Of a stretch of DNA of 64,000 nt, positions 1-64,000 are shown in pieces. The position numbers and the translations under genes were made by a program. The stretch's first letter is position 1. Each line of letters begins with the position of its first letter. Below the pieces are notes generated by a model that made no database searches, had not been told where the DNA came from, and saw nothing but the letters and a program-made list of their open reading frames with translations. The DNA is from a virus (lineage: Duplodnaviria > Caudoviricetes): IMG/VR virus record IMGVR_UViG_2737471647_000001; one strand, written 5' to 3'.

Positions 1-101
1 ATTATTGTCTTAATATTCTTAATGTTACTTGTAACACACTGTTTTTGTTGGCTGCTCGCTATAAGAGGCCAGCTTGACATTAAGGCGGCTGGTCGGTCAG
101 T

Positions 102-1658
102 TCAGTCCGGGAGGCGGACAATGCGGTATGCGACGCCGTGGAAGCTATAGCCCTCGATAAGTCGGTCAGACTGAACCTCCATGACATATCCGTTCGCAAT
201 GAGGCTGCGCATGGTGTCGTCCAAGGCGCGGGTCGCCCCGAGCTTGTGGTTAGTAAAGGCAGGCAGGGTTGCGCTCCGGGTCTGGAGGTAACTCCGGGGG
301 ATAATGCTGTTCTCCTGCATACCGGCGGGCACCTTGTAGCTTTTGGCGACTGGCTTCACGAGGTAGTCCCGCAGGAACGCGACCAGCTTCCGCTCGCGGG
401 CGCTGTCGTCGATGCCAATGTCGCCGCCGCGCTTCCTCGTCTGGAACAGGTCAATGTCCTTGCGCACGAGTGTCAGCGCCCAAGCGACATGCTCAATCCG
501 AACCTGCGGGGCGTATGGGTTGTCCATCACCGCCAGCAGTGAGGCAACCTTCATCCCCTTGAGGTGGGCGCGGCTCCACACCTGCCGCTCGGACTCGTCG
601 TCGGTCGCGTTCAAGCTGTCGATGCAGTTCAACTCGAAGCGTTCCAGCTTCTCCTGAGCGTCGGCGTTCGGCTGAACGTAGGTCGGGGGCTTGTTGTTGA
701 TCGGCATCTGGTAGGAGGTGAGATGCGCCACCATGCCCTGCCACAGCCGCAAGGTGTCGTCGTCCAGAGGGATGTTCCGCTCCCGGTTCGGTTGCGGTCG
801 GTCGCCCTCGTAGGTCACGCACAGGAACCGGCTGAGGAAGCCGTCACCCATCATGTCGGGCGTGAGGCATTCAAGGAACGTGGCAGGGGTCGTCTCACCG
901 AGGAACGAAAGGGCTGGCCAGTCCACCCCGTCCAAGCTGTTGTCCGAGTTGCTGTAGCTCTTCCCTTCGAGGAACGCCTTTCCATATGCGTTCGTCATGA
1001 CGGTGCGGAGGTTCTGCATTGGCGTGTCGTGCGGGTTGGACATGCGTTTCAGCTTGCGTCCAAACTCGCCCTGCAACGCGAGGAACCCCGGTTCGCGCAA
1101 CAGCTCCTTGTGCAGCGCCTCGCCGCTGACAAAGTCCTGCGCCCGCGCGAAGCGCTCAGCGAAGTGGACGTTGGAGAGCTTGAGCATGGCGGGGATGCCC
1201 TCGTGGGTGCTGTCCTTGCCGATTCCGCTCTTTGCGACGAGGATGATGTAAAGCGCCAGATCCTTCCCGGTGTAGGTCCGATACCCGCGCCCGCACACCC
1301 CGGCCAGCAACCCCAAAGTGGCGGCGACCGCCACCTCACGGACAGGCGAATAGCTGTTGTCGAAGATGAAGCGCGCGATGACACCGGACCGCCCCGGCGG
1401 CCATTGCAACAGCGCACCAGCCTCGGCACCAGCCGCGTTTCGCCACCCGCCGCCACCTTCCCCTTGGCTGGGACGCCGGTCGCGCTGCTGGGGCGGCTGT
1501 GCAGCTTGTGCCCGACGAACCATGCGCAGCACCGAGGCGGGGTCCTTGCCCGCCTCAAGCGCGCGCTCCATTACATACCAGTCGTCGTCGTCCCAATCGA
1601 ACTGATCGAGGTGCAATTCGTCGTCGCTACCTTCGGCAGCATTTGTTACCATTGTCAT
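102..1658 (-). CDS. DUF3987/YfjI-like P-loop NTPase (putative replicative helicase of the element)
   Basis: 518 aa; Walker A-like IILVAKSGIGKDS, Walker B position FLALQGEFG, GFLSRFL segment, wHTH-like C-terminus; typical position in integrative elements. Confidence 0.7.
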   Translation of the reverse strand: MTMVTNAAEGSDDELHLDQFDWDDDDWYVMERALEAGKDPASVLRMVRRAQAAQPPQQRDRRPSQGEGGGGWRNAAGAEAGALLQWPPGRSGVIARFIFDNSYSPVREVAVAATLGLLAGVCGRGYRTYTGKDLALYIILVAKSGIGKDSTHEGIPAMLKLSNVHFAERFARAQDFVSGEALHKELLREPGFLALQGEFGRKLKRMSNPHDTPMQNLRTVMTNAYGKAFLEGKSYSNSDNSLDGVDWPALSFLGETTPATFLECLTPDMMGDGFLSRFLCVTYEGDRPQPNRERNIPLDDDTLRLWQGMVAHLTSYQMPINNKPPTYVQPNADAQEKLERFELNCIDSLNATDDESERQVWSRAHLKGMKVASLLAVMDNPYAPQVRIEHVAWALTLVRKDIDLFQTRKRGGDIGIDDSARERKLVAFLRDYLVKPVAKSYKVPAGMQENSIIPRSYLQTRSATLPAFTNHKLGATRALDDTMRSLIANGYVMEVQSDRLIEGYSFHGVAYRIVRLPD

Positions 1659-1832
1659 GTCCAGAATATCCTCTCAGGCGGCGGGGTGGTGATGCGCCCT
1701 GCCGCTTTTCGTGGGCGCGGCTGCGAATAGGCTGGACGTGACCTGTCCGCCGTCGCCGCAGTGTGCGGCATCGGTCTGGAAACAGGCATTTCCCGCCAAG
1801 CTCCCACGCTAGTTTCATTGTTACATGCCGCC

Positions 1833-2093
1833 TCAGGCTGACAGCGCTTGGCTGGTGCTGGTGCGCGCGCTCGCCACCAGCCACACGAGCAGGTCGCGCT
1901 CGGCATAGCGAACGACGCGGGTGCGAGGCGGATTGAAGAAGCGCGGTCCTCCGCCGCGCAAGCGGTAGCCCTCAAGCGTGCTGGGGTGAACGCCCAGAAG
2001 GGCGGCGGCTTCGCGCGCGTCCAGCGGGCGGCGCTTGGGTTCGTATCCGAACAGCTCGCAGAGCTGGTCGAACGTCATGTCGTTGTGGTCCAT
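1833..2093 (-). CDS. AlpA/excisionase-like HTH protein
   Basis: LDAREAAALLGVHPSTLEGYRLRGGGPRF...VRYAERDLLVWL is a MerR-type HTH pattern. Confidence 0.85.
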   Translation of the reverse strand: MDHNDMTFDQLCELFGYEPKRRPLDAREAAALLGVHPSTLEGYRLRGGGPRFFNPPRTRVVRYAERDLLVWLVASARTSTSQALSA

Positions 2094-2330
2094 TGCGGTG
2101 ACTCCGGCGACAAGTGTTGGCTTGCGCTGTGGTCACCAGAATCAGATCAGGCCGAATGCCGATCTGGCAGTGTCCGATACCCTGGGGGACTGGCTACCCT
2201 TGCTTCACCGGCTCTCGGAGACAGTATTCTTCGCGTGCCCCGTCTCCGGCACTGCCCACACCATAATGGGGGCGCATACGCCAGCACAACCCCTTATTTC
2301 GCTTGAATACTTTTGGGGGCTAGCCCGATT

Positions 2331-2813
2331 TTACGGAACCGTGTTTTCCAGCCGGCGCAATAACACCGATGCAAACGACAGGTGATCCAAGCACCGATCA
2401 ATTGGATCGGTCAAAATGTCGTGCCCTCTCGGATTACGGATCGCTGACATAGCACCCGCAAAAATAAACTTGTAACCCATCTGTTCATCAACCTCGCTCG
2501 CTGTGGACAACGCGGTGAGTTTGATCTTGGGGTTCGCCTCTGCAAACGCAGCCATCATCAACTTGTAGCCGCTGTCCTTGATCTTCGAAAGCTTCTTCAC
2601 CTTGTTGTCGAGGTATTTGAACGCTTCGAACGTTGCTTGCGAATAGTGTCCGTCATCGAAAAGTTTTAGCGCAACCTTGGTAATCTCAGGATGAATGTTG
2701 CGCTCGTCGAATGGATGCGATTGGACCCCTTTTTCTTCGTCAGCCTCCGGTTCATTACTCAAATCACCGGCGATTCTCACGAACTGCTCGAATGTCCGGA
2801 ATGCGCTAGTCAT
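2331..2813 (-). CDS. TIGR02391/Ymh-family HEPN-domain protein
   Basis: IHPEI...LFDDGHYSQATFEAFK...EQMGYKFIFAGAMSAIRNPRGH; RNPRGH is an Rx4H HEPN motif; start overlaps the upstream gene's stop. Confidence 0.8.
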   Translation of the reverse strand: MTSAFRTFEQFVRIAGDLSNEPEADEEKGVQSHPFDERNIHPEITKVALKLFDDGHYSQATFEAFKYLDNKVKKLSKIKDSGYKLMMAAFAEANPKIKLTALSTASEVDEQMGYKFIFAGAMSAIRNPRGHDILTDPIDRCLDHLSFASVLLRRLENTVP

Positions 2814-3480
2814 CGATGAGGTTCGCCTTGATGCTCTTGAAAATGGCGTCGTAAGTTTCCTTGGTCCCGTTTGCGGGCAGATTTATCTCGACCCGGACTG
2901 TTAACGCCATATCGCGGCGCTGTTCTTTCGTATTCGCTTTTTCGATGACTTTGGTCGCGGTCTTCACCTCCGCACCGGTCGTCTTTTTCGCAGCCGCAGG
3001 TTTTGCTTTTGCGGAAGGCGCAGTCTTGGTCCCGTTGGGTGCAGTTTTGTCGCTTGGTTGTTCATGACCGGCCAGTGCGCGAAACGTGATGAACACCGAC
3101 GCCTGCCTGCCACCAATCGCCTCGCTGGTCTTGTCCGTGGTTCGGAAATACGATGTAAGTTCTTTCTTGCTGAGCGACCACGCATCTTCGCCACGTAGTT
3201 CGAACAGGTCGCTGTATGCTTCTTTGACAAGCCCCTCGAACGCACTTGGAAAATCGTCATCGCCGAGGACGAATACATCATGACCCTTGTCGGTGCGCTT
3301 GCCCTCTTCGTCAATCGCGCCAATGAACTGTAGGGCATTGATAACGTAGCTTTCGTTATTTGATGCCAAGCCAAACTTCTTGACCGTCTCAGAGGTCACG
3401 GTGGCAGGGAAATTCTTTCTCAGAAACCCAATCATTTGCGCAATATTGCCTGCGCCCGAAATGTATGGATGCGACGCCAT
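2806..3480 (-). CDS. DUF5343-like protein
   Basis: MASHPYISGAGNIAQMIGFLR...LQFIGAIDEEGKRT N-terminal domain, Ala/Lys/Thr-rich linker, short C-terminal domain VRVEINLPA; AGGAGG SD supports the start at 3480. Confidence 0.7.
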   Translation of the reverse strand: MASHPYISGAGNIAQMIGFLRKNFPATVTSETVKKFGLASNNESYVINALQFIGAIDEEGKRTDKGHDVFVLGDDDFPSAFEGLVKEAYSDLFELRGEDAWSLSKKELTSYFRTTDKTSEAIGGRQASVFITFRALAGHEQPSDKTAPNGTKTAPSAKAKPAAAKKTTGAEVKTATKVIEKANTKEQRRDMALTVRVEINLPANGTKETYDAIFKSIKANLIDD

Positions 3481-3583
3481 TGCCGTCCCTCCTATGGAAA
3501 TGAACACGCTACCTGATGAAGTAGCCCGCTCAATCTATAGTAGGTTGCGCTAGCCTGGCAACAACTTGCTGATTCCCATCGAG

Positions 3584-4879
3584 CTAGGCGCTAATCGCCA
3601 CCACGTTTGCACCGCTCGCTTTCGCAGCCTCGGCTTCGATCCAATCCGCGATGGACTGTGCTTCGGGGTAGAGGTAGGCAAGTCGCTCGGTCTCCAAGTA
3701 GTGGCGAGCGGTGACGGTCTTCGGCAGGTGCCCGGTCAACAACTCGACCTTGTAAAAGTCCATGCCGCACTGACCGGCGCCGACGTTGATGGTGGTGCGC
3801 CGCAGGTCGTGGTTCGTCACCTTGGTCCCCGCCACCTTGCTCACTTTCTTCAACAGGTCACGCGGGCTGACGATGTGACCGGACTTGCTCCATGTGGTGA
3901 ACACCCAGGGCGAACCCTCGACGCGCTCGCGGGTCCTGAGCAGGTCCACCAGTTGCGTGGAGCAGGGGAACCAGAAGGGGTTCCGGTTCTTCGGGTCGGG
4001 CAGGTGCCACCAGCACGCGGCGGGGTCGTCCTCGATATGGACCTGTTCCCACCGCAGGCTGGCGGCTTCATTCAGGCGGCATCCGGTCAGCAGCAGGAAC
4101 ATGACAAGGTCAATCCCGGCGAGGCTGTCGCGGGTGTATGCCTCGGCACGCCACTCCTTCAACGCTGACCACACCGCGCCAACACGGTTGTCGGGAATGC
4201 GACCTGTGCGCGGCTTCAACTCCACCCAATCGTCCCTCAACCCGTCCACCGGATTGTTGGCGATGAGCGGGCTACCGTCAGCACGGCGATACTGACGGCT
4301 GGCGTAGTTCAGCAGCGCTTTCAGGATGGAGAGCGACTGGTTCGCTTGCCCCGGCGACCCCTGCTTGCGGTCGCCGCGCAACCCCTTCGTCATGAGCTTG
4401 CGGTAAAGCTGGCGGCACCCATCCTCGGTGATGGTCAGAATGGGCTTGTGCTCCCACTGGGCGAGCGTTGTGGTCACATGCCGCTCGATCTGCGCCGCAC
4501 TGCTCTCCTTCAGCTTGCCGGGGCGCGTCATGTAGCTGTCTGCCACCTGACGAAGTGTCACTTTCATCGCCTCGTCCTGTTTGCGCTCGTCGCGGGGGTC
4601 GATCCCTTCGCGCATCCGCTGGAGCAACCGTCGCGCCTTGTCGCGTGCCTCGGCTTCCGTCAGTTCCCCGATGGGACCAAGCGTAAGGTTGACCTGCCGC
4701 CCCCTGACACGCCCATGGGCGACGAACACGCGCTTGCCCTTCGGGTATAGATCGGACGGGGCTGAGACGCGCAGTCCATAGCCCTTAACAGCGGAGTCGT
4801 GCCCTCCGTCCCAGTGCATTACGTAGCCCGTAGCGGGCGCTTCCACCTTGTCGATGTAGGTCTTCGTCAGCTTCGGCAT
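3584..4879 (-). CDS. Tyrosine integrase with N-terminal arm-binding domain
   Basis: MPKLTKTYIDK arm domain; catalytic LLTGCRLNE (R), HDLRRT (HxxR), LTGH, RHY (Y). Confidence 0.92.
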   Translation of the reverse strand: MPKLTKTYIDKVEAPATGYVMHWDGGHDSAVKGYGLRVSAPSDLYPKGKRVFVAHGRVRGRQVNLTLGPIGELTEAEARDKARRLLQRMREGIDPRDERKQDEAMKVTLRQVADSYMTRPGKLKESSAAQIERHVTTTLAQWEHKPILTITEDGCRQLYRKLMTKGLRGDRKQGSPGQANQSLSILKALLNYASRQYRRADGSPLIANNPVDGLRDDWVELKPRTGRIPDNRVGAVWSALKEWRAEAYTRDSLAGIDLVMFLLLTGCRLNEAASLRWEQVHIEDDPAACWWHLPDPKNRNPFWFPCSTQLVDLLRTRERVEGSPWVFTTWSKSGHIVSPRDLLKKVSKVAGTKVTNHDLRRTTINVGAGQCGMDFYKVELLTGHLPKTVTARHYLETERLAYLYPEAQSIADWIEAEAAKASGANVVAISA

Positions 4880-4900
4880 TGTCGTTCCCTTTCCGCGCCC

Positions 4901-4917
4901 TGTAGCGCATTTGTAGC
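4901..4917 (+). promoter_or_regulatory. Candidate integrase arm-type sites (TGTAGC x2)
   Basis: TGTAGC at 4901 and 4912 (11-bp period) between the integrase start and the att remnant. Confidence 0.4.
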
Positions 4918-5036
4918 AGGCAGCTACGGGTTACGGCAGGTTACGACAGGCTTGCAAGTGGTTCAAGCTACTGATTCGTAAGGGCTTTTATGGGTTGTGC
5001 TGGGTTCTGCTGGCTTCTACGGGGACGCGGGCATAA

Positions 5037-5096
5037 GTCTTGAAAACCGGCGTGCGTGAAAGCGTACCGTGGGTTCGAATCCCACCTCCTCCGCCA
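5037..5096 (+). tRNA. tRNA-Ser(TGA) 3'-half remnant (att site), not an intact tRNA
   Basis: Anticodon loop CT-TGA-AA, 3' stem ACCGG, long variable arm, T-arm GTGGG-TTCGAAT-CCCAC, acceptor strand CTCCTCC-G-CCA. The 5' strand (GGAGGAG), D-arm and most of the 5' anticodon stem are missing upstream. Confidence 0.88.
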
Positions 5097-5098
5097 CT
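5083..5098 (+). repeat. 16-bp att direct repeat, left copy (CACCTCCTCCGCCACT)
   Basis: Identical to 13059-13074; corresponds to the tRNA 3' end. Confidence 0.92.
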
Positions 5099-5121
5099 CA
5101 ACAGTTTTATCCGATTTCAAT

Positions 5122-5144
5122 AGGTCGCCTTGGGCGGCCTTTTT
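5122..5144 (+). terminator. Rho-independent terminator after the tRNA 3' end
   Basis: AGGTCGCC-TTG-GGCGGCCT followed by a T run. Confidence 0.7.
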
Positions 5145-5220
5145 ATTTGTTTATCATGCGGTTATGTGGGATTTCCTTTTTGTTGGATTTCTTTCGATTT
5201 GTCCCATATGCTTTCCTTGA

Positions 5221-5239
5221 GTGGTATAAAGTGTGGTAT
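5221..5239 (+). promoter_or_regulatory. Integrase arm-type sites, left (GTGGTAT x2)
   Basis: GTGGTAT at 5221 and 5233 (12-bp period); the same pair occurs at 12978/12990. Confidence 0.65.
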
Positions 5240-5244
5240 GATTT

Positions 5245-6434
5245 ATGGCGGCGCTGGCTGGCAAGCTCACGAAAAAACTGGTGGAGAACCTAGGGCCGGG
5301 GCGGCACGGCGATGGCAACGGGCTTTATCTGGTGGTCGATCCCGGCGGCGCACGGCGGTGGATTGTGCGCGTGACGGTCAAGGGGCAGAAAAATCGCAAA
5401 GGCGCGCCCCTGAGAACGGACTTTGGCCTTGGCGGTGCCGATGTGGTCACGTTGCACCAAGCGCGGGATCGGGCTTTGGAATATCGGCGCATGGCCAAAC
5501 AGGGCTTGAATCCGCGTTTCAACGCATCCCGCGACATTCCGACATTTGAAGAAATCGCCCAACAGGTTCACATCGACCGCATGCCGACGTGGAAAAACGC
5601 CAAGCACGGGCAACAGTGGATCAACACCTTGCGCGATTATGCCTTTCCCAAGATCGGGCGCATGCCAGTCGATAGTATTGATCAGCCTGAAATCCTGATG
5701 TGCTTGTCGCCTATCTGGACGGAAAAGCATGAAACCGCCCGGCGTTTGGCTCAGCGCCTCAAGGTGGTGTTGGATGTGGCGAAGTCGAAGGGCTTTCGAT
5801 CCGGTGAAAACCCGGTGACCGCGATCAAAGACGCGGGCGTTTTGCCGAAGGTGGTCAAAAAGGCCAAACATCACAATGCGATGCGGTGGCAGGATGTACC
5901 AAACTTCTATGCCGATTTGTCCGGACGCGATGCGATGGCGGCGAAAGCGTTGATGTTCACCTGTTTGACCGGCTCACGCACGGGGAGGTTCTTGGGATGC
6001 GCTGGGATGAATTGGATTTTATTGCGCGCTTGTGGACCTGTCCGGCGGTACGCATGAAAACTGGCGATGATCACCGGGTGCCTCTGAGTGATGAAATGCT
6101 GGCAATCCTTGAGCCGCTGAAAGCAATGCAGTCCGAATATGTGTTTGAAGGTCAGAAACGGCACAGGCCGCTCTCAAACATGGCCATGTTGATGCTCTTG
6201 CGCCGCATGGGTGTCGAGGGCGTGACCGTTCACGGGTTCCGCTCCACCTTCCGAGATTGGGCCTCAGAGGTCGCCAATGCGCCGCGTGAGGTTGCGGAAA
6301 TGAGTTTGGCACATAAGGTGGGGTCAGATGTAGAGCGGGCCTATGCGCGATCTGATTTGCTGGATAAGCGGCGGGTGTTGATGGAGCGTTGGTCCGGGTT
6401 TGCAACTCACCGGAGTTTAAATGGGCAAGCATGA
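5245..6434 (+). pseudogene. P4-type tyrosine integrase, frameshifted (or homopolymer sequencing error)
   Basis: ORF 5245-6057 (arm domain to TGSRT) continues in ORF 5886-6434 (GEVLGMRWDE...HGFRSTFRDW...LAHKVG...RAY). One G is missing from the G run at 5982-5985. Confidence 0.88.
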
Positions 6435-6735
6435 CTCCGTTTTGCAAGCTTTGCGCTTTGTTCTTTGCGAAAAAGTTTATCCGAGGCGGCTTGATTTAAT
6501 GCGCAACGACACTCGAGCCGCAGAAGTAGTTGAGAGTTATGTGAGCATAATAAGTGAATTCTATGCAGGTGCCTATTTTAAAAACCCTGCAAAGCGCACG
6601 CCTTTCGAAAGAAACGCTTACAATGTATTTTGGAAAATACGGCCTCTAAATGGTTTGTCGAAAGACACGCTCAGGAAATATATTGCTGAGCTTTGGGCGA
6701 AAGGCGCGTTCGATCAGAAAATTTTGTTTAAGTAA
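6421..6735 (+). CDS. Hypothetical protein (AT-rich orphan)
   Basis: 104-aa ORF overlapping the integrase end, visibly lower GC; no motif recognised. Confidence 0.55.
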   Translation: MGKHDSVLQALRFVLCEKVYPRRLDLMRNDTRAAEVVESYVSIISEFYAGAYFKNPAKRTPFERNAYNVFWKIRPLNGLSKDTLRKYIAELWAKGAFDQKILFK

Positions 6736-6850
6736 GTCAAGGTGTTTTAAGTTAAATTTCCAATTTGGAAAATATGCATTTAGCCTATTCGCGGTTTTGA
6801 AATTTTGTGAATATTGGGCATCACCGATAAAAATAAAAAACAGGTGATAC

Positions 6851-7063
6851 ATGACAAACCTATTCGAACAAAACCGAAACTACGTCCTTGGCGATCCCGA
6901 ACTTGAGATCATCGGCGACCGCGACAAGCTGGCGCAATGGCGGCACAAGGGCATGGGGCCGGCATTTTACCGGCTGGGCCGCAAGATTATCTATCGTGGC
7001 GCGGACCTCAACTCCTGGGCCGAAGCGAACCGGGTTGAGCCTGTCGCGGGTGTGCAGAACTGA
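6851..7063 (+). CDS. AlpA/excisionase-like protein
   Basis: LAQWRHKGMGPAFYRLGRKIIYRGADLNSW; CAGGTG SD-like sequence upstream. Confidence 0.8.
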   Translation: MTNLFEQNRNYVLGDPELEIIGDRDKLAQWRHKGMGPAFYRLGRKIIYRGADLNSWAEANRVEPVAGVQN

Positions 7064-7482
7064 TGACCAAGCGCGTCACGTCGCGCCGGGTCAAAATTCA
7101 CCGCCAATACACCTATGATCAGGCCGCAATGGCGCTGGGCGTGTCGCTCCAAACGGTGCGGGGGTGGCGTAGGGAGGGCCTTCCCGTCCTGACATCCAAA
7201 GTCCCGCATTTGATCATCGGTGCAGAGCTAAAGGCGTTTCTGGATCGGCGCTCCACCAAATCCAAGCTCACCCTCACGCTTGAACAGTTCCGCTGCATGC
7301 GCTGTGGCGGGTCTGTCGCGGCCTATGGTGGTATGGTTGATTACACGCCCCTCACATCAGAAAGGGGCGTTCTCTCGACGCTCTGCGCGACCTGTGAGGG
7401 GGCTTGCACGAAGTTCGCGAGCCGGGCGCAAGTCGATGCTCTCTCGCACATCTTGTCGGTGACGTTCTGCAATAGCCGGTGA
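7063..7482 (+). CDS. HTH plus zinc-ribbon protein
   Basis: YTYDQAAMALGVSLQTVRGWRREGL HTH; CMRC...CATC; TGATG coupling to the upstream gene. Confidence 0.78.
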   Translation: MTKRVTSRRVKIHRQYTYDQAAMALGVSLQTVRGWRREGLPVLTSKVPHLIIGAELKAFLDRRSTKSKLTLTLEQFRCMRCGGSVAAYGGMVDYTPLTSERGVLSTLCATCEGACTKFASRAQVDALSHILSVTFCNSR

Positions 7483-7596
7483 GCCTAAGAGAACCTTTCA
7501 AACCTAGCGTGAACCATCACTTTCGGAGACCCGCACAACACGTCGCGAATATGGCTCTGAATCTCACCAAAACTGGCCATTCCAAGGAGCAATCAC

Positions 7597-8619
7597 ATGG
7601 CAAAGCGGATTGAAGACAACGAACGGATCAAATGGGCCTATGCGCTCTATTTGCGCGATGCCAAAGGGCAGGATCAAAAATCCATCGACAAGGCGCTGGC
7701 CGCGATTTGGCGTTTTGAGCAAAGCACCAATGGCAAGCCGTTTAAAAAATTCCACCGGCTGCAAGCGTCTGGTTTCAAAGATCACCTTGCACGGGCCAAG
7801 AACACGCGGAACGGCAAGCCGTTGGGCGTTAGTACGGTGGATGCAACCCTGCGTTTGGTTCAGGCGTTCTTTCACTGGCTGGCCAGTCAACCGGGCTACA
7901 AAAAGGCCGTGACCTATGCCGATGTGGAATATTTCAACAACACGATGAAAGCCGCCCGTGTCGCCCACGCCAAACGCGACATTCCCTATCCGTCGATGCA
8001 GCAATGCGCCCATGCCTTTCAGGCGATGCCAAACGGCACAGAGTTCGAGAAACGCGACAAGGCGCTTTTTGCCTTTTTCATGTTGACCGGCGCGCGCGAT
8101 GGGGCGGTGGCGTCTTTGAAACTCAAACACGTCAATGTCGAGACCGGGCAAGTGTTCCAAGACGGGCGGGACGTGAACACCAAATTTGCCAACACATTCC
8201 GGTGTCAGTTTTTCCCGGTCGGTCCCGCCTATCGCGATTGCTTTGCGGCGTGGGTCACATATCTGAAATCCGAAAAACTGTTCGGCCCGACGGATGCGCT
8301 CTTTCCCAAGGCCAAAATCGCCTATGTGGAGGGGCAGGGCTTGGTCAATGTCGGGCTGGACAGGGTGGGCTATAGCGGTTCCGCCAAGCTAAACGAGATC
8401 ATCCGCACCGCGTTCGCCGTGGTCCAAATGCCCGCGTTCACCCCGCACAGTTTCCGCAAAACACTGGTCAAACATGGCGACGAGGTTTGCACCTCCCTAG
8501 AACAACTCAAGGCCTGGTCGATGAACTTGGGCCATGAGAACTTGGCCACAACGGTCAATTCCTATTTGCCAGTGTCGGAGCATAGGCAATTGGAGATCAT
8601 CGGCAAAATGGCGATGTAA
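7597..8619 (+). CDS. Tyrosine recombinase without an arm domain
   Basis: LTGARDGAV (R), VNTK (K), PHSFRK (HxxR), LGH, NSY (Y); AAGGAG SD. Confidence 0.88.
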   Translation: MAKRIEDNERIKWAYALYLRDAKGQDQKSIDKALAAIWRFEQSTNGKPFKKFHRLQASGFKDHLARAKNTRNGKPLGVSTVDATLRLVQAFFHWLASQPGYKKAVTYADVEYFNNTMKAARVAHAKRDIPYPSMQQCAHAFQAMPNGTEFEKRDKALFAFFMLTGARDGAVASLKLKHVNVETGQVFQDGRDVNTKFANTFRCQFFPVGPAYRDCFAAWVTYLKSEKLFGPTDALFPKAKIAYVEGQGLVNVGLDRVGYSGSAKLNEIIRTAFAVVQMPAFTPHSFRKTLVKHGDEVCTSLEQLKAWSMNLGHENLATTVNSYLPVSEHRQLEIIGKMAM

Positions 8620-8716
8620 GCCGAAAGGCGTTTGTGCCTCACGGGTTCGCCCGCTAATCTCCCCCGGAATTGTCCCGGCCCAGCGCCGGGGAGCGACTTG
8701 GGACGGGTGGGAATTT

Positions 8717-10288
8717 ATGCCAACATTGCGATGGATGACGCGGGACGATGATGTGCGGGCAGCGGAAAAGGTGCCTTACCGCCTGTTAGAAGAAGACCCC
8801 GCTTTGGGCTATGGCGACCGCGACACCGGCAATATGATGATCCAAGGCGACAACCTTGAGGCGCTCAAATCCCTGTTGCCGTTCTATGCGGGCCAAGTGA
8901 AGTGCATCTATATCGACCCGCCCTATAACACCGGATCGGCGTTTGAGCATTATGACGACAACCTAGAGCACTCCAAATGGCTCGCTATGATGTGGCCCCG
9001 GTTGGAATTGTTGCGCGAATTGCTATCTGAGGATGGTTCGATTTGGGTGAGCATTGATGACCGGGAAGGGCATTATCTCAAGGTCATTATGGATGAGGTG
9101 TTTGGGCGTAAGAACTATGTAACTACTGTAGTTTGGAGGACTTCAGACAGCAGCAATAATAACGTAACCCAATTTTCATTGGATCATAACGATACCCACA
9201 TTTATGGTAAGAAACCGGGTTGGCGACCAAACTTCTTAGACAACCCTGAGAAACGGAAGCACTTTAAGAACCCTGACAATGATCCGCGTGGCCCATGGTT
9301 TGACGGGAATAATATGCAAAACCCCGGACTTCGCCCCAACCTTCAGTACAATGTCACGGCCCCAAATGGGACAATTATAAAACACCCACCAAATGGTTGG
9401 CGATGGTCTTGGGAGACAGTTCAAGCAAAAATGGCTACGGGTGAAATCCGTTTTTCTGAAGATAATAAGCGGATTATTCGCAGAACATATATGAATGATA
9501 TGCCCGGTCTTCCGCCTTCTTCTCTGTGGACCGACCTTAAGGAGACGAGCCATAACAGGGCGGCAAAGTATGAGCTAAAGTCAATTTTCCCGGAGCAGCC
9601 AGTTACGTCACTTTTTACCACACCTAAACCTGAAGGCTTTATTTCTAAGGTTTTAGCAGTGGCCACCAACCCCGGCGACCTTGTTCTAGACTCCTTCCTT
9701 GGCTCTGGCACAACCGCCGCCGTGGCGCAAAAAATGGGTCGCCGGTATATCGGCATTGAAATGGGCGATCATGCCGTGACCCATTGCGTCCCGCGTCTGC
9801 AAAAGGTGGTGGACGGTGAACAGGGCGGGATTTCCAAGGCGCAAAACTGGCAGGGCGGCGGCGGTTTTCGCTTTTTCCGTCTGGGCAGTTCGGTGTTTGA
9901 CGAAACCGGCCAAATTCAACCCGACATTCACTTTGCCACCTTGGCCGCGCATATTTGGTTTTCCGAGATCGGCGCACCATGGACGCCCCCGTGGGCCGCG
10001 CCGGATGATGCGACGCCCTTTCTTGGCGCGCATACGTTTGGCGGCGAAGCGGGGGCAGGGCGCGCGCTGGGCGTGGCGCTTTTGTACAACGGTATCCTTG
10101 GCGACAAGTCGATCAATGGCGGCAACGTGTTGAACCGCAAGACGCTTAAAGTGATCCGTGAGGCGGCGGGGGGCTATGATGGCCCACTGGTGGTCTACGG
10201 CGAACGCACGGTGTTGTCCGAGGCGTCCTTGGCGGATGAGACTATCACCTTCAAACAGACCCCCTATGACGTGAGGGCGCGGCGATGA
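8717..10288 (+). CDS. mod: Type III R-M methyltransferase (beta-class N6-adenine)
   Basis: IQGDNLEALK, IYIDPPYNTG (motif IV), DLVLDSFLGSGTT (motif I); overlaps res by 4 nt. Confidence 0.9.
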   Translation: MPTLRWMTRDDDVRAAEKVPYRLLEEDPALGYGDRDTGNMMIQGDNLEALKSLLPFYAGQVKCIYIDPPYNTGSAFEHYDDNLEHSKWLAMMWPRLELLRELLSEDGSIWVSIDDREGHYLKVIMDEVFGRKNYVTTVVWRTSDSSNNNVTQFSLDHNDTHIYGKKPGWRPNFLDNPEKRKHFKNPDNDPRGPWFDGNNMQNPGLRPNLQYNVTAPNGTIIKHPPNGWRWSWETVQAKMATGEIRFSEDNKRIIRRTYMNDMPGLPPSSLWTDLKETSHNRAAKYELKSIFPEQPVTSLFTTPKPEGFISKVLAVATNPGDLVLDSFLGSGTTAAVAQKMGRRYIGIEMGDHAVTHCVPRLQKVVDGEQGGISKAQNWQGGGGFRFFRLGSSVFDETGQIQPDIHFATLAAHIWFSEIGAPWTPPWAAPDDATPFLGAHTFGGEAGAGRALGVALLYNGILGDKSINGGNVLNRKTLKVIREAAGGYDGPLVVYGERTVLSEASLADETITFKQTPYDVRARR

Positions 10289-12942
10289 AACTTAAGAAAT
10301 ATCAACAACAGACCATCGACACGCTTGCGACCTATTTCAAAGAGGCGCGGGTGCGTGGCCCGAAAGTGGCCTTTGAGGCGATCACAACAGAGGAAGAGCA
10401 AGCCAAGCGGTTGCGGGGCCGTGGCGGCGTTTATAGGCCGATTAAGGGCCTAGAGGCGGTGCCTTATGTGTGTCTGCGTTTGCCCACGGGGGGCGGCAAG
10501 ACCTTGCTTGCGGCGCATTCTATCGGCCTTGCGCGCGATTATTGGTTGGAACGCGAATATCCGGTGGCGGTGTGGCTTGTACCCTCTGACACGATCCGGC
10601 GGCAAACGGTTGAAGCGCTCAAAGACACGCGCCATGCGTATCGTCGGGCCTTGGATGACACGTTTGAGGGCCGGGTGCGGGTGTTTGACATTGCCGATTT
10701 CACCCAAGTGACGCCACAAGATTTGCGCGCGCAGCTATGTGTGTTCGTCGGCACGATCCAGACTCTCAAGGTGAGCAACACCAATGGCCGCAAGGTCTAT
10801 CAGGACAATGAGTTTCTTGAGCCGCATTTTAGCACGGTGTCGCCGAACACGCCGGGTTTGGAGCGCAATGAGGAGGGGCCGCGCAAAGGCGAAATCCGCT
10901 ATTCTTTCGCGAACCTGTTGCACCTGCACCGCCCGCTTGTGATCGTGGATGAGGCGCACAGCGCGGTCACGTCACTGTCGTTTGAAATGCAGCAACGGAT
11001 CAACCCGTCTGCGATTGTCGAATTTACCGCGACCCCCAAGGATCGGTCTAACATCCTGCATTCCGTCACGGCGCAAGAGCTTAAAGACGAACAGATGATC
11101 AAAATGCCGGTCGTGTTGGAAGAACACACGTCTTGGCAATCGGCGGTCAATGGCGCGATTTTGAAGCGCGCAGAGTTGGCCGAAATAGCGGCAACGGACA
11201 CGGAAAATTATATCCGGCCTATCGTGTTATTTCAGGCGCAAAACAAGGACCAAGAGGTCACTGTTGATGTGTTGCGCGATCACTTGGTTGAGGTCAAAGG
11301 CATTCCGCCCGAACAGATTGCGGTGGTAACCGGGAACCAACGCGAGTTGGACGGGATCGACCTCAAAGACCCGGCCTGTCCGATTGAATATGTGGTGACG
11401 GTACAAGCGCTCAAAGAAGGCTGGGATTGTTCGTTCGCCTATGTGTTCTGTTCGGTCGCCAATATCAGTTCGGCGGGTGCTGCAGAGCAACTTTTGGGCC
11501 GTGTCTTGCGCATGCCCTACGCCAAAAAACGCACGGCGGCGGCGCTCAACAAATCCTATGCCTGCTTGAACTCCCCGGCCTTCCAAGACGCCGTGCGCGG
11601 CCTTGTGGATCGTCTGGTTGATATGGGGTTCGAGGAAAGCGAAGTTCAGGACAACATAGAACACGCCCAGCCCGAATTGCTGGACGGAATGTTCGGGCGT
11701 CAAACCAAGCCGCGCCCAAGTTTCTCCGTGTCGCTTCCTGCGCCAGTTGAAGAGCTGAAGGGAATTGAGCTTGCCGCGCCGAATAAGGTTAAAGTTGCAC
11801 CGGATGATGAGGGCATGGCGCGCGTATCGGTGACAGATTTTCCCACGCCGGTTGAAGAAGAGGCAATCTTTGCGCAAATGCCGGAAAAGCACCACGGCGC
11901 GTTCAAAGAACAGTTGGAGCGGTTCAAAGAGGAAAACAAACTCTTGGCCTCACCAGCGCAACGCGGGGAGGTGTTTATCGCCCCCCGCCTTATGGCGCAT
12001 GTTCAGGGCGATCTTTTGTTTGCGGACAATGAACGCTTTTTTGAGTATCACGAATGGGCGCTCAAAGATCATTCGCACCAATTGTCTGAGAGAGAATTTT
12101 CGGTGCGTCAGGTGGCCGATACGTTCGAAATTGATCTGGATGGCGACAAGCTCAAGGTTGAGTATTCGGATCAATCCGAACAGTTGATGTTGGATATTGG
12201 TGTTGATGGCTGGACCGAACGCGGTTTGGTTCTTTGGCTGGATCGAAAGGTGCGGGATCGTTTTGTTGGGCAAGGCGAACTTGTAAGTTGGCTCACGGCT
12301 GTTGTGTCGCACCTTATCAACACGCGAAAGATACCTCTGGCCGCTTTGATGCGGTGCCAGTTTGTCTTGGCCCGGTGTTTGCAGAAAAAGTTAGAAACGA
12401 TTTATGACCAAGAGCGATCTAAGAGCTTTCAAATGAATCTGTTTGCACCTGAGGCGCAACCGGAACTCAGCTTTGAAAACGGTTTCCGGTTCTTTGATGG
12501 CATGTTTGCCGGGGTGCGGATGTATCGCGGGCGTCAGTCATTCCCGAAACACTTTACCGGACCAAACCAAATTCCCGCTTTCGATGGGAAGGGCGATGAT
12601 GGTGGCGATGGCGAAGAGTTCCGGTGTGCTGTTGCCTTGGACAGCTTGCCTCAGGTGAAACACTGGATCAGAAATGTGCCCAAACATCCGAACGCCTTTT
12701 GGTTGCCTCTGTCGGGTGGAAAATTCTACCCTGATTTTGTGGCGGAGTTGGTCGATGGCCGAACCTTTGTTGTCGAGTACAAAGGCGACCATTTGAAAAA
12801 TGACCCGGAACAAATTGCCAAGGTTACCATCGGCGAACTGTGGCAGCGACAAAGCGGGGGCAAGGCTGTGTTTCGGCAAGTGGTCAAAGAGGATGACAAC
12901 ATGGATATGCGCGCGCAAATGATTGAGGCTATCGGCGGATAG
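10285..12942 (+). CDS. res: Type III restriction helicase-endonuclease
   Basis: LPTGGGKT, IVDEAH, FTATP, LKEGWD, QLLGRVLR; C-terminal FYPDFV...VVEYKG PD-(D/E)XK nuclease. Confidence 0.88.
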   Translation: MKLKKYQQQTIDTLATYFKEARVRGPKVAFEAITTEEEQAKRLRGRGGVYRPIKGLEAVPYVCLRLPTGGGKTLLAAHSIGLARDYWLEREYPVAVWLVPSDTIRRQTVEALKDTRHAYRRALDDTFEGRVRVFDIADFTQVTPQDLRAQLCVFVGTIQTLKVSNTNGRKVYQDNEFLEPHFSTVSPNTPGLERNEEGPRKGEIRYSFANLLHLHRPLVIVDEAHSAVTSLSFEMQQRINPSAIVEFTATPKDRSNILHSVTAQELKDEQMIKMPVVLEEHTSWQSAVNGAILKRAELAEIAATDTENYIRPIVLFQAQNKDQEVTVDVLRDHLVEVKGIPPEQIAVVTGNQRELDGIDLKDPACPIEYVVTVQALKEGWDCSFAYVFCSVANISSAGAAEQLLGRVLRMPYAKKRTAAALNKSYACLNSPAFQDAVRGLVDRLVDMGFEESEVQDNIEHAQPELLDGMFGRQTKPRPSFSVSLPAPVEELKGIELAAPNKVKVAPDDEGMARVSVTDFPTPVEEEAIFAQMPEKHHGAFKEQLERFKEENKLLASPAQRGEVFIAPRLMAHVQGDLLFADNERFFEYHEWALKDHSHQLSEREFSVRQVADTFEIDLDGDKLKVEYSDQSEQLMLDIGVDGWTERGLVLWLDRKVRDRFVGQGELVSWLTAVVSHLINTRKIPLAALMRCQFVLARCLQKKLETIYDQERSKSFQMNLFAPEAQPELSFENGFRFFDGMFAGVRMYRGRQSFPKHFTGPNQIPAFDGKGDDGGDGEEFRCAVALDSLPQVKHWIRNVPKHPNAFWLPLSGGKFYPDFVAELVDGRTFVVEYKGDHLKNDPEQIAKVTIGELWQRQSGGKAVFRQVVKEDDNMDMRAQMIEAIGG

Positions 12943-12977
12943 AGAAGGGGCATTTTGACCCCCTTTTGAAACCTTGT

Positions 12978-12996
12978 GTGGTATTTTTTGTGGTAT
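12978..12996 (+). promoter_or_regulatory. Integrase arm-type sites, right (GTGGTAT x2)
   Basis: GTGGTAT at 12978 and 12990, mirroring 5221/5233. Confidence 0.65.
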
Positions 12997-13058
12997 GAAA
13001 TTTTCAGGTAAAATATTTTCACAATAAGATCAAATAATTGAAGGATATGTATTGCGGA

Positions 13059-13074
13059 CACCTCCTCCGCCACT
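13059..13074 (+). repeat. 16-bp att direct repeat, right copy
   Basis: CACCTCCTCCGCCACT, identical to 5083-5098. Confidence 0.92.
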
Positions 13075-13098
13075 TGCCCCAGCGAAAGTATTCTCCCG

Positions 13099-13120
13099 AT
13101 CCGGCTACGGCCGGATTTTT
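13099..13120 (+). terminator. Rho-independent terminator after the second tRNA 3'-end copy
   Basis: ATCCGGC-TACG-GCCGGAT followed by TTTT. Confidence 0.7.
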
Positions 13121-13391
13121 CCGTTGTTTTCGAGGGTTATGCGGGCGGGGCTGAGAACTGGTGGAGGCGCCGAGAGGCATGGAAGCGGTCTCTCCGGGCC
13201 GATATTCTCCGGACCTGTTGACTGCGCTCTTTTGGTACAGTCCTATAAAACTCTGAAAATTATACCCTTTTTCGGCCACTAGAACTGTACCTTTGCGGCG
13301 GACGTTCGGCATGCGGGCGCGACCCGGGCCGAAAACCCTAAAAAACCATAACTGGTATGCAGTGGTTCGTGACCATTGATCATGAACACGC

Positions 13392-16300
13392 CTACATTTT
13401 ACCGCCAACACCCTTGAACTTCTCAACGAACGCAGAGATGCGTTGGAAAACATCTCTTTTTTTAGTCAGGTATTGTGGATTGAGTGGGCTCATTTTTGGG
13501 AGGATCGAGTTCAACTCTGTGCCGTTTTCGCTCGCGTATTCGCGCTTGATCGACGTCGCGATGTAGCGCTTGGCGGCATCTGCGTTCAATTTTTCCTCGG
13601 TTATCAGTTCTTCCGCTTCCCGGCGCTGTTCGGCTTGTGCGAAGGCAAAAAATGCCTCAATCACTCCGGCCTTGTCCCCCAGTTTGTCAAGGTCTGTTTG
13701 ATTGATGAAATCGACGATGAGGCCTTCTTTCGCGCGATTGCCAATACTGGCGCGAATTACACGGCGAACCTCGCCAACGAGCTCTGACTTGCTCTTCGTT
13801 TTTTTGTTGTGCTCGAAGATAAGCTCCAGGATGTAATCCAGATTGATTTCCTGGGACTTTAAGAGGTCGATCTCAAACACTACATCATCCCAGTCAATCG
13901 TTGACTCAACTTGCTCGGCGCTCGCCTTTTCGCGGCGAAGCCAATCCCGGATGTCATTGTAGGTCGAACGGTAGTCCTGGACCTTTCGGTCAACAGGCAT
14001 CTCGATGTTCTTGAGCTCGTCAACGTCATCATCACTCAGATGGTGTCGCTCCTTGAATGTTCTCACCGCTTCAGCGTCACTCTCGTCGATCTCCTGAAGC
14101 TCTCTTAGGCTCGAGAACTCATCATAATTCTGAAGGATATTCTCTACACGGAGATACTCGCCGAACAGCTTCGCAAAGGCCTTCTTGTCGGTTTCTTTTT
14201 CGATGGCGGAGGGGTCCGGGAAACGCTCTTCCAGCTCACGGACGACATCGATAAAGCCTCGCCGCGCCTCGCCTGTCGTCTGGTCTGTAAAACCTTCCAT
14301 GTATTCTGAGTAGCTCTTCTCCAGAACGACGTTCTTGGTATTGGCGTTGCCAAAGAGTGTGATCGCCTTGACGGTCGCCTCTTCCAGGTCACGGAAGGTA
14401 ACGATGTTGCCGAAGGACTTGGTCGCATCATAAATGCGGTTGGTGCGGGAGTAGGCTTGTATAAGGCCGTGAAAACGCAAATTCTTGTCCACGAACAGCG
14501 TGTTAAGGGTTGGCGCGTCAAAGCCGGTCAGGAACATACCAACCACGATGAGCAGGTCGACTTCCTTGGATTTTACCCGTTTCGCCAGATCCCGATAATA
14601 ATTCTGGAAGCCTTTGCTATCGACGCTGAAATTCGTTCGGAAGCAGGCATTGTAGTCCGCGATTGCGGCGTTCAGGAATTCCTTGGCGCTGCTGTTCAGC
14701 GCCGAAACCTCAAAACTCTCGTCAGGAATGTCGCCAATCGCATCCTGTTCTTCGTTGGCTGCGAACGAAAAGATGGTCGCGATCTTCAATGGCTTGTCGC
14801 TACCGTCCTGCAGCGCATTCAGTTTTTCATAGTAGAGCTTGGCTGCATCAACGCTGCTCACCGCGAACATGGCGTTGAAGCCCTTATTGTCTCCATAGAG
14901 ACGATGCGTCTTGCGGCGGAAGTTATCGAGAATGTACTGGGAAATCTCTGCGATTCGTTCGGGGTGTTGAAGAAATCGCCGGTTTTCGGCGGCGGTCAGC
15001 TTCTTTTCGTCCTGTTCGGTTTCGATCGCTTTGAACTGCGGGCGCACATCGTTGTAATCGACCTTGAACTTCAGCACCTTCTCGTCGCGGATCGCGTCAG
15101 TGATCACATAGGAATGCAGTTCGCTCCCGAACACACTGGCAGTCGTCTCCGCGCCCGAAGCATTTTCCGGAAAGATTGGCGTGCCGGTGAAGCCGAACTG
15201 GCAGAATTGTTTGAATTTCCGCTTGAGGTTCTTCTGTGCCTCACCAAACTGGCTGCGATGGCACTCGTCGAAAATGAAGACGACGCGCTGCGTATAGACC
15301 GGCAAGTCGCCCTCGCTCTTCATCAGATTGTTGAGCTTCTGGATCGTCGTGACGATGATTTTGTTATCGTCCTTGGAGAGGTTGCGCTTCAACCCGGCTG
15401 TGCTGTCGGAACCGTTGACGCTGTCAGGCGAGAAGCGCTGATACTCTTTCATCGTCTGGTAATCGAGGTCTTTGCGGTCGACCACGAAAAAGACCTTGTC
15501 GATGAAATCGAGGTTTCTGGCCAGGCGGGCCGCCTTGAAGCTGGTCAGTGTCTTGCCCGAGCCTGTCGTATGCCAGATGTATCCGCCGCTTTCTGGCTTA
15601 CTAAGCGTCTTACCTTCGAACGAGCTTCTTATCTTTCGTAAGATTCGTTCCGTGGCCGCGATCTGATAGGGGCGCATCACCAGCAGCGTGTCACTGACGT
15701 CGAAGACGGAATAGTCCAACAACACCTTCAACAACGAGCGCTTCTCGAAAAAGGTCGCTGTAAAATCCTTCAGGTCCCGGATTAGGTTGTTATCGGCCTG
15801 CGCCCAGTTCATCGTGAAGTCGAAACTGTGCTTGTCACGCTTTGTCGTGTTGGCGAAGTAGCGCGTATCCGTGCCGTTCGAGATCACGAAGATCTGGAGG
15901 TACTTGAAGAGCGAACTGTCCGAGTTGAAGCTCTCCTTGCTGTAACGGTGGATCTGGTTGAACGCTTCCCGAATGGCGACGCCGCGCTTTTTCAGCTCGA
16001 CCTGCACCAGCGGCAGCCCGTTCACCAGAATGGTCACATCGTAGCGGTTCGCGTGAGTGCCCGCTTGCTCGAATTGCTTGATGACCTGAACCTTGTTGCG
16101 ACAGACATTGGCCTTATCGACCAGATAGATGTTCTGGATACGGCCGTCATCGAAGACGAAGTCAAAAATGTAGTCGTCGTGGATCTTGCGGGTCTTGTCA
16201 GTGGCGCTGTCGCTGGGGCGATCCAGATAGGTCTCAACGAACCGCGCCCATTCCTTTTCAGTAAACTGAACATTATTGAGCGCTTGCAGCTGTGTACGCA

Positions 16301-16493
16301 CATTCGCCAGCATGGCGCCCGTTGATTTCAGATCGTCAAGAAACTCATAGCCTTGATTGCGCAGGTCCTGAACAAGCTCGCGCTCCAGGTCGGCCTCGGA
16401 CTGATAGCTGTCAGCCGCCTCCCAAGCGCGGACATATTTATCGAGAACGATAAAGCGATTGGTCTCGGCGATCGGGGTCGTCTGCTCAGGCAC
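13392..16493 (-). CDS. hsdR: Type I restriction subunit R
   Basis: [19 protein letters not shown] nuclease motif, [35 protein letters not shown]. Confidence 0.96.
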
Positions 16494-17601
16494 TTGGGGC
16501 GTCCTCCTGCCAATAGCTGTAATTGTTGCGCAGATGATCCAGCAGGAGCTTTACCGTCTGCTTTTCCTGCGGCGAGGGCTCGGCGATGGTCTCACTGGAG
16601 AGCGTGCTATGGCTCGTAAACTGAATGATGCGGTTCATGTAAAGTTGCTGGTCGCCCGGCAGCAGCTCTGACCATCGCGGATAGCCCAGAAAGTTCGATG
16701 TCTTTTCATAGAGATTTCGCAGCAGGGTGAAGTGATAGCGCTCGATCTTGTCTGCCGCGATTGCCTCCTCCAGCGTCTGCTTGAGGTAAAGGTGATAAGA
16801 AAAGCTCTGGTTTGAATCGCCGTTCTTCTCTGTCAGCTCAAACGTACCATCCTCAAGCCGTTTCAGCATGTAGGAGGTCTTTTTTTTCAGCTCATTGAAC
16901 AGCACGTTGAAGAAAAGCGGGCTGTGCGTCGTGATGATGAACTTCAGGCCGTTCACCGCATCGCTTCTCTTGATCAGGTCGGCGACATCGACGGCAAGCT
17001 GAATGAGGTGGTTCTCATCAAGCGAACTGACCGGGTCATCGATAAAGACATACTCGAGGTCATTGAACTGATCCGTCTCGCGCTCATCGACTTCAGCGAC
17101 GTTTCGGGTGCTGATGACCTGATCCAGCAAGCAGTAGAAGACGCTCCAAATGAAGTTGCTTTCCTCGCCTTTGGAGATTTTCAGGTTACCGGTGCTCGTA
17201 TCGGTTCCGCGTTCAAGCGAGAAAGTCACCTCTGAAAATTCGGGGTTGAAGCGTGGCGTCAGGTTCGGCTGAGTATAGCGCTGGAACGCTGTGATAACCC
17301 GAGTATCGAGTCCGAGGTCTTCAAAGGCGGATTTCGTATAAGCATTCGGATGAATGCAAAGCTTCCGCTCGGTGTCGCCGGTCAGATCATTGTCCCAGTA
17401 GAAGAGGTCTTCGGTGAAGGCGTTATAGTAGAGCACCTTGGGGCGATAATCGTCGTCCCGTTCTTCGGTCTTCGGGTCGATCAGCTCTCTGAATGCGCGG
17501 GACAGCCGCGTTTTGCCGGAGGCGTTGAACGCATAGATCAGCTGCACCTTCTTGTTGGCGCCCCGCAGCGTGTCAGCGATTTCGGTCAGCGTCTGTCCCA
17601 T
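16486..17601 (-). CDS. prrC: PrrC anticodon nuclease (ABC-like NTPase plus HEPN RNase)
   Basis: [77 protein letters not shown]; closely follows E. coli PrrC as recalled; sits between hsdS and hsdR as in the prr locus. Confidence 0.92.
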
Positions 17602-18816
17602 TTACGCCGCCTCTGCATCAGGCTTGGGAAAGCTCAGCAGCTGATCGCGGTAATAGGCATATTGCTTTTCACGCAGCTCGATCTCGCGGGGCAGGCCTTC
17701 GCTGATCGAAGTCGTCAGCGTGTCGAACTTGTCGAGGATTGCGACAATGCGCGACTGTTCCTCGAGAGACCTGGTAGGGTCGTTGGGGTAAGGAACCGGC
17801 AGACGCACGTTCTTGACTCCATCAATCAGGAGCCTTTTCATTTTGCCGCTCGAAACGTATTTCGCTTTCTGATCATGAAAGGCATCAGTCTGCATCGCAT
17901 ATGCAATGAACTTCGGGTTCATGTTGTGGCGGAAAGCATAGCTATCATCGTGGATCGCGACTTTTTCTTCTCCGAGCCACGCAACCGCTTTGCCGACGTC
18001 TTCGATTGTTTCGCTGACGCCCGCGATGACAACATCATTCGGCTCAGCATACCGCAACGAAGCCGCCATATCGCTTCTGACTTTCGAAAGTGTTTTGTGC
18101 GCGAAGACACCATAGTGCGTGTAGATTTCGCCATAGTGGATCGCACCGATGCCTTCATCCACATAATCGGCTTTCGTAAAGCGCTTTCCACGGATGAACT
18201 CGCCAATCTCGTCCAAGGGTTTCCATTCGACATCCCCACCTTCAAAGCTGAGAAGCCAGTCGCGGTAGTGGTTGTATTGCTTTTTGCGGGCGGTAAGCTC
18301 GGCGGTAAGCTCGGCGGTAAGCTCGGTGAAGGTGTCCAGTACCCGAACAATCTCCCCCTGTATCGCCAGCGACTTCTCCGGATCATCTGGGCATGGGATG
18401 GGGAAGTCGAGCAATTCTACGACTGACTTTGAAAGTCGCGGAATACTCGCTCTTCGTACTTGAGATGATATTTTGCTCCGCTGTGTTAGAAGCCAGTGAT
18501 ATACATATTTACTTAAAATCCAATTGGGCGTCTGAAAGAAATGAACATCATCTGCAGCCCAAAACTTGGAAGCGCTGTAACCAATTTCCCCTGCTGCTCC
18601 AGCGCAAATAACAAAAGCGGTGTCGGCTTCAACATTCGAATCATGATAGAATCCGAGGGGTTTCATGCTGTTTTGGAATACAGCAAATTTCCCGGTTTCC
18701 TCTAGCTGACTTCTTACGAGCCTTCGCCCACGTTGTATTCCAACAACTTCACCCAAAGGCTTCCACGCCACTTCACCACCATTCAGCAGCTTTTCCAGAA
18801 AGCCCGCCGCGCTCAT
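17602..18816 (-). CDS. hsdS: Type I specificity subunit S (type IC-like)
   Basis: Two TRDs, conserved PIP...Q..IV..LD segments, central [18 protein letters not shown]. Confidence 0.95.
18289..18326 (-). repeat. 12-bp tandem repeat x3 (TAEL/ELTA spacer repeat in hsdS)
   Basis: GGCGGTAAGCTC occurs three times perfectly at 18289, 18301 and 18313. Confidence 0.92.
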
Positions 18817-20360
18817 GCGTCGATCTCCGCAATGATGGCGTCGATATCGGCGCGCAGCTGATTGATCCGTTCCACAGTGGTGCCGATCTGATCATTCAGC
18901 TCGGCAATATTGACGATCTCACGCGTGTCGCGCGGCTCGACATAGGAGCTGACGGAGAGGTTATAGCCCCGCTCCACAATGGTTTCATAGGGCACTGAGG
19001 CGGCGACATGTGGCACGTCTTCCTTCGAATCGAAGATGTCCATCACTCGCGCGATGTGATCATCCGTCATCAGATTGGTGTTGGTGGCCTTCTTGAAGAA
19101 GTCTTCGCCGGTCGCGTCGATGAACTGGATGGTCGTGTCGGTTTTGTTCTTGGCGAGAACCAGGATCGTCACCGCTATGGTCGTGCCGTAAAAGAGGTTG
19201 GAGGCGAGCGCGATCACCGTCTCGACATAGTTGTTATCGACAAGATATTGCCGGATCTTCTTCTCCGCGCCGTCGCGATAGAAGATCCCTGGGAAGCAGA
19301 CGATCGCCGCGCGGCCCTTGGCCGAGAGATAGCTGAGCGCATGGAGCACAAAGGCGAAATCGGCCTTTGATTTGGGTGCGAGCACACCCGCAGGCGCAAA
19401 GCGGTCATCGTTGATCAGGGTCGGATCGTCCGAGCCGATCCACTTCACCGAATAGGGCGGGTTGGAAACGATGGCATCAAAGGGTTTGTCGTCCTGGAAA
19501 TGCGGTTGGGTCAGCGTATCGCCGCGCTGGATGTTGAACTTGTCGTAATTGATATTGTGCAGGAACATGTTCATGCGGGCCAGGTTGTAGGTCGTGTGGT
19601 TGATCTCCTGCCCGAAGAATCCTTCTTGTATGGTGTGCTCTGGAACGGCCTTATTGGCTTCCAGCAGCAACGTGCCAGAGCCGCAGGCGGGATCGTAGAC
19701 CTTGTTGACTGTTTCCTGTTCATGGGTGGCAAGCCGAGCGATCAGCTTTGAAACGTGTTGCGGGGTGAAAAACTCTCCGCCGGACTTGCCCGCATTTGCG
19801 GCGTAGTTCGAGATCAGGAACTCGTAGGCATCGCCAAACAGATCAATCTGGCTGTTGTGGAAGTCCCCGAAATTGAGTTCCGCAACCCGCTTCAGCACTT
19901 TGGCAAGGCGGCTATTCTTTTCGGTCACCGTATTGCCAAGGCGCGTGCTGGTCGTGTCGAAGTCGGCGAAGAGACCTCTGATGTCCTGCTCAGAGGGGTA
20001 GCCGTTGGCGGAGGACTCGATCGCCGCGAATATCTGCGCCAAATCGGTGTTCAGGCTGTCATTCGTGTTGGCGTCCTTGGCGACATTGGCAAAGAGCTGG
20101 CTGGGATAGATGAAATAGCCCTTGGTTTTGATCGCGTCATCCTTGATGTCATCGGTGACGACATCGTCGGGAAGGCCAGCGTAGTTGATGCTGTCGTCAT
20201 CCGCCTCGATATAAGCGGCGAAATTCTCGCTGATAAAGCGATAAAAGAGCGCGCCAAGGACATACTGCTTGAAGTCCCAGCCATCGACCGAGCCGCGCAC
20301 ATCGTTCGCGATGTCCCAGATTTTCCGTTGTAGCGCCGCGCGTTGTTCCTGGCCTGTCAT
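18813..20360 (-). CDS. hsdM: Type I methyltransferase subunit M
   Basis: [28 protein letters not shown]. Confidence 0.96.
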
Positions 20361-20548
20361 TTCTTTTTGTCCTTCTTCGGACTGGCTTCACGCTCGATCC
20401 AGTCCTCAATATCCGCGCGCCGAAACCGCCAAGTGCCGCCGACCTTGAAGCCGGGGAGCTTGCTGTCGGCCGCGAGACGGTAAGCGGTTTTTTTGTTGAT
20501 CCTGAGATAGTCGGCGACTTCATCAATGGTCATGATGTCATCTGCCAT
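20357..20548 (-). CDS. Excisionase-family HTH protein coupled to hsdM
   Basis: [21 protein letters not shown]...[25 protein letters not shown] overlap with hsdM. Confidence 0.88.
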
Positions 20549-20851
20549 GCGAAGCTCTTTCCCATAATCATCCCTTTTGAGATTTCTATGGAAAATTGCG
20601 GATTCCTACAAGGCGGGAATTCGAAGCGGTTTCAGAGCGCTGATGAGATCGCGCTGGCTTTGGGCGTGTCGCTCCTTGTAGTCGGTTTTGTCGCTGGCTT
20701 CGATGTCCGGGCATCTGAGCCGAGTCCCGCCCAAGGCCTCTAGCTCTGCCCATGGTCCCGTCGACGCCGCCTGTGCGCGCTTTGAACCTTATCTTCGCGC
20801 GGCGATACCGCTCCCGCATGCCTTGCGGCCCGACGCCGGGTGCAACGATTG

Positions 20852-21256
20852 TCAGGATTCCAGTGCTTCGCGTCCATTGAATTTTGAAACCTGCGCCGTC
20901 CACTCGTCGGGAAAGTGCTGCATTGCGGTCTTCAGAGTCAGGTCTGCGAACTGCTTGCCATCAAGGACAGCTGTGACGATCTCGGGAGCCAGCAGTGTAA
21001 GCCGCAGGACTCGCGTCAGGAACGAAGGCGTCACGCCTTCCCGTGCCGCCAGCTCTGTGATCGTGGCGAACTCGCCCGACTCCAGCAACCTCTTCCAACG
21101 GAACGCTCGGGCCAGCGCCTTGACTAGTGTGCTGTCGGTCCGGCGCGGTTGCTTGACGCCCTCTGGCAGCTGCATCTCCTTGCGGCCGCCGCGCTTCACG
21201 AGGCGGAATGGCACGCGCAGCGTAACGGTGTCCGGGATCGGGGCCCTGCTGGTCAT
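20852..21256 (-). CDS. Recombinase-associated HTH-like protein
   Basis: LVKALARAFRWKRLLESGEFATITELAAREGVTPSFLTRVLRL; 4-nt overlap with the recombinase end (start moved from 21412 to 21256). Confidence 0.75.
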   Translation of the reverse strand: MTSRAPIPDTVTLRVPFRLVKRGGRKEMQLPEGVKQPRRTDSTLVKALARAFRWKRLLESGEFATITELAAREGVTPSFLTRVLRLTLLAPEIVTAVLDGKQFADLTLKTAMQHFPDEWTAQVSKFNGREALES

Positions 21257-22559
21257 GCTACCGCCTCGATGTTGTTTGCAAGCATTTCGCGCGCAAGACC
21301 ACGGAGACCGTCGACGCGGAGCTCGACGTTCAGGCCTTCCGTGCTGATGTCCACCCGCTCCACCAGCAGCGCCACGATGCGCGCCTGCTCGGCCGGGAAG
21401 AGTTCGTCCCAAAGCGGGACAAGCTGCTGCAGGGCCAAGCTGGCGTCGGCTTCGGTGATCTTCTCATCCTGCGAGCGGGCCGCCTTCCACGTCCCAGCGA
21501 CTATCTCAGGTTGACGGAACACTGCGCGCAACTGGTCGATGACTGCGGTTTCGATTTCGCCCGCAGGGACGCGACCCACTGGACACGTTCCGGTGCCATG
21601 CTTGAGCACCGTCTGACTGACATAGTATCGGTAAAGCTTGCCGCCCTTGCGCGTGTGGGTGGGAGAGAACGCCGCGCCATCGGGGCCATAGAGCAACCCT
21701 TTCAGCAATGCGGGCGTGTCCGCGCGGGTGCGCGCAGAACGTTTGCGCGGGCTTTCGGTCAGGATGGCATGGACCTTGTCCCAGACCGTGCGGTCAATGA
21801 TGGCTTCATGCTCGCCGGGATAGCTGTCGCCCTTGTGGACAGCTTCACCGATGTAGGCGCGGTTGTTCAGCAGGCGATACAGGTATTTCTTGTCGATCCG
21901 GTTGCCTCGGCTGGTCTGGACGCCCCGAGCGGCCAATTCCCTTGCCAGCTCCGTGCCCGATCCGATCTCGATGAACCGGGCGAAGATCCAGCGGACATTG
22001 GCGGCATCGGCCTCCTTGATGATCAGTTTCCGGTCCTTCACTACGTAGCCCAGTGGAGGCACGCCGCCCATCCACATGCCCTTCATCCGGCTGGCGCGGA
22101 CCTTGTCGCGGATCCGCTCGGCCGTCACCTCGCGCTCGAATTGCGCAAAGGACAGAAGAATGTTCAGCGTCAGTCGCCCCATGGACGTTGTCGTGTTGAA
22201 CGATTGCGTCACCGAGACGAATGTCACACCATTCCGGTCAAACACCTCGACCAGTTTTGAAAAATCCATCAGCGAGCGAGACAGCCGGTCGATCTTGTAC
22301 ACGACGACCACGTCGACCAAGCCATCCTCGACGTCCGCGAGCAGCCTTTTCAGGCCGGGGCGCTCCAGCGTGCCGCCGGATATACCGCCGTCGTCGTACT
22401 GGTCGCGGACCAGCACCCAGCCCTCGGACCGCTGGCTGGCGATATACGCCTCGCAGGCTTCCCGCTGGGCGTGCAAGCTGTTGAACTCCTGCTCCAGCCC
22501 TTCCTCGGAGGATTTCCGTGTGTAAACGGCACAGCGCAGCTTCCTGACAATCGGTTTGG

Positions 22560-22563
<4 letters not shown>
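21253..22563 (-). CDS. Large serine recombinase (integrase)
   Basis: RCAVYTRKS (catalytic Ser), DDGGISGGTLERPGL, VYKIDRLSRS, recombinase domain, YRYYVS...CP region; start at MTKPIVRK. Confidence 0.93.
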
Positions 22564-23008
<445 letters not shown>

Positions 23009-23012
<4 letters not shown>

Positions 23013-23212
23013 GCGTTTCTCCGTTGAGTTGGAGTTGCATGACGCCATTGGTCGGCAGGATAGTGTAGGCAACTTTCTCCAGTTTCGTCAGATACTTCCG
23101 CCCGGTCACGCATCCGCAATCGGACCAGCCCAAGGGCCAGCAGCCCGCACAACTCGGCACGACGTTCCGCTGGCGTCATCTGGTCGGCTGGAAATGGATT
23201 GGGTCGTTTCAT
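23009..23212 (-). CDS. Small hypothetical protein (first gene of the recombinase operon)
   Basis: MKRPNPFPADQMTPAERRAELCGLLALGLVRL; 4-nt overlap with DUF2924. Confidence 0.6.
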
Positions 23213-23408
23213 GTCTCGGGCTGCCGTGATTGGTGATGTCGTTACCAATCAAAAGCCACCCCGAAGCTCCGTGTGGGACATGCCGCACCCTGTTGGCTAC
23301 CCATGAGTGCGAACAAGTAGTGAACATCACCTCTTGCGAAAGAAAGTTTCGTCAACGATTATCAGTGGTTGAATCAGGTAGAGAGCAAACATTCATTGAG
23401 GTGATTTC

Positions 23409-25664
23409 ATGGCGCGCAAAGCAATTCCGATCGGTCCCAATATTCTTGCGTTGATCGAAGATGCGCGTATCGATCTTGCCCGAGCAGCGCTCTCCGTCCG
23501 AGAGGGCGAAAACGAGCCAGATTTCGCCCTGCCAGATAACCCATCTGACCTGACAGATGACGATGCAGTGGAGGCGTTTCGGCTGGACCTCATCCAAACG
23601 CTCTCTGAATTTGATCAGGATGAACTGCGACCGGCAGAGCAGCGATCACGTAGAATTCGGGCGCTCGCAGACGGAAAGGGCGTGACCTCCCTCACGACAA
23701 TTATCAAGCAGCAACTCGATGATACGCAGTCGCAGGAGTTCGACCGACAACCAGACCAGCTCTGCAGAAGCATATGGACCTATCTCAATGCGCGCGAAAC
23801 GTTCGAGGACGCGGAAAGCTTTCATTTTGCTCGACAGTTTCGTGAGCACGGAAAGCTTTACGACGCCTTCGAGGTCGAGCTTGAAAATCATTTAGCCTTC
23901 GATGCGACCGCAATCGACGAGATGGCACTGGCGGCCAAGATCAAGGGGGTGCTCGAGCTGAAACCCGAGATTTCCTGCACGGTGAAAGCGCTCGATCTGC
24001 CCGCAACTGAAACACACCCCGCGTCCATAATGCTGATCGTCCGGCATGGCGGGCCGCTGTCCAGCGTCTATGACCATCGACACGACGGACGCAGGGGAAC
24101 CATCTATTATCGACCACCCAACGAGGCGACGCTGATCTACACGCCATCGCTTCGTCAGATCGAGGTCTGTGCGGACAGCCCGGTGGTTCGCCAGACGGTC
24201 AGCGACTCGTTCGCCGAAGTTGCCCTCGGCCACGACATCTCCCAGAAACCGCTGACCTGGAAGCGCTATAACCTCTCGCGGTTTCGGACATCGCTTCGTC
24301 TGCAGCCGCCGGAAATCGATGGCTACGCATTCGCGTTTGCCCGCGTCGTGGAAGCCGAGATCCGGCTCGGGGTCTGGCGCCGCAAGCTGCAACTGAAGGT
24401 CGCCGTCGATGACGACATTGAAGAGGTGGCGGACAAGTATCTGGGCACCAGAAACATATTCCGCCGTGCCGAAGCTTTCAGTCGGATTGCCATTGCTGTC
24501 GCCTACAACCGGGTCGGCGACGAAAAGGAGCGGACGCTCAATCTCACGATCTCCGGCACGAAAAGCTGCAATCTGCAAAGCAAGACGGATCCCGAAGAGC
24601 GCGCCCTCGGATTCGCCCTCCTCAAGGAATGGGGGATCCTGAGCGCATTCCGGCAGATCGCGTCCGATGACCTGCAGGCGATATTTCCCCAACTGGTTCA
24701 ACTCCATGACCGCATTGAAGACGAGGTCAGCGGCAGCTACCTCCGGGAACTCGGGCTCGACCCCAGCCGTCTGATCGAAGGCGGGCTGCTAGAGCGTCGC
24801 GACCGTCAGGATGTGGTCCTGATCGACGACGACGACTTTGCCGGGGAAAGCACCGTGAAGCCCTCGGCGGTTGAAGGCATCGTCAACACGATCGGCCCAT
24901 TTGGCGAGGACGGTGGCAAGCGACCTGCGTCGGATGTCGAGATGTTTGCGATCAATGGCCAATGGCTACACGAGACCCTCATGCGTCTGATAAAACCGCT
25001 CTTGAGCAAGCGGACAGCCCAGATCCTCGACCCGGACCTGACCCTTCTCGGTGCAATGCAGGTGGATGGCGCTGAAGTGCCCGTCTATTTCGCCCGACGA
25101 CTCAATGACCCGAAAACCGCGCAAAGACTGGATGTGGCCCTACGCGCGCGGAACACAGCTGGCGTCGGCATTATCCTCGCAGCAAGTGAGGAATTGCCAT
25201 TGCACCTCGGCTCCAACGTCGTTGTGCCGCTTCTGTCCCATCTCGCATCGGCGGACGAGGATCTCCTGTTCACGCGCGATGGCATCGAACTCGCATATAG
25301 AAACAACATTTCGCTCGCTCGCGGGGGTGTGTCGCCGCGCGTCGTTCGGGCAGGCACGCAATCCGGTACTTTGTACATTCCGGGCAAGGAGCCGCTGCAC
25401 CTCGCGGGGAACGATCAGCTGACAATCTTCGAGCGCCTTGTAGCTGCTTTCGTCAGCGGTAGTACGGATGTCTATGTCGGAGACCTGATGAAGGGTTTCG
25501 CGGCAAAGAGTCCTCAACCTGCGTTCCGCACAAAAATGTGGAAGGACATCGTCGATATCTACATCGGCAAGGGTGCGAAGCGTGGGTTCTGGCGCCTGAT
25601 CACCACCGCGGTGCAAACAGGCGAAATCGTCGACGCCGAGGACGATGCTGAAACTCCCGTCTAA
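23409..25664 (+). CDS. Large protein of unknown function with a possible C-terminal wHTH
   Basis: 751-aa clean ORF with GAGGTG SD, divergent from the recombinase operon. Confidence 0.8.
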   Translation: MARKAIPIGPNILALIEDARIDLARAALSVREGENEPDFALPDNPSDLTDDDAVEAFRLDLIQTLSEFDQDELRPAEQRSRRIRALADGKGVTSLTTIIKQQLDDTQSQEFDRQPDQLCRSIWTYLNARETFEDAESFHFARQFREHGKLYDAFEVELENHLAFDATAIDEMALAAKIKGVLELKPEISCTVKALDLPATETHPASIMLIVRHGGPLSSVYDHRHDGRRGTIYYRPPNEATLIYTPSLRQIEVCADSPVVRQTVSDSFAEVALGHDISQKPLTWKRYNLSRFRTSLRLQPPEIDGYAFAFARVVEAEIRLGVWRRKLQLKVAVDDDIEEVADKYLGTRNIFRRAEAFSRIAIAVAYNRVGDEKERTLNLTISGTKSCNLQSKTDPEERALGFALLKEWGILSAFRQIASDDLQAIFPQLVQLHDRIEDEVSGSYLRELGLDPSRLIEGGLLERRDRQDVVLIDDDDFAGESTVKPSAVEGIVNTIGPFGEDGGKRPASDVEMFAINGQWLHETLMRLIKPLLSKRTAQILDPDLTLLGAMQVDGAEVPVYFARRLNDPKTAQRLDVALRARNTAGVGIILAASEELPLHLGSNVVVPLLSHLASADEDLLFTRDGIELAYRNNISLARGGVSPRVVRAGTQSGTLYIPGKEPLHLAGNDQLTIFERLVAAFVSGSTDVYVGDLMKGFAAKSPQPAFRTKMWKDIVDIYIGKGAKRGFWRLITTAVQTGEIVDAEDDAETPV

Positions 25665-25698
25665 CGACGGTCTAACATGTCGTGAGAGACGGTCTAAC
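25659..25698 (+). repeat. GTCTAAC direct repeats x3
   Basis: Copies at 25659, 25670 and 25692; the last two extend to ACGGTCTAAC. Confidence 0.75.
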
Positions 25699-25744
25699 AA
25701 ACCGCTGATTATTGGAAAGGCTCACTCATAAGAGGAGCATTCCA

Positions 25745-25990
25745 ATGCCGACTCCCGATACTTCCCGCCAGCCAGCCCAGATGAACTGGACCGGCGGCGC
25801 AGAGACGAAACCCACCACTTTGAGCCCCGAATGGCGCTGCACGCGCTGTGACAAGCTGCTTGGCGTCTGCCGGGACGGCCGTATGCACCTGCGTTTCGCG
25901 CGGGGCCACGAGTATTTCGTGGGCTTTCCGGTCGTGGCCACCTGCCGCGGCTGCGGAACGCTGAACCAGGCGACATCACCCGCGCGCTGA
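25745..25990 (+). CDS. Com-like zinc-finger protein
   Basis: EWRCTRCDKLLG...ATCRGCGTLN; AGAGGAG SD. Confidence 0.72.
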   Translation: MPTPDTSRQPAQMNWTGGAETKPTTLSPEWRCTRCDKLLGVCRDGRMHLRFARGHEYFVGFPVVATCRGCGTLNQATSPAR

Positions 25991-26089
25991 GGCGCGCATC
26001 TCACCACTTCCCTGAAATCGCAGAGACGCACGACGTCCTGACCTGGCCACAAAAAGGCGCTGGACGCCTGGCCGCAAGGCAGGCGTCCA

Positions 26090-26812
26090 ATGTCTATCGC
26101 GTGGCACGAGATCCGTGATCACCTCATGTTTTCTTCTTCAACTCTTGGTTTTCAAAACACCTTCGATGAGCTCCGGCGCAGCAGCGAGCCGCTCGCGCAT
26201 TTCGCTGATCCTGCTGCTTTACTGGACACGCTGCACGTCGGTTGCCGTGCGCCAGACGACAAAAATCGGTTGCTGGTTGCACTGGTCGCGGCCGCGCAGT
26301 CCGGCGGCGCGGCCTCCGATTGTGCCCTGACGCTGATGCTGCTGGCGCTCTGGCCGGGGCTGGATGCCGTTCGGCGCAGATCGATCTGGCGCAGGATTGG
26401 CACCGGTGACGAGGTTGCATCCGAAATCCTTGCACGGGCTTCCGAGGCCATTCGGGGTCTGGATCTGCAGCGGGTCAACTGGATCGCAGCAACTATCCTG
26501 CGGAATATCGAGCGGGACTTGATCAGAACGCGTCAGCGCGAGGATCGGCACCAGAGCCTCCGCAGTGAGGCCGATCCTGACGAAATTCCGGCCGACGGTG
26601 GAGTGCCTGAGGCCACTGCCAGCCCCGGACTGCTCCACGGCGATCTGGTCCGCATGATCGGCACGGATGCGGATCTGGTGATCCGTGTGGCCATCAACGG
26701 GTTCTCTCAGGCCGAGGTCGCATTCGAGATGGGGCTGTCCGAGGCGGCGACGCGCAAACGCTATCAGCGGGCGACCCGGCGTCTGCGCGACGTCCTGCAA
26801 GAATTTCGCTGA
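26090..26812 (+). CDS. Sigma-70/ECF-like factor
   Basis: Region 2-like helices (WIAATILRNIERDLI) and region 4 HTH (GFSQAEVAFEMGLSEAATRKRYQRA). Confidence 0.72.
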   Translation: MSIAWHEIRDHLMFSSSTLGFQNTFDELRRSSEPLAHFADPAALLDTLHVGCRAPDDKNRLLVALVAAAQSGGAASDCALTLMLLALWPGLDAVRRRSIWRRIGTGDEVASEILARASEAIRGLDLQRVNWIAATILRNIERDLIRTRQREDRHQSLRSEADPDEIPADGGVPEATASPGLLHGDLVRMIGTDADLVIRVAINGFSQAEVAFEMGLSEAATRKRYQRATRRLRDVLQEFR

Positions 26813-26896
26813 CCGGATGTCCCGATCCCTGCGGTGCGGTGGCTTTTCCCATTCAGACGCCACCGCGCGCCCCACTCAAACCGAAAGTCGACCAGC

Positions 26897-27169
26897 ATGA
26901 TCAGCAAAGCCGACCTCTTGTCCGCAGACCTCAAGCGCATCCCCGGCCTCTACCGCCGCTGGGAGTTGCCGGAAATCCTGAAGAACCAGCGTGCCTACCG
27001 CATCGAAAATGCCGGTTCCCATCAGGACGGGACGCCACTCGTGGCGGTCTACGCCGAGGCCGAGGCCGACGCCGATGCGGGCCAGCCGGACGACCTGCAC
27101 AACGCCTCAATCAAGGGCGCCGAAGCGGCCTCGGTCCCCGCTGGGACGATGTCGCGGCGGCCTGAGTAG
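26897..27169 (+). CDS. Hypothetical phage protein
   Basis: MISKADLL...PGLYRRWELPEIL; in operon context. Confidence 0.55.
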   Translation: MISKADLLSADLKRIPGLYRRWELPEILKNQRAYRIENAGSHQDGTPLVAVYAEAEADADAGQPDDLHNASIKGAEAASVPAGTMSRRPE

Positions 27170-27186
27170 AGGGGAAAGGAGGAGAC

Positions 27187-27540
27187 ATGTTCATGGAAAC
27201 CACACCCTTTATCACCGTTCGCGCCGGCCGACCGCTGTCCGAGATCGAGTTCTGCGCCTGGGTGGCGCAAGCCGTTCCCGGCGACCGGCTGGAATACCAT
27301 CGCGGCTTTCTGGTGCTCGACATCTTCCCTGTGTTTTCAGGGCTGTCGGATGCGGCGCGCGTCGAGTTGAGCAGGCTCGGATCGCGGGCCTTCTGGGCCG
27401 CTGAACTTGGACTCGTGCATCTCGTCCAGCAACGCGTGGGGCCTGACCAGTTCGCCTATATCGCCGTCGCCCGGCCCAAGCCCAAAGCGGCCGCCGTCTC
27501 GCTGTCCGAACTGCTGCTGGCCGAACAGGAGGCCGTGTGA
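27187..27540 (+). CDS. Hypothetical phage protein
   Basis: Strong AGGAGGAG SD; coupled to the next ORF. Confidence 0.7.
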   Translation: MFMETTPFITVRAGRPLSEIEFCAWVAQAVPGDRLEYHRGFLVLDIFPVFSGLSDAARVELSRLGSRAFWAAELGLVHLVQQRVGPDQFAYIAVARPKPKAAAVSLSELLLAEQEAV

Positions 27541-28073
27541 TGCCCGCCTTCCAATCCTTTTTCACCGATCACGGAGACCATTTCATGCCATTCCCCGAGA
27601 ACACCCCCACGCCTGACGATCTGCCATCTCTCAGCGCCGCCGAGGTTGCGGCCCTGCCGGTCGAGTTGCTGGCGATCCTGCAACGCGAGATCGACGAGCG
27701 TTTGAAGCGCGACAAGGCCGCCAAGGCCCGCTTTGATGCCGGACTGGCCGTCCGCTATGCCACCTGGGCCGCCGAAGAACGGAAGGTTTCGGGCAAAGAC
27801 ACCGGCGCAGTCCGCTTTGATGATGGCGATTTCACCGTGGTCGCAGATCTGCCGAAGCGGGTGGATTGGGATCAGGACCGGCTGGCCGACATGGTCGCGC
27901 GGATCCGCGATGCAGGCGACGACCCCGCCGAATATGTCGATCTCTCCTTCAAGGTGCCCGAGCGCAAATACGCCGCCTGGCCAGAGGCCATCCGGCAGGG
28001 ATTCGAGCCCGCGCGCACCGTCCGGCCCGGCACGCTGAAGGTCGAGATCCTCGCCCAGGGGGCAGACCAGTGA
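27537..28073 (+). CDS. Hypothetical phage protein (recombination module)
   Basis: Overlaps both neighbours by 4 nt; DLPKRVDWDQ...FKVPERKYAAW. Confidence 0.7.
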   Translation: MMPAFQSFFTDHGDHFMPFPENTPTPDDLPSLSAAEVAALPVELLAILQREIDERLKRDKAAKARFDAGLAVRYATWAAEERKVSGKDTGAVRFDDGDFTVVADLPKRVDWDQDRLADMVARIRDAGDDPAEYVDLSFKVPERKYAAWPEAIRQGFEPARTVRPGTLKVEILAQGADQ

Positions 28074-28945
28074 GCCTTCCCATCATCAGCGCCGACCAGC
28101 GGCTGGCCGAGCCACGCGGCATCAAGGGCTGCATCTTCGGCAAGAGCGGAATCGGGAAAACTTCGCTGCTCTGGACCCTCGATCCCGAGCGCACGCTGTT
28201 CATGGATCTCGAAGCGGGCGACCTCGCCATCGAAGGCTGGGCGGGCGACAGCATCCGGCCACGCACCTGGACGGAATGCCGAGATTTCGCGGTGTTCATC
28301 GGCGGGCCTAACCCGGCGCTGCGCGATGAGCAGCCGTATAGCCCGGCTCACTATGCGGCGGTCTGCGACCGCTTCGGCGATCCGGCAGCGCTCGACCGCT
28401 ACGACACGATCTTCGTGGACTCGATCACCGTGGCGGGGCGACTGTGCTTCGGGTGGTGCAAGGGCCAGCCCGAAGCGCTGTCGGAGAAGACCGGCAAGCC
28501 GGATGTGCGGGGCGCCTACGGTCTGCATGGCCGCGAGATGATCGGCTGGCTCACCCATCTGCAGCACACGCGGGCCAAGAACGTCTGGTTCGTTGGGATC
28601 CTCGACGAGAAGCTCGACGATTTCAATCGCAAGGTGTTCCAGCCGCAGATCGACGGATCCAAGACCGGGCTCGAGCTGCCGGGGATCGTCGATGAGGTGA
28701 TCACCATGATGGAGCTGAAGGCCGACGGCGGCGACCCCTATCGCGCCTTCGTCTGCCACACGATCAACCCCTGGGGCTTTCCAGCCAAGGATCGCTCCGG
28801 TCGCCTGGATCAAGTCGAAGAACCCCATCTCGGCCGCCTGATGGCGAAGATCCGGACGGCAGCGACGCCTCCATCCGACCGGCTGACCTACGCCCCGCCG
28901 CCTGCCGATCCGGCCGGTGCCGACCAATCCCAACCGCAATCCTGA
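28070..28945 (+). CDS. AAA_24/Sak4-like ATPase
   Basis: GTG start; IFGKSGIGKT, FMDLEAG, IFVDSIT, ELPGIVDEV, AKDRSG. Confidence 0.85.
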   Translation: MSLPIISADQRLAEPRGIKGCIFGKSGIGKTSLLWTLDPERTLFMDLEAGDLAIEGWAGDSIRPRTWTECRDFAVFIGGPNPALRDEQPYSPAHYAAVCDRFGDPAALDRYDTIFVDSITVAGRLCFGWCKGQPEALSEKTGKPDVRGAYGLHGREMIGWLTHLQHTRAKNVWFVGILDEKLDDFNRKVFQPQIDGSKTGLELPGIVDEVITMMELKADGGDPYRAFVCHTINPWGFPAKDRSGRLDQVEEPHLGRLMAKIRTAATPPSDRLTYAPPPADPAGADQSQPQS

Positions 28946-28964
28946 AAATAGAAGGAGGTTCCCC

Positions 28965-29591
28965 ATGGGTTCCTGGAACGATTTCAACGACGCGCAGAGC
29001 AACACCAACCTGATCCCAAAGGGCACGCTGGCCAAGGTGCGCCTGACCATCCGCCCCGGCGGCTTCGACGATGCCTCACAGGGCTGGACCGGCGGCTATG
29101 CCACGCGCGGCTCGACCGGTGCTGTCTATCTCAACGGCGAGTTCACGGTGACCGAGGGCCAATACGCACGGCGCAAGATCTTTACGCTGATCGGGCTCTA
29201 CAGCCCCAAGGGACCTGACTGGACCAACATGGGCCGCAGCCTGGTGCGTGGCATGCTGAACTCGGCGCGGGGGATTTCCGACAAGGACATGTCGGCCGAG
29301 GCGCAGGCCGCGCGACGCATCAGCGGCTTTGCCGATCTCGACGGAATCGAGTTCATTGCCCGCATCGACATCGGCACCGACGCAAGCGGTGACGACAAGA
29401 ACGAGATCCGCAGCGCGGTCACGCCTGACCATCGCGATTATGCGCAGGTCATGGGAACGGCGGCCCTGCAGTTCAGTGGTAACGCCGGGCCGGGGGCCAC
29501 TCCGCAGCATAATGCTGCCGCCCAAACGTCCTCGCCCAATCCGCCAGCAGCCAACCCCGGTGCCCCCGGGCGGCCGAGCTGGGCGCAGTAA
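28965..29591 (+). CDS. Putative ssDNA-binding protein (DUF669-like)
   Basis: MGSWNDFNDA...LIPKGT; OB-like core and Pro/Ala-rich tail ending RPSWAQ; follows the Sak4-like gene; AAGGAGG SD. Confidence 0.65.
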   Translation: MGSWNDFNDAQSNTNLIPKGTLAKVRLTIRPGGFDDASQGWTGGYATRGSTGAVYLNGEFTVTEGQYARRKIFTLIGLYSPKGPDWTNMGRSLVRGMLNSARGISDKDMSAEAQAARRISGFADLDGIEFIARIDIGTDASGDDKNEIRSAVTPDHRDYAQVMGTAALQFSGNAGPGATPQHNAAAQTSSPNPPAANPGAPGRPSWAQ

Positions 29592-29603
29592 GGGGGAACG
29601 GTC

Positions 29604-31286
29604 ATGCGCCTGCGCCCCCGCCAGAAAACCTTCGTCGAGCGCAGTGTTGCTGCGCTCGCGTCCCGCGGCAACACGCTGGGTGTGGCTCCCACCGGCGCGG
29701 GCAAAACCATCATGCTCTCGGCGGTCACCGGCGAGATGATTGGCGACGGTGCCAAGGCCTGTGTTCTGGCGCATCGCGACGAGCTCACGGCGCAGAACCG
29801 CGCCAAGTTTCAGCGCGTGGTGCCGGAGGTGTCGACATCTGTGATCGACGCGACGGAGAAATCCTGGGGCGGCGACGTCACCTTCGCAATGGTGCCGACG
29901 CTGGCACGGGCGTCAAACCTGGCCGACATGCCGCGCCTCGATCTGCTGGTGATCGACGAGGCGCATCACGCGGTGGCGGACAGCTACCGCCGCATCATCG
30001 ACCGGGTGCGCGATGCAAATCCCGACGCGAGGGTGTTCGGGGTGACGGCAACGCCGACCCGGGGCGATCGCAAGGGTCTGCGCGAGGTCTTCGACAATGT
30101 CGCCGACCAAGTGCAGTTGGGCGAGTTGATTGCGTCTGGCCACCTCGTGCCGCCGCGCACCTTTGTCATCGATGTGGGGGTGCAGGAGGAATTGAAGTCG
30201 GTCCGCAAGACCAGTGCCGATTTCGACATGACCGAGGTGGCGGACATCATGGACCGCGCGCCTGTCACGGACGAGGTGATCCGACACTGGACCGAAAAGG
30301 CAGGCGACCGTCAGACGGTCGTCTTCTGTTCAACCGTCGCCCACGCGGACCATGTGACCGAGGCATTCTGCGCCGCGGGGATCACGGCTGCGCTGATCCA
30401 TGGTGATCTGGCTTCTGAGACCCGCAAGGCCATCCTTGCCGATTACGCGGCGGGCAAGACCCGCGTCGTCGTCAATGTCGCTGTGCTGACCGAAGGCTGG
30501 GATCATCCGCCCACCGCCTGCGTCGTGCTGCTGCGTCCCAGTTCCTACAAATCCACCATGATCCAGATGGTCGGGCGCGGGCTGCGCACCGTCGATCCTG
30601 AGGAACACCCCGGCCTCGTCAAGACCGACTGCGTGGTGCTGGATTTCGGGACATCGAGCCTGATCCACGGCACGCTGGAACAGGATGTCGATCTGGATGG
30701 CAAGATCGGCACCGGTGAAGCACCGACGAAAACTTGCCCGGCCTGCGCGGCGGAGATCCCGCTGGCCGCCACCGAATGCCCGCTCTGTGGCGAGGCATTG
30801 CTGCCGGATGAGGGTGAGACCGGCGCCGACTCTGCCCCGCTCTCGGGCTTTGTCATGACCGAGATCGACCTGCTGAAACGCTCGAGCTTCGCATGGGTCG
30901 ATCTCTTCGGCACGGACGACGCGCTGATGGCTACGGGCTTTACCGCCTGGGGCGGCATCTTCTGGATGGGCGGCGTCTGGTACGCCATCGGCGGGGCCAA
31001 GGGCGAGCGGCCACGCTTGTTGGGCGTCGGAGAACGCACCGTCTGCCTCGCTCAGGCCGACGACTGGCTCAACACCCACGAGAGTGATGAAAGCGCCTTC
31101 AAGACAAGGGGATGGCTGCGTCAGCCACCGACGGACAAGCAGCTGAAATACCTACCGCCCGAGTGCCGGCACGACTTCGGCCTGACGCGCTATCGCGCCT
31201 CGGCGCTGATGACCTTCAGCTTCAACAAACGCGCCATCCAGGCAGCCGTGAACGCGGTGGCCGGATCCGAACGGAGGGCGGCATGA
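29604..31286 (+). CDS. SF2 DEAD/DEAH helicase with zinc finger
   Basis: APTGAGKT, VIDEAHH, VTATP, LTEGWD, QMVGRGLR, CPAC...CPLC. Confidence 0.92.
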   Translation: MRLRPRQKTFVERSVAALASRGNTLGVAPTGAGKTIMLSAVTGEMIGDGAKACVLAHRDELTAQNRAKFQRVVPEVSTSVIDATEKSWGGDVTFAMVPTLARASNLADMPRLDLLVIDEAHHAVADSYRRIIDRVRDANPDARVFGVTATPTRGDRKGLREVFDNVADQVQLGELIASGHLVPPRTFVIDVGVQEELKSVRKTSADFDMTEVADIMDRAPVTDEVIRHWTEKAGDRQTVVFCSTVAHADHVTEAFCAAGITAALIHGDLASETRKAILADYAAGKTRVVVNVAVLTEGWDHPPTACVVLLRPSSYKSTMIQMVGRGLRTVDPEEHPGLVKTDCVVLDFGTSSLIHGTLEQDVDLDGKIGTGEAPTKTCPACAAEIPLAATECPLCGEALLPDEGETGADSAPLSGFVMTEIDLLKRSSFAWVDLFGTDDALMATGFTAWGGIFWMGGVWYAIGGAKGERPRLLGVGERTVCLAQADDWLNTHESDESAFKTRGWLRQPPTDKQLKYLPPECRHDFGLTRYRASALMTFSFNKRAIQAAVNAVAGSERRAA

Positions 31287-31289
31287 CCC

Positions 31290-31700
31290 ATGACCATACC
31301 AACACCGATCACGGCCGAGGGCCGGCGGCGTCTCTGGCATCCACGTGGAACGCTCTGTGCTGTCTGTCAGCAACCCACGCGTGGTTTTGGCTGGCGCGAT
31401 CCACACCGGTCGAAGCGGCCCCGGCCATCAGTCTGGTTCTGCTCGATGCCCTGCCAAGGTTTCTGGACGCGTTTGGCGCGGGAGCGTTTTGCCATGGTTG
31501 ATCTGACCGAAGAAGAGCGCGCCGCCATCACCGCCACCATGAAACGCGTCGCGCTGCTGATGGATGAGATCGGCTGGCAGACAGCTTTCGCCGATCTGTG
31601 TGAGGCGCAGGTGCGCGCCCTGATCGAGGAGGCTGTCGAAGGTTTCCGCGAGGCCATGTCCGACATCGCGCGGGCCCAGACACAGGAGGTGCCGTTCTGA
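31290..31700 (+). CDS. Phage protein (DUF6511-like, Zn-binding)
   Basis: CAVC...FCSMPC; ends EVPF; TGATG coupling downstream. Confidence 0.65.
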   Translation: MTIPTPITAEGRRRLWHPRGTLCAVCQQPTRGFGWRDPHRSKRPRPSVWFCSMPCQGFWTRLARERFAMVDLTEEERAAITATMKRVALLMDEIGWQTAFADLCEAQVRALIEEAVEGFREAMSDIARAQTQEVPF

Positions 31701-32458
31701 TGCTGGACTTCAATCACCGGCCCTCCACGGCGGAGCGGATCAACGCGCTGGTCGACGCAGCCCTCATTGCCGAGCGCGAGGCCACACCGCCCCGGACCTA
31801 TCTCGGCGCGTCTCGCTTGGGGCACGCTTGCGAACGCGCGCTTCAGTTCGAGTTCGCCGGTGCACCCAAGGATGACGATGCCGATTTCGGCGGCCAGACG
31901 CTGCGGATCTTCGCGATCGGCCACCAGCTCGAGGACCTTGCGATCCGCTGGCTGCGGGCCGCTGGGATCGATCTTGTCACCCAAAAACGCGATGGCGGCC
32001 AGTTCGGCTTCTCCGTCGCGGGAGGTCGTATCCGGGGCCATGTCGACGGGATCATCGCTGATGCTCCGGCGACGCTTGGTCTGCGCACCCCGACGCTCTG
32101 GGAATGCAAGACCATGAACGCGAAGAACTGGCGCTCCTGCGTCAATGACGGGGTCGCCGTCTCCAAGCCCGTCTATGCCGCCCAGATCGCGATTTACCAG
32201 GCCTACATGGAGCCCTCGGTGCCGGGGATATCGGCGGCCCCGGCGCTATTCACCGCCATCAACAAGGACACGGCCGAGCTGCACCATGAACACGTGCCGT
32301 TCGATGCCGATCTGGCGCAGCGCATGTCCGACCGCGCCGTGCGGATCCTGCAGGCCACGGACGCGGGCGAGTTGCTGCCCCGTGTCGCGGCCAACCGGGA
32401 TTTCTTCGAATGCCGGTTCTGTGCCCATGCCGAGCGGTGTTGGAGCCTGGCTGCATGA
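31700..32458 (+). CDS. PD-(D/E)XK Cas4-like exonuclease
   Basis: YLGASRLGHACER, GHVDG, WECKT, QIAIY, CRFC...C. Confidence 0.85.
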   Translation: MLDFNHRPSTAERINALVDAALIAEREATPPRTYLGASRLGHACERALQFEFAGAPKDDDADFGGQTLRIFAIGHQLEDLAIRWLRAAGIDLVTQKRDGGQFGFSVAGGRIRGHVDGIIADAPATLGLRTPTLWECKTMNAKNWRSCVNDGVAVSKPVYAAQIAIYQAYMEPSVPGISAAPALFTAINKDTAELHHEHVPFDADLAQRMSDRAVRILQATDAGELLPRVAANRDFFECRFCAHAERCWSLAA

Positions 32459-34857
32459 CCGACGAGCCCAGCGATCCATCCGACCCCGTGCAGGACACAC
32501 CTATGCGCGACGACACAACGCCAGATATGCCCAAGGAGAATATCGTCCATTTCAACCCGTGGCGCGATTTCAACGACGCGGCCCCGCAGATCGACGTGTT
32601 CGGGGACGAGCCGGACCCTGCGCAGATCGCTCAGTTCATGCAGGTTGTCTTTGGCTACTGCGACGGTCTGATCCCGGTCCGCAGTTTCATCGACAAGGGG
32701 CAAGGCATTGATGGCCGCCCGCATAACATCTGGCTCGATGCCGATCAGGCCGCGCCGGAGAAGATGGCGACTTTCGCCACATGGGCCTCGCGTGAGGGCG
32801 CGGCGGTCTATGTGATCCCCGGCACAGTCGCGGCACCCGGGCAAGCGAAGGCCGCCGAAATCCTGCAGATGCAGACCGTGGTGGTCGATCTCGACACCGG
32901 CGATATCGCTGCCAAGCGCGCCCATCTGGAGCGTCACCTTGGGTCGCCGACCATGGTAGTGGAAAGTGGCGGTGTGACACCGGAGGGTCAGCGGAAAGCC
33001 CATGTCTGGTGGTCGCTGACCGAGCCTGCCGAGGGCGACGACATCGCCCGTGTCTGCCGTCTGCGCGGCGACATCGCGGCAAAGGTCGGCGGCGACATGC
33101 ATTTCCGCTCGGCCCACCAGCCGATCCGCGTGGCGGGTTCGGTCTATTACAAGAACAGCCTGAAAACGCAGGTGCGGATCGTCGAGCTAAACGCCGACCG
33201 CGAACGCGACCTGGCCGAGTTCATGGAGGCCGTGACCGACATGCCGCCCGCGCCAGGCGTGTCCCTGCAACCCGAGTTCAGCCATCCCGACAAACCGGCG
33301 ATGGACGATGTGCTGGTCACCCCGGTGCGCGAGGGGGCGCAGGACGATTGGTCCCGCTTCGAGGGCGCATCTGCTGCGATCGGGCATTTCATCCGCATGG
33401 TCCACGAGGGCCGGATGACAAAAGACGAAGGCTGGGAGGGCATCTGCGGCTACAACGCCGCGATGCTGCGGCCGCAATGGCCGGTCGAACGGCTCAAGCG
33501 CGAGTCCGAGCGCCTCTGGGAGCGGCATGTCGAGAAATACGGACCGCCCCTGATCCGATTGGATTCCGGCGCACCGGGACCGGCCGAGATGCCCGCATTC
33601 ACGCTGGGCGCGCTGCTGGACGACCAGAGTCCCATGCCGGAAGACATCATTGCGCCGCGCGTGCTGACGCCAGGTGGGCTGCTGGTGCTGGGTGGCGCGC
33701 CCAAGGTTGGCAAAAGCGATCTGCTGATCTCCTGGCTCGTACACATGGCCGCCGGTGTGCCGTTTCTCGGCTTCACGCCGCCACGACCGCTGCGGGTCTT
33801 CTACCTACAGGCCGAAATCCAGTATCACTATCTGCGCGAACGACTGAAGCAGATTGCCCTCCCGCCGGAGGTGTTGGCCGCCGCGCGCGATACCTTCGTC
33901 GCCACGCCGAAACTCAAGCTGCTGCTCGACAACGAGGGCAGCGTGCGCGTGGCGCGCGCCGTGCAAACGGCGTTCCCCGATGCACCGCCCGACATCCTCT
34001 GCGTCGACCCGATCCGCAACCTGTTCGACGGCGGGCCCGACGGCGGCGGCGAGAACGACAATTCCGCCATGATGTTCTTCCTCAAGGAGCGCATCGAGGT
34101 CTTGCGCGACCATATCGACCGCGATTGCGGGGTCATCCTGATCCACCACACCAAGAAGCTCAGCAAGCAGCAGGTAAAGGACGATCCCTTCCTCGCACTC
34201 TCCGGCGCCAGCGCGCTGCGCGGGTTCTATACGTCCGGCCTGATCCTGCACCGTCCCGACGAGGAGGCCCCAGAACGCAAGCTGGAAATTGAGCTTCGGA
34301 ACGGACCCGCGCTGCCCTCCAAGCTGATCGACAAGGTTGGCGGTCAATGGATCGAAATCAACCCAATGAACGAGCGGCTGGTGCGCCAGAACGTCGGCGC
34401 AAAGCATGATGCCGAGCGCAACCGTAAACGCGATGTGATCCTCGACCTGCTCTATGAGGAAGCCGCCAGCGGGCATCTCTACACGACAATGCAATTCGCC
34501 GAAGCGTTCGAGAACCAGAGCGGGCTTGGCAGTAAATACACCATTCGCGAACGGTTGAGTGTTCTGGCCACGAAGGGCCACGTCAAGTTCCTGCGGGATG
34601 GCAACGTGTTTGGCTATCCGAAGGTCAGATCCCGTTTCGGATATCTCTGTGTCGACGGGATGCGGTTTCGCCCCGAAGAGCGTATTGATCCGGAGACCGG
34701 CGAGGTTTTCGAAGACGCCGATCCCGTTCTTCCCAGCCACTACAAATGCCCGAATTCCGGGGTCTGCATGGACGTCGAAAACCCGGCTGTCTGGGTCTAT
34801 CCGGAGACGGTTGCGGACGCGGATTGTGGGTCACCAACTCCTAAGAGTGAGGCCTAA
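32455..34857 (+). CDS. Primase-helicase fusion (AEP/RepB-like primase plus AAA_25 helicase)
   Basis: VVDLD, VVESGG, KAHVWW, QPIRVAGS primase motifs; GGAPKVGKS, LCVDP, LIHHTKK, GASALRG helicase motifs; ATGA coupling at 32455. Confidence 0.85.
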   Translation: MTDEPSDPSDPVQDTPMRDDTTPDMPKENIVHFNPWRDFNDAAPQIDVFGDEPDPAQIAQFMQVVFGYCDGLIPVRSFIDKGQGIDGRPHNIWLDADQAAPEKMATFATWASREGAAVYVIPGTVAAPGQAKAAEILQMQTVVVDLDTGDIAAKRAHLERHLGSPTMVVESGGVTPEGQRKAHVWWSLTEPAEGDDIARVCRLRGDIAAKVGGDMHFRSAHQPIRVAGSVYYKNSLKTQVRIVELNADRERDLAEFMEAVTDMPPAPGVSLQPEFSHPDKPAMDDVLVTPVREGAQDDWSRFEGASAAIGHFIRMVHEGRMTKDEGWEGICGYNAAMLRPQWPVERLKRESERLWERHVEKYGPPLIRLDSGAPGPAEMPAFTLGALLDDQSPMPEDIIAPRVLTPGGLLVLGGAPKVGKSDLLISWLVHMAAGVPFLGFTPPRPLRVFYLQAEIQYHYLRERLKQIALPPEVLAAARDTFVATPKLKLLLDNEGSVRVARAVQTAFPDAPPDILCVDPIRNLFDGGPDGGGENDNSAMMFFLKERIEVLRDHIDRDCGVILIHHTKKLSKQQVKDDPFLALSGASALRGFYTSGLILHRPDEEAPERKLEIELRNGPALPSKLIDKVGGQWIEINPMNERLVRQNVGAKHDAERNRKRDVILDLLYEEAASGHLYTTMQFAEAFENQSGLGSKYTIRERLSVLATKGHVKFLRDGNVFGYPKVRSRFGYLCVDGMRFRPEERIDPETGEVFEDADPVLPSHYKCPNSGVCMDVENPAVWVYPETVADADCGSPTPKSEA

Positions 34858-34999
34858 CTCCTATGTCCTCCCCAACTCCTGTTTCAATTAAATCAACGAC
34901 TTATCGCGCCAGAGGAGTTAGTGGCCCAACTCCTCCCCAACTCCTCCGAACTCCTAATTTTTCGTTCTTTATCAGCGCGTTACCCGGAGAGGAGGAGTT
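34836..34999. repeat. AACTCCT iteron-like array (candidate replication origin)
   Basis: Direct copies at 34836, 34856, 34874, 34928, 34939 and 34949; inverted copies at 34913 and 34993; AT-rich core at about 34881-34903. Confidence 0.75.
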
Positions 35000-35134
35000 A
35001 GTGTGGAAAGCCCCCATACTACGTATGGGGCGCCAACCAGCAGGTTTGGCCCCCATCCCATACGCAGACGGGTATCCGCGCGCGGGCCGATGTGCACCGA
35101 GCCCTTCACCTTTCGAGCAGCAATGGAGATGACA

Positions 35135-35653
35135 ATGTCGAACAGGCAAATTGAACCCGTGTGCGAACACCAGCTGGCACCTCTGCCCGGTACCATTCTT
35201 GCCCTGGATCTCGGGACAACCACGGGCTGGGCTCTGCGGTCCACGGACGGTCTAATCACCAGCGGCACCGCATCGTTTAAGCCTGGGCGCTACGACGGTG
35301 GGGGCATGCGGTACCTGCGCTTCACGAACTGGCTGGGCGAGTTGGAGCGGTTGTCCGGTCCCATCGCTGCCATCTGGTTCGAGGAAGTCCGTCGCCATGC
35401 CGGGACCGACGCGGCTCACGTCTATGGGGGCCTGATGGCCACCCTGAGCAGCTGGGCCGAGATGCGAGGAGTGCCCTACGAGGGCGTGCCGGTCGGCACC
35501 ATCAAGCGCCACGCCACCGGCAAGGGCAACGCCAACAAGGACGCCATGATCGCCGCCGCCCGGGCCCGCGGGTTCAGCCCGGCCGATGACAACGAAGCCG
35601 ATGCCATCGCGATCCTCCTCTGGGCCATGGAAACCCACGGAGGTGCGCAATGA
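35135..35653 (+). CDS. RuvC-like Holliday junction resolvase
   Basis: ILALDLGTTTGWA, IWFEEV, ATGKGNANK, DDNEADA. Confidence 0.85.
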   Translation: MSNRQIEPVCEHQLAPLPGTILALDLGTTTGWALRSTDGLITSGTASFKPGRYDGGGMRYLRFTNWLGELERLSGPIAAIWFEEVRRHAGTDAAHVYGGLMATLSSWAEMRGVPYEGVPVGTIKRHATGKGNANKDAMIAAARARGFSPADDNEADAIAILLWAMETHGGAQ

Positions 35654-35853
35654 CCTGTATGCGCTTCACGCCCAAGGGCTATGGTGGGCATCGCCGCCAG
35701 CCCGATGAGGTCAAACGGGATGGCTGGAAGGAACAAGGCCTGCTTGCCGTCGCCATTGACGATGACCGGTTGACCTGGCCCGAGCGGGAACTGGTGCGCC
35801 AGCTTGGCGAGCGTCTCTACGGCAAACTTGAACGGGAGGCGCGCCATGGGTGA
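35650..35853 (+). CDS. Small hypothetical phage protein
   Basis: Overlaps both neighbours; DEVKRDGWKEQGLLAV. Confidence 0.65.
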   Translation: MTCMRFTPKGYGGHRRQPDEVKRDGWKEQGLLAVAIDDDRLTWPERELVRQLGERLYGKLEREARHG

Positions 35854-36292
35854 GTGGACAACCACACGTGTGGAGGACCGGCTGGAGAGCGCGGCCGACG
35901 TCTTCCGCACCTTGCCCGGTGTCATGCCGCAGGGCTTCTTCAACGCCTGGCCCGAGTATTTCCACAGCTTCGCGGACAAGGTTGGTCAGGAGCCGCAGAT
36001 GCGGCGGCCCCGACCGGGCCCGCGCCAGATCACCGAGGCCGAGGAGGCTCTGCTCTGGCTGCGCTGGCTGGAACGGGATGATGCCCGGATCGTCTGGCTG
36101 CGTGCCGAACGCACGCCGTGGAAACCAATCTGCTGGGAGATGGGGCTGAGCCGGACAGCGGCGAACAAACGCTGGCAGTTCGGGCTCGCGGTGATCACAT
36201 GGCGTCTGCATGGCCGGATGCCTCCGGTCCGGCGCTCGCAGCAGTTCGTCATCGAAAACGCCAACTGCCTGTCAAGAAAAATCGTCTTGTGA
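35846..36292 (+). CDS. DUF6362-like protein with C-terminal HTH (candidate late regulator)
   Basis: MGEWTTTRVEDRL...WPEYFHSF...WKPICWEMGLSRTAANKRW; last gene before cos. Confidence 0.7.
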   Translation: MGEWTTTRVEDRLESAADVFRTLPGVMPQGFFNAWPEYFHSFADKVGQEPQMRRPRPGPRQITEAEEALLWLRWLERDDARIVWLRAERTPWKPICWEMGLSRTAANKRWQFGLAVITWRLHGRMPPVRRSQQFVIENANCLSRKIVL

Positions 36293-36456
36293 GGCAATTT
36301 TCCGGTGTACATCGCAGGGCCTTACACATTTCGAGAATGAGGCTACAAATTGGATATACTCGGGAGAGGAGCGCGCAGGCAGACGCCGCGCAGCTGGCTT
36401 CCGGGGTCCACCCAAGGGTCCAGCCGGGGTCCAGGTCGCTAACCCACTGAATTCAC

Positions 36457-36500
36457 GGGTCCTTCCTGGCCCGAAACGTATACGGGCGGGCGAAGCGCGC
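36457..36500 (+). other. Lambda-like cos site (cosQ plus cosN)
   Basis: GGGTCCT (the lambda cosQ sequence) at 36457, then ATACG^GGCGGGCGAAGC-GCG, resembling lambda TTACG^GGGCGGCGACCT-CG. Confidence 0.62.
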
Positions 36501-36687
36501 AATATCGCCAGCGACAGGGCCGGTTTTTTGGGAAGCCACCCCGGCGGGCATCCACCCGCGACCTGCTGAAAACCACGACAAAACAGAACTTTGGCACCGG
36601 ATACGCCCGGTGGCCGCTGGACCCCTCGCGGAGTCCAGACTGGCTGCCGGCATCCGGAGTCAACCCGATTGAGGGGGACCGACCCGC

Positions 36688-38064
36688 ATGACCCTGAGCT
36701 TTGCCCCGGACGCGATTGAGACCTGGCCGCTGGCCAAGCTCCAGCCTTATGCCAAGAACGCAAAGGCGCATGGCGCGGACCAGGTTGCGAAGATCGCCGC
36801 CAGCATGGCCGAGTTCGGTTGGACGGTGCCGTGCCTCGTTGCTGACGACGGCGAGCTGATCGCGGGCCATGGCCGGGTCCTGGCCGCCACGCAGCTCGGG
36901 CTAACCGAGGCACCGGTGATCGTGCTGGGTCACCTGACCGAGGCGCAGCGCCGGGCCTACCGGATCGCGGACAACAAGCTGACCGAACTGGGCACCTGGG
37001 ACGAGGCGCTGCTGTCTGCGGAACTGAACGACCTGCTGGCGGAGGACTACGATCTGTCTCTGGTCGGTTTTTCCGATGGTGAGTTGGACAAGCTGCTGGC
37101 CTATGTGCCGGAGGAGGATGGCGACGAAGGTGGTGCCGGGGGCTCTGTGCCGCCGGTGACCATTCCCGAGCCGCCGCGCAATCCGGCATCGCAAACCGGC
37201 GACCTGTGGATCCTCGGCGATCACCGGTTGCTCTGCGGCGACAGCACCAGCGCTGCCGATGTACGCCGCCTGATGAATGGCGAGCGGGCGATCCTGTTCG
37301 CGACCGATCCGCCTTACCTCGTCGACTACGACGGCTCGAACCATCCGACACGGAACAAGGATTGGTCGGCGTCTTATGGCACCACCTGGGACGACAGCAG
37401 CCAAGGTGCGGAACTGTACGATGGCTTCATCGCCGCTGCAGTGGCTGAGGCAATCGCCGAGAACGCGGCCTGGTATTGCTGGCACGCCTCGCGTCGTCAG
37501 GCGATGCTGGAAGCATGCTGGGAGAAGGCTGGGGCATTCGTTCACCAGCAGATCATCTGGGTGAAAGACCGCGGTGTCCTGACCCGGTCGCACTATCTCT
37601 GGAAGCACGAGCCCTGTTTCATGGGCTGGCGTCGACCCAACCGCCCGCCAAAGGTGGCCGAGGAAACGCTGTCATCGACATGGGCGCTGCCGAGCTTTGC
37701 CAAGGACGAACGGCCCGATCATCCGACGCCGAAACCGCTCGACGCGTTCGGCATTCCGATGCGGCAGCACGTGGCGCGCGGCGGTCTCTGCTACGAGCCT
37801 TTCTGCGGCTCCGGCTCGCAGATCATGGCCGGTGAAGCCTATGGTCGCCGCGTCTTCGCGATGGAAATCAGCCCGGCCTACATCGACGTTGCCGTCGAAC
37901 GCTGGCAGGCCGACACGGGGCGCGAGGTGATCCTGGACGGTGATGGCCGGACCTTCGCTCAGGTGCGGACCGAGCGGCTGGGCGACAATGCTGACGTCTC
38001 CGCCGATGTCCCGGCCGCAAACGGCGAACCCGAGTCCGCCCGCGACCGCAAATCCGCAGCCTGA
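36688..38064 (+). CDS. ParB-N-domain-fused DNA methyltransferase (N6A/N4C, beta class)
   Basis: LQPYAKNAKAH...LIAGHGR...YRIADNKL ParB-like domain; HRLLCGDS, TDPPY, HPTPKP, YEPFCGSGS. Confidence 0.92.
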   Translation: MTLSFAPDAIETWPLAKLQPYAKNAKAHGADQVAKIAASMAEFGWTVPCLVADDGELIAGHGRVLAATQLGLTEAPVIVLGHLTEAQRRAYRIADNKLTELGTWDEALLSAELNDLLAEDYDLSLVGFSDGELDKLLAYVPEEDGDEGGAGGSVPPVTIPEPPRNPASQTGDLWILGDHRLLCGDSTSAADVRRLMNGERAILFATDPPYLVDYDGSNHPTRNKDWSASYGTTWDDSSQGAELYDGFIAAAVAEAIAENAAWYCWHASRRQAMLEACWEKAGAFVHQQIIWVKDRGVLTRSHYLWKHEPCFMGWRRPNRPPKVAEETLSSTWALPSFAKDERPDHPTPKPLDAFGIPMRQHVARGGLCYEPFCGSGSQIMAGEAYGRRVFAMEISPAYIDVAVERWQADTGREVILDGDGRTFAQVRTERLGDNADVSADVPAANGEPESARDRKSAA

Positions 38065-38068
38065 GGCA

Positions 38069-39250
38069 ATGCATGACCTGGCTCTACCTTCCTCCGGGTG
38101 CACTTCCGGAACTGAAGACGCATGCCTGTTTGGCCTCTCGCTCTGCTCCGGCGCAGGCGGGCTCGACCTCGGGCTCACCATTGCCATCCCCGGATATCGA
38201 ACTGTGGGCCATGTCGAACGGGAAACCTACGCCGCGGCCATCCTCGTGGCACGGATGGAAGAGACGGCCCTGGATCCAGCGCCTGTCTGGGACGATGTTG
38301 CCAGCTTCGACGGCCGCCCGTGGCGCGGTGCGGTGGACATCGTTACTGCGGGATATCCGTGCCAGCCGTTCTCTGTCGCGGGCAAGCGCCGGGGTGCCGA
38401 CGACCCGCGCCACCTTTGGCCGCATGTCGCGCGGATCATCAACGAGGTCGAGCCGCCCTTCGTCTTCCTCGAGAATGTCGCCCATCATCTCCGCCTCGGC
38501 TTCCCCGAAGTCGCCAGCGGACTGGTCGGCATGGGCTACCGCCTTGCGGCGGGTCTCTTTACAGCGGCGGAAGTCGGTGCGCCGCACAAACGCGAGCGGC
38601 TGTTCATCCTCGCCATCCGCGAGGGCTCCGAACTGGCCGACCCCTCGCGCCTGCTCTGGCACCCGGTCGAGTGGCGGCAACCGGACGGAGATGTTGCGGC
38701 TATGGCCGACGCCGAGGGCAAGCGCGAACGAGAACCGGCAGACGAAACTAACGCCCTCGCAAGAAGCGGGCAAGCATGGGATGAACCTGGCGACGAGCGC
38801 CGCGATGTGGCCGACGCCGCAGACCGACAGCTTCCGGAGCCGGGGCGGAGACCGGAAACACGAGAAGGGTCTGGACGGTATGGCGCGGGACTTGCCGACG
38901 CCGATGGCGAACGATGGGTGCAAGCCGAGCGCGGGCAATCGCAAGACGGCCGATCTGACCCATGCCAGCCGCATGTGGATGACGCCGACGGCGCGGGATC
39001 ACAAGGATGGGGCGACGACACTGGCGAACACGCCGGTCAACGGCCTTCTTGGCCGCCAGGTCCTGGTGACGCCGATGGCTGGGAGCAATACCTCCGATGT
39101 GCGCCGGACCTTGAACCCGCTGTTTGTCGAGGCGCTGATGGGCTGGCCCACAGGGTGGACCGGCTTCGCCTCTGTGGCAACGGCGTGGTCCCCTTGGTTG
39201 CGGCGCATGCGCTGCGAACTCTCGCGGCAGAACTGCTGGCCGCCGGATGA
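38069..39250 (+). CDS. C5 cytosine methyltransferase, alpha polypeptide (motifs I-VIII and X; no motif IX)
   Basis: LSLCSGAGG (I), AGYPCQPFS (IV), FLENV (VI), HKRERLF (VIII), RLCGNGVVP (X); ATG at 38069. Confidence 0.9.
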   Translation: MHDLALPSSGCTSGTEDACLFGLSLCSGAGGLDLGLTIAIPGYRTVGHVERETYAAAILVARMEETALDPAPVWDDVASFDGRPWRGAVDIVTAGYPCQPFSVAGKRRGADDPRHLWPHVARIINEVEPPFVFLENVAHHLRLGFPEVASGLVGMGYRLAAGLFTAAEVGAPHKRERLFILAIREGSELADPSRLLWHPVEWRQPDGDVAAMADAEGKREREPADETNALARSGQAWDEPGDERRDVADAADRQLPEPGRRPETREGSGRYGAGLADADGERWVQAERGQSQDGRSDPCQPHVDDADGAGSQGWGDDTGEHAGQRPSWPPGPGDADGWEQYLRCAPDLEPAVCRGADGLAHRVDRLRLCGNGVVPLVAAHALRTLAAELLAAG

Positions 39251-39263
39251 GGCGGCGACATGA
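38073..39263 (+). CDS. Overlapping +1-frame polypeptide: putative beta subunit of the C5 MTase (WPTP repeats plus motif IX)
   Basis: 396-aa ORF; GAGG SD 6 nt upstream; WPTP/LPTP/WMTP repeats; LNPLFVEALMGWPTGWT; its stop overlaps the ATG of the next gene (39260). Confidence 0.72.
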   Translation: MTWLYLPPGALPELKTHACLASRSAPAQAGSTSGSPLPSPDIELWAMSNGKPTPRPSSWHGWKRRPWIQRLSGTMLPASTAARGAVRWTSLLRDIRASRSLSRASAGVPTTRATFGRMSRGSSTRSSRPSSSSRMSPIISASASPKSPADWSAWATALRRVSLQRRKSVRRTNASGCSSSPSARAPNWPTPRACSGTRSSGGNRTEMLRLWPTPRASANENRQTKLTPSQEAGKHGMNLATSAAMWPTPQTDSFRSRGGDRKHEKGLDGMARDLPTPMANDGCKPSAGNRKTADLTHASRMWMTPTARDHKDGATTLANTPVNGLLGRQVLVTPMAGSNTSDVRRTLNPLFVEALMGWPTGWTGFASVATAWSPWLRRMRCELSRQNCWPPDEAAT

Positions 39264-39475
39264 AGCAATCGCGCCTCATGTCGCTGGCCGAGGCCATCGC
39301 CAACGTATTTGTCGGCTACGGCGTCGCGGTCGTCACGCAGATCCTGATCTTCCCGATCTTCGGCCTGCACACGACGCTGGCGCAGAACCTGAAGATGGGC
39401 GCGATCTTCACGGTGGTCAGCATTGCGCGGTCCTTCGCCCTGCGGCGGGTGTTCGAGGCGATCAGGGTAAGATAA
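39260..39475 (+). CDS. Small phage membrane protein
   Basis: Two hydrophobic helices; MKQSRLMSLAEAIANVFVGYGVAV. Confidence 0.75.
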   Translation: MKQSRLMSLAEAIANVFVGYGVAVVTQILIFPIFGLHTTLAQNLKMGAIFTVVSIARSFALRRVFEAIRVR

Positions 39476-39555
39476 TGTCATTCTGACATGCGAGCTGGCG
39501 CGATTAGAGTCGTGGGGTGATGCTAAAGATTGATTTGATTGAATAAGGAGATTTC

Positions 39556-40287
39556 ATGTTCTCAGATCGGCTTCTGGCAGCTCTCGGCGCATGGCAAAAC
39601 GGATGGCGCGAGGACCGCACCCGCCGCATACCAATTACCGAAGAGCTACTGGAGGCAATTTCGGAGCAGCGTCTGCCGGAACGGTTTGTCACATGCACTG
39701 AAATTTGTTTTCGGAAACGCTTCTTGGTACCTAACAACCAACAAAACGGCGGGGACTTAGGCCCTCTTTTTCTCAATGGGAACATCGACGAGGGCGTCGC
39801 GTCTTGGACTACCGACCCCAAGTTCGCACAGGAATTCAAAGACCCGCTCCGAGATGGCACGTTCTCAGCGGTATTTGCTCACCGTCCAAACGCGGACGAG
39901 GTGGTTTTGAATGTGCCCGCGCTCTGGTCAGACCCGGCCTTTCGGGCAAGAGTCGCAGAGTTCGAAGAAGGCAATGGCTTGAACGCTAAGGCGCTGACCT
40001 ATTTCAGATTTCGGCAGAGTGAAGTCATATTGACTGCAACGCTCAGGTACGACGAGGTGCATGCTGTCTGTGGAAGAAGCAGTCCTTTTGAGGTTCTCTG
40101 CGAGCTTCAGGGGCTTACTACGGACGCAGAGCGAGATTCCTATTGGAAGGAGTTGGTCGCTGCGAACAAGTTTCCTGAGGAGCCCTGTTGGATTGCCGGA
40201 CCAAGAGTAAAGAATGTGCTCGAGCGGACGAAGGTTAAGTTCCTGAACCAATTCGGGGACGTGATAGACAAGGTAATTGACCGCTGA
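39556..40287 (+). CDS. Moron; candidate ADP-ribosyltransferase (R-S-E clade)
   Basis: AAGGAG SD; lower GC than the flanks; CFRK, ASWTTDPKFA, RQSEVIL in ART order. Confidence 0.6.
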   Translation: MFSDRLLAALGAWQNGWREDRTRRIPITEELLEAISEQRLPERFVTCTEICFRKRFLVPNNQQNGGDLGPLFLNGNIDEGVASWTTDPKFAQEFKDPLRDGTFSAVFAHRPNADEVVLNVPALWSDPAFRARVAEFEEGNGLNAKALTYFRFRQSEVILTATLRYDEVHAVCGRSSPFEVLCELQGLTTDAERDSYWKELVAANKFPEEPCWIAGPRVKNVLERTKVKFLNQFGDVIDKVIDR

Positions 40288-40386
40288 ACCATCAGCGTCT
40301 GAAGCCGAGTTGTCTCGTCGGACCTCTACCGCGCAAGGGTAACTGCCGCCCACGTCTGGCGGCAGCATAGAAACTCGCCGCCGCTA

Positions 40387-40908
40387 TCAAGCGCTGGGGA
40401 GACTGTAGACCCTGCCACGCCCTTCGACCTTTTCCGAGGTCACTTCGAGCCCGAGCTTTTTCTTGAGCGCACCGGACATCGCGCCGCGCACCGTGTGTGA
40501 CTGCCATCCGGTTGCGGCCATGATCTCTGCGATGGTCGCGCCCTCTGGCGCGCGCAGCATGGCGATGAGCGTTACCTGCTTGGTGCGTCCGCGTGGGGTG
40601 CGCGTCTTGGGTGCTGCATCCTCGGTCGGTTTGGTTTCCACGCTGTCAGTCTCAATGCCGATGGCGGCGAGCCCTGCGCCGGTGGCGATCAACGTGACGC
40701 TGTGGCCGTCTCCAGTCTCGCGCCAGACCGGCTCGCCCTTGCGCATGTCGGCTTCGACCTCTTCGAGGAGGCCCTTGGCGAGCATCGCGCCGACCACCTT
40801 GGACGCGGCACCGCCGCGCAGGCTCTCGGGCAACGGCAGGGCAATGCGGTCCTCGTTCTGGGCCGCGCGCGACAGGATGATTGTCTGGGTGCCGGAAAGT
40901 CTGGTCAT
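40387..40908 (-). CDS. DUF3489 wHTH protein
   Basis: KQVTLIAMLRAPEGATIAEIMAATGWQSHTVRGAMSGALKKKLGL...RVY. Confidence 0.85.
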   Translation of the reverse strand: MTRLSGTQTIILSRAAQNEDRIALPLPESLRGGAASKVVGAMLAKGLLEEVEADMRKGEPVWRETGDGHSVTLIATGAGLAAIGIETDSVETKPTEDAAPKTRTPRGRTKQVTLIAMLRAPEGATIAEIMAATGWQSHTVRGAMSGALKKKLGLEVTSEKVEGRGRVYSLPSA

Positions 40909-41004
40909 GGGGTCGTCTCCCGTGTTCGGACCGCGACCGTCGCGGTCTTCTACGACCCCAAGCCGCGCAGGGCGCGCGGCCGGAGTTTGGACGTCTGCCC
41001 GAGG

Positions 41005-41223
41005 TCAGATCAGGCCAAGGTCTCGCAGGAGCGCTGCGGCGTCGGGCAGTCGGTCGGTGGCGACGTCGATTGCGATTGTCATGCTGTCGGCGGTAAGGCG
41101 CGCCCAAGCGTTGGCTTCCTCTCTGAGCGATGCTTCTATTTCGTCGAGGACGGCCGGGATGCGGCTCGTGTCCCAAGGCTCGTTGAGGCTGTGAATGGCG
41201 ATGCGGATGGTGCTGGTTTCCAT
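41005..41223 (-). CDS. Small hypothetical protein
   Basis: In a minus-strand cluster; GGAG-type SD upstream. Confidence 0.55.
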   Translation of the reverse strand: METSTIRIAIHSLNEPWDTSRIPAVLDEIEASLREEANAWARLTADSMTIAIDVATDRLPDAAALLRDLGLI

Positions 41224-41228
41224 GGGAC

Positions 41229-41501
41229 TCACTCCGCGTGCTCGCCTTCGCTGAAAGCGCTGTAGGTGATGCGCTTCAGGAGGCTGGCGTAATGCTCAAG
41301 GGTGCCGACATGGCCCCAATTGATCTCGTCGGCGTGGGCGTTGAAGTGGTCGTCGCTGAGGCTTGTTAAGCGGGCCAGCATTTCGTCGATCTCGGCCTTC
41401 TTGCCGATGAAGGCGGTGAGCGCTGCTTCCTTGTTCCGCGCAGCCTTCTCGGCGCGAAGTTGGTGGCGGGGTGTGGTGATCGGGTTCAGGCGGGTCATCA
41501 T
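41229..41501 (-). CDS. Small hypothetical protein
   Basis: AFIGKKAEIDEMLARL...DEINWGHVGTL; GGAG SD. Confidence 0.7.
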   Translation of the reverse strand: MMTRLNPITTPRHQLRAEKAARNKEAALTAFIGKKAEIDEMLARLTSLSDDHFNAHADEINWGHVGTLEHYASLLKRITYSAFSEGEHAE

Positions 41502-41609
41502 GGCGGCTCCGTTGTGAGTTGCATCGTTTTCGTAGGATCACGTTCGCTCTACTTCGGAGGCCTATCAACTACATAAGAACATGATTTTGAATGATAATCG
41601 GAGCGTGCT

Positions 41610-42170
41610 ATGGAGGGTCTGAGCGAGCGCCAATACGCTGCCCGCGTCGGCCTTTCACGTGGTGCAATCCAGAAGGCCAAAGCGACAGGGCGGCTGGTTC
41701 TGTACGGCGATGGCAGCATTGACGCGGTGGCCAGCGATGCCTTGCGCGCCGAAGCGACCGATCCGTCGAAGACCCGGAAAGCGCCGCAGCCAAAACTCAA
41801 GCCTGTCCCGGAGGCGGCAGTGTCCGCAGTCGGCGAGACGCTCCGTGAACAGGGGCTGGCGGCACCTTCAATCGGCAGCGGGACCACGTTCTTGCAGGCC
41901 AAGACGGCGAACGAAGTGCTGAAGGCGCAGGAACGGCGCCTCCGGCTACAGAAGCTGAAAGGCGAGCTGATCGACCGGGCCCGCGCGCTGTCGCTGGTGT
42001 TCCGGCTGGCGCGGCAGGAGCGTGACGTCTGGGTCAACTGGCCGTCCCGAGCGGCGGCGTTGATGGCGGCCGATCTGGACGTTGAGACCGCCGCGATGCA
42101 GAAGGTTCTGGAGAAACATGTCCGTGCCCAGCTCGACGATCTTGCCGAGGTCAAACCTGATCTCAGGTGA
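41610..42170 (+). CDS. Terminase small subunit (Nu1-like)
   Basis: N-terminal HTH (LSERQYAARVGLSRGAIQKA), coiled coil KAQERRLRLQKLKGELI; directly upstream of gpA. Confidence 0.8.
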   Translation: MEGLSERQYAARVGLSRGAIQKAKATGRLVLYGDGSIDAVASDALRAEATDPSKTRKAPQPKLKPVPEAAVSAVGETLREQGLAAPSIGSGTTFLQAKTANEVLKAQERRLRLQKLKGELIDRARALSLVFRLARQERDVWVNWPSRAAALMAADLDVETAAMQKVLEKHVRAQLDDLAEVKPDLR

Positions 42171-44112
42171 TGAAGCGCTCGAGTTCGACGGCGCGACAGA
42201 GATCCTGCGCGCCTGGGGAGCGGGCCTCACGCCGGATGCAGACCTGACTGTTTCCGAATGGGCGGACCGGCACCGGATGCTCTCCGGGCGCGCTTCGGCA
42301 GAACCGGGGCGGTATCGCACGGCGCGCACGCCCTACATGGGCGAAATCATGGACCGGCTGTCGCCCGGCGATCCAACGCAGCGGATCGTCTTCATGAAGG
42401 CGGCGCAGGTCGGCGCGACGGAGGCGGGGAACAACTGGATCGGCTTTGCGATCCACCAGGCACCGGGCCCGATGCTGGCGGTCCAGCCGACGGTGGAACT
42501 GGCGAAACGAAACTCACGCCAACGGATCGATCCGCTGATCGATGAGAGCCCCGAACTGCGGGAGCGGGTCAAACCGGCGCGCTCGCGCGACGCGGGCAAC
42601 ACCATGCTGTCGAAGGAATTCGCGGGCGGCATCCTGATCATGACCGGGGCGAACTCGGCCGTTGGGCTGCGCTCGACCCCGGCGCGTTACATCTTCCTCG
42701 ATGAGGTTGATGCCTATCCAGCATCCGCCGACGATGAAGGCGATCCCGTAACGCTGGCCGAAGCGCGGTCGCTGACATTCGCCCATCGCCGCAAGGTCTT
42801 CCTGGTCTCGACCCCGACAATCCGGGGACTGAGCCGGATTGAGCGCGAATATGATGCCAGCGACCAGCGGCGGTTCTTTGTGCCGTGCCCGCATTGCGGT
42901 CAGGAACAGTGGCTGAAGTTCGAACGGCTGCGCTGGCAAAAGGGGCGGCCGGAGACGGCTGAATATCACTGCGAAGGCTGTGAGACGTCCATCGCCGAGC
43001 ATCACAAGACGGCGATGCTGGAGGCTGGCGAATGGCGGGCGACGGCGACCGCAGCCGATCCCGGCACCGTCGGCTATCACCTTTCGGCGCTCTATTCGCC
43101 GATCGGCTGGCTGAGCTGGGAGCGGATCGTGCGAGCATGGGACGCGGCGCAGGGGTCGGACGAGGCAATCAAAGCCTTCCGCAACACGATCCTCGGCGAG
43201 ACATGGGTCGAAACCGGCGAGGCCCCGGACTGGCAGCGCTTGGCGGACCAGCGCGAGACCTGGAATGCTGGCGCTGTGCCAACAGGCAGTCTGTTCCTGA
43301 CTGCGGGAGCGGATGTGCAGAAGGATCGCATCGAAGTCGATGTCTGGGCCTGGGGCCGTGGGCTGGAGAGTTGGCTGATTGATCACCTGGTCATCGAGGG
43401 CGGGCCCGGCGACCAGGCGTGCTGGCAGCAGCTGACCAATTTGCTCGGTCAAACATGGGAACATGCCTCAGGTCAACCGATGACGTTGGCACGGCTGGCG
43501 ATCGATACCGGCTACGAGACCAGTGCTGTCTATGCCTGGTCGCGACAGGTCGGTTTCGCGCAGGTGGCCCCGGTCAAAGGAATTGAAGGCTTCAACCGCT
43601 CGAGCCCGGTCACTGGCCCGACGTATGTAGACGCGACCATCGCAGGCAAAAGGCTGCGGCGCGGGGCGCGGCTTTGGACGGTCGCCACGTCGACCTTCAA
43701 AACCGAGACCTATCGCTATTTGCGCCAGGACCGGCCGACGCGGGAGGAAATCGAGGCTGGGCACCTTTGCCCGCCCGGAACCATCCATCTGCCAAACTGG
43801 GCGGACGGCGAGTGGTTGAAGCAATTCACGGCCGAACAACTGATCACGGTGCGCACCAAACGCGGCTTTGCCCGGCTCGAATGGCAGAAGCTGCGCGAAC
43901 GCAATGAAGCTCTGGATTGTCGCGTCTATGCCCGGGCAGCCGCTTGGATATTGGGCGCTGACCGTTGGTCCGATGCGCGGTGGACTGATCTGGAAGCACA
44001 GGTCGGGATCACGGCGGAGGACATGGCTGAGGACGGGGCGGGAAACACCACGCCCGCTTCTCGGCGCGCGGGACCACAGCGGCGAACCGTGCGCTCAAGC
44101 TACATGAGGTGA
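42157..44112 (+). CDS. Terminase large subunit, lambda gpA family
   Basis: VSEWADRHR, TPY, MKAAQVGAT, IFLDEVDAY, STPT, CPHC, AGADVQKDR, IDTG, NEALDC; start probably CTG at 42157. Confidence 0.93.
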   Translation: MISGDEALEFDGATEILRAWGAGLTPDADLTVSEWADRHRMLSGRASAEPGRYRTARTPYMGEIMDRLSPGDPTQRIVFMKAAQVGATEAGNNWIGFAIHQAPGPMLAVQPTVELAKRNSRQRIDPLIDESPELRERVKPARSRDAGNTMLSKEFAGGILIMTGANSAVGLRSTPARYIFLDEVDAYPASADDEGDPVTLAEARSLTFAHRRKVFLVSTPTIRGLSRIEREYDASDQRRFFVPCPHCGQEQWLKFERLRWQKGRPETAEYHCEGCETSIAEHHKTAMLEAGEWRATATAADPGTVGYHLSALYSPIGWLSWERIVRAWDAAQGSDEAIKAFRNTILGETWVETGEAPDWQRLADQRETWNAGAVPTGSLFLTAGADVQKDRIEVDVWAWGRGLESWLIDHLVIEGGPGDQACWQQLTNLLGQTWEHASGQPMTLARLAIDTGYETSAVYAWSRQVGFAQVAPVKGIEGFNRSSPVTGPTYVDATIAGKRLRRGARLWTVATSTFKTETYRYLRQDRPTREEIEAGHLCPPGTIHLPNWADGEWLKQFTAEQLITVRTKRGFARLEWQKLRERNEALDCRVYARAAAWILGADRWSDARWTDLEAQVGITAEDMAEDGAGNTTPASRRAGPQRRTVRSSYMR

Positions 44113-44113
44113 A

Positions 44114-44332
44114 TTGATGTCTACGATTGCCGAGCTCCGTGCCCGCCGCGAGGCGTTGGCCGTTCAACGCTCCTCTGGCGTGGCGCGTGTCAGTTACGAC
44201 GGAAAGACGGTGGACTATCGCAGCGTCGCGGAAATCGACCGGGCCATCGAGGCGCTTGACCGCGAGATCGCGGCTGCTGAAGGACGGCGGATCGTTCGGC
44301 AGGTGCGTGTCACGACGACGAAGGGTCTTTGA
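44114..44332 (+). CDS. Head-tail joining protein (gpW-like)
   Basis: VSYDGKTVDYRSVAEIDRAI; between terminase and portal. Confidence 0.85.
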   Translation: MMSTIAELRARREALAVQRSSGVARVSYDGKTVDYRSVAEIDRAIEALDREIAAAEGRRIVRQVRVTTTKGL

Positions 44333-44335
44333 TCC

Positions 44336-45856
44336 ATGGGCCTGTTTGATCGTTTCCGTCGCCCATCCTCGGGCGGCCCGGCAGCCGTGTCAGCGCGCCT
44401 CGAAGGCGCTATGGCGAAACGACGGCTTCGCGGCTGGAACCCGCCGCTGGAGAACATCAATTCGCTGGTCGCCTCGGGCGGTCCCCGCCTGCTGGCGCGG
44501 TCGCGCGAACTGGTCGTCACGAACGGCTATGCCGCAAATGCTTGCGAGGCCTTCGCAGCAAACCTGGTGGGCGATGGGATCAAGCCCTCGTCGCTGATCA
44601 CGGATGCGGCGTTGCGTGACAGTGTTCAGCGGTTGTGGCTCGCCTGGACCGACGAGGCCGATGCCGACGGGTTGACCGATTTCTACGGCCTGCAGGCCAT
44701 GGTCGCGCGGGAAATGTTCGTGGCAGGCGAATGCTTCGTGCGAATGCGCCCCCGCAGAGTGGAAGACGGATTACTGGTGCCTTTTCAGCTTCAGCTTCTC
44801 CAGTCGGAGATGCTGCCATTCGAGAAGACCGAAACTGCGGCAAACGGCAATCGCATCCGCTGCGGGATTGAATTTGACGGCATCGGGCGCGTGGCCTACC
44901 ACTTCCGCCGTCGCCATCCGGGCGACAGCACCGATCAGGGAGCGGTGATCCCGGATACGGTGCGCGTGCCCGCTGAGGATGTGCTTCACATCTATCGGCC
45001 CATTGATGCAGGCCAGATCCGCGGCCTGCCGCATGTGGCTCCGGCCATGGTGCGGCTGTTTTTGCTGGACCAGTACGATGACGCCGAGCTCGACCGAAAG
45101 AAGACGGCGGCGATGTTCGCCGGGTTCATCACCAAGACTGCGCCGGAAGACCCGATGATGGGTGAGGCCGAGGCCGCTCTCGATGGCACCGCCATTGCGA
45201 GCCTCGAACCTGGCACGATGCAGGTGCTGCTGCCGGGCGAGGATGTGAAGTTCTCCAGTCCTGCAGATGTTGGGGGCGGCTATGAGGCGTTTCAATATCG
45301 GACGCTCTTGTCGGTATCAGCCTCTCTGGGGCTGCCGTACCACCTGGTCACCGGGGATGTGCGCCAGGCGAACTATTCGAGCTTGCGGGCAGAGCTGGTC
45401 GAGTTCCGCCGCCGCATCGGTCAGTTGCAGCACGGGGTGATGGCACACCAGTTGTGTCGGCCGATCTGGCGGCGCTGGCTTGAGACGGCCGTGTTGTCGG
45501 GAGCGCTGGATATCGGCAATCCCGCCGTCGCGCGGCCGGTGCAATGGATCCCGCCACGCTGGGATTGGGTCGACCCGCTGAAGGACATCCAGGCGCAAGT
45601 GCTGGCCATGGAAGCGGGCATCACCTCGCGCCGGAAGGTGGTCGAGGCCACCGGCTATGACGTCGAGGAAGTGGACCGCGAAAATGCGGCAGATGCCAAA
45701 CGCAGTGCTGATCTGGGGCTGAGCTACCGCGCGAGCCCCGGCGAGACGCAAGGCGCGCGGGCGACGCCCGCCGCGCGGCCTGATCCTGGAGATGGCACAG
45801 GCGAAGACACAGGCGACGGATCCGCCTCCACCGATCCCGCCACCGAACAGGAGTGA
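44336..45856 (+). CDS. Portal protein, lambda family
   Basis: LLARSRELV.NGYAANA, GECF, IRCGIEFD, QIRGLP, NYSSLRA, WDWVDPLKD. Confidence 0.93.
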   Translation: MGLFDRFRRPSSGGPAAVSARLEGAMAKRRLRGWNPPLENINSLVASGGPRLLARSRELVVTNGYAANACEAFAANLVGDGIKPSSLITDAALRDSVQRLWLAWTDEADADGLTDFYGLQAMVAREMFVAGECFVRMRPRRVEDGLLVPFQLQLLQSEMLPFEKTETAANGNRIRCGIEFDGIGRVAYHFRRRHPGDSTDQGAVIPDTVRVPAEDVLHIYRPIDAGQIRGLPHVAPAMVRLFLLDQYDDAELDRKKTAAMFAGFITKTAPEDPMMGEAEAALDGTAIASLEPGTMQVLLPGEDVKFSSPADVGGGYEAFQYRTLLSVSASLGLPYHLVTGDVRQANYSSLRAELVEFRRRIGQLQHGVMAHQLCRPIWRRWLETAVLSGALDIGNPAVARPVQWIPPRWDWVDPLKDIQAQVLAMEAGITSRRKVVEATGYDVEEVDRENAADAKRSADLGLSYRASPGETQGARATPAARPDPGDGTGEDTGDGSASTDPATEQE

Positions 45857-45860
45857 CAAT

Positions 45861-46955
45861 ATGACAAGCTGGTATGCGATCCGCGCCCGGGGAACAGGTG
45901 CGGAAGTGGCGATCTATGACGAAATTGGCGCCTTTGGGGTTTCGGCGAAGGGGTTTCTTGCCGAACTCGGCGCACTGCCCGACGGGACGCCGGTCGATCT
46001 GCGGCTGAACAGCCCGGGCGGGTCAGTCTTCGATGCGGTGGCGATTTACAATGCGTTGAAGCGGCACACGGGCACGGTCACGGTCTGGATCGACGGTATT
46101 GCCGCCTCTGCCGCCTCCTATGTCGCCATGGCGGGTGACGAGATCGTCATGCCGGAAAACGCGTTCCTGATGATCCACGACCCGTCGGGGTTGGCAATGG
46201 GCACGGCGGGCGACATGCGCGCCATGGCCGAAGCGCTGGACAAGATCGCGGGCAGCCTCGTCCGGGGATATGCCGCCAAATCCGGCAAGACCGATGACGA
46301 GATCGCAGCGCTGATGTCGGCCGAAACATGGTTCGATGCGGGTGATGCGGTGGCGGCGGGTTTCGCGGACCGGCTGGCGGAACCCGTCAGGATGGCTGCG
46401 CGGTTCGACATCGGTCGGTTCCGCAACGCGCCGCCGGACCTCGTCGAGGCAGTGGAAGCAACAAGCCAGGAGGGTGTTCCGACCGAGGCGGAGAGCGTTC
46501 CGGCCGAAGGCAATCCAGAGACGGGCACCAACATGCACCAAGAGATCGACAGTATCGTGGACGGCGATGTCGAACCTGCCGACGGCACTGGAGAGGCGGA
46601 CAGCGACGATGCGCCTGTCGAGCCCGAGGGGCAAGTTGAGGCCGACGACATGCCCAGCCCTTCGGACCCGATCCCGACCCCGGGTGGCGCACCGCCCGAT
46701 TCCGCCGCGATCCGCGCCGAGGCGATCACCCATGCCCGCGCTATCGTCGATCTTTGCCGCCTTGCAGGCCAGCCGCAGATGGCTGGGCGCTTCCTCGATC
46801 AGGACGCCAGTCTCGACGACGTCCGCATGGCCCTTCTCGCTGTCAAAGCCGAGGCAGAACCCGAAATCGCCGCCCATCACCCGCAACCCGGCCGGACCAC
46901 GACGGCCCGCCCATGGGGCGAGATCGTCGCCCGTACCTTCAAACTGAAAGGATAA
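45861..46955 (+). CDS. ClpP-type prohead protease with C-terminal scaffold region
   Basis: LNSPGGSVFD, IDGIAASAAS, MIHDP, ETWF; acidic Pro-rich linker follows. Confidence 0.9.
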   Translation: MTSWYAIRARGTGAEVAIYDEIGAFGVSAKGFLAELGALPDGTPVDLRLNSPGGSVFDAVAIYNALKRHTGTVTVWIDGIAASAASYVAMAGDEIVMPENAFLMIHDPSGLAMGTAGDMRAMAEALDKIAGSLVRGYAAKSGKTDDEIAALMSAETWFDAGDAVAAGFADRLAEPVRMAARFDIGRFRNAPPDLVEAVEATSQEGVPTEAESVPAEGNPETGTNMHQEIDSIVDGDVEPADGTGEADSDDAPVEPEGQVEADDMPSPSDPIPTPGGAPPDSAAIRAEAITHARAIVDLCRLAGQPQMAGRFLDQDASLDDVRMALLAVKAEAEPEIAAHHPQPGRTTTARPWGEIVARTFKLKG

Positions 46956-46958
46956 CTC

Positions 46959-47324
46959 ATGACCACGCTCACGGAGACCACGCATCCCGGAGGCTTCCTC
47001 GTTTGGGAAGCCTTCCGCGACTACACCCGCGAAACCGTCACCGTTGCGTCCGGCACGCTCAATCCGGGCACCGTGCTGGGCATGATCACGGCTTCGGGCA
47101 AATACGCGGCCCATGATCCCGCCGCCGTCGACGGTACTGAAACCGCCGTGGCGGTGCTCTGGGGCAAGGCCGACGCGACAGGCGGCGATGCGCCAGCCGT
47201 TGCGCTGGTTCGCGGCCCCGCCGTCGTCAATCGCTACGATCTTGTCTTTGTCGGCACCCCCAGTGAGGGCGAGATCACCGCCGCCCATGCCGCGCTGCAG
47301 GCGGTCGGCATCCTCGTCCGCTGA
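46959..47324 (+). CDS. Head decoration protein (gpD-like)
   Basis: GTVLGMITASGKYAAHDP...AVAVL; between protease and capsid. Confidence 0.85.
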   Translation: MTTLTETTHPGGFLVWEAFRDYTRETVTVASGTLNPGTVLGMITASGKYAAHDPAAVDGTETAVAVLWGKADATGGDAPAVALVRGPAVVNRYDLVFVGTPSEGEITAAHAALQAVGILVR

Positions 47325-47349
47325 TCAAACCCTCAAAGGAGGCATTCCC

Positions 47350-48363
47350 ATGACCACCATGGATATCTTCGAAGGCGATGCCTTCACCATCATCGAACTC
47401 ACCCGTGCTCTGGAAAACATCCCCTTCAAGCCCGCGATCCTGTCGGGCGCCAGCCTGTTCTCACCGCGCGGCGTGCGCTCGCGCACCGTCGTGATCGAGA
47501 GCCGGGACGGCACGCTGTCGCTAATCCCGTTCTCTGAACGCGGCTCGGCGGCCGAGCAACAAGTGCCGGAGCGTCGCGACATGCGCGCCTTTGTCTGCCG
47601 CCAGTTCAAGAAGCAGGACGTGCTCTGGGCGTCTGAAATCCAGGGCATCCGCGACTTCGGCTCGGAAAGTGCGACCCAGCAGGTGCAAAGCGAGGTCGCC
47701 CGCAAGCTTGGCCGTTTGCGCCAGGATGCGGAGGCGACGTTCGAATATCATCTGCTGAACGGCATTCAGGGCATCGTGAAGGATCCCAAGGACAGCGCCA
47801 CGGTGATCAACTACTTCACCGAGTTCGCCATCACGCCCGCCACCGAGATCGACTTTGATCTCGACAATGCGACCCCGGGTTCCGGCGCGCTACGCAAACG
47901 CTGCCAGGCGCTGATCGAGGATGTCGAGGACAGCATGGGCGGGCTCGCGGCCGGGGCCGTGCAGGTCCGCGCCGAATGCGGCTCCGCCTTCTTCGCTGAT
48001 CTCATTGCCCACAAGGAGGTGCGCGAGACCTATCTCAACACCGCCGCTGCTGCCGATCTGCGCGGCCGGGTCGCCGACGAGGTCAGCTTTGGTGGCATCA
48101 CCTTCCGTCGCTATCGAGGTGGGGCGGGCTTCGGTGTGCCGACCGACAAGGCCTTCTTCTATCCCGAAGGCGTCGAGGGACTGTTTGAAATCTACCACGC
48201 ACCCGCCGACACCTTCGAGACGGTCAATACTCTGGGACTGCCGCTCTACGCCCGCACGATCCCCGATAGGGACCGTGACGAATGGGTGCGGCTCGAAATC
48301 GAGAGCAACCCGCTGCCGATCTGCACTCGCCCACAAGTGCTGCGCTCGGCAAGGCGGACGTGA
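47350..48363 (+). CDS. Major capsid protein (lambda E family)
   Basis: MDIFEGDAF..IELT, LIPFSERG, TFEYHLLNGIQG, APAD, ESNPLPICTRP; AAGGAGG SD. Confidence 0.92.
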   Translation: MTTMDIFEGDAFTIIELTRALENIPFKPAILSGASLFSPRGVRSRTVVIESRDGTLSLIPFSERGSAAEQQVPERRDMRAFVCRQFKKQDVLWASEIQGIRDFGSESATQQVQSEVARKLGRLRQDAEATFEYHLLNGIQGIVKDPKDSATVINYFTEFAITPATEIDFDLDNATPGSGALRKRCQALIEDVEDSMGGLAAGAVQVRAECGSAFFADLIAHKEVRETYLNTAAAADLRGRVADEVSFGGITFRRYRGGAGFGVPTDKAFFYPEGVEGLFEIYHAPADTFETVNTLGLPLYARTIPDRDRDEWVRLEIESNPLPICTRPQVLRSARRT

Positions 48364-48674
48364 TGTCTGCCTTCGACGCCGCCGTCGACTTGCTGTTCGC
48401 CGACCCGAACATCGGGCGCGAGGCGATCTACACCTCCGACGGCGGCGCGCCCATGCTGGTGCGCGTCGTCTCGCGGCAGGCTGATGCGATCACCGACTTT
48501 GGCGATGCCCGGCTCTGGTCGGAAACGACCCGGATCGACCTGCGTGTCGCTGAGGTTCCGGCCCCGCGTCCGGGCGACCGCTTGGAAATCGACGGCGAAG
48601 CCTTCCTCATTCAGGGCGAGCCCGTTCGTGACCGGGAACGATTGGTCTGGACCGTGGACCTGAGGTCCGCGTGA
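48363..48674 (+). CDS. Head-tail joining/closure protein
   Basis: TGATG coupling; PRPGDRLEIDGEAFLIQGEP. Confidence 0.8.
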   Translation: MSAFDAAVDLLFADPNIGREAIYTSDGGAPMLVRVVSRQADAITDFGDARLWSETTRIDLRVAEVPAPRPGDRLEIDGEAFLIQGEPVRDRERLVWTVDLRSA

Positions 48675-49300
48675 AACTGAAACTCGACATCGATCCCGAC
48701 ATCGTCGCCATGATGGCAGCGGAGGTCGCGGCGGGCGAACGGGCGGTGACAGCGGCCATGCGCGAGGCCGGGACCGGGCTGAAGTCTGCTTGGCGTATGC
48801 AGATCACTGGCGCGGGGCTCGGACGACGGCTTGCCAACTCGATCCGTAACCAGAACTTCCCGAGGTCGGGCGAGAGCCTTGATGCGGCGGCATTGGTCTG
48901 GTCCAAGGCCCCAGTAATCGTCGGCGCTCACGATACCGGCCCACTGATCCGCTCGAAGGACGGGTTCTGGCTGGCGATTCCGTTGCCCGCTGCCGGGAAA
49001 TCCACGCGCGGCGGGCGGATCACCCCCGGCGAATGGGAGCGGCGACGCGGTCTACGCCTGCGCTTCGTCTATCGCCGGACGGGTCCGAGCCTGCTGGTGG
49101 CCGAGGGACGGCTGAATACGAAGGGTCAGGCGGTGGTCTCCCGATCAAAGACTGGGCGCGGAAAGGTCACCGCGCCGATCTTCCTTCTGGTGCCGCAGGT
49201 CAAACTGCCGAAGCGACTGGACCTCGACCGGGACGCAGAGCGGGCGCTCGACAGCGTGCCGGGGCTGATCGTGGCGAAATGGGTAGAGGACAGGTTTTGA
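48671..49300 (+). CDS. Tail completion/neck protein (DUF6441-like)
   Basis: Basic protein; position after head closure; PIFLLVPQVKL. Confidence 0.75.
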   Translation: MKLKLDIDPDIVAMMAAEVAAGERAVTAAMREAGTGLKSAWRMQITGAGLGRRLANSIRNQNFPRSGESLDAAALVWSKAPVIVGAHDTGPLIRSKDGFWLAIPLPAAGKSTRGGRITPGEWERRRGLRLRFVYRRTGPSLLVAEGRLNTKGQAVVSRSKTGRGKVTAPIFLLVPQVKLPKRLDLDRDAERALDSVPGLIVAKWVEDRF

Positions 49301-49314
49301 ATTTGGATTAAGCA

Positions 49315-49860
49315 TCAGCTAAGAGACGCTCGTACATCCGCCATCGGAATGAAGACGCGGTGCGGATTGTCAGGATCGCCAAGGGTTTGGAAGCCGAGTT
49401 CGGCATAGAAGTTCCAGCGGCGATCAAAATGGTCGTCTTGGAGCACGTCGAGTGTGATGGCTGCGGCACCCATCTGGTCAGCAATCTCGAGGCAGCGCTT
49501 CAAGGCATCTATTACGAGAGCTGTTCCCAGACCCATACCTTGCGAAGCTTCGTGTACGGCGACAGCACGGATGTAGATTACCGGGATATCGGGGACACCA
49601 GCGCGCTGCCACTTTTTGGGACCAAGATTGGCCCGAACGGCCATCGCGCCGAGTGTATAGAAACCGAGCACCGCGGGATCGTTGCCATCCGTTGCGATCC
49701 ATGCTGTGACCATGCCGGCCTTGATTTGATCCGAAAGCGAGGATTTCAGAAAGTTATCGATGGGCGCAAATCCGCAAGAAAAGGCGCTGCGGTCATGCAG
49801 CGCCTTGTCAAACTTGGCGATTGTGAGGGCGGGCGTGTCCGCCGCGGCCTCAGCCGGCAT
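49315..49860 (-). CDS. GNAT acetyltransferase toxin (AtaT/TacT-like)
   Basis: HDRSAFSCG...DNFLK, VLGFYTL, IRAVAV...QGMGLGTALV (acetyl-CoA loop), FYAELGF. Confidence 0.9.
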   Translation of the reverse strand: MPAEAAADTPALTIAKFDKALHDRSAFSCGFAPIDNFLKSSLSDQIKAGMVTAWIATDGNDPAVLGFYTLGAMAVRANLGPKKWQRAGVPDIPVIYIRAVAVHEASQGMGLGTALVIDALKRCLEIADQMGAAAITLDVLQDDHFDRRWNFYAELGFQTLGDPDNPHRVFIPMADVRASLS

Positions 49861-50158
49861 CCTTCAGGAGGCCCTTCGACGCTTCGGCGGCGCGTGCCAG
49901 ACCTGGCACAACCTTTCCGGGCAACTCGATAGCGGCCTTGAAAGCTTCAAACGCGTCAATGGGCAGAATGGAGAGAGATATTCGCTGTTCCACTTCCTGC
50001 GCACGCAGAAGGGCCGCCTGACGAATAAAGTCAGCTTCCTGCAGGCCAGTGGCAGCAGCTGCAGCCTTTATGCGCTCTTCATCAGCACGATGCATGCGCA
50101 ACTCTTTGCGCGCTTCCATCTTGCCCGGCGTAGGTGCGGTGGTTTCGATCGCAAACAT
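49850..50158 (-). CDS. DUF1778 RHH antitoxin
   Basis: RKELRM...IKAAAAATGLQEADFIRQAAL...FEAFKAAIE; overlaps the toxin start. Confidence 0.9.
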   Translation of the reverse strand: MFAIETTAPTPGKMEARKELRMHRADEERIKAAAAATGLQEADFIRQAALLRAQEVEQRISLSILPIDAFEAFKAAIELPGKVVPGLARAAEASKGLLKDAG

Positions 50159-50179
50159 AATCGGTCTCCTTCGCCGATC

Positions 50180-50208
50180 TATGTACGGTATAACGCCGTA
50201 CATGTCAA
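50180..50208 (-). promoter_or_regulatory. Sigma70-type promoter with embedded operator palindrome for the TA module
   Basis: On the minus strand TTGACA-N17-TACATA; inverted repeat ATGTACGG (50181-50188) / CCGTACAT (50196-50203). Confidence 0.7.
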
Positions 50209-50319
50209 TGATCATCATGAGGGTGATCAGGGTCGGCCGCATCGGAAAGATCATGTTCATCACGATGATCACCATGATGATGATCGCCTCGACCATCCAA
50301 CGAACGTCAGAATAGCACA

Positions 50320-50739
50320 ATGCCCACCCCACGCGAAACCATCCTGACCGCGCTGCACGCGCGGCTTTCGGCGCTGCCCGCGACCGCCCTGCGCGGTGAG
50401 GTCTTGCCCGAGCGCGTCCCGGTTGATGGCCTGCTGATCCTGCGCGACGGCGAGCCGGGGGAGCCCGAGGTGACGCTCTCGCCGCTACGCTACCACTACC
50501 AGCATCGCGCCGAAATCGAGGCAGTCGTGCAGGGCGCTGACCGTGACGCCGCCTTCGGCACGCTCTGCGCCAGCATCGGCTTAGCGATTGCCGCTGACCG
50601 CACGCTGGGCGGTCTCTGCGACTGGATTGAGGCGGAAGCGCCCCGTCCAGTTGATCTGCCCATCGAGGGTGCTGCGGCGCTCAAGGCGGCCGTCATTCCG
50701 GTGGCGCTGCACTATTCCACGGCCGACCAGCTGGCGTGA
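50320..50739 (+). CDS. Tail terminator/completion protein
   Basis: RETILTALHARL, LILRDGEPGEP, DRTLGGLCDW, LHYSTAD; precedes the tail tube. Confidence 0.78.
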   Translation: MPTPRETILTALHARLSALPATALRGEVLPERVPVDGLLILRDGEPGEPEVTLSPLRYHYQHRAEIEAVVQGADRDAAFGTLCASIGLAIAADRTLGGLCDWIEAEAPRPVDLPIEGAAALKAAVIPVALHYSTADQLA

Positions 50740-50747
50740 TCATCCGG

Positions 50748-51098
50748 TTAGGTGGCTTTTGAATATGATTGGGATCTGCACTTTCCCTCAATCTGCGCTC
50801 CGCTATCGATGCTCAGGCTCTCATAGGTGATTTCGCCGGTCACCCGCGCGCTTGTATGCAACCTGACCTTGCCACCCGTGACTTGGCCGTTGAAACGCCC
50901 CTTTATGTCGATGCTGGCTGCATGGATTTCGCCTTCGACTTCGCCTGCCTCCTCGATGACGATCGAGGACGCTTCCACACGCCCTTTCACATAACCGGGC
51001 AATTCGACGGTGCCGGGAAAATACAGCTCGCCCGTGATGCGCGAGCCTGAGCCGAGATGCGAGCGGCCACCGGCTTCAGAGTCGTTTTGATCCGCCAT
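50748..51098 (-). CDS. Bactofilin (polymer-forming cytoskeletal protein)
   Basis: HLGSGSRITGEL, VKGRVEA, VIEEAGEVEGEI, IKGRFNGQV, LHTSARVTGEITYESLSIDSGAQIEGKC beta-helix pattern. Confidence 0.88.
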   Translation of the reverse strand: MADQNDSEAGGRSHLGSGSRITGELYFPGTVELPGYVKGRVEASSIVIEEAGEVEGEIHAASIDIKGRFNGQVTGGKVRLHTSARVTGEITYESLSIDSGAQIEGKCRSQSYSKAT

Positions 51099-51166
51099 TC
51101 AATCTCGCCCTTTTGAGTTCTGGCCCATCTTGGGCTCATCCGCTTCAATATACAGGAGAAACCACA

Positions 51167-52105
51167 ATGGCACGAGCCCAAGGGGCACGGGCGCAGATGG
51201 CGCTTGCGTTCGAGACGAATTATGGAACGCCACCGGTGGGTGGCTTCACGAAAATGCCCTTCGCCAGCACTTCGCTCGGCGCGGAGCAGCCGCTGCTCAA
51301 TTCGGAACTTTTGGGTTACGGCCGCGATCCGCTGGCGCCCATCAAGGATGCGGTAACGGCGGACGGCGATGTCGTCGTGCCGCTCGACGCTGAGGCCTTC
51401 GGGTTCTGGCTGAAGGCGGCCTTTGGCGACCCGACTACGACCGGCACCGGTCCCTGGACGCACGAGTTTCAGTCGGGCGCGTGGACGCTGCCCAGCATGT
51501 CGATCGAGACCGGCATGCCCGAGATCCCGCGTTTTGCGATGTATTCCGGCTGCGTACTCGACCAGATCAACTGGCAAATGCAGCGATCCGGCCTTTTGAC
51601 CGCGACCGCGCGGCTCGTGGCACAGGGCGAGACCGTGGGCACGACGACCAGTGCCGGAACGCCCGCTGCGTTGGATCTGCAGCGCTTCGGGCATTTCAAC
51701 GGCGCGATCACCCGCAACGGGTCGGCCCTCGGCAATGTGGTCTCTGCCGACACCACCTATGCCAACAACCTCGACCGGATCGAGACCATCCGTTCGGACG
51801 GCCGGATCGACGGGGCAGACCCCTCCATCGCCGCGCTGACTGGCTCCATCGAGGTGCGCTTCGCCGACCAGACGCTGGTGACACAGGCAATCAACGGCGA
51901 TCCCTGCGAGCTTGAGTTCGCCTATGTGCTGCCCTCTGGCGAGAGCTTCACCTTCACTGTGCATGCCGTCTACCTGCCGCGCCCGCGCATCGAGATTTCC
52001 AGGCCGCAGGGGGTGCAGGCCACCTTTGACTGGCAGGCCGCACGCGACAGCACGGTCGGCCGGATGTGCACCGCAACCCTATTGAACGACATTGAGGTAT
52101 ATTGA
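51167..52105 (+). CDS. Tail tube protein
   Basis: MARAQGARAQMALAFE, LPSMSIE.G, NNLDRIETIR; AGGAG SD. Confidence 0.87.
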   Translation: MARAQGARAQMALAFETNYGTPPVGGFTKMPFASTSLGAEQPLLNSELLGYGRDPLAPIKDAVTADGDVVVPLDAEAFGFWLKAAFGDPTTTGTGPWTHEFQSGAWTLPSMSIETGMPEIPRFAMYSGCVLDQINWQMQRSGLLTATARLVAQGETVGTTTSAGTPAALDLQRFGHFNGAITRNGSALGNVVSADTTYANNLDRIETIRSDGRIDGADPSIAALTGSIEVRFADQTLVTQAINGDPCELEFAYVLPSGESFTFTVHAVYLPRPRIEISRPQGVQATFDWQAARDSTVGRMCTATLLNDIEVY

Positions 52106-52560
52106 TGCTGACACTTGACCTGATGAACGCACCGCGCTGGCACGACCTTGCACCAGGTGTGCGCGCAGAGCTGCGCCCACTGACCACGGCCCTGATGGTT
52201 GCGACGCGCAGCGATGCGGCTGTCGAGGCGGTCCCGGTAGACGCTTCCGACGAGGAACGCGCCGTTGCCTTTGCCAAGGCGCTGGCGCGTCGGGCAGTTC
52301 TCACTTGGGAGGGCATCGGCGATGCGGATGGCAACCCTATCGATCCGAGCCCCGACGCTGTCGACACTCTTCTCGACATCTGGCCGATCTTCGAAGCATT
52401 CCAATTGACCTACGTCTCCAAAGGCCTGCTGCTGGACCAGGAAAAAAACGTCTCCGCGCTCTCGCCGAGTGGTCCTTCGGCGGGGGCGAGCGATACTGCG
52501 AGGGTTGCGAACCCAGCGAAGCGTGCGAAGCGACGTGCAAAACCTGCCCGGCGCGGCTGA
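52102..52560 (+). CDS. Tail assembly chaperone (G-like)
   Basis: Follows the tail tube; contains the slippery GAA-AAA-AAC. Confidence 0.8.
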   Translation: MMLTLDLMNAPRWHDLAPGVRAELRPLTTALMVATRSDAAVEAVPVDASDEERAVAFAKALARRAVLTWEGIGDADGNPIDPSPDAVDTLLDIWPIFEAFQLTYVSKGLLLDQEKNVSALSPSGPSAGASDTARVANPAKRAKRRAKPARRG

Positions 52561-52787
52561 ACCGGCCTGCGACCTTTGAGGGCTGGCAGGTCTGGGATCT
52601 GGTCGGCCGCCTCGGTGGGCAGCTCAGAATGCTGCCGGGCGCGGTGATCGGTTGGGACATGTCGGCAGCACTTGCACTCGGTGATGCCCTCGGAATTCCG
52701 CCGCTGGCGATGGCCGAACTGCTGCCCGTCGTCGAGGCGGTGATGATGGCAAAACTCAACGAAAAGATGGATCATTCCAATGGCTGA
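52443..52787 (+). CDS. -1 frameshift extension of the tail chaperone (GT-like)
   Basis: A AAA AAC heptamer at 52443-52449; the -1 frame stays open (KKRLRALAEWSFGGGERYC...WQVWDL) up to the tape measure start. Confidence 0.78.
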   Translation, partial: KKRLRALAEWSFGGGERYCEGCEPSEACEATCKTCPARLNRPATFEGWQVWDLVGRLGGQLRMLPGAVIGWDMSAALALGDALGIPPLAMAELLPVVEAVMMAKLNEKMDHSNG

Positions 52788-55257
52788 GAAGCGCGTTTCT
52801 GTCCGCCTTGCTGCCGTGGGCGGCCGAGAGGTACGCGCCGAACTGGAAGGTGTCGGTGAGGCTGGGGCGCGCGGGTTCGGGCGGCTCAGCCGCGAGATGG
52901 AAGCGGCCAACGCTCGGCTTGCGGCGTTCTCCCGACGGGTCCGGATTGCCGCTGCCGCTGCAGTGGCCGCTGCCGCTGCTGCAGGCGTCGCCATGGTCCG
53001 CTCGGGGCTGCAGACCGTCGATGCACAGGCCAAGTTGGCGCAATCGCTGGGCACGACGGTGGCCTCGATCCAGACTCTGGAACGTGCAGGCGAGTTGGCC
53101 GGTGTCTCCATGTCCGGGATTGAACAAGCGACGAAGGACCTCACACGACGGCTGAGCCAAGCGGCTGCCGGGAGTGGTCCGGCTGCCGACGCGCTGGAGC
53201 GGCTGGGACTGTCTGCCACCGACCTGATTGCCCTGCCGCTGGATCAGCGGGTGGGGGCGATCAACGCCGCCATCGAGGAGTTCGTGCCGGTCGCCGAGCG
53301 CGCTGCTGTCGCAGGCCAGCTATTCGGCGAGGAAGGCTCCATCGCCATGTCGCGGATCGACACCGCGACGCTGCGTCAGGCGACCGAGGATGTTCTCGCC
53401 TTCGGTGTCGTCGTTTCAGAGCAGGATGCCGACCAGATCGAACGCACCAATGATGCGATCTCGCGTCTCGGCCTCGTCTGGCGCGGGCTGTCGAACCAGC
53501 TGGCGGTTGCCGCAGCCCCCGCGCTCGAAGCGGTGGCGAATGCCATGGCGGCCATGGCCAGTCGAACCGGACCGCTTGGCATCGCCATCAGGGGCCTCTT
53601 CGACAACATCGGTCGCCTTTCCGCCTACGCCGCTACGTTCGCGGCCCTCCTGGCGGGGCGCTGGGTGGCCGGAATGGTAGCTGCCGCAATTTCCGTGCGC
53701 GGGCTCGCCACGGCGCTGGTGGTGATGCGCGGCGCATTGATCCGCACCGGGATCGGGGCGCTGATCGTCGGTGCGGGTGAGTTGATCTACCAGTTCGGCC
53801 AGCTTGTCTCCGGCGCAGGCGGCTTCGGAAATGCCATGGCACTGCTGGGCAACCTCGTGAGCGAGGTCTGGGAGCGGATCAAGATGGGGGCTGGCAGCTT
53901 TGCAGCCTCTGCGATGGCGGCTTTTGCGGACGTGCACGCAGCGTCGGCTGCCGCGATGCAAGGCGCGCTCGAGGGGGTCGTCGGTTTTGCCAATGCGGCC
54001 GTGAACAGTTTTGAGGGGGCGTTTGAGGCGATCAAGGCTGTCTGGGGGCTTTTGCCTGCGGCCATCGGTGATCTCGCGTTTCAGGCGGCAAACAGCCTGA
54101 TTGAAGGCGTCGAGGCGATGCTGAACGGCGTCGTCTCCAGGATCAACGGCTTCATCGACGGCGTGAACGCCGGGCTTGAGGCGCTCGGCGTGGAGCGGCG
54201 GATCGGCCTTATTGCTGATCTTGATCTGGGACAGCTCGAGAACCGCTTTGCAGGCGCTGCGACCCAAGCGGCGACCGCAGCGCAAGATGCTTTTGCTGGT
54301 GCGTTCGCGGACAACCCGCTGGCTGTTCCGGATCTGGGACTTACAGGAGCAGCCAGTGATGCCGCCGCCTCAGCCGAGGCCTGGAGGCAGACTGCCGCGA
54401 CGCTCGCCGATGGTGCCCTGCAGCCACTTGAAGCGATGGAGGCTTTGCGCACTGCGATGCGTACTACAGGAACCGAGGCCGAGACGGCGCTGGATGGAGC
54501 CACGGCAGCTGCGGATCGCTTCGACGCTGCTTTGGCCGAAGATGAAAACGGTGGCCCGGCAGCCACGCTCGATGAAACAGCGGCTGCGGCCGGTCGTGCC
54601 GGAGGGGCACTGCAAAGCGCCGCTGATGTCGCGCGCCAGTCATGGGACGCGGCCCGTACTGCGGTTGAGCGCACGCAAGAGATCGCGCGGGGTTTGGCCG
54701 ATGACATCACCGGGCCGATCAAGGAGGCGCTGAAGTCGGGCGAACTCAGCTGGCAAACCTTCGCGAGCGCAATATCCGGGATCGCCCAAAACCTTGCCAA
54801 CAGGCTGATCGATACCGCCTTCAAGCCGATCGAGGACGCACTGTTCCGGGCTCTGTCCGGGTCAGGCGGCGGCGGTCTCTTTGGCTGGCTCTCTAGCGCC
54901 CTCGGCGGACTGTTCGGCATGGGCGGCACCTTCGCGCGCGGCGGTGCCTTTGGGCAGGCTGGCGAAATTACAGCCTTTGCCAACGGTGGCGTGGTCTCAA
55001 ACCCGACCGTGTTTCCCTTTGCGCGTGGGATCGGGCTCATGGGTGAGGCAGGCCCGGAAGCCATTCTGCCGCTGCGACGAGGTCGGGGTGGAAGGCTCGG
55101 CGTCGAGACGAGCGGTGAAGGTCAAACTGCGCAGTCCGCAACCCGCATCGTTAATGTGCTCGATCCCTCCATTGTCGGCGATTATCTGGCAACGCCCGCA
55201 GGCGAGCGGCTGATCGTCAACGTGATCCGGCGCAACCGGGGAGGCCTCGATGCTTAG
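52780..55257 (+). CDS. Tape measure protein
   Basis: 825 aa, Ala/Gly-rich; C-terminal FANGGVV..PT.F...GLMGEAGPEAILPL. Confidence 0.92.
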   Translation: MAEKRVSVRLAAVGGREVRAELEGVGEAGARGFGRLSREMEAANARLAAFSRRVRIAAAAAVAAAAAAGVAMVRSGLQTVDAQAKLAQSLGTTVASIQTLERAGELAGVSMSGIEQATKDLTRRLSQAAAGSGPAADALERLGLSATDLIALPLDQRVGAINAAIEEFVPVAERAAVAGQLFGEEGSIAMSRIDTATLRQATEDVLAFGVVVSEQDADQIERTNDAISRLGLVWRGLSNQLAVAAAPALEAVANAMAAMASRTGPLGIAIRGLFDNIGRLSAYAATFAALLAGRWVAGMVAAAISVRGLATALVVMRGALIRTGIGALIVGAGELIYQFGQLVSGAGGFGNAMALLGNLVSEVWERIKMGAGSFAASAMAAFADVHAASAAAMQGALEGVVGFANAAVNSFEGAFEAIKAVWGLLPAAIGDLAFQAANSLIEGVEAMLNGVVSRINGFIDGVNAGLEALGVERRIGLIADLDLGQLENRFAGAATQAATAAQDAFAGAFADNPLAVPDLGLTGAASDAAASAEAWRQTAATLADGALQPLEAMEALRTAMRTTGTEAETALDGATAAADRFDAALAEDENGGPAATLDETAAAAGRAGGALQSAADVARQSWDAARTAVERTQEIARGLADDITGPIKEALKSGELSWQTFASAISGIAQNLANRLIDTAFKPIEDALFRALSGSGGGGLFGWLSSALGGLFGMGGTFARGGAFGQAGEITAFANGGVVSNPTVFPFARGIGLMGEAGPEAILPLRRGRGGRLGVETSGEGQTAQSATRIVNVLDPSIVGDYLATPAGERLIVNVIRRNRGGLDA

Positions 55258-56371
55258 TCTTTGGCCTTTCCCGGTACGCCAACCTGTCACCGAGGTGCTG
55301 GAATGGAACACCGACACGCTGATCACCGAGGCGGCTGAGCAGCGGATCGCGCTCCGCACTGTGCCGCGTTCGATCCTGACGGTCTCGCATTTGCTCGATG
55401 CCAGTGACCTCTCCCGTGCGGCAGAGCTTGCCCGGGCCGGGCCACTCGACGATTGGACGGTGCCGCTCTGGCACCTTGCACGCCCGTCCACTGTGCCCGT
55501 TGATGCCGCCGACATCACTGTATTCGTCGATACCGGCGAGGGAGCGTTCGAAGCGCCGGGACAGGCCGTCATCGCAGCTGACGGAGGTGTGGCATATCTT
55601 GTCGAAGTCAGTGCGGTCCTGCCGGACTGGCTGGAGCTGGCCGCGCCTGCGGGCGTGACCCTTGCGCATCCGATTGTAGCCCCGGTGGGTACCGGGATCC
55701 TGACGCGACCTATCGAGATCGACCGGCGCCGCCAGGGACTGGGCACGGTCACGGCCACTTTCACCCTGCAAACTGGGACCGACCTGTCTGCCAGCAGCTA
55801 CGCGACCCATCTGGGTCTGGATGTGCTGACCGATCCGGCCGTGCTCCGCCAACCGTTGGCGGAGAGTATCGCGCAATCCGTCGAATACATCGACAACGGC
55901 TTCGGTCCCATCGTAATCGAACCCGTGCTGACCCATGTCCAGCGCCGCTCGACCATCACATTGATCGACCGGGGTGCTGGGCGTTGGTCGCGCCGCCGCT
56001 GGCTTTATTCTCTGCGTGGCCGCCAACGCGCGTTCTGGCTTCCGACTTGGGGGCGGGAACTGGTCCTTCAAGCGGCGGTCACGTCCTCGGCTACCTCTGT
56101 GATCATTGTAGAAAACATGGATCCCGGCGTTTTGATCGGACGGCATGTGATGTTCGAGATCGTCTCCGGCCCGGTGTTTTGCGAGATCACAAACGCAGTT
56201 TATGACGCGCTCGGGATCCGGCTGACCATCGCCGCCCCGGGCAAGAGCATTCCAATAACAACGCCCATTCATCTGCTCACGAAGTTCCGGCTCGATACCG
56301 ACCGGATCGAGATTGAGCATTTTGCGGGCCGGACTGAGTTCGCGGCAAGCCTGATTGAGATTCCTGGATGA
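55250..56371 (+). CDS. Distal tail protein (putative)
   Basis: EVLEWNTD, EQRIALR, GRQRAFWLPTW; position after the tape measure. Confidence 0.7.
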   Translation: MLSLWPFPVRQPVTEVLEWNTDTLITEAAEQRIALRTVPRSILTVSHLLDASDLSRAAELARAGPLDDWTVPLWHLARPSTVPVDAADITVFVDTGEGAFEAPGQAVIAADGGVAYLVEVSAVLPDWLELAAPAGVTLAHPIVAPVGTGILTRPIEIDRRRQGLGTVTATFTLQTGTDLSASSYATHLGLDVLTDPAVLRQPLAESIAQSVEYIDNGFGPIVIEPVLTHVQRRSTITLIDRGAGRWSRRRWLYSLRGRQRAFWLPTWGRELVLQAAVTSSATSVIIVENMDPGVLIGRHVMFEIVSGPVFCEITNAVYDALGIRLTIAAPGKSIPITTPIHLLTKFRLDTDRIEIEHFAGRTEFAASLIEIPG

Positions 56372-57216
56372 CTTATGACCTTGCCGAGACCTCGACCGCT
56401 GAAGGGCGGCCGTATTTCCTGTATCTCTTCGCGGAAGGCGATCAGGGCTGGCGCTTCACGAGCCGTACGGCGATCTGGACCTCGCCTGCTGGGGCCATCG
56501 CCGATGAGACCGAGGATCTGATCTGGGACCCGTCAGCGGTCAGCCATGGGTCCGTCGTCCAGAGCAGCGATCCACGGCGCGTCGATCTCAGCGTCACCTT
56601 TCCGCTCTCCGATCCCTTCGCCCGCCGTTATCTCGGCCCCCGCGGCCGGGCGGTCACGACGCTCACCATCTTTCGTGGGCACGAACAGGTGCCAATGGAG
56701 GTGGTTGCACACTGGAAGGGCCGCGTGGTCTCGGCCCGGGTCGAGGGGCGGCAGATCACCCTTCGCTGTGAATCCCTGTTCACATCCATGCGCCGCGAGG
56801 GCGTGCGCGCCAAATACCAGCGCCTTTGCCGTCATGCGCTTTATTCCCGAGGATGCCGTCTCGAAATAGAAACCTTTTTCGTGGGCGGCACAGCCAGCGC
56901 GCATCAGGGCCTCACGATCACCGTCCCCGAGGTCGCGTTGCTGCCAAACGGCTGGTTCCGGGGCGGTGTGCTGCGCCACGCGGGCCTTCTGGGGTTCATC
57001 GCTGGGCATGTCGGAGATGCACTGACGCTTTCCGGCCGCATGCCCGATCTGGAGGCGGCCATTGATGATCCCGAAGCCCTGGCGCTCGTCGAAATCGCCC
57101 CCGGCTGTGATCTGCGGCGCGATACCTGCAAGACGAAGTTCGGCAACCTGCTGAACTTCGGCGGCTTTCCCGACATTCCCGGCCGCAACCCGTTTGGCGG
57201 CACCAGCATCGTCTGA
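56368..57216 (+). CDS. Tail tip protein, gpL/DUF2163-BR0599-like
   Basis: CRHALYSRGC and APGCDLRRDTC...FGNLLNFGGFP Cys pattern. Confidence 0.85.
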   Translation: MTYDLAETSTAEGRPYFLYLFAEGDQGWRFTSRTAIWTSPAGAIADETEDLIWDPSAVSHGSVVQSSDPRRVDLSVTFPLSDPFARRYLGPRGRAVTTLTIFRGHEQVPMEVVAHWKGRVVSARVEGRQITLRCESLFTSMRREGVRAKYQRLCRHALYSRGCRLEIETFFVGGTASAHQGLTITVPEVALLPNGWFRGGVLRHAGLLGFIAGHVGDALTLSGRMPDLEAAIDDPEALALVEIAPGCDLRRDTCKTKFGNLLNFGGFPDIPGRNPFGGTSIV

Positions 57217-57236
57217 CCCAAATCTGAGAGCCCATC

Positions 57237-57485
57237 ATGGTCTGGAACTTTGTCGTCCAGATCGTCGCCAGCCTCGTGCTGACGGCGATCTCCTATGCGC
57301 TGTCGCCCAAGCCGAAGGTCGAAGCCCCGAAAGCCGCCGGGCTCGATGATTTCGACCTGCCGACGGCCGAGGAAGGCCGTCCGATCCCTGTGGTCTTCGG
57401 CACCATGTTGCTGCGCGGCCCGAACGTCGTCTGGGCTGGGGACCTCAAGGTCGATCCGATTCGCAAGAAGGGTGGCAAGAAATGA
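57237..57485 (+). CDS. Small tail assembly protein
   Basis: Hydrophobic N-terminus; PTAEEGRPIPVVFGT...PNVVW. Confidence 0.72.
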   Translation: MVWNFVVQIVASLVLTAISYALSPKPKVEAPKAAGLDDFDLPTAEEGRPIPVVFGTMLLRGPNVVWAGDLKVDPIRKKGGKK

Positions 57486-57700
57486 GCGAAGATCTGATCG
57501 CCAGCGTGCAGGACCTGCGCGCGTCCCGGCTCTGCTTTCAGGGCGCGCGGCCGTGGTTTCGCCGTCACGGCCTCGACTGGCAGGCTTTCCTCGCAGACGG
57601 GCTTCCAGCCGATGTGCTCGCGGCAACGGGCGACGCTCTGGCAATCCGGGTGATCGCGGAGGCAGAGAAGCGCGCCGCGCGCACCGCGAGCGAGACTTAA
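57482..57700 (+). CDS. Small tail assembly protein
   Basis: CFQGARPWFRRHGLDWQAFL; ATGA coupling. Confidence 0.7.
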   Translation: MSEDLIASVQDLRASRLCFQGARPWFRRHGLDWQAFLADGLPADVLAATGDALAIRVIAEAEKRAARTASET

Positions 57701-57701
57701 A

Positions 57702-60700
57702 ATGGGCGGCCGTTCGAAGTCACAGACCGTCGGCTACCGCTATTCGCTCGGGGCGCATCTGGCGCTTTGCCACGGGCCCGTGGATGCGATCCGCGAGATC
57801 CGGGTCGATGACCGTACTGCATGGTCGATTGGAACGGGACAGAGCACGTCGCAGGGAACTGGTGTTGGCGCGTTGGCAAGCTACGGCACCGTCACCGGCA
57901 TGTCCGCCACCGCAGCGGCAGAGGGCGACAGCGTAGCCGAGGTCCGGTTTCCGGGTACGCTCAGCGGCATCCGGCTAGGCCAGAGCTATGACCTTCAACT
58001 TCTGACGGACAACACAACCCGCACCGTTACCGTTCAGGCGGTGAGCTATGCTGCGGGCAGCGGCATTACCACCTGGCTCGTCGAGCCCGCCGCCACTGCC
58101 TTCACAGCCCAATCGGTGGCGGTGTCGGATGCGGCCAGCGTACCCAGTCTCAACGGCGGCGCTGCGGGCGGGCGCATCAGGATCAACAAGCCCGACCTCT
58201 TCGGGGGCGAGAAGCGCGAAGGTGGCATCGTCGGTGACATCGACGTTTTGATGGGCGCGCCGAGCCAGGCGCAGAACGACTATCTCGCCGCCAATGCCGG
58301 GGCCGATGTGCCTGGCTATCGTGGGATCTGCTCGCTGGTGCTGCGGCAGGTGTTTCTGGGCCTCAATCCGTATCTCAAGCCCTGGTCGGTCCGCCTAACG
58401 CGGATCCTGAAGGCCGAGGATGGCGGTCCGCAATGGTATCCCGAGAAGGCGCAGATCGTACCGGAAGTCCGGATCGGAGATGCCGCCATTTATATCGCCA
58501 TGGACGCCTCGGGTTCGATGTCGGGATCGCGCATGGCGGCGCAAATCGCTGCTGTCTCGCGTCTGGTCGAAGAGATCGGCGAGAACGCCCTGGAGCCGAA
58601 CGACGTCCAGATCGTTACCTGGAACTCCACTGTTTCCGGCACGATCCTGCGGCGCGATGCTGGTGCCACGGCCTATGGCGAGCTCCAGGACTGGGTCGAT
58701 GCGCTTTCAAGCTCCGTGAGCGGCGGGACGGATTTCGGGGTCGCGGTCAGCCAGGCGGGGGCCTTCTTCAATGGCTCCGGCGGCAAACGACGCATCCTGA
58801 TCTTCGTCACCGACGGCGAACCGAGCCCGGCCTCGACCCTGCAGACGGCCATCGCAACGCTCGTAGGCATCTCGGAGGTCGACGTCTTCGCCTTCAACAT
58901 CGCGCTGTCGGACACGAGCGCCACGGCCCAGATCGATAACACGCCTGTCGACGGCGTGCCGGTCGTGCCGCCCGGCGATCCAGATGCGCTGGTGGCCTCG
59001 CTGCGCGCAGCCTTCGGGCAAGGCCCAGACATGAACCCGGCCCATATCATCCGGGAAAGTCTGACCAACGGAGACTGGGGCCTCGGGCATACGTTCGCGG
59101 ATATCGGCCCCAGCTTTGCCACCGCCGCGGACGCGCTCTTCTCTGAGGGCTTCGGGTTGTCGCTGCTTTGGCAGCGGGAATCGACGATCGAGGACTTCAT
59201 CGCCGACGTTCTGAAGCACATCGACGCCTATCTCTATGTGGATCGTCGCTCGGGCCGCTGGGAGTTGCGGCTCATTCGCGCGGACTACGATCCCGAGACG
59301 CTCCCGGTTTTCGATGAGACCAATGTCGTCGACTGGGGCGAGCTTGGCCGCCGTGAGGCCGCTGATCTCGTGAACTCGGTGACGGCGAAGTTTTCCGACG
59401 CCCGTACCGATCAGACCGGATCGGTCAGCGTGACCGACACCGCGCTCGTCCAGGATCTTGGTCAGGTGGTCAGCGCGACGGTCGATTATCCTGGCATTCG
59501 CTTCGAGTCCCTTGCCGTGCGGGTCGCTGAACGCGACCTGCGGGCGCTCTCCGCTCCGATCCTGTCGGGCGAGATCATGGTCAGCCGTGTCGGAGCCAAC
59601 CTCGATCCGGGCGACGTGATCGTGCTGTCAAACGCGAGGCGGGGGCTCGAGGGCGTCGTTGTCCGCATCGTCGAGATCGATCATGGGGACGGGCGCAATA
59701 ATGGTGTGCGCCTCAGGGTCGCCGAGGATGTCTTCGCGCTTGGTGAGACCGCCCTTGTAGGCGGCGAAAGCGGCGATCCGGGCAGCCTGATCCTGCCGCC
59801 CAAGCCGTTGACGCGCCGCTGGGTGGCGGAAGCGCCATACTGGTTGCTGGTTCAGGAGTTGGGGCATGCGCAGGCCGACGCGCTTCTCGATGAGGATCCG
59901 GGGGTGGGGGCGATCGTCGCGACCGGGGAACGTCCTTCGGCCGATGCACTCTCGGCGCAGGTCTGGAGCGACAGTGGGGCGGGCTACACACTCGAAGAGG
60001 CGGTCGAATTTGTGCCGACCGCGCTGCTGGTTTCGGACGTCAGCGACGACCCAGCCGAGAACGTGCTTACGGTTGGCGGCTGGACCGGGCTCGGAGACGT
60101 GGCCATCGGCACGCTGGCCGCGATTGGCGACGAACTTGTTCGGATTGACGGGGTGAGTGCGACGGCGCTCACGGTTGGTCGCGGCTGTCTCGATACGGTG
60201 CCGCTGGCACATCCTGCGGGCACGCCGGTCATCTGCTGGCAGCAGCTCGCGAATGCGTCGGAGGCGGGCTTTGTCGCCGGAGAGATCGTCACGATCAAGA
60301 TGTTGCCCGAGACCGGCTTCGGGACATTGCCACTCTCGCAGGCACCCGAAGATTCCGTGACGCTTGCCAGCCGCGCGATCCGGCCGCTGCCGCCCGGCGA
60401 TCTCCGGGGCAATGGCGTCTCGGTCGTGAACCCGAACGTGCTGAACCTCGGGCCGGTCATGTTGACCTGGTCCCATCGTGACCGGCTCACCCAGACCAGC
60501 AGCGTGTTCGACGCCTATGACGCAGGCGATATTGGGCCAGAGCCCGGTGTAACCTATGCGGTCGAGATCCGTTGGGTCGAGCCTGATGCTGACACAACGC
60601 TTGAGCCACCCGCCGCCGTGATCGACGTGGGCGCCGCCAACAACATCACGCTGACCAAGGAAGATGTGCCGATCCTCGCAGCACCCACTGGCACCAAGCA

Positions 60701-64000: not shown

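Follow-up and report, generated by a model that had tools for sequence, protein, structure and literature searches.

Two completely overlapping reading frames in a prophage probably encode the two parts of one DNA cytosine-5 methyltransferase

Introduction

In monomeric C5 methyltransferases the small domain, made up of the variable region and motif IX, is inserted between motifs VIII and X of the large domain, as seen in the structure of M.HhaI (PMC3404938). There are also natural enzymes of this kind that are divided between two polypeptides. In M.AquI (CYCGRG) the larger chain bears motifs I-VIII and a portion of the variable region, and the smaller chain the remainder of it together with motifs IX and X (PMC3404938). 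M.EcoHK31I of E. coli (YGGCCR) is a two-chain C5 methyltransferase described by Lee, Kam and Shaw in 1995 (cited in PMC2836561 and PMC3404938). Its alpha chain contains motifs I-VIII, what is predicted to be a target-recognition domain (TRD), along with motif X, while beta, which carries motif IX, is encoded within the alpha gene in another frame; both chains are needed, and the N-terminal part of beta mediates the association (PMC2836561, PMC3404938).

Here we analyse a locus in a tailed phage sequence (Caudoviricetes, IMG/VR record IMGVR_UViG_2737471647_000001), within a stretch of 64,000 nucleotides that we call the window. The original prediction, made from the sequence of the window, had proposed that two same-strand open reading frames of almost the same extent encode the subunits of an orphan prophage methyltransferase, and that standard gene callers would drop one of them. 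In the genomes of bacteria and phages, long overlaps on the same strand are, to our knowledge, regarded as very rare, and they are discarded by annotation pipelines. The latter is what has happened to the relatives of this locus: NCBI mostly keeps frame A, others keep frame B, and in Komagataeibacter phage phiKX1 neither is annotated in full. A full-text search of a collection of papers found no description of the two-frame layout of this phage family.

Results

Layout of the locus

The two nearly coextensive frames are both open (Table 1). Their starts lie 4 nt apart within ATGCATG and their stops 13 nt apart, so that the overlap is 1.18 kb; all parts are on the + strand, and frame B is +1 relative to frame A. 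The GAGG Shine-Dalgarno stands 2 nt upstream of the ATG of frame A and 6 nt upstream of that of frame B. That it is better spaced for B, as had been stated, is correct for the clade of this locus, but in other clades the Shine-Dalgarno favours the start of A. The proposed ATGA coupling of the B stop to the next gene is present, and the next gene is a DUF7220 gene by Pfam.

The neighbourhood is that of a prophage, with genes for a helicase, an AAA_25 protein, terminase gpA, a lambda-type portal, a ClpP-like protease and capsid E, and the GC content at the locus is 66-67%. No restriction enzyme was recognisable near the methyltransferase gene, for which reason we regard the methyltransferase as an orphan.

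Table 1. Features of the two-frame locus (positions are those of the window).
Feature	Position	Strand	Remarks
Upstream gene, ParB-N + N6/N4 methyltransferase fusion	36688-38064	+	Stop TGA 38062-38064, inside TGAGG
GAGG Shine-Dalgarno	38063-38066	+	Overlaps the TGA of the upstream gene (38062..38066 together); read from the sequence
Frame A ORF (alpha, 393 aa)	38069..39250	+	ATG 38069, TGA 39248-39250
Frame B ORF (beta, 396 aa)	38073..39263	+	ATG 38073, TGA 39261-39263; +1 relative to A
Zone 1, frame A selected (motifs I, IV, VI, VIII)	38069..38625	+	Variation peaks at A's third position
Zone 2, frame B selected, WPTP-type repeats	38626..39049	+	Variation peaks at B's third position; A only kept open
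Frame A island WPPGPGD..GW..YL..PDLEP	39050..39118	+	Kept in 12 distant loci
Frame B motif IX-like segment LNPLFVEALMGWPTGWT	39111..39161	+	B positions 1-2 invariant, third varies, 14 loci
Frame A C-terminus DRLRLCGNGVVP and helix	39158..39250	+	A positions 1-2 invariant, third varies; pLDDT 79-91
ATGA, frame B stop overlapping the DUF7220 start	39260..39263	+	DUF7220 gene at 39260-39475

Frame A

Frame A matches Pfam PF00145 (E 4.8e-33) over residues 23-190 only, which covers motifs I-VIII. M.HhaI was found in a PDB sequence search at E 1.4e-13, with M.HaeIII likewise among the matches, and these alignments end at residue 190, the same place as that of Pfam. Comparison with E. coli Dcm by hhalign gave a probability of 97.9, and phrog_363 could be aligned to residues 23-385, that is, through GNGVVP. 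We took motifs I, IV, VI and VIII on one chain as the mark of a C5 DNA methyltransferase, and frame A carries them all, with the AdoMet-binding loop as motif I, the catalytic PCQ as motif IV and ENV as motif VI. GNGVVP is a motif X-like sequence in frame A at 39176-39193, invariant in 14 loci with variation at A's third position; together with the phrog_363 alignment and the confident model of this part it gives frame A the motif X that completes a large domain. The motifs that the original prediction had assigned to the catalytic frame (I, IV, VI, VIII and X) are accordingly all in frame A. The TRD and motif IX are missing from this catalytic chain. In relatives from dozens of alphaproteobacteria, NCBI annotates frame A as a DNA cytosine methyltransferase.

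Structure prediction of alpha alone, one of the checks suggested for the locus, gave a folded large domain and motif X helix. With a 24-sequence alignment, AF2 reached pLDDT 75-96 at residues 21-197 and 79-91 at 371-393, about 57 at 331-347, and <30 at 198-328, where there is also no similarity between clades and A's first codon position is variable. Foldseek matched the model to M.HaeIII and M.HhaI (E about 1e-12, roughly 170 columns). Alpha is thus predicted to be the large domain of a C5 methyltransferase with a C-terminal helix, and with a disordered insert of 130 residues exactly where B is conserved.

Frame B

Frame B has no match in Pfam, NCBIfam or the PDB (in the PDB sequence search nothing at E<=1), and Pfam matches were absent from all 78 of 78 diverse members of its family. 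It does match phrog_1008 at E 6e-19, a family which PHROGs names DNA methyltransferase, although this is an annotation and not a test. In a library of 1.84 billion proteins, 6644 clusters (50% identity) matched frame B at E<=1e-3 and 2443 at E<=1e-10, and many of these matches span B from about residue 1 to 390.

The five TP-type repeats that had been noticed in this frame are at 38634, 38703 and 38808 (WPTP), 38892 (LPTP) and 38976 (WMTP). The DNA repeat TGGCCGACGCCG has exact copies at 38703 and 38808, and a copy with one mismatch at 38892. Across loci the conserved pattern of the motif IX-like segment at 39111-39161 is LNP.FVE.LMGWP.GWT. In an hhalign comparison of a frame B profile, built from a 9-sequence alignment, with E. 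coli Dcm, the best local alignment placed B 344-359 on Dcm 399-414, which is motif IX of Dcm, at a non-significant E of 0.4. We take this segment as a candidate motif IX: motif IX is what it matches best in Dcm, at a similarity that is not significant. Frame B had also been expected to add motif IX only, and this was too narrow: the IX-like segment is present, but the whole conserved variable (recognition) region is in B as well, and alpha's counterpart of this region is unconstrained and predicted to be disordered.

The AF2 model of frame B (78 sequences) has a mean pLDDT of 60 and a pTM of 0.27. The confident elements in it are the IX-like helix at 349-356 (pLDDT 92) and residues 41-70 and 148-167. 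No structural match was found, with Z<=2.3 only in a VIA-align search, and the model is too uncertain for this to be informative.

Openness of the frames in relatives

A genome scan found relatives in 431 species genomes. The best 80 of these 431 loci, from several alphaproteobacterial orders and with 85-93% nucleotide identity, form our close set, and 14 inspected loci with B proteins about 30-55% identical to the B of this locus form the distant set. Both frames are open from end to end in 75 of the 80 close loci; of the other five, L007, L030 and L054 have one frame truncated and L001 and L011 fall outside the start-pattern filter. Among the distant loci both frames are open in 13 of 14, which makes 88 of 94 in all. 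The question of whether both frames stay open and conserved in homologous loci can hence be answered with yes, and stops in frame B upstream of the IX-like segment, named beforehand as evidence against the two-frame reading, are not the rule. The distant loci include Synechococcus phage Yong-M2-251, Komagataeibacter phage phiKX1, two plasmids and loci at 54-58% GC. In one of them the frames have 626 and 573 codons, and the overlap in L092 is up to about 1.7 kb. In the exception, L093, the break in frame A falls after motif VIII and before the PPGP island and the C-terminal part, and B is intact; the continuity of alpha is consequently not universal. We considered whether this locus (P0054/L093) has separate, non-overlapping alpha and beta genes, and rejected it, since the layout is the same overlapping one with frame A interrupted. 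Altogether the two-frame layout is found in independent assemblies of at least 90 species, including isolate genomes and cultured phages. Paracoccus versutus, Shimia haliotis and Rhodobacter capsulatus SP18 are among the isolates whose loci are nearly identical to this one. A very recent clonal spread is excluded by the protein identity of 33-64% between clades.

For the probability of avoiding stops, the codons of this locus were counted by hand. Where B is the selected frame, T is the last letter of 19 B codons, and 42 of 187 begin with AA, AG or GA; since the two kinds are never adjacent there is no stop in frame A, the probability of which is about 0.008 under independence. For frame B to be free of stops over the first 189 A codons, the A-selected stretch, the probability is about 0.08. 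The decisive evidence that the double openness exceeds chance is the comparative data, and selection against stops is visible in both shadow regions.

We also looked for a natural in-frame monomer. The matches to B's region that have PF00145 are A-to-B chimeras with differing junctions, and none of them is back in A for motif X. There are 14 A-to-B chimeras among the 120 homologues listed, with varied junctions, and they look like indel errors or mutants.

Selection along the gene

Codon-phase entropy was computed per column on 76 aligned sequences. Variation is concentrated at the third position of A in gene nt 1-540 and at the third position of B from about 560 to 950; it is low in all three phases from about 950 to 1080, and is back at A's third position from 1080 onward. 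In BLASTP comparison with the locus L089, A is 64% and B 35% identical in the first 186 codons. In the remainder B is 33% identical over 195 residues, and A can be aligned only in its last 64 residues (59%). The frame A island WPPGPGD..GW..YL..PDLEP, in which synonymous changes at A's third position alter B (12 distant loci), sits between the repeats of beta and its IX-like segment. The conserved segments along the gene thereby alternate A, B, A, B, A, and at the 3' end A, B and A follow each other within 200 nt, so at least four frameshifts would be required to put everything that is conserved on one chain. What one frame conserves of a C5 methyltransferase complements, and does not duplicate, what the other conserves, in agreement with the entropy, the L089 comparison and the islands.

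The 5' half of frame B and the double start

The N-terminal half of B appears to be mostly a shadow of A, but not entirely. By a rough estimate, the 35% identity of B in this half is about what selection on A only would leave. Constraint in the 5' part was read from the 14-locus DNA alignment of the first 336 nt, and site-specific constraint on B in zone 1 was found at M-x-WLY-hydrophobic-P, Gly50 and Leu71. The stretch TGGCTCTAC, which gives WLY in B, hardly varies; it restricts A to GCT and rare xTA codons, and the A residue at the xTA codon varies among L, V and I. Further on, all 12 loci in which frame A has Pro at gene nt 214-216 encode it by the rare CCT (the other two have GTT), and Leu71 of B is kept by means of four B codons (CTG, CTA, CTT, TTG), with variation at neighbouring four-fold sites. 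Gene nt 201 is an invariant C, in a codon that gives A, S, T, H, L or G in frame A. These frozen third positions of A are signatures of protein-level selection on B upstream of its recognition region, and such a constraint would imply a translation of B that begins at its 5' ATG.

A double start of the form NTGNATG behind a single Shine-Dalgarno is present in 8 of the 14 distant loci, from several clades. B usually has ATG as start codon and A has ATG, GTG or TTG, and the start that the Shine-Dalgarno favours differs between clades. This pattern in the start region supports the presumed translation of B from its own ATG.

Discussion

The architecture is real, conserved and under selection. Frame A holds the catalytic portion of a DNA cytosine methyltransferase, and frame B probably its DNA-recognition part. 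The best-supported reading of the locus is a heterodimer, in which alpha provides the large domain and beta the recognition region and the IX-like segment, as two polypeptides from the NTGNATG double start, and we hold this to be a reasonably likely one. The prophage orphan DNA cytosine-5 methyltransferase would thus be made by two completely overlapping same-strand genes. Ribosomes that come from the ParB-methyltransferase gene upstream, or that bind at the single Shine-Dalgarno, could start at either ATG of ATGCATG. Frame A would then give alpha, with the AdoMet-binding and catalytic large domain (motifs I-VIII), an acidic disordered spacer of roughly 130 residues, a short conserved PPGP..W helix and at last the helix of motif X, with which the large domain is complete. 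Beta, the product of frame B, would begin with a short conserved N-terminus (M-x-WLY-hydrophobic-P), continue with about 180 basic residues that are for the most part unconstrained, and then comprise the target-recognition region with its WPTP repeats and the motif IX-like helix. When alpha and beta associate, the architecture of a monomeric C5 methyltransferase, with large and small domain, would be rebuilt. We infer that both frames are translated, that the products associate and that beta is needed in methylation.

Two full-length chains are favoured because both frames are free of stops also outside their conserved parts, because B has a conserved N-terminus and start of its own, and because a conserved A island lies between conserved B segments. 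The pattern of the frames follows the domain limits of C5 enzymes, with the large domain in A and the equivalent of the small domain in B. Some observations count against the two-chain model: nearly unconstrained ballast would make up about 180 residues in beta and 130 in alpha, beta alone folds poorly in AF2 and is without a structural match, its similarity to motif IX of Dcm is not significant, the identity of 35% in the N-terminal half of B is roughly what selection on A only would leave, 14 of the 120 homologues listed are A-to-B chimeras, and in L093 frame A is broken and B intact.

The selected segments have the canonical order, A for motifs I-VIII, B for the variable region and the IX-like segment and A for motif X, and beta has no confident fold on its own, which could also be explained by a single polypeptide made by programmed frameshifting, from A to B after motif VIII and from B to A before motif X, with the resulting order I-VIII, TRD, IX, X. 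Such a mechanism gives no reason for the unused segments to be open, yet open they are in both frames in the 88 of 94 loci. Moreover, the extreme N-terminus of B is conserved and begins at its own ATG, the A island PPGP..W..LEP between the B repeats and the IX-like segment raises the shifts needed to at least four, and no chimeric homologue goes back to frame A. Neither a stop nor a rare-codon or heptamer slip site was seen at either junction in the sequence of this locus, and the junction sequences differ between clades, which is not what is expected of a programmed frameshift. We find this explanation quite improbable. To let alpha alone be a working methyltransferase of a short type, and B a separate overprinted protein for DNA binding, regulation or counter-defence, is another option, but in our opinion an unlikely one. 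The phrog_363 match that runs from motif I to motif X, and the NCBI annotation of frame A, speak for it, as does the fact that B lacks relatives in Pfam, NCBIfam and the PDB and that its similarity to motif IX is not significant. However, the stretch of alpha from motif VIII to PPGP is unconstrained and predicted to be disordered, so that alpha would have no recognisable target-recognition domain, and it is exactly opposite this stretch that B is conserved, ending in the segment that best matches motif IX of Dcm. The complementary conserved parts of A and B point the same way, and so does, as an annotation only, the name that PHROGs gives to the family of B.

It is very improbable indeed that high GC has left one of the frames open without its being translated, or that the locus is a pseudogene with a frameshift or an error of assembly. 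Long alternative frames are common at a GC of 66-67%, and the openness of B in zone 1 of this locus has the above probability of about 0.08, but the layout occurs in at least 90 species, also at 54-58% GC, variation tracks the third codon position of whichever frame bears the motifs, and residues specific to B are conserved. The few broken copies (L007, L030, L054 and L093) display what decay looks like. An artefact of high GC was rejected on the comparative data (75 of 80 and 13 of 14 loci open, including those of lower GC), and a pseudogene or an assembly frameshift because the layout is present in isolate genomes and cultured phages.

With two polypeptides, alpha and beta, as the preferred reading of this locus, we lean slightly towards the wider view that the family is an ancient case of complete same-strand dual coding in bacterial phages, with genes of ~1.1-1.9 kb, a double start and a large-domain and a small-domain product. 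If this is so, domain-coding and spacer-coding parts take turns in each frame, and the "dark" family of 6644 clusters (E<=1e-3) would consist of methyltransferase genes read in the +1 frame and joined to their real recognition domain. If both frames are translated, the region is among the longest conserved dual-coding regions known to us in bacteria or their phages, and its two products build a single enzyme. Translation of both frames would further account for a very large family of unannotated proteins, put right the domain content annotated for many Dcm-like phage methyltransferases, and add a natural heterodimeric C5 methyltransferase with the recognition module on a separate chain, which bears on how phages change their methylation specificity and on the engineering of split methyltransferases, as has been done with M.EcoHK31I. 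The interest of the finding rests on the length, the age and the breadth of the dual coding.

Comparison with known systems

M.EcoHK31I, the closest precedent, was rightly chosen as such, as far as can be judged from conserved open frames and frame-specific selection, since at this level the putative second chain is in an alternative frame here too. The beta of M.EcoHK31I is nested, whereas the overlap here goes from end to end with starts 4 nt apart, and its TRD is in alpha, whereas the variable region here is in beta and alpha's counterpart is unconstrained. M.EcoHK31I, which we compared by its published description, furthermore belongs to a restriction-modification system, and the enzyme here is a prophage orphan. 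As in M.AquI, the enzyme would naturally be made as two polypeptides, divided within or close to the variable region, but the second chain of M.AquI has IX and X together; here X is in A and the IX-like segment in B, and the genes overlap completely. In both sequence and predicted fold, residues 21-197 of frame A resemble M.HhaI, M.HaeIII and E. coli Dcm, and frame A has PCQ, ENV and a GN-type motif X, but unlike in these enzymes the small domain (TRD and IX) is absent from A's chain and apparently supplied from the +1 frame. The locus also resembles viral overprinted genes (reviewed in PMC8227390), as it seems to have two proteins in one stretch of nucleic acid with an asymmetric constraint on the frames. 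Unlike those genes, the products here appear to be parts of one enzyme, and the constraint alternates along the gene instead of leaving one frame as an unconstrained newcomer throughout.

Variation in the two-frame gene

Both frames of the methyltransferase gene, frame A with the C5 methyltransferase motifs and the overlapping frame B, are open in L092, where they have 626 and 573 codons. Frame A is enlarged in the metagenomic relative L088, by a large additional segment that looks like an HNH endonuclease and is located between the stop of frame B (958) and motif X. This segment separates the end of frame B from motif X, so that reading of frame A is needed far past the point where frame B ends. 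L093 is the only one of the 14 distant loci in which frame A is interrupted, by a stop at 1147, after motif VIII; an ORF at 1706-2086 takes up the frame again and contains the conserved PPGP island and motif X, and frame B carries an additional insertion of lower GC content. This locus is possibly a copy in decay, or else a variant made up of three pieces.

The metagenomic protein homologues P0002-P0005, P0012, P0026, P0027 and P0085 are single ORFs that begin in frame A and end in frame B. The point of the switch differs from protein to protein, and one of these chimeras, which are known as protein sequences, comprises 10 member sequences (P0085). The chimeras are probably indel errors or mutants. 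The annotation of the gene in public records is also inconsistent, as seen in the four records in the table.

Features at the two-frame gene, its relatives and their surroundings
Sequence	Position	Strand	Feature
Window	36688-38064	+	ParB-N-like domain + N6/N4 amino-methyltransferase (PF01555) fusion gene, directly upstream of two-frame gene
Window	39556-40287	+	243-aa ORF between methyltransferase module and terminase
L088	1-1602		Two-frame relative, metagenomic
L092	3672-4079		Vsr (very-short-patch repair endonuclease, PF03852) gene, just 3' of two-frame gene
L093	566-2108		Two-frame locus, frame A broken
L085, OM868082.1, Synechococcus phage Yong-M2-251			Annotated: frame A only
L086, LC644975.1, Komagataeibacter phage phiKX1			Annotated: 3' part of frame B only; frame A (548 aa) blank
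L094, NZ_CP032828.1, Sphingomonas plasmid			Annotated: frame B, as hypothetical
L095, NZ_CP061501.1, Roseicitreum plasmid			Annotated: partial frame B, as DNA methyltransferase

Neighbouring genes

The 243-aa ORF before the terminase gave no Pfam match, and its GC content drops to 55-59%, compared to about 65% in the flanks; it may be a moron or an accessory gene. On the other side, only 4 nt separate the stop of the ParB-N/PF01555 gene from the ATG of frame A, and a neighbouring methyltransferase gene of this type is likewise paired with the two-frame gene in L081 and L092. The Vsr gene beside the latter fits the production of m5C by the two-frame methyltransferase family.
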